28,516 nt of DNA from Verrucomicrobiota bacterium (GTDB taxonomy: Bacteria > Verrucomicrobiota > Verrucomicrobiia > Verrucomicrobiales > DEV007), in NCBI GenBank assembly GCA_045046875.1, contig JASFYY010000070.1, positions 1 through 28,516 on the forward strand, given 5' to 3'. Below are positions 1-28,516 of this stretch, piece after piece; the first letter of the stretch is position 1, and every line of letters starts with the position of its first letter. Below the pieces are notes generated by a model, which searched no databases, was not told the origin of the DNA, and worked only from the letters and a program-made list of their open reading frames with translations. The position numbers were made by a program, and so were the translations under genes.

Positions 1-84
1 TCTGCTTCACCCTCTGCTTCACCCTCTGCTTCACCCTCTGCTTCACCCTCTGCTTCACCCTCTGCTTCACCCTCTGCTTCACCC
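1..84. repeat. Perfect 12-bp tandem repeat (TCTGCTTCACCC) x7, truncated by the window edge; encodes GEAE on the minus strand
   Basis: Seven identical units read directly from the sequence. Confidence 0.97.
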
Positions 85-638
85 AAATCCTCGCCAGCCA
101 GCCTAGCTGCATCATCATGATCGAGCGCCGCCTCATCCTCCTCCTTAAGCTCACCAGCACTTATCGCTTCGCCCTCAGTCTCAGCATCTTCTAACAAGTC
201 AGTTTCAGCCCCCAAGCCTTCCACAACTATAGCGCTATCCTCGACCTCAACCGTATGCAGGTCTTCCTCCACTGGCACACGGGTGACCTGCACCCGCATG
301 CTGCCATTTTCATTCGGACGCATACTGGCCACAATAGGCAGGCTGCAATTCAAACACATGCCTTGCATGCCCAGATGCTCACGCGAAATATTCAATTCCT
401 GCCCACAGTCCGGACACCAAATCCGCAAAGGCGGCTCGCCCTCGGGCTCAGGCTCGACCATGGCTTCAGCTTCCACCGCAGGCTCTGCAGCTTCTGCCTC
501 AGCTAGCTCAGGCTCTTCAAGCTCCTCTGCTTGATCCAACTCTTCCTGCCCCGGTAAATACCATGGCACACTCGCTCCGACCGCATCACTGCCATCAATT
601 TCCTCGTCGGGGGATTCTGGGTCTTCAGGTTCGTTCAT
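1..638 (-). CDS. Acidic low-complexity protein with a Zn-ribbon (CPDC-x16-CLNC) and (GEAE)n repeats; 3' end runs off the window
   Basis: Translated by hand from the ATG at 638: MNEPEDPESPDEEIDG...PPLRIWCPDCGQELNISREHLGMQGMCLNCSLPIVA...EDLGEAEGEAE. The frame is open to base 1. It is absent from the ORF track because no stop lies in the window. The + strand ORFs 255..506 and 283..534 are its shadows. Confidence 0.8.
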   Translation of the reverse strand, partial: MNEPEDPESPDEEIDGSDAVGASVPWYLPGQEELDQAEELEEPELAEAEAAEPAVEAEAMVEPEPEGEPPLRIWCPDCGQELNISREHLGMQGMCLNCSLPIVASMRPNENGSMRVQVTRVPVEEDLHTVEVEDSAIVVEGLGAETDLLEDAETEGEAISAGELKEEDEAALDHDDAARLAGEDLGEAEGEAEGEAEGEAEGEAEGEAEGEA

Positions 639-730
639 GTCAGGCTGTAGCCAAATAGCATATAAACCGTGTATCTAAACGCCTTTTTACTTAATTTCCA
701 AGCTCTGCTTCTATCATTTTTATCAGCTCT

Positions 731-2161
731 TCAAATATGAATCGCATGATCAAAGGCTGCGGCCGACGCTTCATGCAAGGCTTCGGCATAAGTCGGATGC
801 GCGTGGATCGTGTTTTCGATGTCCTTCCAAGTCGCGCCCATTTGCAAAGCCAGTCCGGTTTCAGCGATCATTTCGGTCGCCTCGCCGCCAATGATATGAG
901 CCCCCAACAAACGATCCGAGCCGTCATCGGCAAAAATCAATTTGGTGAACCCTTCGCGTTCATTTGCTGCCAGGGCACGTCCACTGGCCATGAAGGGGAA
1001 CTTACCAATGCGGTGGGCGATGCCCTGATCGATGCAGTCCTGCTCACTCAGACCAATGCTGGCGACTTCAGGATGGCAATAGGTACAACCAGGAAAATTA
1101 CCGACCTTTTCAGGCTCATGCCCCTGTATATAAAGCCCCTCAATCGTCTGGATCGCCTCAAAACTGGCTACGTGGGCAAGCCAGGGCGCCCCGATGATAT
1201 CCCCCGCGGCGTAAACATTAGCCAAAGAGGTCTGATAACGATCTCCCACTTGCACAAAACCTCTGTCGCTCAGCTCGATCTGCCCCAATTCCTCTGCGAT
1301 ATCCGGCAAAACCGGAGCCACTCCGGTAGCCACCAGGCAATAATCCGCCTCGATATTTTTCTCTTCCCCGGATTCTCCGCCAGTGAGGTCCTGCACCGTG
1401 AGCGATACTCCGCCTTCCGACACTCTTGCTGAGATGGTTTTGTGGCTGGTCAGGCAAGCAATTCTCTGACGTTTGAAAGATTTCTCCAATGTTTCGGAAA
1501 TTTCCCGATCCTCGACCGGCACCAATCGATCCATCATCTCAACCAGCGTCACTTTACAGCCATACGCACTGAAAAAACTCGCAAACTCGACCCCAATCGC
1601 ACCAGCTCCAATGATAATCAGGCTCTGGGGACATTCGGGCAGGGTCATCGCCTCCTTGGAAGACAGAACCCGGTTGCCATCAAAGGGCAAAAAAAGCAAG
1701 GCCGCGGGCTTGCAGCCGGTGGCGATCAAAACATCTTTACTTTCAAGCACTTGAGTAGGATCAGCGCCCTCTTCAGCGGACGTAAACTCGACCTCCACCC
1801 GTCCCTCTGCCAGCAGGGATCCCGTTCCGCGAATGTAATCAATGCCGTTTTTCTTAAACAAAAACTCCACTCCGCCCGCCAAACGCCCCGACACCTGGCG
1901 TGAGCGCCCGATCACCTTATCCCAGTCAAAACTGACTTCACCATCAATCTGCACCCCGAACTCGCGTGCTTGTTTGGTGATCGAACGATAAAAAGCAGCA
2001 TTTTTCAGCAAAGCCTTGGTCGGAATACAACCCCAGTTGAGACAAGTGCCTCCAGCCCGGTCATTTTCGACGCAGGCAACCTTTTTCCCCAATTGGGCCG
2101 CGCGAATGGCGGCGACATAACCCGCGGGGCCGCCCCCTATAACTATGAGATCGTATGACAT
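731..2161 (-). CDS. lpdA: Dihydrolipoyl dehydrogenase (E3)
   Basis: Starts MSYDLIVIGGGPAGY (FAD-binding) and carries the redox disulfide GGTCLNWGCIPTKALL, NAD-binding GAGAIGVE and C-terminal HAHPTYAE. Start moved from 2266 to the ATG at 2161. Confidence 0.93.
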   Translation of the reverse strand: MSYDLIVIGGGPAGYVAAIRAAQLGKKVACVENDRAGGTCLNWGCIPTKALLKNAAFYRSITKQAREFGVQIDGEVSFDWDKVIGRSRQVSGRLAGGVEFLFKKNGIDYIRGTGSLLAEGRVEVEFTSAEEGADPTQVLESKDVLIATGCKPAALLFLPFDGNRVLSSKEAMTLPECPQSLIIIGAGAIGVEFASFFSAYGCKVTLVEMMDRLVPVEDREISETLEKSFKRQRIACLTSHKTISARVSEGGVSLTVQDLTGGESGEEKNIEADYCLVATGVAPVLPDIAEELGQIELSDRGFVQVGDRYQTSLANVYAAGDIIGAPWLAHVASFEAIQTIEGLYIQGHEPEKVGNFPGCTYCHPEVASIGLSEQDCIDQGIAHRIGKFPFMASGRALAANEREGFTKLIFADDGSDRLLGAHIIGGEATEMIAETGLALQMGATWKDIENTIHAHPTYAEALHEASAAAFDHAIHI

Positions 2162-2429
2162 GATGAACTTTGTATGACAGAACTTTTTTATAAGCACAAA
2201 TCCGCTGAATACCCGAAAATATCCGCCATTTGTTATTAAAGTGGCACGAAAGTGGCTGATATTCACTCAATTGAAAGCGGAAAGAACAGCCTTCTCACTT
2301 AAAAATCACTTGAGAGAGGCGCTAAAATCGCTAAAAGTTGGGCAATGCTTACCGGTCTCTGGTCCGGTTCACGAGTTTACGCCTACGCACCCGTACATTT
2401 CACCAGTTCATTTTCAAAAAAAAATCGAT

Positions 2430-5400
2430 ATGTCCACGAATACCAACGCACCGACCGAAGAGTCGCAAGAGAAAAAGAGCCAGCCTGAAAACTCTCCCAA
2501 ATATCCAGGCATCCGCGTCACCTGTAACGGTAACCAATTAGTGACTCAATGGGTTGAGACCCGCATCACTGAAGGTGGCATCTTTTATCCGATCACACCC
2601 AGCACCGAAGGCGGCGAGATCTATCAAGAGTCTTTTGCCAAAGGCGAGCTCAATGTTTTTGGCCGTCAAAAAATCGCCATCGAAACCGAAGGCGAGCACT
2701 CGGCTCAAGGTGGCGCCACCGCTTTTGCCGTGACCGGTCACCGTGCGGTCAACTTCACCTCTGGTCAGGGATTGGTTTACGCTTCCGAGCAATACTACCA
2801 CGCACCCGGCAAGGGTTCGACCATGGTGCTGCAAGTTGGCGCACGTGCGCTGACCAAACACGCCCTGAACGTGCACTGTGGTCACGATGACATCTACGCC
2901 GTGCTCGACACCGGTTGGACGATCCTCTTCGCCAAAGACGCTCAACAGGCCGCTGACCAATCGATCATCCTGCGTAAAGTCGCCGAGCTGAGCCTCAACC
3001 CTGGCATGAATGTGCAGGACGGCATGCTCACCACTCACTCCGAGCGCACCTACTTTGCCCCCGAAGCCGATTTACTACGTGAATTCCTCGGTGCTCCCGA
3101 CGACGAGATCGACTGCCCGACACCTGCTCAAAAAGACCTTTTTGGCGAAACCCGTCGCCGCGTGCCGGCGATGATCGACATCAAAGCACCCGTGCTGCTC
3201 GGACCGGTGCAGAACCAGGAGCATCACATGAACGGCATCGTTGCCCGACGCAATAACTTCAACGAACCCATCATGGGCTTCCTCGAAGACGCGTTCCAAG
3301 AATTCGGTGATCTCACCGGCCGCTATTATGGCCCCATCACCAAATACAAAACGGACGACGCGGAAACGGTTTTTGTTTCCATCGGTTGTGCCGCGGAAAA
3401 CTTGGAAGAAGCCTGCGACTACCTGCGTGACCAGCGCGGTGCCAAAGTTGGCTCGATCCACATCAATGTCATTCGCCCCTTCCCAGAAGCAGCGATCATC
3501 GAAGCGCTTCGCGGCAAAAAACACGTCATCGTTTTGGAAAGAACAGACGAAGGCATGGCTGGCGACAACCCGCTCGGCCGTGACATCCGCACCGCTTTGC
3601 TGAAAGGTCTCGAAACCGCAAAATTTGGCGGCACCCGTGCTGCCATGACGATGGAAGAAATGCCTCGCATGTTCCGCGGCTCCTACGGAGTAGGATCTCG
3701 CGACTTCCGCCCAGAGCACATGCTCGGCGCTTACGAATTCGCCATCGGCCAGACCAAACGCCAGGACGGCCTCGGTGCTGAAGACGGAAAATCATTTTTC
3801 GTATTGGGATGTGACCACCCCTACGCGGTCAAATCCAAAGAACTTCCCTCTTTGCTGCCACAAGGCGCTATAGCGGTGCGCTTCCACTCGATCGGTGGTT
3901 GGGGCATGATCACCACGGGTAAAAATCTCGGTGAAATCATCGGCGAGTTTGGTGACTTCATCTCTCATCGTGATCCTGAATACGACGAAGGAGGAACGCT
4001 GGTTGAGAAGCTCAACATCATGGCGAACCCCAAATACGGTTCGGAGAAAAAAGGTTCGCCCACCAACTACTTCTTGGTAGTAGCTCCCGAGCGTGTGCGA
4101 GTGAACTGCGAGCTCAACCACGTGGACGTGGTGCTCTGCTGCGATCCTAAAGCCTTCACCCACACCAACCCACTGGCAGGCATCAACAAAGGTGGCAGCC
4201 TGGTTTGGGAATCCAATGACGACCCTGCTACGGCATGGCAACGCATCCCCAAACAACACCGCGAGTTTGTTAAAGAAAACAATATCCGTATTTTCATCCT
4301 GCCAGGTTTCGACATTGCTAAAAAAGCAACCAGCCGACCTGACTTGCAGATGAGAATGCAAGGCAACTCTTTCCTGGGTGCCTTTTTCAAAGTATCGCCT
4401 TTCCTTGATGAATACAGCATCAGCGAAGAGCAATTTTTGCAAACAGTTCGCGCTCAGTATCAGAAGAAATTTGGTCGTTTTGGTGACGCAGTAGTCGATT
4501 CCAACATGACGGTGATGACTGAAGGTTTCGCCCGGGTGCAAGAGATCAACTACGGTGAACTCGAAGACGCAGACACTTCAAGCATGCGCCTCGCGCCACT
4601 CGCTCCCGTCGGCAATATAGAAATCTTACCTACCGCAGGTTGCAACGTTTCCAGCATCGGCACGATCTCCACACCCGAAGGTCAGCCAATCAAAGATCCC
4701 ATCAAAACGATGGCGAAATTTGATTCGGAATACCGCAGCGGCCTAGCCTACAACCAACCCGCTGGCCCGCTGGCAGCTATGGGCGTGATGGCGTCAGGCA
4801 CCGGGGCGACTTCATCCAAGTATGTCGCTCGTCGTGAGACTCCGGTTTACATCGCCGAAAATTGCACCCAGTGCATGGAGTGTATCACCGCTTGTCCCGA
4901 CACCGCTCTGCCTAACACCTCACAAAATATCGGCACCGTGTTGACCACGGCTGCTACCAACTATGTTAGCGACGCCGCTGAGCGCAAAAAACTGATCGCC
5001 GAATTGCCTGGCATCGAATCACGCGCTCGCGAGGCGATGACCACTTCTGTGAATGCCAAAGAAAGCCTGCCTTTCAAAGACATCATCCGCAAGGAAATCG
5101 AAGGCATCAATGGAGCCGTCGCTGCAGAGAGCAAAAACGAATTCCTCGCCATCATCGACAAATTGCCACTGGCATACAGCAAGGTGCCCGCCATCTTCAA
5201 AAACGTCGAAAAGAAAAACAACGGCGAAGGCGGCCTGTTCTCGATCTTCGTCTCCGACCTTTGTAAAGGTTGCGGCGAGTGTGTCACCGAGTGCGGCGAC
5301 CACAATGCCCTCGTCATGATGCCCGATACCGAAGAGCTCAATCAGGACATGATGACCTCGCAGATCTTCTCGCGCATGCTGCCTGAGACACCGCAGAAAT

Positions 5401-7178
5401 ACCTCGGCCTCTACGACAACGAAGCGCCGCAAGATTCTCGTGCAGCCGCACTGAGAAATCACCTGATGGTGCGCAGCAACTACGAAGCTCTGGTCTCCGG
5501 AGACGGAGCCTGTGCTGGTTGTGGTGAAAAGAGCATCCTGCGTGCACTTGCATCAGTGACCGAAGCCTACATGAGACCGCTCTATCATCAGAAGGCCGAT
5601 CGCCTTTATGAAAAAGCCGGTGTTCTGCTAACTGACGGTGTCGCCAAACTGCAAGCCCTAAAAGCTCAAGACGAAGAACAATACACTCGTTACAAACGAG
5701 CCTTCGCTCAGTTGATCATGGGACTCGGTGGTGAGAACTCAGAGGATACCGACCAACGCATCGCCAAACACGGCGACATCAGCGACCAAGAAGTCATCGA
5801 CGGCTTGTGCGCAGTGATGAATCAAGATGCTTACAATCACAAACGCCTGCAAGCCAATGACGGACGTTCCGCCAACGGCATGTCAGTGATGACCATGGGA
5901 GCCAGCACCGGTTGTAATACCGTTTACGGATCGACTCCTCCATCCAACCCACATCCTTATCCTTGGATGAACTCTCTGTTCCAAGACGGCTCCACCGTTT
6001 CCTGGTTGCTCGGCGAGTCTCTCATCCTTCAACACTCCCGCCGTTCGGTGGCTCCTGAAAGATTGTGCGACTCCTTGTTGGACGCCGCCGCAGGTGAAGA
6101 TGTGATGCCAGAGCAGACTTACTGGGATCTCACTCGCCTCAACGATACGCTGATGACCGAACAGGAAATCCGCGAGTTGCCAAAAGTGTGGATCGTCGGT
6201 GGTGATGGCGCTTTGGGAGATATTGGTTTCCAGAATCTCTCAAAAGTGATCCTGCAGAATCGTCCCAACGTCAACGGCATCATGCTCGATACCCAGGTTT
6301 ACTCCAACACCGGTGGTCAGAACTCCGATTCATCGACGATGCTCGGCGGTTATGACATGAACCAGTTTGGACGTCAGTCCCAAGGTAAGTTGATCGAGAA
6401 AAAGAACGTCTCGGAAATCTTAACCGCCGGACACGGATCGCCTTTCATCGCTCAGGTATCGATGGCCAACTCCGCACGACTTTATAAGTCGATGCTCGAC
6501 GGCCTTGAATATCGCGGCACCTCCTTCTTCCAATGTTATACCACTTGCCAACCTGAACACGGTGTAGGTGACAACATGTCAGCGGAACAAGCCAAACTCG
6601 TTCGCGATTGCCGTGGCATGCCCGAGTTTGTATTCGACCCGCAGGGTGGTGAGCTTTCCCAAGAGTGTTTCGATCTCAAGGGCAACCCCAGCCTGAAACG
6701 CGATTGGTGGGAAGCCAGCTATAGCGACAAGAGCAAATACAACTTCACCGTTGCTCACTGGGCGATCACCGAAGCTCGCTTCCGTCGTCACTTGAAATTG
6801 ATCAAAGAAGAGGAAATTTCCAATTACACCTTCTTCGATGACATTCTCGCTCGCATCTCACAAGACGACGTCGTCCATCGCCGCGTCTTTGATACCGATC
6901 ACCGCAGTTACGTGCCTGATTTTGAAGTCTATTTCAAAGCAGAAGTAGACGGCAAATTCCGCTACTACTCAGTATCACGTCAAATGGTGCTGTTCGCCGT
7001 AGAACGCCGTAAAGCGTGGCGCATGCTGCAAAGTAAAGCCGGCATCCAGAACCAGGATTACGCAGCGCAGCGCGCCTTGTTGAAAAAAGTCGATGCCGGA
7101 GACATCACGCTAGAAGAGCTACTCAGCAAATCTGGCGAATTGTTACAAGCCGAAGCCGATACCCTGAGCGCCAAATAA
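2430..7178 (+). CDS. nifJ: Single-chain pyruvate/2-oxoacid:ferredoxin (flavodoxin) oxidoreductase, long (about 1582 aa) NifJ/PFOR type
   Basis: Motifs YPITPS, EGEHSAQGG, FTSGQGL, two [4Fe-4S] motifs (CTQCMECITACP, CKGCGECVTEC), GACAGCGE, GCNTVYG and TPP-binding GGDG...DTQVYSNTGGQ. The ATG at 2430 is preferred over the GTG at 2241. Confidence 0.9.
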   Translation: MSTNTNAPTEESQEKKSQPENSPKYPGIRVTCNGNQLVTQWVETRITEGGIFYPITPSTEGGEIYQESFAKGELNVFGRQKIAIETEGEHSAQGGATAFAVTGHRAVNFTSGQGLVYASEQYYHAPGKGSTMVLQVGARALTKHALNVHCGHDDIYAVLDTGWTILFAKDAQQAADQSIILRKVAELSLNPGMNVQDGMLTTHSERTYFAPEADLLREFLGAPDDEIDCPTPAQKDLFGETRRRVPAMIDIKAPVLLGPVQNQEHHMNGIVARRNNFNEPIMGFLEDAFQEFGDLTGRYYGPITKYKTDDAETVFVSIGCAAENLEEACDYLRDQRGAKVGSIHINVIRPFPEAAIIEALRGKKHVIVLERTDEGMAGDNPLGRDIRTALLKGLETAKFGGTRAAMTMEEMPRMFRGSYGVGSRDFRPEHMLGAYEFAIGQTKRQDGLGAEDGKSFFVLGCDHPYAVKSKELPSLLPQGAIAVRFHSIGGWGMITTGKNLGEIIGEFGDFISHRDPEYDEGGTLVEKLNIMANPKYGSEKKGSPTNYFLVVAPERVRVNCELNHVDVVLCCDPKAFTHTNPLAGINKGGSLVWESNDDPATAWQRIPKQHREFVKENNIRIFILPGFDIAKKATSRPDLQMRMQGNSFLGAFFKVSPFLDEYSISEEQFLQTVRAQYQKKFGRFGDAVVDSNMTVMTEGFARVQEINYGELEDADTSSMRLAPLAPVGNIEILPTAGCNVSSIGTISTPEGQPIKDPIKTMAKFDSEYRSGLAYNQPAGPLAAMGVMASGTGATSSKYVARRETPVYIAENCTQCMECITACPDTALPNTSQNIGTVLTTAATNYVSDAAERKKLIAELPGIESRAREAMTTSVNAKESLPFKDIIRKEIEGINGAVAAESKNEFLAIIDKLPLAYSKVPAIFKNVEKKNNGEGGLFSIFVSDLCKGCGECVTECGDHNALVMMPDTEELNQDMMTSQIFSRMLPETPQKYLGLYDNEAPQDSRAAALRNHLMVRSNYEALVSGDGACAGCGEKSILRALASVTEAYMRPLYHQKADRLYEKAGVLLTDGVAKLQALKAQDEEQYTRYKRAFAQLIMGLGGENSEDTDQRIAKHGDISDQEVIDGLCAVMNQDAYNHKRLQANDGRSANGMSVMTMGASTGCNTVYGSTPPSNPHPYPWMNSLFQDGSTVSWLLGESLILQHSRRSVAPERLCDSLLDAAAGEDVMPEQTYWDLTRLNDTLMTEQEIRELPKVWIVGGDGALGDIGFQNLSKVILQNRPNVNGIMLDTQVYSNTGGQNSDSSTMLGGYDMNQFGRQSQGKLIEKKNVSEILTAGHGSPFIAQVSMANSARLYKSMLDGLEYRGTSFFQCYTTCQPEHGVGDNMSAEQAKLVRDCRGMPEFVFDPQGGELSQECFDLKGNPSLKRDWWEASYSDKSKYNFTVAHWAITEARFRRHLKLIKEEEISNYTFFDDILARISQDDVVHRRVFDTDHRSYVPDFEVYFKAEVDGKFRYYSVSRQMVLFAVERRKAWRMLQSKAGIQNQDYAAQRALLKKVDAGDITLEELLSKSGELLQAEADTLSAK

Positions 7179-7212
7179 ATAAAATTCGCGACCTCCGTCG
7201 CTACAAAATCCC

Positions 7213-7249
7213 AAGCCCTTCCGGTCAACAAAACCAGAAGGGCTTTTTT
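7213..7249 (+). terminator. Rho-independent terminator of the PFOR gene
   Basis: AAGCCCTTCCGGT-caacaaa-ACCAGAAGGGCTT (13-bp stem with one mismatch) running into a T tract, about 35 nt after the stop codon. Confidence 0.8.
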
Positions 7250-7346
7250 GTGCACCACACTCCCGCCCGCAAACGCACGCACGTAGTGCGGGCTTGCCTT
7301 TGGCTGTCTTCCGTTTTCACTTCGGCTCCAACCCGCCCCCCCTTAA

Positions 7347-7434
7347 GCCCAAAGGGCTGCCCCTATGCCAGTCCCGGACAACGTCCGGGGTTAAATCCAC
7401 CCTCATTTCTCCAGCACCACCGGTGCGGCCCTAA
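7347..7434 (+). repeat. REP-like three-hairpin element (half copy of the element at 24524-24707)
   Basis: Hairpins GCCC-AAA-GGGC, CCCGGAC-AAC-GTCCGGG and GCACC-ACC-GGTGC followed by GGCCCTAA. Same order and similar spacing as the arms at 24524-24611 and 24631-24707. Confidence 0.7.
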
Positions 7435-7564
7435 TCTTCCTCCAAACTCATCCCCCAATCAGCACAAGAATACTTTTACCAGGGGTGCCTCCCTTTAATT
7501 TACCATTTAATTTATCTTTATTTTCAGTTTCTATTCTTCTGATTTTCGCTCAAATCCCTCGGCA

Positions 7565-7593
7565 TTGACAAAACTATACCGCCGTGCGATCAT
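7565..7593 (+). promoter_or_regulatory. Sigma70-type promoter of the toxin-antitoxin operon
   Basis: Perfect TTGACA (7565-7570), 17-bp spacer and TGn-GATCAT extended -10 (7588-7593), with an AT-rich tract upstream. Confidence 0.6.
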
Positions 7594-7624
7594 ATGATTC
7601 ATAATGATTCACTATCTGAATCAT
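7594..7624. promoter_or_regulatory. Probable antitoxin operator: ATGATTCA direct repeat plus the palindrome ATGATTCA-N5-TGAATCAT
   Basis: ATGATTCA at 7594-7601 and 7604-7611, and the inverted copy TGAATCAT at 7617-7624, lie between the promoter and the antitoxin start. Confidence 0.7.
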
Positions 7625-7647
7625 TCACACGCTCAATCTGTCATCCT

Positions 7648-7905
7648 ATGAAAACGGTCACTTTACGCAACATTGACCCCGAGTTAAAAAAAGCTTTGAT
7701 GGATAAAGCTGCGCAAGATTCGTCCAGTTTGAACAGTGTGGTTTTAAACGCTTTGCGAGAAAGCTTCGGAATAGATAAAAAGCCGCGACGTCAACGTAAT
7801 TTGGAACTCGAGAACCTCGCGGGCGCATGGAATGATGAGGACAAGGCGGAGTTCGAAAAAAACACCTCCGCCTTCAATGAAATCGACGAGGCGATGTGGC
7901 AATGA
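7648..7905 (+). CDS. Ribbon-helix-helix (FitA/Arc-like) antitoxin
   Basis: MKTVTLRNIDPELKKALMDKAAQDSSSLNSVVLNAL fits an RHH pattern. The C-terminus is acidic (LAGAWNDEDKAEFE), and the stop overlaps the PIN toxin start (ATGA). Confidence 0.85.
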   Translation: MKTVTLRNIDPELKKALMDKAAQDSSSLNSVVLNALRESFGIDKKPRRQRNLELENLAGAWNDEDKAEFEKNTSAFNEIDEAMWQ

Positions 7906-8294
7906 AACATATCCTCATTGATACCAATGTTTATAGCGCCTTCATGCTCAATCAACCTGAAGTGGTTGATGTATTGAGCATTGCAAACAAAATCGTTATT
8001 TGCCCCACTGTAATGGGCGAATTACTTGCAGGTTTTAAAAATGGCAGCAAAGAAAAGAAAAACAGAGCTGAACTGGATGCTTTTCTGGATATTTCTAATG
8101 TCAGTGAAATTAACATTGATTTTGAAACATCTGAGTTTTATGCGGAAATTTACCGTTCTTTACGAGCAAAAGAAAAACCCATACCTAGCAATGATCTTTG
8201 GATAGCGGCTTCGGCCTTACAACACGGTTTAGCCGTCTTCACGCTAGATGCCCATTTCACAGTGATTGATGGATTGCTCCTGGCGAATCTCTAA
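7902..8294 (+). CDS. vapC: PIN-domain VapC family ribonuclease toxin
   Basis: 130 aa with ILIDTNVYS, GELLAG, PIPSNDLWIAASA and TLDAHF, which supply the PIN acidic tetrad. Confidence 0.92.
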   Translation: MKHILIDTNVYSAFMLNQPEVVDVLSIANKIVICPTVMGELLAGFKNGSKEKKNRAELDAFLDISNVSEINIDFETSEFYAEIYRSLRAKEKPIPSNDLWIAASALQHGLAVFTLDAHFTVIDGLLLANL

Positions 8295-8631
8295 GGTCGC
8301 GGCAATGGGTCGTAGAGTGACTTTTTCCCAGTATGATTTGAACGGTGGATTCAACCAACTGATTCCAACCTTCACTTCGTGTCTGCTTCAGAAATCTCGC
8401 AAAAATCCGGGAAAGCGGAATTTCCTCCCCTTTGATTTTTTTGCTCATCCATACTTACAACGTCGGAACAAAACCTGTAAATGGCACACCTGACTGCCCT
8501 CGCATGGCAAAAATACCGCGGCGACTCTTTCCATTGTTTTTTTGGCGCACGGTGCCATGTTTCACCAGTTTAACTGGCTAGCCATCTGCTGATGATCTAA
8601 GATTTCAATATGGATTCTATGGCCACTTTCC

Positions 8632-11600
8632 ATGCAAGCATCCACACCGCCAGAACCTAGCCCCACACCGACGCGACAAGCGCCGCCGCCTACATACGGG
8701 CATCGTCGCCAGTCCATCTGGCGCAGGATCGTTCGGCGCTTGACCCGCCGTAAGGTATCGCGCACCGAAGAGAGCATGCTGCCGGTGTTGATTCAGGTTT
8801 TTGCCGGTTTCAGCAAAATGGACGGCAGGGTAGATGAAGCCGACATTGATTCAACCCTCGGTTTCCTCCGCTACGATTACCCGGAAACGGTCTATTCCGA
8901 ACTGCGCGAGCTCTACGCCCGCGCACTGCACGAATGGCAGAATCTCGATGAGATCGCCGAACATATCGCTGAGCGCCTCCATTTCGAAGACAAAATCCTG
9001 CTCGGGGTGCAGCTCTATGTATTGATCTCCCGCGCCGATCTACAGAAGGAGCACCTGATCTCTTTTTATCAGTTCATGACCACTCTGGGGGTCGCCTCCG
9101 AAGCCATCGCGCTGGTTTACCAACTTAATACCAGCGACCCCTACGCCCAAATCCCCGACGATTCCGACGGCAGCAGTCAACCGCTGGAAACCCTGATCAT
9201 TGGCCGCAGAAAACCCGCCGACGTGGTGATCCCTTCGATGTCGGAGCATTGCTCACTGGCCGCATTCCGTTTCCAGGAGCTGATTTTATTAAAAAACATC
9301 GGCAACGAGCCGGTCATCGTTCGCGGACGTTACATCCGCCAAGGTGAATTCTGCCGTATCTACGAAGGGCAAGCCATTTTGCTGGCCGAGGTGGTGCTCG
9401 ATTATCACGACATCGTTTTTTATCTCAACGCCAAGAAAAACGTTTCTTCGACCCAGCTTTTTTTGTCGATTGATCACAATAACAAGAGCCATTTCATTGA
9501 GAAATCGCGCTCCAAACTCAGCTATCTGGAAATAAAATTCGGTCTCGACATCACTGTCAAAGTGCTGCGGGACATGGAAGCGTCGATCAATACCGTGCGC
9601 CTGCATGAAGGCATCACGATGGAGGTTAATCTAAATGATAAGATATTCTTCGACGACCTGACGGAAATCGCCGTTTCGGATCTCAGACGCAGGGCGAGAG
9701 AACTCGGCGGACGTTTTGATCTGCTTCCCAATCGTTCCGAATACCTGGTTTCGAACAATCCCAACATGCTGCGCGAAGGGGATATCCTATTGTCCTCGGG
9801 TTCGATCGGCGAATTGTTATTACGCATTCGTTGTGACTACGCCGCAAAGTCAGGCGAACTGGAAATCCTGGCCGCTGATCGCCCGATCATGGTTGGCGAT
9901 GTCCCGGTTCGTGGGTCCACCTATTTGCGCGACGGGGATACCATCGCCATCGGCGAGGGTCAATACCTTCGCTGTCACTTCAGTGACGGAATCATTGAAG
10001 AAGAGCATAACATCATCAGCTCGCTGCAAGCACGGGATCTGTCCCACAGTTACGACAAAAAAACCACCGCTCTCGACAACATCAGCTTTGCGGTTCAACG
10101 CGGCGAAATGATCTGTGTCATGGGGCCCAGCGGTTGCGGCAAAAGCACTTTGCTCAAAACTCTGGCAGGCCAACTGGAACCCAATAACGGCAAGATATTA
10201 CTCAACAGTGTTGACCTCTACGATCACCACTCTGATCTAACTTATTACATATCCTACATCCCCCACGAAGAGGCGCTCGACCCTCTGCTCACGGTAGAGG
10301 AAAACCTCGACACAGCAGCCGCCATCCGCGCGCCTTATTTCACCCGCGCCGAGCGCCGCCGCCGTGCCGATGCCAAAATCGTTGAGCTCGGGCTTAGTGA
10401 AATGCGTCACCGTCTCGCCGGAGACGCCAGCACCAAACACCTTTCCGGCGGACAAAGAAAACGCCTCAACGCCGGCCTCGACATGATCGGCATCTCTGAT
10501 GTTTATCTCTTTGACGAACCAACCTCCGGCCTATCATCCAAAGACTCAGAGCACGTATTGGAAGTCATTCGAGGGCTCACCCATAACAAAATCACTCTGG
10601 TCAGTATCCACCAACCCAGCAGTCGTTTGTTCCACCTTTTTGACAAAGCCCTGCTGCTCGACAATGGCGGCAAGCTGGCTTTTTTCGGCACTCCAGCCCA
10701 AATGCTGACTTACTTCGCCGAAGCCCGCGACCAGGAAGGGGTCGCCCCCAATGCTTTTGCCGAACCCGATGCCAGCATGGCCTCTCTGCATTCGATGGAA
10801 AGCCCTCAAGCTGATCCGCACACCCCTGCCCACGCTGCCCGCCAAATTCCGCTGACCCCCGATTTTATTTTTGATATCCTCGAGACTCCGCTGCGCGATT
10901 TGAGCGGGGACGTCATCTACGAACCCAATGACCGGGGACAGCTCGCCCCGGCACGGCGCTTCAACCCCGACTTCTGGCGTGACCGCTTCCAGACTTACCG
11001 CTTGTTAGCAGAAGTGCACCAGCGCCAAATCGAACCTGATGCTTCGGCGGCCTCCCACGCCCTTACCCCCCCGCGCCGCCCCAAACGCAATATCTCGGAA
11101 GAATGGGTGCATCTTGCCAATCAATTCAAACGCGCTTTCCTGAGCAAATTACGCAACAAAGCCAATCTTGCCACTACCCTGCTCGAAGCTCCTACCTTAG
11201 CTATACTGGTCGCCACAGTGCTGCGTTATTCCGAAGAAGGACACTACAACTTCGCCTCGGCTTTCCACATCCCCACCTACCTCTTTTTGACCCTGGTGAT
11301 CGGCCTCTTCCTCGGCCTGACCAACAGTGCTGAAGAAGTGATCCGTGACCGTATTCTGCTCGAGCGCGAGCGCAATCACGGCATCCGTGTTTCTACTTAC
11401 ATTCTCAGCAAGGTTGCTTCCTTGGGATTTTTTGCCTTGTTACAATGTGTGATCTATCTACTGATCGGCAATGCCATCCTCGGCATCCGCGACATGTTCT
11501 GGCATAATTTATTCTGGATGTTCTCCACCTCATTTGTCGGCATCACCATGGGGCTGTTCATCTCCAGTCTGGTGAAAACCTCAAAAACCGCAGTCAATAT

Positions 11601-12345
11601 CATTCCCTTGATCCTAATCCCCAATATCATCCTCGGTGGAGCCTTGATCAAATACGAAGAAATGAACAGTGGACTGGATGTTTTTCACAGCATCAGTAAA
11701 TGGCTCGGGCCTGAACACGACGAACCCGCTGTTGAGCCTTCAAGCAACTTGCAAGTGCCTGCGATTTGCAATGTCATGCCACTGCGCTGGTCCTACGAAG
11801 CCGTGATTATCGGCCACGCAGAACGCAATCCGGCCAGCGCGCTGATTAATGATATCCAGGACAAACTGGATTTTTTCATGGCCAAAAAAGAGCTTACCCC
11901 CGAAGAAGAAGTGGAACTCGACCAAGCCAAACAAGCCTTGGCCATCGTCTATGGTTTGTCCGCCACCAGCGCCAAAAAGGTGAATAACAAACTGAAACAC
12001 ATCCGACGGGCGCTTAAAGCGGGAACGCTGGATCCCAAAGACTACGCCACTGACCCCAAACTCGCCGCCAGTCATCAACTGGTTTCTGCCGAAGACATTT
12101 ACCTCAATGGCAAAGTGCTCGATTTGTTCAATCGAGCTGAAGTCGAAAAACTCGATTACCGCCAGAACGCCCCACCCAATGTCTTTTTCGGCTCCACCAA
12201 ACGGCTGGCTTTCCCAAGCAGAAGTGGAGAAAAAATCTACACCTTCGACACCCTCAAACTCAACGCCCTGGCCATGGCCGCGTTTGCCCTGATCGGCCTG
12301 ATCTGTTTGCAAATCAGCCTGACTCGACAGCTACGGAAAGTTTGA
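8632..12345 (+). CDS. Fused ABC transporter: TerB-like N-domain, degenerate FHA-like beta domains, ABC ATPase and ABC-2/ABCG-type permease
   Basis: Walker A GPSGCGKS (10123-10146), signature LSGGQ (10441), Walker B YLFDEPTSGL and H-loop IHQP, followed by about six hydrophobic C-terminal helices. The N-terminal FAGFSKMDGRVDEAD resembles TerB/DjlA-N. Confidence 0.85.
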   Translation: MQASTPPEPSPTPTRQAPPPTYGHRRQSIWRRIVRRLTRRKVSRTEESMLPVLIQVFAGFSKMDGRVDEADIDSTLGFLRYDYPETVYSELRELYARALHEWQNLDEIAEHIAERLHFEDKILLGVQLYVLISRADLQKEHLISFYQFMTTLGVASEAIALVYQLNTSDPYAQIPDDSDGSSQPLETLIIGRRKPADVVIPSMSEHCSLAAFRFQELILLKNIGNEPVIVRGRYIRQGEFCRIYEGQAILLAEVVLDYHDIVFYLNAKKNVSSTQLFLSIDHNNKSHFIEKSRSKLSYLEIKFGLDITVKVLRDMEASINTVRLHEGITMEVNLNDKIFFDDLTEIAVSDLRRRARELGGRFDLLPNRSEYLVSNNPNMLREGDILLSSGSIGELLLRIRCDYAAKSGELEILAADRPIMVGDVPVRGSTYLRDGDTIAIGEGQYLRCHFSDGIIEEEHNIISSLQARDLSHSYDKKTTALDNISFAVQRGEMICVMGPSGCGKSTLLKTLAGQLEPNNGKILLNSVDLYDHHSDLTYYISYIPHEEALDPLLTVEENLDTAAAIRAPYFTRAERRRRADAKIVELGLSEMRHRLAGDASTKHLSGGQRKRLNAGLDMIGISDVYLFDEPTSGLSSKDSEHVLEVIRGLTHNKITLVSIHQPSSRLFHLFDKALLLDNGGKLAFFGTPAQMLTYFAEARDQEGVAPNAFAEPDASMASLHSMESPQADPHTPAHAARQIPLTPDFIFDILETPLRDLSGDVIYEPNDRGQLAPARRFNPDFWRDRFQTYRLLAEVHQRQIEPDASAASHALTPPRRPKRNISEEWVHLANQFKRAFLSKLRNKANLATTLLEAPTLAILVATVLRYSEEGHYNFASAFHIPTYLFLTLVIGLFLGLTNSAEEVIRDRILLERERNHGIRVSTYILSKVASLGFFALLQCVIYLLIGNAILGIRDMFWHNLFWMFSTSFVGITMGLFISSLVKTSKTAVNIIPLILIPNIILGGALIKYEEMNSGLDVFHSISKWLGPEHDEPAVEPSSNLQVPAICNVMPLRWSYEAVIIGHAERNPASALINDIQDKLDFFMAKKELTPEEEVELDQAKQALAIVYGLSATSAKKVNNKLKHIRRALKAGTLDPKDYATDPKLAASHQLVSAEDIYLNGKVLDLFNRAEVEKLDYRQNAPPNVFFGSTKRLAFPSRSGEKIYTFDTLKLNALAMAAFALIGLICLQISLTRQLRKV

Positions 12346-12350
12346 AGCTT

Positions 12351-13277
12351 CTACCGTTCACCCCTGCCCGCTTCCATTGTCCGGACAAGTTCGCCTTTCA
12401 TCAGCGCTGATTTTTCAACCTGCAAGGGGGCAGGAGTCACCACCGCGACGCACAATCTGCCCCCGGCGCTTTCACAACGCAGCACTCCCAACCAGCCACC
12501 TTCTTCCAGGGGTAAATTCAACGCCCCATCACGAGCAAAATCCGTTCGCGCCTGCACTTGCTCAAGCACACTGGTCAGTCGCATCGCCGAGTCCACCATC
12601 GCAGGATCTCCACTGCCCCCCCCGTCCAGATCCCGGTGCAAAAGGGTGTATCCCTGGCCATCAACGATCACCAAACGTGAAGCTTCCGCCAAGCCCATCG
12701 CCCACGATGCAAATGCATCAAGCCGGGTTCTCAACGGTCCCTGCGGCACTTCAAAACTCCCGCCGCTCGATTCTCCAGCTTGCCCCGCTGCAAGACTTTG
12801 ATCATCCTTACTCACTTGCCCGTCAGCTATAACCGGAGGAATGGCCGTAACCTGCGAAACCGCAGCCGCTGGCACCAAATGCCGCCGCTTGAGAAAACCG
12901 CTCTCCTCTGCTCGCAAACGAACCGCAGCCAGAGCGCGGGCCGCCCGCAACACCGGACCTTCATCCACTTCATCCGACTCGGCTTTTACTTCCGTTGCGG
13001 CAGTGCCCGACGCCGGTGACGGCTCAGCCACCGGCTCAGGACGATACGAGATCGAGGGCACCTTCTCAGATTTCTCCGGCACAGGATCCGACTGCGATGG
13101 TGAAACCTCAGCAGCAGTAGGAAAAGGCGCCGCGCGATAAGCCGCCGCTTGATTGATATCCAGCCCCTGCTTCGGCAAGCCGATACTGGACACATCCTCC
13201 GCCAAAGAACGCCCGCTTTCAGGCTCACCCGCAAGCTCCGGCTCCGCCGGCAACAAAGCATCAGCCAGACGCTGCAT
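12351..13277 (-). CDS. Hypothetical protein: short N-terminal helix, Pro/Ala/Glu-rich linker and Roadblock/LC7-like C-terminal domain
   Basis: Long ORF directly after parA. The start is uncertain (ATG 13277, or GTG 13328 overlapping the parA end). The C-terminal 125 aa or so show an alpha-beta-beta-alpha-beta-beta-beta-alpha pattern. Confidence 0.65.
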   Translation of the reverse strand: MQRLADALLPAEPELAGEPESGRSLAEDVSSIGLPKQGLDINQAAAYRAAPFPTAAEVSPSQSDPVPEKSEKVPSISYRPEPVAEPSPASGTAATEVKAESDEVDEGPVLRAARALAAVRLRAEESGFLKRRHLVPAAAVSQVTAIPPVIADGQVSKDDQSLAAGQAGESSGGSFEVPQGPLRTRLDAFASWAMGLAEASRLVIVDGQGYTLLHRDLDGGGSGDPAMVDSAMRLTSVLEQVQARTDFARDGALNLPLEEGGWLGVLRCESAGGRLCVAVVTPAPLQVEKSALMKGELVRTMEAGRGER

Positions 13278-13287
13278 CTCGGACTGG

Positions 13288-14106
13288 TCAATCCATGAGT
13301 CGAGTGTATTCGTTTTCTTCTTCTTCACTTTCGAGTCCCAGTTCGTTCTCCATCTCCGCTGCCAATTGATCAAACACCAATGCCGTAGCCGTGGGTTTTT
13401 TATAAAGTAATCCCAAAGGAACTCCCACGCGACTGGCTTTCAAAAAATCAATCGCCCGGGGAATCCGGGTATCGCACATCAGTTGATCCGGCAACAATTC
13501 GCGAATCTCTGCCGCCAGCTCAACGCTGTCGGTTTCGTCCTCCTGCAGCATCGTCAGCAACACACTCGCTCCCGCCTTTTGGCCACGCGCACCCTCCATC
13601 CCCACCACCGCTTTGAGCATCTGCGGAATCGAACGCAAACTGAGCGGCTCCACCTGCTGCGGCAACAAAACATGATCAGCAAAACGAAGCAGCTCACCTG
13701 TGATCCCATACACCCCGGCCGGGGTATCAACGATGGTCAAATCAAACCCCCCACCCTCGATGCGATGAAACAACTCCGTGATACGTCCACGTGAGGAAGA
13801 AAATAAAGTGCCCTCATTCCCCATTCCTTCGTAATACAAGTCCCCACCACCCGCAGGCAGCAAACGATACTCCGGCAAACGAGTAGGCAGAATCAATGAA
13901 TCCACCTCGGCGCCACTGGTCAGCACATCGTAAAAACCACGACTGGTGCGGGCTTTTTCGCTCAAAGACAAACCCACCGAACCCTGCGGATCGGTATCCA
14001 TCAATAGAGTTTTCCAACCACGGCGCGCCAAAGAGTAGGCGAGATTGATCGCCACCGTCGTTTTCCCGACGCCTCCCTTTTGACTAGCAATGACGAGTGT
14101 GATCAC
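13288..14106 (-). CDS. ParA/Soj/MinD family ATPase (orphan; no parB in the window)
   Basis: Deviant Walker A SQKGGVGKTT, plus DTDPQGS and IVDTPAG. GTG start at 14106. Confidence 0.9.
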   Translation of the reverse strand: MITLVIASQKGGVGKTTVAINLAYSLARRGWKTLLMDTDPQGSVGLSLSEKARTSRGFYDVLTSGAEVDSLILPTRLPEYRLLPAGGGDLYYEGMGNEGTLFSSSRGRITELFHRIEGGGFDLTIVDTPAGVYGITGELLRFADHVLLPQQVEPLSLRSIPQMLKAVVGMEGARGQKAGASVLLTMLQEDETDSVELAAEIRELLPDQLMCDTRIPRAIDFLKASRVGVPLGLLYKKPTATALVFDQLAAEMENELGLESEEEENEYTRLMD

Positions 14107-14308
14107 AATAGATAATATTTCAAACCCCGCTTCCGGCAGAGGCTCTATTATATTGACTACAAAACGGGGGAAAACCAGCCCGATTTTTCCGCTCCGGCAG
14201 AAAGCTTTCACTTTTTCGCTACTTTTTATAACGAAAAGGATTGTCGTCGAGCAAGTTTCTTCGTAAACTCATGGGTTCTATCTATTTGCATCTACCGAAA
14301 TTGAAATC

Positions 14309-15829
14309 ATGACGAACCAAAAATCACGCCGTCTCCGCATTGGGCTTGCGATCTTATTGACCACCCTGACCTTGCCCTTGTCATCAAGCTATGGCGACAT
14401 CGTCACCTTGAAAGATGGCAAGAAACTCGAAGGGAAAATCACCATGGAAGCGGCTGATTTCATAAAACTGGAGCTGTCCCGCTCCGGCAGCATCAAGGAA
14501 ACCAAGCTGCTCAAACGCGCTGACATTGCCACCATCGCCAAAACCAAACCGGATGCCTTGGCTTTGTCGAAAATCAAACAAGGCCTGCCCACTCCGTCAT
14601 TGATGACCTCGTCATCTTATCAGAGCATGATCCAAACCGGCCCGGAAGCCTTTCTCACCGCTTACCCGGACAGCTTGCACAAAACCGAAGTCAAAAAGAT
14701 TCTTGAGGAACTGAAAGCTGAAAAAGCCAAAGTAGACCGGGGAGCTATCAAACTTGAAGGTGAATGGATCAGCGCCGAAAGACGCCAAAACTTCAAAACT
14801 TTGATCAACTCACGCGTGCGCCTCTATTCGATGAAACAAAAAGCCGCCCGCCGCAACCCCACTGGCGCCATGCGGGACTTCCAAATCATCGAAGAACAAT
14901 TCAGAGGCACCCCCGCCTACCCCGAGGCCATAAAAGTGGCCGCATCCATCCTGCCCACCTACGGACAACTACTGACCCGCCAACTCAAGGATGTCGAATT
15001 TCTCAACAAAAAGCGCGAAGCCGACATCAAACTGTTGCCCCCTGAAAACCAGGCGCGCACCCAAGCCGCCTACAAAAAAGAACAGGATCGTTTCAAAGCC
15101 CTGGCCGAACAGGAGAAAAAAACCGGCATCAAATGGCGAAGTGTCAATCGACGTAACAAAGACAGCATCGAACCAATGATCGACACCGTCAAAAAGGAAA
15201 TCGGCCACTTGCAAAAAATCGATACCAACAAACTCGCCGCACAAGCGAAACTTCTGGTGCAGGTAGACGAGTTGATCAACGAAAACAAACTCAAAGAAGC
15301 CCAGGAGCAACTGGTCGAAGCCGGTGGAAAAACCTCCACTAGAAGTAGACAATCAACGGGGCGCAAAGGAGGTAAAACAAAATCCACCTACAGCGAAGAC
15401 CTTTCCAAAAAAATCACTTCCAAAATTCAAAGCGCTAAAACCGCCGCTGAAACCGCCACCGTTAATGCCAAAGCCAAGGAGGTTGCCGATACGATCACCG
15501 CAAGCTCTAAGATGGACGATAAAAAAGACGATAAAGCTGTCGCTGAAGAAAAGTCAGCCGAAAGCGCCATGGCCGCAGCCATGGCTGCACGGAAAAAAGC
15601 AGCCGACGCCAAAAAGGAAAAAAATCCCACCGAACCGAGCCCTAAAAAAACCGCAAACACTAAGCAAACGAAAAGACCGGCAACCAGTGCCCCCGCAGCC
15701 AGCAGCGGTGGTGGAATTAATTTTCAATACCTCTTGTTCGGCTTTGTCGCAGTCATGGGCATCGTCATCGTAGTGATGAAAAAAATGGGCATCGGTGGCG
15801 GCGGCAGCGGCGGCGGCGGGGACGAATAA
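14309..15829 (+). CDS. Exported, C-terminally membrane-anchored protein, PTPDL-family-like (Verrucomicrobia)
   Basis: Signal peptide, then DIVTLKDGKKLEGKI, a PTPSL motif, a helical Lys-rich body, a Lys/Ala linker and a C-terminal TM (YLLFGFVAVMGIVIVV-MKK). The family name is recalled, not searched. Confidence 0.7.
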   Translation: MTNQKSRRLRIGLAILLTTLTLPLSSSYGDIVTLKDGKKLEGKITMEAADFIKLELSRSGSIKETKLLKRADIATIAKTKPDALALSKIKQGLPTPSLMTSSSYQSMIQTGPEAFLTAYPDSLHKTEVKKILEELKAEKAKVDRGAIKLEGEWISAERRQNFKTLINSRVRLYSMKQKAARRNPTGAMRDFQIIEEQFRGTPAYPEAIKVAASILPTYGQLLTRQLKDVEFLNKKREADIKLLPPENQARTQAAYKKEQDRFKALAEQEKKTGIKWRSVNRRNKDSIEPMIDTVKKEIGHLQKIDTNKLAAQAKLLVQVDELINENKLKEAQEQLVEAGGKTSTRSRQSTGRKGGKTKSTYSEDLSKKITSKIQSAKTAAETATVNAKAKEVADTITASSKMDDKKDDKAVAEEKSAESAMAAAMAARKKAADAKKEKNPTEPSPKKTANTKQTKRPATSAPAASSGGGINFQYLLFGFVAVMGIVIVVMKKMGIGGGGSGGGGDE

Positions 15830-15933
15830 TTCATTGCCATCTTGTTTTTAGTCACTCTCCCAGTCTCAGCATAAAACCTTGTTGTCGGGCACTGTTGCTA
15901 GTAACAGTGTGCCCACACCTGACTTGATAAACC

Positions 15934-16536
15934 ATGAGCACGCAGCCACGCACCGCCAAGATCCACCGCAAAACCGCCGAAACCGAAATCACCATCTCGC
16001 TCGACCTCGACGGCACCGGCCAATCAAAAATTGAAACCGGCATTGCCTTTCTCGATCACATGCTGACGCTGTTCTCACGCCACAGCCGTATCGACCTGAA
16101 CGTCGATGCCAAAGGTGACATCGAAGTGGACTTTCACCACACCGTCGAAGATACCGGCATCGTACTCGGCCAGTGCATCAAACAAGCCCTCGGTGATAAA
16201 AAAGGAATTTTCCGTTATGGTTCGGCCTTATTGCCAATGGACGAAACCCTGTGCCGGGTCGCACTCGACTTCAGTGGACGCCCCTTTCTCGAATACCGGG
16301 CGCCCGAAAAAGTGGATACCATCGGCAGCGGCTTCCCCTTCACGCTGGTCGAGGAGTTCCTGCGCGGTTTTTCTTTTAATGCGCTGATCAATCTGCACAT
16401 CGAGCTGCTCTACGGCCGCGATGCCCACCACATGGCTGAAGCGATTTTCAAAGGCCTCGCCCGCTCCGTCGATCAGGCGATCCGCATCGATGAGCGCATC
16501 GCCGGAATGATTCCCAGCACCAAGGAAATGCTGTAG
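15934..16536 (+). CDS. hisB: Imidazoleglycerol-phosphate dehydratase
   Basis: Motifs RKTAETEI, FLDHML, DFHHTVED, PMDE and HHMAEAIFK. Confidence 0.96.
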   Translation: MSTQPRTAKIHRKTAETEITISLDLDGTGQSKIETGIAFLDHMLTLFSRHSRIDLNVDAKGDIEVDFHHTVEDTGIVLGQCIKQALGDKKGIFRYGSALLPMDETLCRVALDFSGRPFLEYRAPEKVDTIGSGFPFTLVEEFLRGFSFNALINLHIELLYGRDAHHMAEAIFKGLARSVDQAIRIDERIAGMIPSTKEML

Positions 16537-16568
16537 CTGCTCTGCGGCGACAACCACCAGATCCAAAC

Positions 16569-17189
16569 ATGAGCTTAGAAACCACAGGCATCATTGACTA
16601 CGGCGCGGGCAATTTACTTAGCGTTCACAACGCCCTGAAATCACAAGGCATCCCTGCCCGCATCGTCAGCTCTGCCGATGATTTCACCGGACTGGAGCGA
16701 TTGATCTTCCCCGGCGTGGGTGCTTTTGGTGACAGCCTGCGCCACATCGATGAACAAGGCCTGCGCCAGCCCCTGCTCGATTGGCTGCAAGCGGACAAAC
16801 CTTTCCTCGGCATCTGCATCGGTTACCAAGTGCTGTTCGAGTCCAGTGAAGAAGCTCCCGATGTCAAAGGGCTCGGATTCCTAAAAGGACAAGTGCGGCG
16901 CTTCTCTTCTGATCGACAATTAAAAATCCCCCACATGGGCTGGAATCAAGTGGCCTTCAGTGACCGCGAAGACCCGCTGTGGAAAGGCATGCCCGACGAT
17001 GCCCACTTTTATTTTGTCCACTCCTACTACCCCGCACCCGAGGATCAAAACCTGATCAGTGCCACCACGGAATACGGTGAAAATTTCGCCGCCGGTATCC
17101 GCAAGGGCAATGTCTGCGCCGTCCAGTTTCACCCCGAACGCAGTCAGGAACTCGGACTGCGTTTTTTGAAAAACTTCGTTGAAGCTTAA
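16569..17189 (+). CDS. hisH: Imidazole glycerol phosphate synthase, glutamine amidotransferase subunit
   Basis: Motifs IIDYGAGN, PGVGAF, GICIG, PHMGWN, YFVHSY and QFHPE. Confidence 0.96.
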   Translation: MSLETTGIIDYGAGNLLSVHNALKSQGIPARIVSSADDFTGLERLIFPGVGAFGDSLRHIDEQGLRQPLLDWLQADKPFLGICIGYQVLFESSEEAPDVKGLGFLKGQVRRFSSDRQLKIPHMGWNQVAFSDREDPLWKGMPDDAHFYFVHSYYPAPEDQNLISATTEYGENFAAGIRKGNVCAVQFHPERSQELGLRFLKNFVEA

Positions 17190-17215
17190 AGGGGCTCCAT
17201 CGAGCGACGAAACCT

Positions 17216-18115
17216 CTACCGCTTGAGTTGCTGATTGAAGAAATCGAGCACCATTTTTTCCACCGCTTCGCTCCTAAACAGCTTGCCTCCATGCCCCGCT
17301 CCCTTGACGATGTGAAAAGTCGATTCCACTCCTGCTTTCTCTAACGCCGCATGCAGCTTTTGGGACTGCTCGATCGGCACCCCGGGATCCTCCGATCCAT
17401 GCATGATCAAAAAAGGTGCCGATTGTGCGCTCACCTGATCAAGCGCCGAGGCGTCCTTGGCAAGTTGAGGCACTTTATAGACCGTTTGCCCCAACAGCCT
17501 GGCACCATTTGATTTGGCGACATCTGCTTCACTGCGTCCATCGCCAACTGTATTAGGGGGCATCGTCAGCAACTCCGACGGCCCATACCAATCACAAACC
17601 GCTTGCACCCGGGAGGATATTTTTTCTTTATCCGGATAGAGCCGGGTCCCCATCAGCGCCACCAGATGACCCCCCGCCGAACCACCCCAAACACCGATAT
17701 GACCCGCATCCAGATGGTATCGATCGGCCTGACTGCGCAACCACCTCACCGAAGCGTAACAGTCATTGATTTGTGACGGCCACTGCGCCACATCCAACAG
17801 GCGGTAGTTGATCGACGCTACCGCAAATCCGTGTTGAGCCAGGTAAGCCGCCGGCGTGCGATTTTTAGATCCGGCTTTCCAGCCCCCGCCATGCACCCAG
17901 ATCACCACCGGCAAAGGGCGTTTGCTCTTTTTTTCAGGCAAATACAAATCCAACAACAAAGCTCCACTGTCCGGTCGACTGTATTCCAAATCGCGAATCA
18001 CCCGCACCCCATCCGGCACCATCGCCACCTTTTTGCTTTTCTGCTGAGCAAAAACAGCCAGCGTAGTCAGCAGCCAAATTCCCATCACTGCTTTCCACAA
18101 GCTCAGATGCTTCAT
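17216..18115 (-). CDS. Secreted alpha/beta hydrolase (HSL/BD-FAE-like esterase)
   Basis: Signal peptide, HGGGW oxyanion motif, GGSAGG nucleophile elbow, HGSEDPGVP and GAGHG. The start is 18115 or 18136. Confidence 0.88.
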   Translation of the reverse strand: MKHLSLWKAVMGIWLLTTLAVFAQQKSKKVAMVPDGVRVIRDLEYSRPDSGALLLDLYLPEKKSKRPLPVVIWVHGGGWKAGSKNRTPAAYLAQHGFAVASINYRLLDVAQWPSQINDCYASVRWLRSQADRYHLDAGHIGVWGGSAGGHLVALMGTRLYPDKEKISSRVQAVCDWYGPSELLTMPPNTVGDGRSEADVAKSNGARLLGQTVYKVPQLAKDASALDQVSAQSAPFLIMHGSEDPGVPIEQSQKLHAALEKAGVESTFHIVKGAGHGGKLFRSEAVEKMVLDFFNQQLKR

Positions 18116-18170
18116 ACGTTTATTTTTCAACTTCATCTATGTTCACTCCGTGTTCAGCATTCGACATTTT

Positions 18171-19484
18171 TCACTTCCCCTCCACCGCGATCAACTTCTT
18201 ATACGTTCGCACAAACATCGCCCCATCAGCAATCGCCGGCGTTGTTCGACAAAGCTCACCTAAGCGGTTAGTTGCCAGGTGTTTTAATTCATCCGCCACG
18301 GCAATCACATTGATATTGCCGCTTTCATCGGCGCTGAAAATGCTCTTACCATCACTCACCGGCGATCCAAAACAGGAGCCCTCCACACCCGGCACCCGAG
18401 CCTTCCACACCTGCTCGCCCGTCGCCGCTTTGACACAAGTGACGATGCCCGCATCGTCCCACAAATAAGCCAAATCCCCCACCACAATCAAACTGGGGAT
18501 ATGCGGCACATTGCGCTCGATCCGCCACACCTCTTCCAGCTGATCCCCCTTCAAACGCATCGCCACACAATGTTTCGGGTTGGCGGTGAAACCACAGGTG
18601 CCGATGATCAAATCTTTATACACCACTGGCGAACTGATCGCGCGCTCATTGACATCGGTATTAAACACACTTTTTTCCGCCACCACCCGTCCGTCCTTCG
18701 CATCGATCACCGTGAAGCCGTGCTGCCAGTTCACAAAAACCAACAGCTTGCGCCCTTCGGATTCCATCACACAGGGCACCGAATAGGACAACCGCTGGCT
18801 GCGCCGTTCGACTGTCCATTTCACTTTTCCCGTATTGGCATCCAATGCGATCAAATTGCCCCCACCCTTTTCCTGGTCATTATTGAGCACCACCAGATCC
18901 TGTAATAAAATCGGTGACGCTGCAAAACCGTGCCCTCCGGAAACCGGACCCAAATCCGATTGCCACAGCTTTTTGCCGTCATGGGAAAAAGCAGCCATGG
19001 TCAATTTCTCCGGAGTGCCCCAAGTGAAGACCACCCGTTTGTCATCCACCGCCGGCGTGGTCGATGCCGGACTATTAAAACGATGCCCCTTGTATTTTGC
19101 ATCCTCCACGATGATCTCCTGCTTCCACAAAATCGATCCGTCTTTGCTGCTGACGCACATCGGCAGCCAGTTTTGCGGTTTCACCGCAGCTACCTTTTTT
19201 TCCACCAACGCCTTCTTCTTTTTGCCCTTTTTCTTTTTCGGGCGCGGCGGCGGTTCGCTCGCCGCCAACAAAAACACCCGCTCACCCCACACCACCGGCG
19301 AACCATGCCCTACCCCGGGTAAGTCTATTTTCCAGCGAAAATCCGCCTCACTCCACTCGGTCGGAATGGTCACCCCTTCGCTCACCCCCGAACCATTCGA
19401 ACCCCTGAATCGAGGCCAGTTATCAGCCACCGCAGCCTGGGTAATCAGGCCAAATAACAAAATCATCAGAAAAATGTTTTTCAT
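18171..19484 (-). CDS. PQQ-like/BamB-type beta-propeller protein (PVC WPxFRG type)
   Basis: Signal peptide, DNWPRFRG, repeated SP/TP blades and DxxTG-W motifs. Confidence 0.85.
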   Translation of the reverse strand: MKNIFLMILLFGLITQAAVADNWPRFRGSNGSGVSEGVTIPTEWSEADFRWKIDLPGVGHGSPVVWGERVFLLAASEPPPRPKKKKGKKKKALVEKKVAAVKPQNWLPMCVSSKDGSILWKQEIIVEDAKYKGHRFNSPASTTPAVDDKRVVFTWGTPEKLTMAAFSHDGKKLWQSDLGPVSGGHGFAASPILLQDLVVLNNDQEKGGGNLIALDANTGKVKWTVERRSQRLSYSVPCVMESEGRKLLVFVNWQHGFTVIDAKDGRVVAEKSVFNTDVNERAISSPVVYKDLIIGTCGFTANPKHCVAMRLKGDQLEEVWRIERNVPHIPSLIVVGDLAYLWDDAGIVTCVKAATGEQVWKARVPGVEGSCFGSPVSDGKSIFSADESGNINVIAVADELKHLATNRLGELCRTTPAIADGAMFVRTYKKLIAVEGK

Positions 19485-19584
19485 GATTCAAAGCTACCGA
19501 TTTCTCCCCCTCACCACAAGATACGCAATTCAGCCATTTTGCCTTTCTTGATGATCCTCATTCTCTTCACGGTAAACCCTCTCC

Positions 19585-20556
19585 CTAATCCCCCTTGAGA
19601 TCCTCAATAGGAATTCGAAGAAAAAACAATCCCCCACCTCCATCCTGATCCTTACTGATATCATAAAACACAACGGCAATCGTTTTATCATCTAGCTGCA
19701 CCGTCCTCGGACAAGCCCGACCGCCTATCGCACGACCAGGATTATGGTATTCGTGAACCCCTCCCCAACTCTGCCCATCGTCGCGCGAAACCCGATAGCG
19801 AATCTTCTCGCCCCCGGTTCCCGGACCCAGTATTTCAGAAGCCAGCAACCAACCATTTTTCAAACAGACCATCTCATGCCGCCAACCCTGTTCCGCCAAA
19901 TTGGGAAAGTCTTTTATCTCGACCCAGCTTTTCCCTTCATCAATCGAGCGCAAACCCGCTCCACTGATATAAGTCCCAGCAGGTGTTCGAAGCACCGGAA
20001 TCAAACCGTGGATCCGACCGTCACCAAAAGGTTGGGACGTTTTATTCTCTGGATTAAAAATGAAGGTCTTATCAGTCAAACTGATCAACCAGCGATTCGG
20101 CGCGAGTTCCGTGATTGGATGGCGAATAATACTTTTAATTTTCTGGTCACGCGGAAGCGGGTCGGGATCGCTCCAAGTCACTCCGTCATCTTCGGAAACC
20201 GAATAAAGCACCGACCTCGGTTCTTTCTCGGTAACGGGAGTATCCCAACGGTTCCACATATGAACCAGACGACCATCGCTCAAGGCGGTGAGTGAACCCG
20301 GGTAATAAGTTTTTTTCAGGGTGTGCTCAAAAGGCTTGGGATCCGACCACGTCTTGCCACCGTCCATCGAACGCGTGATCCGTAAATCACGGTGATTGAT
20401 ATGGCCGTAGATAACGACAATCGTTCTTTTTTTACTGACACAAACCGACGGATGAATATGACCTCCAAGCGGATTGGCAATTCTCACCAGACCAGAGAAA
20501 CCCCAAGCGGGAAACATCAGAATCACGGCAGTGATCAGAGAATGAAAAAAACTCAT
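19585..20556 (-). CDS. BNR/Asp-box (sialidase-fold) exported protein
   Basis: Four Asp-boxes (SMDGGKTW, SEDDGVTW, SIDEGKSW, SRDDGQSW) and a hydrophobic N-terminal signal. Confidence 0.82.
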   Translation of the reverse strand: MSFFHSLITAVILMFPAWGFSGLVRIANPLGGHIHPSVCVSKKRTIVVIYGHINHRDLRITRSMDGGKTWSDPKPFEHTLKKTYYPGSLTALSDGRLVHMWNRWDTPVTEKEPRSVLYSVSEDDGVTWSDPDPLPRDQKIKSIIRHPITELAPNRWLISLTDKTFIFNPENKTSQPFGDGRIHGLIPVLRTPAGTYISGAGLRSIDEGKSWVEIKDFPNLAEQGWRHEMVCLKNGWLLASEILGPGTGGEKIRYRVSRDDGQSWGGVHEYHNPGRAIGGRACPRTVQLDDKTIAVVFYDISKDQDGGGGLFFLRIPIEDLKGD

Positions 20557-20558
20557 AA

Positions 20559-21884
20559 TCAAGTTATGATCTCGCGCGCCACCTTGCCACCTTCAGCTCC
20601 AGTAAGACGATGATCCCGCCCCGCATGAGTGTATTTCAACTCATTGGAAGACAGCCCCATCAAATGTAAAATGGTCGCGTGCAAATCACGGAAATGCATT
20701 TTGCCATCCACCGCACGTGAACCGGTTTCATTGGTTTTGCCATGCACAAAACCACCTTTCACCCCCCCGCCCGCCATCCAGAAAGTGAAACCATTGGCAT
20801 TGTGCCCCGTTTCATTTTTTCCATTACCCGGGGTCAGTCCCGGACGTCCAAACTCCCCGCCCCACACCACCAGCGTTTCCTCCAGCATGCCGCGTTGATC
20901 CAGATCCTCGAGCAGGGCCGCTATCGGCGCATCCGTTGCTGCGCAGTTGGCTTCCAGATCCCGACGATGGTTTTTGTGTTGATCCCAACTGCCATGATTC
21001 ACTTCAATAAAGCGCACCCCGGCCTCGGCAAATCGTCGTGCCAACAAACACTGCCGACCAAAGTCGGTGTCCTTGCAGGTGCCTACTGTCTTTTGATTCC
21101 CCACCCGGTAGCGCGCCAAAGTAGCCTTCGATTCCTTGCTCAAATCCAATAAGTCAGGTGCCGTCATCTGCATCCGGAAACCCAGCTCCATCGACTTGAT
21201 CACCCCGTCGAGTTTGGCATCACTCGGTCGCCCCTTGAGATGATTGCGGTTCATCACCTGCAAAAACTCCAACTGCTTGCGCTTGGCAGACAGAGGCAAA
21301 TGATCACTGTTCACGTTATTGATCGTAGCGCTTGCCATTTTCTCCCCATTCACCCCGATCGGCGTGCCGCTATAAATCGAAGGCAAAAAGGCCGATGAAT
21401 AAGCCGATGATTTCGAAGTATGGATACTGACAAAACCCGGCAAATTTTGGTTCTCCGTGCCCAAACCGTAACTGACCCAGGCACCCATACTCGGTCGCTT
21501 GCGCAGACGGTCACCGGTGTGCAGTTGTAAGTTCGATTGGGCATGAATCCCGGTGTCGGCATACATCCCGTTGAGCAGACAAAGACGGTCCGCATGTTTG
21601 GAAACCTCGGGCATCAACTCGGATATCCACAAACCGTTTTCACCGCACTGACTGAATCCCACCACCGAGCCCGGATGCGCGGTTTTCCCCGTCTGCGGTT
21701 TGTAGTCAAAAGTATCGAGCTGAGCCGGACCGCCACTCATGCAAAGAAAAATCACCCGCTTCGCCCGCGCCGTAATCGGAGCCGGGCGATCCACCAGATT
21801 CGCCTGCGCCAAACCTGAAAACGCCAAATAACCAAAACCACAGGAAGCACCCTGTAGCAGTTCACGACGGGAAATATTATTCAT
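20559..21884 (-). CDS. DUF1501 family protein with Tat signal
   Basis: SRRELL Tat motif, [49 protein letters not shown] and WGGEFGR. The start is ATG 21884 or 21893. Confidence 0.9.
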
Positions 21885-21922
21885 ACGCCTCATTATAAAA
21901 TTTTGACCCAATTATCAAATTT

Positions 21923-21946
21923 GTAGGGCGAGCGCTCCGCTTGCCC
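21923..21946 (+). repeat. GTAG-type REP palindrome
   Basis: GTAG followed by the stem-loop GGGCGAGCG-CTC-CGCTTGCCC in the PSD1-DUF1501 spacer. Confidence 0.55.
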
Positions 21947-21978
21947 GGATTTATATAAGCTTAGCTCCTCAGTCATAC

Positions 21979-24309
21979 TCAATCAATATAACGAAATTCA
22001 TTAGTCACCAACAAGGTCTGACACAAACTCGCCCAGGCTTTTTCCTTGGAATGAAGCTCCGCCTGGGTAAGCTCGACCAATTCAATCGCCCGGTAAAGTT
22101 CTTCAGCATCGGGATCTCGGTTCAGGGCACTGCGATAAGCCTGTTTGACCCTTGCCTGATCATCACCGGGAACTTCCGCCAGAATTTTACGGGCAAATTT
22201 CCCCGCCTGCTCGATCACAAAAGCACTGTTGAACAAAAATAGCGCCTGACTGGGCAAGGTATTGACCTCACGCTGCCCAAGCACGCTGGTGAAATCCGGC
22301 AGATCAAAGGAGTTCAACTCCGGCGGCGGGGAATTCCTCAGATAACAAAGGTAAATACTACGGTGATTGCTCGTTTGGTGCAGATTACCCGCCAGATTCA
22401 CCAGAATCGGACGGTGACGAATAATAGATCCCTCACCCGGTTCCAGATCAAGCTGACCCGTGACCTTGAGCACGGAGTCACGCAGCGATTCGGCATCAAA
22501 ACGCCGGCGGCTGTGCCGGGTCAGCCATAGGTTTTCGGGGTCTGCCTCAACCAGCCTTTTGTCCGCTTCACTGCTCAACTGGTACGTCCGGCTCAAGACA
22601 ATTCCGCGAATCAAACTTTTCACCGACCAATCATTATCGACAAATTTGCTCGCCAGATGATCGAGCAGTTCACGGTGCGTCGGACGCTCACCGTAAACCC
22701 CGAAATCATTCGGCGTGCCGACGATGCCCTTGCCAAACAAATGCAACCAGATCCGGTTGGCCATCACCCGCGCGGTCTGCGGATGCCCACCACTGGTCAG
22801 CCATTGCGCCAGTTGCAGGCGCCCACTTTGCTTGGCATCGATTTTGATCGCCTCTCCCGTATTGCAAGCCGTGAGAAATCCCCTTGGCACACTTTCTCCC
22901 AACTTTTTGGCATCCCCCTTGATATTGATCTTGCAGTCAGCCGGTTTAGCGCGATCCCGCAGCCCCATCGCCAGAGGTGTGCCCGGCGCCCACTTTGATT
23001 TTGGAATGGCTTTGGGTTTACCGGTATTGGATTCCGGAACCAAAACCGTCTCCACAAACCCGGCGGGAGGCAAAACCTTAGCCGCGCTTTTTAATACATG
23101 CAGATCCGTCGGCGGCGCCGTCAACTTTTCATTCCCCGCCACGCCCCACAGCGTCTCAGAACTGGTGAAGTATCCAGCCAAAGCATAATAATCACGAGTC
23201 GGAATCGGATCAAATTTGTGATCGTGACAGCGCGCGCAAGCCACACTCAATCCCATAACTCCCCGGCTCACCACATCGATCTGGTCCGCCACCACATCCA
23301 TCGCAAAATTGTTATTCATCGCTTTGGCAGGCTTGGAGGTCAGCGCCAGAAAACCCGTCGCGATCAATTGACGGTCCCGCTGCTGGTCGGAGCTGCTCGG
23401 CAACAAGTCACCGGCGATTTGCTCGGTCAAAAATCGATCGTAAGGGGTGTCTTGATTAAACGATTCAATCACATAATCCCGATACCTCCACGCATGAGGG
23501 AAAGTCGGATTGCGGCTCAGGCCATCATTGCCATTGGATTCCCCATAACGCACCACGTCCAACCAATGCCGCCCCCAGCGCTCGCCAAATTGCGGCGAAG
23601 CCAACAGCTCATCCACCAATCGCGCCACCGCTTGCTGACCGTTTTTTTCATAGTCCGCGGCAAAAATCTTCATCTGCTGCATGTCCGGCGGCAAACCGGT
23701 CAGATCAAAATACAAACGTCGAATCAGCACCGCCGGACTGGCGTCGCGGGCAGGTTTTAATTTTAAAGCTTCGATCTGCGCCAATACAAAGCGATCCATC
23801 CCAGAGCGCGGCCAGTCGACCGCCTTGACCTCTGGAACCATAGGTTTTTTCACCGCTTCAAACGACCACAACTCGCCCTCTTCATAAGTCCTGCCAGCCA
23901 CTTTTTTCACCTTGCCCGAGCGCGGATCCGGCGCGCCCATTTTCACCCACTGCACAAAATCGCTGATCACTGCCTCGCTCAGTGGTTCGTCCGGCGGCAT
24001 TTCCAAATCATGATCCCACTTCAAAGCCTGGATCACCAAACTGTTCTGCGGTTTCCCCGCCACCACCGACGGCCCCGACTCCCCGCTTTCCATCATGCCC
24101 GAACGGGTATCCAGCAGCAATTTTCCACCCAATTTCTCCGCCCCCTCCGAATGACACTCGTAACAACGATTGACCAGCACCGGACGAATCTTGTTCTCAA
24201 AAAAAGCCACCCCCGCCTTGTCCGCACCCTGCACGACCACCTTCTCCCCACCATAAACGGCAGAAAAAGCACACACCAACACAGCAGCAATGGGGAAATG
24301 AGAGTTCAT
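21979..24309 (-). CDS. PSD1/PSCyt (planctomycete cytochrome c, DUF1549, DUF1553) protein
   Basis: [53 protein letters not shown] and [11 protein letters not shown], with two CxxCH motifs. Start moved to the ATG at 24309, which gives a signal peptide. Confidence 0.92.
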
Positions 24310-24523
24310 CCAGGGGGGGATTTGCCCCGAAAAATACCCCACCCCACCCAAATCGCAACCAAAAGCCTCCTTCATCATTCTTCACTCCTTACTCAACATT
24401 CGATATTCCCTCACTCCCCTCCCTGATTCTTACCAGTCCCGAGGACGCGCATAGGCGCCAGGCTATGCAATAAATTCAAAATACAGGCACATCACAAGTG
24501 TTTGATCACGTGACAGTTATTAC

Positions 24524-24707
24524 ACCCCAACGGGGTAGTCCTATAATAGCCCGGGGCACCGCCCCGGGTCTGGTCGAGAGACCCACATCAGCCCTGAATG
24601 GGCGGCACTAAAGCATTAACAGTTATTACTCCCATTCAGGGCTGAAAGACTGGAACCCAAATACCCAGGGTTTCACCCTGGGCTATCACAGAATCAGCCC
24701 TTTGGGC
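24524..24707. repeat. REPIN/MITE-like element: two inverted arms of nested hairpins
   Basis: Perfect 15-bp inverted repeat TCAGCCCTGAATGGG (24588-24602) / CCCATTCAGGGCTGA (24631-24645). The outer hairpins ACCCC-AAC-GGGGT and CCCGGGGC-ACC-GCCCCGGG are mirrored by CCCAGGGT-TTC-ACCCTGGG and GCCC-TTT-GGGC. Confidence 0.8.
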
Positions 24708-25139
24708 CTGTTTGCCAAACGCCTATGATCGGACGCAGAACCAGTGCCCTCTTATTATTATCAGTGAAAATTTGACTCCAAACAGAATGTTCCGTCTGTC
24801 TCACTCCGTTCAGCTGTGCCATCAATGGTTTGGAAAAATATTCCTGCCCATCAGCTCCTATTCCACCCAGCCTATTTCCCCCTTATCCTTGTTTCCTAGT
24901 GTCCATCTTGACTCGACATAGCTTTAGCGACGGCGGTTAGGGGTCCTCTTCGCCTCTTGAGTCCCGCTTTCACGGCATTTCCACGCTTCTAACGTGACAT
25001 TTCCCGTTTTTTTTAGAAAACTTTCTAAGAAACCTGCTGCCCGCGGGTCTTTCCCCTGAGAGGATGATTTATCGTGCATCAAAACAACCCAGCCCAACGG
25101 CTCCATTTTTCAGCGTTCCCGACTGAATCAAATAGCACC

Positions 25140-25688
25140 ATGCCCGTGTCCAGTTCTCCCAGCCCAGCAGCCAAACGCGGCCCAAGCCTAACCTTGCGCG
25201 AGCTGTTTGAGACCGAAGAGACACCGCTGTTACGCTACGCTTTCTCCCTCACCGGGCGACGCGCGATCGCCGAAGAGATCGTGCAGGAAGTTTTTCTCCA
25301 GCTCCACACCCATTGGGATGACGTCGAACAACCCCGCGCCTGGCTGTTCCGCTCCGTGCGCAACCGCTCTTATAATCACCAGCGCAAACACAAAAACGAA
25401 ATCCTCACCGATGAAGATCAATCCGGCTCCACCACCGACGATCAAGAACACGCCCCCGACGCCCTCCTGCTGCGTATGGAAGCCGCCGGTTACCTGCGCC
25501 TGATCGTGGAAGAGCTCGACGAAGTCGATCGCCAACTGATCGAGCTTAAATATTTCGATGACCTCAAATATCGCGACATCAGCGACCAAACGGGACTCAG
25601 CATCAGCAACGTGGGTTATCGCCTGCACCACATTTTAAAAGAGCTGGCAGAGAAATTGCGCCAACTCGGAATCGACGGAACGTCATGA
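25140..25688 (+). CDS. ECF (sigma-70 group 4) RNA polymerase sigma factor
   Basis: Region 2 LLRYAFSLTGRRAIAEEIVQEVFL...AWLFRSVRN and region 4 LKYRDISDQTGLSISNVGYRLH. The start is ATG 25140 or GTG 25074. Confidence 0.92.
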   Translation: MPVSSSPSPAAKRGPSLTLRELFETEETPLLRYAFSLTGRRAIAEEIVQEVFLQLHTHWDDVEQPRAWLFRSVRNRSYNHQRKHKNEILTDEDQSGSTTDDQEHAPDALLLRMEAAGYLRLIVEELDEVDRQLIELKYFDDLKYRDISDQTGLSISNVGYRLHHILKELAEKLRQLGIDGTS

Positions 25689-28516
25689 AGGAAGAACCAC
25701 TACATCCATGGATCGAACCCGAACTCGAAGCGCGCATCGTCGCTTTGGTGTTAGGCGAAGCGTCCGACTTCGAAAGCGAAGAACTGGAACGCCTGATCGA
25801 AGAAAAAGCGGAACTGGCGATGTTCAAAAAACGCATGCAGGCAGTGCATGGCTTGTTGCGTGAGGTAGCGACCGGTGAAAGTCTGGAAGAGGAAAAAAAC
25901 TGGAAACTGGGCGATGAAAAACGCCAGGCGCTGCTGGCGGTGATTGATGGGGAGGAGAAAAGCACGGCAACAAAAAAAGAGGCACGCAAAGATCCAGTAA
26001 GTTTGAAAACCGCGCCCCTGAAAGCGACCTCTTCGCGCCCACATGAAAAAAGCAGCGGTAAAAAAGAAAAAGCTTCCGCACTAAGCATAGCCATCATCGT
26101 GCACTTGGGTCTGGCTGCCTTACTGATGCTTTATGTCGTTTACAGCCCGGCACCCCAATCTCCACAGTTTGCCATACAATCGAGAGCTTATTCTGATTCA
26201 GACGACATCTCCTCGGAGAAAGTAATGAAAATGCAAAAGAGCAGACGCGCCCCTACCTCCCCCGCCCACCGCTACACCATCAACGAAGCAGATATCGTTA
26301 GCCGCAGCCTATCCTCCGTTGGCCCCGCAGATGCTGCATCGGTAGCTAAGACTGACAGCCGAAAGGAATCACGTACGTCCCTATCTTCGATCCGTGGCAA
26401 TTTGGCGAGATACTCTCCCACCGCTAAAGAGCCAGCCCTTATCGAAAGTAAACTTAAAAACATCATCCTGCCTAAAGTAGAATTCCAGGATACACCCTTA
26501 AAAGAAGCGCTCGCCACCCTTCAAGAACAAAGCGCAGAGTTTGATCGGCTATCGTCGAATCCTGCCACTAAAGGCGTCAATTTCAACCTGAGTGAATCGG
26601 TGAAAGGAGCCGAAAATCTTGGCATCACCATGAAACTTTCAAATGTTCCTTTGGTCACAGCACTTAAATACACATCATCCTTGGCAAATATGAAATACAA
26701 AGTGGAATCCGGGGGAGTAGACATTGTTCCTTTGTCCTCTCCCTCCACTGATCTTCTCACCACAACTTACAAAGTATCTCCCTCTTTCATGGCTGCTACC
26801 GCTGAAAACAACGCAGATATAAACGCTGCAGCCGACCCTTTTGCAGAACCAGAGGAAGAAGCTTCCACACTGAAACGAAGAAGAACCGCCAAAAATATCT
26901 TAGTGGAAGCGGGAGTCACTTTTGCCCCTGGCGCGAGCGTCATTTATAATCCTGAAACTTCCGAACTGATCGTTCGCAACACACAAGACCAGCTGGAATT
27001 GGTGGAAGCCTATAAAGATTCAATCAAGGGCAAATCCGAGGGACTTTCTTTCCCGGACATGAATGACAACACAGACGCCCCTGCACAACCCTTCGTCATC
27101 AGTTCATTCGCTTCTTCGCCAATAGCCATCCCTGAGCTTGACCAGGAAGAAAGCGTTGATGACGGCTTGGTTTCGATGTCATCAGATACAACAGCTGGAT
27201 TCGGAATAGCGACAGCTTCTAATGGCTCTGTGATTCTCAAACCCGAAGAGGGGAATACAAACTCTCTACTGAGAAAATCAGTTTCCCTCGACGAAATGTC
27301 AGACACAAAAAGCCCCCACCTGGGACATGGGCAAACCACCCCCATCACCATACTTGGAGAAAGTTCAAACGTGCCACAAAGCGCGCCGCTCATCGCCAGT
27401 GCAGGCGCTGTCAACGGCGGAACCGTGACCACTATTGGTGAAACGACAGAAATGGTCACTATCAATCCTGAGATGGAGGTAAAGCAAAGGACAAGGCTTA
27501 CCTCCAGATCAAATGACGGAGCCACCGGAGGAAACATCTCCCAGCTTGGCGAGTCAAAGGTCACAGTCGCCCGCGAAGCTTCCATGGATGTGAGTGGCAT
27601 GACCGGAGGTGGGCAAGTCAATATCGGCGGCGGGTTCCAAGGAAATAACGAACAACAAAGAGACGCTAAGTTAAGCGATGGTTTTGAAACCAAAAATGTA
27701 GTGGACGCGCTCCCACCCCGACCTCAAAAAAGCAAGGCCCTGAAAACTAAAACGAAGAAAAAAGCGAACCGGGCCAACGCTAAGTCAGAATTGAAATCGC
27801 ACGGAAATACCTACACCTTAGCAAAAAATAATGCCGGAGCCCTTCGTGGCGCTGGATCCCCTACTATAAAAGGCAAAGTCGAACTGCTTAAAAAAGGCAA
27901 GCAAGTAAGCACGAATTCAACAGCCGGACTTTACGCCAGCACAACTAACGGCCATACCCGCGCCAAATTTCTTCAACAGGTGGCAGCTGGATGGGAATTA
28001 CCTGTTCCCACTAGAACTAGAGGTGATATGGAAATCGGCCCCAATAAACCAGTGGGAAGTAAAAGTGATGCCGAAGCCGCCAATAACTCTAGAGTCTCTC
28101 GAACCAATCAATCCCGCACTATAAGCCCCAGAGCCAAACTCAAAAAACAAACTGTAAGCACAGCCCCAAAAGTAACTGCCCGCAACGGTGGCCGTGTTGC
28201 GATTGAACAAAAACGGGGATTGATCAATACAAAGGATTACGCCCCCCCTCAAATCCCTATAGATATAAACAAACAGACGATGGACAAAATATATCGCCGG
28301 GCTCCCGAAGTGGTCGGAGGAGGTCGTCGTTCCGGCACAACAAAAACAGACAAAATCGAAGTCACCGCAGGTGCCCCGATCACCCTTGGATTTGTAAAAG
28401 CTAAGAAAAAGCTTAGTGCAAAACCCTCTGCCTCCGCATCCATCCAAATCAAAAAATCTCCCGTCCCCAGTGGCCTCAACGAAAAATCTGCAATAACAGA
28501 AGCTTTCTCCACCTTC
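25685..28516 (+). CDS. Large membrane-anchored putative anti-sigma factor with a mosaic extracytoplasmic region and a probable YfbK-type vWA module; 3'-partial (at least 944 aa)
   Basis: ATGA overlap with the sigma stop codon, and the frame is open to the window end when translated by hand. N-terminus MKEEPLHPWIEPELEARIVALVLGEASDFESEELERLI; TM ALSIAIIVHLGLAALLMLYVVY (26078-26143). It ends GLNEKSAITEAFSTF, resembling the FSTFS start of YfbK/vWA-associated domains. Confidence 0.85.
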   Translation, partial: MKEEPLHPWIEPELEARIVALVLGEASDFESEELERLIEEKAELAMFKKRMQAVHGLLREVATGESLEEEKNWKLGDEKRQALLAVIDGEEKSTATKKEARKDPVSLKTAPLKATSSRPHEKSSGKKEKASALSIAIIVHLGLAALLMLYVVYSPAPQSPQFAIQSRAYSDSDDISSEKVMKMQKSRRAPTSPAHRYTINEADIVSRSLSSVGPADAASVAKTDSRKESRTSLSSIRGNLARYSPTAKEPALIESKLKNIILPKVEFQDTPLKEALATLQEQSAEFDRLSSNPATKGVNFNLSESVKGAENLGITMKLSNVPLVTALKYTSSLANMKYKVESGGVDIVPLSSPSTDLLTTTYKVSPSFMAATAENNADINAAADPFAEPEEEASTLKRRRTAKNILVEAGVTFAPGASVIYNPETSELIVRNTQDQLELVEAYKDSIKGKSEGLSFPDMNDNTDAPAQPFVISSFASSPIAIPELDQEESVDDGLVSMSSDTTAGFGIATASNGSVILKPEEGNTNSLLRKSVSLDEMSDTKSPHLGHGQTTPITILGESSNVPQSAPLIASAGAVNGGTVTTIGETTEMVTINPEMEVKQRTRLTSRSNDGATGGNISQLGESKVTVAREASMDVSGMTGGGQVNIGGGFQGNNEQQRDAKLSDGFETKNVVDALPPRPQKSKALKTKTKKKANRANAKSELKSHGNTYTLAKNNAGALRGAGSPTIKGKVELLKKGKQVSTNSTAGLYASTTNGHTRAKFLQQVAAGWELPVPTRTRGDMEIGPNKPVGSKSDAEAANNSRVSRTNQSRTISPRAKLKKQTVSTAPKVTARNGGRVAIEQKRGLINTKDYAPPQIPIDINKQTMDKIYRRAPEVVGGGRRSGTTKTDKIEVTAGAPITLGFVKAKKKLSAKPSASASIQIKKSPVPSGLNEKSAITEAFSTF

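Follow-up and report, generated by a model that had tools for sequence, protein, structure and literature searches.

The gene that follows an ECF sigma factor gene at the end of the window (the whole stretch of 28,516 nucleotides that was analysed) encodes an anti-sigma factor in which the middle of the ectodomain is best read as a fast-rearranging array of old, diverged, in-frame pieces of envelope proteins. In most anti-sigma factors the ectodomain is a domain dedicated to sensing, whereas this one, like others of its family, appears to be assembled from pieces of the organism's own envelope proteins, renewed in each lineage, and would be a natural example of a receptor shaped by in-frame gene-fragment capture.

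The sigma gene (25140..25688, forward strand, 182 aa) starts with an ATG at 25140, a start codon conserved with G003, and ends with a TGA at 25686-25688. A Pfam scan found Sigma70_r2 (1.5e-12, aa 44-107) and Sigma70_r4_2 (3.6e-12, aa 140-191, both in the numbering of the 204-aa frame) and no r3 or r1 model at E<=1; with sigma2 and sigma4 domains and neither sigma3 nor sigma1, the protein is an ECF (group 4) sigma factor. It is 46-90% identical to 11 sigmas of the same family. The anti-sigma ORF (25685..28516, forward strand) overlaps the sigma gene by an ATGA, its ATG lying at 25685, and is open for 944 codons up to the end of the window, which is also the end of the contig (G000:C70:1-28516), where it is interrupted about 10 residues inside a vWF_A domain. 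These coordinates agree with the original prediction, made from the letters of this DNA, of an ORF of at least 944 aa coupled by ATGA to an ECF sigma gene.

The first 100 residues of the anti-sigma (25685..25984, forward strand) form a cytoplasmic domain, predicted to bind sigma, which belongs to no Pfam family, contains no cysteine, is 37-90% identical in the ORFs of 15 relatives and has a dN/dS of 0.22. It is not of the ZAS type, since it lacks the cysteines of HxxxCxxC and had no Pfam match (zf-HC2, RskA) at E<=10. A model of its complex with the sigma factor scored 0.66 (median of three runs) against 0.02 for the best of three controls; of 157 solved complexes, 116 attained this mark, as did two of 215 mismatched pairs, counts that hold only roughly because our own alignments were used. 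The runs agreed in at least 84% of contacts with a partner pLDDT of at least 78, and placed the domain against both sigma2 and sigma4, at sigma residues 19-56 and 112-173. The model thus points to an N-domain that holds the sigma factor, as the proposed sigma/anti-sigma pairing had implied, although this pass may reflect a likeness to ECF/anti-sigma complexes that are already solved.

Hydropathy showed one strong hydrophobic segment, at about residues 131-153 (26075..26143, forward strand; KD19 maximum 2.46), preceded by a lysine-rich flank, in agreement with the single transmembrane helix and long ectodomain expected at the outset. The block containing this helix and the juxtamembrane residues (aa 118-200; 26036..26284, forward strand) is also present in the genome's own TPR-TM paralogues on contigs C32 and C4 (tblastn, 43-53% identity, E 1e-5 to 9e-17). 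The same paralogues carry block K (aa 466-520; 27080..27244, forward strand), identified by tblastn and from the paralogue sequences, immediately after the juxtamembrane block, unlike the anti-sigma.

Searches with the N-domain gave 215 database matches from Verrucomicrobia and Planctomycetes, nearly all of them with a vWF_A+VWA+YfbK_C end, and the family comprises at least 215 proteins whose annotations go no further than 'vWA domain protein', 'ChlD' or hypothetical. This end was found in 12 of the 16 relatives' ORFs scanned, which bore out the expectation that a YfbK-type vWA module follows ECF genes in PVC bacteria. The same-genus frame G003:C8 is among them, with vWF_A at 169-247 followed by VWA and YfbK_C, and the terminal AFSTF of our ORF (28487..28516, forward strand) aligns with the start of its vWF_A (PF12450). 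The rest of the gene is absent from the assembly, in which no continuation past the contig end was found. [quoted passage not shown] 2021, PMC7826278). The present pair has the same gene order, and nearly all members of its family have the DUF3520+vWF end, the vWF_A of our own copy being cut at about 10 residues. The passages of that account that deal with the group are silent on the middle region, on self-derived fragments and on an alpha-2-macroglobulin target (PMC7826278).

A profile built from 16 secretins matched the anti-sigma at aa 246-452 (iE 9e-72), 749-798 (2.5e-7) and 825-899 (3.3e-5). On the profile they lie at positions 272-490, 229-278 and 627-688, so that the native order is not kept; among the controls, 18 of them reversed and 90 shuffled, there was no match. 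The anti-sigma also gave 12 tblastn matches at E<1e-3 in its own genome, against none when 11 versions of it, reversed or shuffled locally, were used. The three secretin pieces, some out of order, that had been recognised by eye were thus recovered with clean controls. The protein is not itself a secretin, PF00263 being undetected in it and the beta-domain being represented by a 75-aa piece only; the secretin of this genome, sec1 (C89:47743-50466), is of the type-IV-pilus type and carries PF00263.

The largest piece (26420..27040, forward strand) is a secretin N0-N1 domain pair, which profile, AF2, Foldseek and tree indicate to be a diverged copy of the N-terminal periplasmic domains of the lineage's own sec1. 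Its AF2 model has a pLDDT of 85.7, and its best Foldseek matches are the N0-N1 domains of PilQ, XcpQ, EscC, InvG and MxiD; the PDB matches include the GspC-GspD complex 3oss and, further down the list, the FecR-like anti-sigma 4m0h. The second piece, PRE (27929..28078, forward strand), consists of the helix and the WELPVP segment found ahead of N0 in the secretin; the anti-sigma has it about 300 aa behind N0-N1. It is 76% identical to sec1 over 37 aa. The third (28157..28381, forward strand) is a piece of the start of the secretin beta-domain, with 42% identity over 48 aa by BLAST and a dN/dS of 0.30; the same piece occurs in G003b (8e-8).

A second profile, built from five TpsA N-termini, matched aa 572-663 (4e-14) and 697-737 (1e-7) at profile positions 488-580 and 248-288, respectively, which is the reversed order, and had no match in 108 controls. 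The first match (27398..27673, forward strand), also found by BLAST to the TpsA proteins of G005 and G003, comprises two pieces, T2 being like the final part of the TPS domain and T3 like a TpsA segment about 250 aa downstream; five of the 12 library matches for this region are TPS-domain proteins. The other match, T1 (27773..27895, forward strand), corresponds to TPS-domain positions of about 248-288 and is placed after T3. BLAST alignments contain a third short TpsA piece at about aa 601-625, and the two or three permuted TpsA pieces of the original prediction are therefore present. As a correction to its suggestion that the snippets come from the host's surface-protein genes, the most similar TpsA proteins were found in relatives, the organism's own assembly having only a distant one. 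The TPS secretion domain (PF05860) was not found in the anti-sigma, in which only TpsA profile positions 248-288 and 488-580 are represented, and Pfam found nothing in the ORF, scanned whole and as four segments. The linkers between pieces are polar and rich in K and R (27-30% K+R). In the model the ectodomain after N0-N1 looks unfolded, with a mean pLDDT of 39.6, a value that comes from a four-row alignment and is no proof of disorder.

Comparison with relatives supported the capture of fragments from each organism's own envelope proteins. The organism's own secretin was the top match in G000, G019, G020, G013, G017 and G016, the G019 anti-sigma contains pieces of its own TpsA, TpsB, BamA and secretin, and in that of G009 there are parts of its own Wzz/PCP. 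As foreseen in the original prediction, a hypervariable middle with lineage-specific self envelope matches between conserved ends was seen in G019 and G009. Secretin pieces were detected in 35 of 120 database members (0 of 120 when reversed), the profile finding none in the other 85 and in five of 18 family rows, and the pieces were non-collinear in nine of 16 multi-piece members. The tree placed the N0-N1 module with the secretin sec1 of the genus (99/98) and unit 2 of G013 with its own secretin (80/93), and an AU test rejected a single clade for the modules (p-AU 0.0049). Because of the tree and this test a single origin is rejected, and these phylogenetic results show that the module was taken from lineage-own secretins more than once. 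By its substitution pattern the anti-sigma gene is under purifying selection, dN/dS being 0.14-0.55 on nine of ten blocks and 1.8 on block F1. Constraint was strongest on N0-N1 (0.14-0.21) and relaxed on the short fragments (0.40-0.55).

A putative promoter of ECF type, TTTCTAAGAAA-N12-GGGTCT (25022..25050, forward strand), precedes the sigma operon; the motif is seen upstream of the sigma genes at the family's loci, with the consensus TTCTAAG-N17-GTCT and the conserved form TTCTAAG-N15-GGGTCT. The organism's own genome has only two perfect sites, that of the sigma operon and one located 52 nt upstream of the gene (G000:C68) for an alpha-2-macroglobulin of 2003 aa. The product has MG2, bMG3, A2M_BRD (E 2.4e-5), A2M and bMG10 domains and a CSEQ at residue 1467, which fits CxEQ, the thioester motif of alpha-2-macroglobulin; with MG, bait-region and A2M domains, CxEQ and a C-terminal MG10, it is a bacterial alpha-2-macroglobulin. 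The motif was kept upstream of this gene in all four loci of the genus while the flanks diverge. With a strict 28-nt pattern, the only sites in five same-genus genomes were those of the G003 sigma operon and of the G003, G004 and G005 alpha-2-macroglobulin genes, and backward controls gave none. In the G005 assembly (95% complete, 420 contigs), which has the alpha-2-macroglobulin with its motif, no sigma was found. Comparison with other genera showed an extra site in G017 preceding an alpha-2-macroglobulin of a different subfamily, no motif upstream of alpha-2-macroglobulin in eight of eight loci, and, with a loose pattern in five genera, 12 sites against 18 backward, that is, no enrichment, the extra sites preceding unrelated or unknown genes; genus g1 and G017 were thus alone in showing the link between motif and alpha-2-macroglobulin. 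From these sites the sigma factor is predicted to transcribe both its own operon and the gene for a thioester alpha-2-macroglobulin of the periplasm. The promoter common to both gives independent, though indirect, support to the bait idea set out below, although anti-sigma and alpha-2-macroglobulin have no sequence in common. The literature searched contained no sigma or anti-sigma regulator for bacterial alpha-2-macroglobulins, and this pair is a candidate for that role.

The working explanation that we put forward, tentatively, is that the anti-sigma is a protease bait or decoy, in which clipping of the ectodomain would free the sigma factor and so induce a protease trap. Proteases entering the periplasm and capable of cutting the secretin, TpsA and envelope proteins like them would also clip the array; the shortened stub would become a substrate of a site-2 protease, as RseA does for RseP; and the released sigma factor would induce the alpha-2-macroglobulin. 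In the RseA-DegS-RseP system, periplasmic shortening of the anti-sigma permits site-2 cleavage and release of sigma, and the signal for sigma-E is given by OMP C-termini that bind the DegS PDZ domain. An M50 protease is also present here (Peptidase_M50, site-2 protease type, 166 bits); the family differs in having no known DegS-type input and an ectodomain that bears copies of envelope proteins. In the bait region of alpha-2-macroglobulin, cutting of a protease-sensitive stretch likewise triggers the response, and RsgI of cellulolytic clostridia and the integrated decoys of plant NLRs are sensors that carry modules of the proteins watched over, in lineage-specific repertoires. We treat these three as conceptual analogues and claim no homology; RsgI and the NLRs take in whole folded domains, whereas the pieces here are mostly scrambled sub-domain fragments. 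A wider version is possible but doubtful: the PVC family would be a counterpart of the 'integrated decoy', its evolving array of mimics of the cell's own machines exposed to the periplasm (secretin, TpsA/TpsB, BamA and Wzz) being cut by foreign proteases (of predators, competitors or hosts) that breach the outer membrane, after which intramembrane proteolysis would lead to an alpha-2-macroglobulin that traps the attacker, and the decoys would track their parent sequences by repeated capture, conversion or selection. In RsiV-sigmaV, as described in PMC5014341, the anti-sigma also detects the attacking enzyme directly and a counter-measure is induced, but by a dedicated folded lysozyme-binding domain with lysozyme resistance as the output (PMC5014341), in place of a decoy array and a protease trap. 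The bait idea is a testable hypothesis for bacterial sensing of protease attack on the envelope, and experiments are feasible because cultured Planctomycetes carry members of the family.

The confident fold of N0-N1 and the strong purifying selection on it are as compatible with a binding module as with a disposable bait, or more so. What FecR-type regulators read is a TonB-dependent transducer's STN domain, and in a comparable reading, which we consider rather unlikely, N0-N1 and the short pieces of secretin and TpsA would bind the partners of their parents (candidates being the secretin N-domain ring, pilus alignment proteins and TpsB POTRA domains) and report machine assembly or free partners, with alpha-2-macroglobulin as one output of an envelope-integrity regulon. 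The periplasmic domains of secretins bind inner-membrane partners, sec1 sits in a pilus-type cluster with PilM upstream, and the sources of the pieces (secretin, TpsA, TpsB, BamA, Wzz) are secretion and assembly machines. PRE, moreover, retains the lineage-specific tail of sec1 although synonymous sites are saturated, as a co-evolving partner would predict. However, most pieces are beta-barrel or beta-helix fragments of 40-90 aa that are unable to fold alone and are scrambled in order, N0-N1 is dispensable for the family (the paralogue G003:C8 lacks N0 and P0014 the whole module), and partner binding alone does not explain a protease-trap regulon. The FecR and PupR systems of cell-surface signalling (see PMC7186176 and PMC11637429) likewise have a single-pass anti-sigma, a periplasmic domain of STN/N0 fold and regulated proteolysis. 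They differ from the present case, in which N0-N1 descends from the secretin of the organism itself and has scrambled fragments and a vWA end behind it. The FecR domain (PF04773) was absent from the anti-sigma (Pfam, whole ORF and four segments), and no gene for a TonB-dependent transducer adjoins the pair within the window.

The bait model leaves unexplained the vWA-YfbK_C end, which is the best-conserved part of the ectodomain and may be the true sensor. The middle would then be a disordered, tolerant spacer between it and the membrane, in which fragments without a role are gained and lost by illegitimate recombination or gene conversion, an explanation that the original prediction had offered as its alternative and that we judge unlikely. 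Only the N-domain and the vWA end are kept family-wide, the middle varies from about 500 to 1300 aa and greatly in content among relatives, block-wise indels and swaps of block order occur even within the genus, metagenome contigs contain possible structural variants (weak joints), and the dN/dS values of the short fragments and of F1 are those expected of weak constraint. Against a spacer, the pieces recurrently derive from envelope or secretion proteins, and recurrently from the organism's own secretin, in at least six lineages; the fragments are in frame with dN/dS <1 long after synonymous saturation; the order T3-PRE-T1 is common to genera g1 and g15; and the identity of PRE with sec1 is unexpected for random sequence. 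Even as a spacer, the locus would clearly illustrate how fragments are transferred recurrently within a genome.

That the gene is a pseudogene in decay or a chimera of metagenome assembly is most improbable: the gene lies at a contig end without its C-terminus, its relative G003:C8 has a frameshift and no listed independent contig bridges the T1-to-PRE junction (27895-27953), but the frame is open throughout and under purifying selection, the layout is identical in the independently assembled G003 and in P0016, and the pieces are 71-77% identical to sec1 in DNA, where a chimera would be near-identical. An assembly chimera was rejected on this identity and because most junctions are bridged by independent contigs, which span 25786-27187, 26681-27562, 27613-27895 and 27953-28516; one contig of run X8 extends 54 nt beyond the end of the window.

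The ECF sigma gene of the window (ATG at 25140, TGA at 25686-25688, + strand) encodes Sigma70_r2 and Sigma70_r4_2 domains according to Pfam and is coupled by an ATGA overlap at 25685 to a long anti-sigma ORF on the same strand, as had been noted, which stays open for 944 codons up to the last base of the window, also the end of its contig (G000:C70:1-28516). The region just upstream on the opposite strand (20559-24378) encodes a 799-aa PSCyt1/PSCyt2/PSD1 protein together with a 450-aa DUF1501 protein, a gene pair common in PVC bacteria, and no link between this pair and the sigma/anti-sigma genes was seen in the window. The anti-sigma ORF has a single strong hydrophobic helix at residues ~131-153, preceded by a K-rich stretch, and Pfam assigned it to no family when it was searched whole (E<=1) or as four segments (E<=10), the STN, Secretin_N, TPS and haemagglutinin models included. 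Its residues 1 to ~100 are 37-90% identical across 15 long ORFs of relatives, all of which lie directly 3' of an ECF sigma gene. Modelling of the complex placed this N-domain between sigma2 and sigma4 with a score of 0.66 (median of three runs) versus 0.02 for the best of three controls; this mark was attained in 116 of the 157 solved complexes scored and in 2 of 215 mismatched pairs, counts that apply here just approximately, as the model was run with own alignments. The runs had at least 84% of contacts in common, with a partner pLDDT of at least 78, and the pass of the model may stem from resemblance to similar, already solved complexes.

The expectation that a YfbK-type vWA module would follow the ECF gene was borne out by the relatives, since the ends of 12 of the 16 ORFs scanned carry vWF_A, VWA and YfbK_C, the remaining four being truncated by a contig end or representing an upstream frame. 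A same-genus homologue (G003:C8) aligns with residues 778-944 of the window's ORF and then runs on into vWF_A, VWA and YfbK_C, so the terminal AFSTF lies ~10 residues into vWF_A, and some 430 further codons, collinear with G003:C8, would be expected beyond it. A search of the own genome for the missing C-terminus, made with the G003 C-terminal frame, returned only distant vWA paralogues (25% identity). The N-domain retrieved 215 proteins of 519-1652 aa from a large protein collection, belonging to Verrucomicrobiales and Planctomycetota where named; the same C-terminal modules were present in nearly all of them, and their annotation was merely vWA, ChlD or hypothetical.

The results of a tblastn search of the own genome with the anti-sigma ORF showed 12 matches at E<1e-3 on contigs other than its own and none for 11 reversed or locally shuffled versions. 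The top matches were two secretins of ~900 aa on contig C89 (PF00263), and the closer one, sec1, belongs to a pilus-type cluster, with genes for PilM/N/O/P-like proteins, PilM among them, upstream. When a profile of 16 secretins was used, residues 246-452 (the N0-N1 piece) matched profile positions 272-490, residues 749-798 (PRE, the pre-N0 segment) matched positions 229-278 and residues 825-899 (the start of the beta-domain) matched positions 627-688; the segment 5' of N0 in the secretin therefore sits ~300 aa after N0 in the anti-sigma. At least one secretin piece was detected in 13 of 18 family rows, but the 18 reversed rows and the 90 shuffled ones had none; this confirms the three secretin pieces, some out of native order, that had been recognised by eye. 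The N0-N1 piece gave a confident fold (pLDDT 85.7 with a 30-row alignment), and its best PDB matches were the N0-N1 periplasmic domains of the secretins PilQ, XcpQ, EscC, InvG, MxiD and GspD.

Another membrane sensor with an N0 domain is encoded at G000:C49:61319-63013 (-) (L032) of the own genome, a BlaR1/Peptidase_M56 signal transducer ending in two tandem N0 (STN-like) domains that are 37-39% identical to residues 248-349 of the anti-sigma. Three tandem genes at G000:C106:13663-16774 (-) and one at G000:C158:6963-8114 (+) encode exported proteins of ~350-380 aa, in each of which an N1-like domain is combined with a short region of the secretin type (with a PF00263 match in the C158 protein), and which look like 'mini-secretins'.

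A phmmer search of residues 521-744 against 1.84 billion representatives gave 12 matches in all, and five of the 11 scanned with Pfam were TPS-domain proteins in which the aligned region was downstream of the TPS domain. TpsA genes of 1292-2222 aa with a TPS domain are present in same-genus genomes, and three blocks of the anti-sigma are close to them in permuted order. A profile of five TpsA sequences matched residues 572-663 at positions 488-580 (4e-14) and residues 697-737 at positions 248-288 (1e-7) and had no match in 108 controls, which agrees with the two or three TpsA pieces originally proposed. The TpsA of the own assembly, on C134, is more distant (34% identical to the G005 TpsA) and is not the source, because its match of 29% over 121 aa without composition correction was not significant when the correction was applied; a closer, G005/G003-like TpsA is represented in the own genome by just a 37-aa fragment where a contig ends. 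Residues 671-738 (window 27695-27898), which overlap TpsA-like piece T1, had 19 weak matches (summed E 4e-25, 28% identity) in P0001, a 2721-aa database protein with 21 CBM_X2 repeats, and this similarity may reflect a common beta-strand motif.

Two blocks of the anti-sigma, the TM-proximal one (aa 118-200) and block K (aa 466-520), also occur in TPR-TM paralogues of the own genome. The two are adjacent there, and N0-N1 therefore looks like an insertion between them. These TPR-TM proteins, encoded at G000:C4:11044-14658 (+) and G000:C32:4083-6353 (-), have a TPR N-terminus in place of the sigma-binding domain; two are tandem and end in a vWA-like region, and the end of one is prenyltransferase/cyclase-like.

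The ectodomain pieces are of self origin, and the donors differ by lineage. In a tree of the N0-N1 modules (39 rows, 232 columns), the modules of the window's anti-sigma and of the G003 copies clustered with four sec1 orthologues of the same genus (99/98) and the second unit of the G013 anti-sigma clustered with G013's own secretin (80/93), while the long-branch rows anti_G024, anti_G013_u1 and anti_G017 had no reliable placement. The AU test, performed on the rows left after removal of six long-branched or partial ones, rejected the union of the G000 and G013 anti-sigma modules in one clade (p 0.0049); the group enlarged by the G007 unit was likewise rejected (p 0.0036), but this larger group had been named after the tree was seen. 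In composition-corrected BLAST, the own-genome secretin was the best match for the pieces of G000, G019, G020, G013, G017 and G016. Different parts of it (TPR, PRE, N0-N1 or the start of the beta-domain) are present in different members; in G000 as well as in G019, PRE matched the own sec1 right down to its lineage-specific tail. The middle regions of two other members matched different self genes, envelope genes among them as had been anticipated, when whole genomes were searched: in G019, its own TpsA (two pieces), a ShlB-type TpsB, BamA, the secretin and a vWA paralogue, and in G009, its own Wzz/PCP (two pieces in swapped order) and a 1566-aa ORF (two pieces).

Among 120 database members, secretin pieces were found in 35 and TpsA pieces in nine (iE<1e-3, the own protein included), with neither in their reversed versions, and the order was non-collinear in nine of the 16 multi-piece proteins. 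Even close relatives differed in their secretin pieces, with none in P0014, N0-N1 only in P0015 and four in P0016. The G007 locus L008:358-3678 (-) (G007:C11) encodes a multi-TM protein of ~1100 aa or more that is not an anti-sigma and has two units of PRE-like segment plus N0-N1; both units clustered with G007's own secretin (98/99), so the capture of secretin cassettes is not confined to anti-sigma genes.

DNA identity to sec1 was 71-77% in all four detectable stretches and the synonymous sites were saturated, which shows that the copies are old and do not stem from the chimeric assembly that the original prediction had allowed for. Contigs of four independent runs (three studies) spanned 25786-27187, 26681-27562, 27613-27895 and 27953-28516, covering most junctions, and one extended 54 nt past the window end; no contig among the matches listed bridged 27895-27953, and several bins were without cover in some runs. 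Two joints, 27642>27951 (metagenome run X1, side 30) and 27645>27953 (run X8, side 27), fell under the 31-letter rule and only hint at structural variants.

Alignment with a G003 copy (G003b) showed conserved blocks separated by unalignable linkers, with block-wise presence or absence and with T1 and PRE in swapped order. The order T3-PRE-T1 is common to G003b and G019; the position of some pieces is thus old, even as their sequence tracks the own secretin. The dN/dS against G003 was 0.22 for the N-domain, 0.14 for N0, 0.21 for N1, 0.30 for the beta piece and 0.40-0.55 for T3, PRE and T1. Block F1 (window 27304-27460, aa 540-592) was the sole block above 1, with a dN/dS of 1.8 against G003b (dS 0.107, 52 codons), which could indicate recent exchange with diversifying change, or noise. 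The linkers are polar (27-30% K+R), and AF2 gave residues 457-944 a pLDDT of 39.6 from a 4-row alignment, a value in which disorder and data shortage are not separable. The same-genus paralogue at L015:2177-5292 (-) (G003:C8) has a different TM segment of its own, is without N0, block K and T2, and is frameshifted near residue ~715 of the window's anti-sigma, through an assembly error or as a pseudogene.

We propose as most likely the bait or decoy mechanism first put forward in the original prediction, which now has a matching output. Proteases entering the periplasm would clip the fragment array of the ectodomain, the anti-sigma stub would then be cut by a site-2 protease, and the released sigma factor would lead to production of a thioester protease trap, alpha-2-macroglobulin. 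Site-2 cleavage of the stub would follow the size-filter logic of RseP, and an M50 site-2 protease gene (the C61 homologue) is present in the own genome. That the pieces are integrated decoys in a bacterial sensor is a tentative suggestion. A partner-mimic sensor, which the well folded and strongly constrained N0-N1 pair favours, seems to us less likely than the bait. Also less likely is a neutral patchwork, in which the middle would be a spacer tolerant of insertions and vWA-YfbK_C would do the actual sensing.

Casas-Pastor et al. 2021 (PMC7826278) describe group ECF289, in whose anti-sigma a von Willebrand module is joined to DUF3520, and this is the known frame into which the present pair may fall. 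Pairs of an ECF sigma and a vWA/DUF3520 anti-sigma are thus a known kind of system; for the mosaic, self-derived ectodomain and for the ECF-alpha-2-macroglobulin link, no description was found in the literature searched, outside which lie the PMC7826278 supplements (ECF289) that may bear on both.

The decoy reading draws its output from a conserved TTCTAAG-N17-GTCT motif upstream of the family's sigma genes. A loose pattern gave four sites in the own genome and a degenerate scan gave 21, of which two were perfect, one at the sigma operon and the other 52 nt upstream of the gene for a 2003-aa alpha-2-macroglobulin (MG2, bMG3, bait-region domain, A2M, bMG10 and CSEQ motif). The motif precedes this gene in all four genomes of the genus that have it, with diverged spacer and flanks. 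In the five same-genus genomes, the strict 28-nt pattern occurred only at the G003 sigma operon and at the alpha-2-macroglobulin genes of G003, G004 and G005, with no site in the backward controls; G001 and G002 had neither gene nor site, the G004 sigma promoter was masked by N's, and a sigma gene was sought but not found in the assembly of G005, where the target gene is present. These promoters suggest that the sigma factor probably controls an alpha-2-macroglobulin regulon.

In other genera, the motif was upstream of alpha-2-macroglobulin at none of eight loci (the cut G012 locus, L102, being excluded), and the loose pattern was not enriched in five other genera, with 12 sites versus 18 for the backward control. 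G017, of another genus, had one extra site, and the alpha-2-macroglobulin gene that follows it belongs to a different subfamily (22% identical). The anti-sigma had no similarity to either alpha-2-macroglobulin (best E 0.5). A motif-linked 2089-aa ORF of G010 was ruled out as an alpha-2-macroglobulin by Pfam and BLAST. Extra sites in G009 and G019 were upstream of small exported proteins without a family. Two paralogous small exported proteins of G009, encoded at L110:310-1500 (-) and L114:1066-1500 (-) (G009:C193 and C264), for which no protein family was found, have the family motif so close to the gene that its -10 element immediately adjoins the ATG, and may be expressed from leaderless transcripts.
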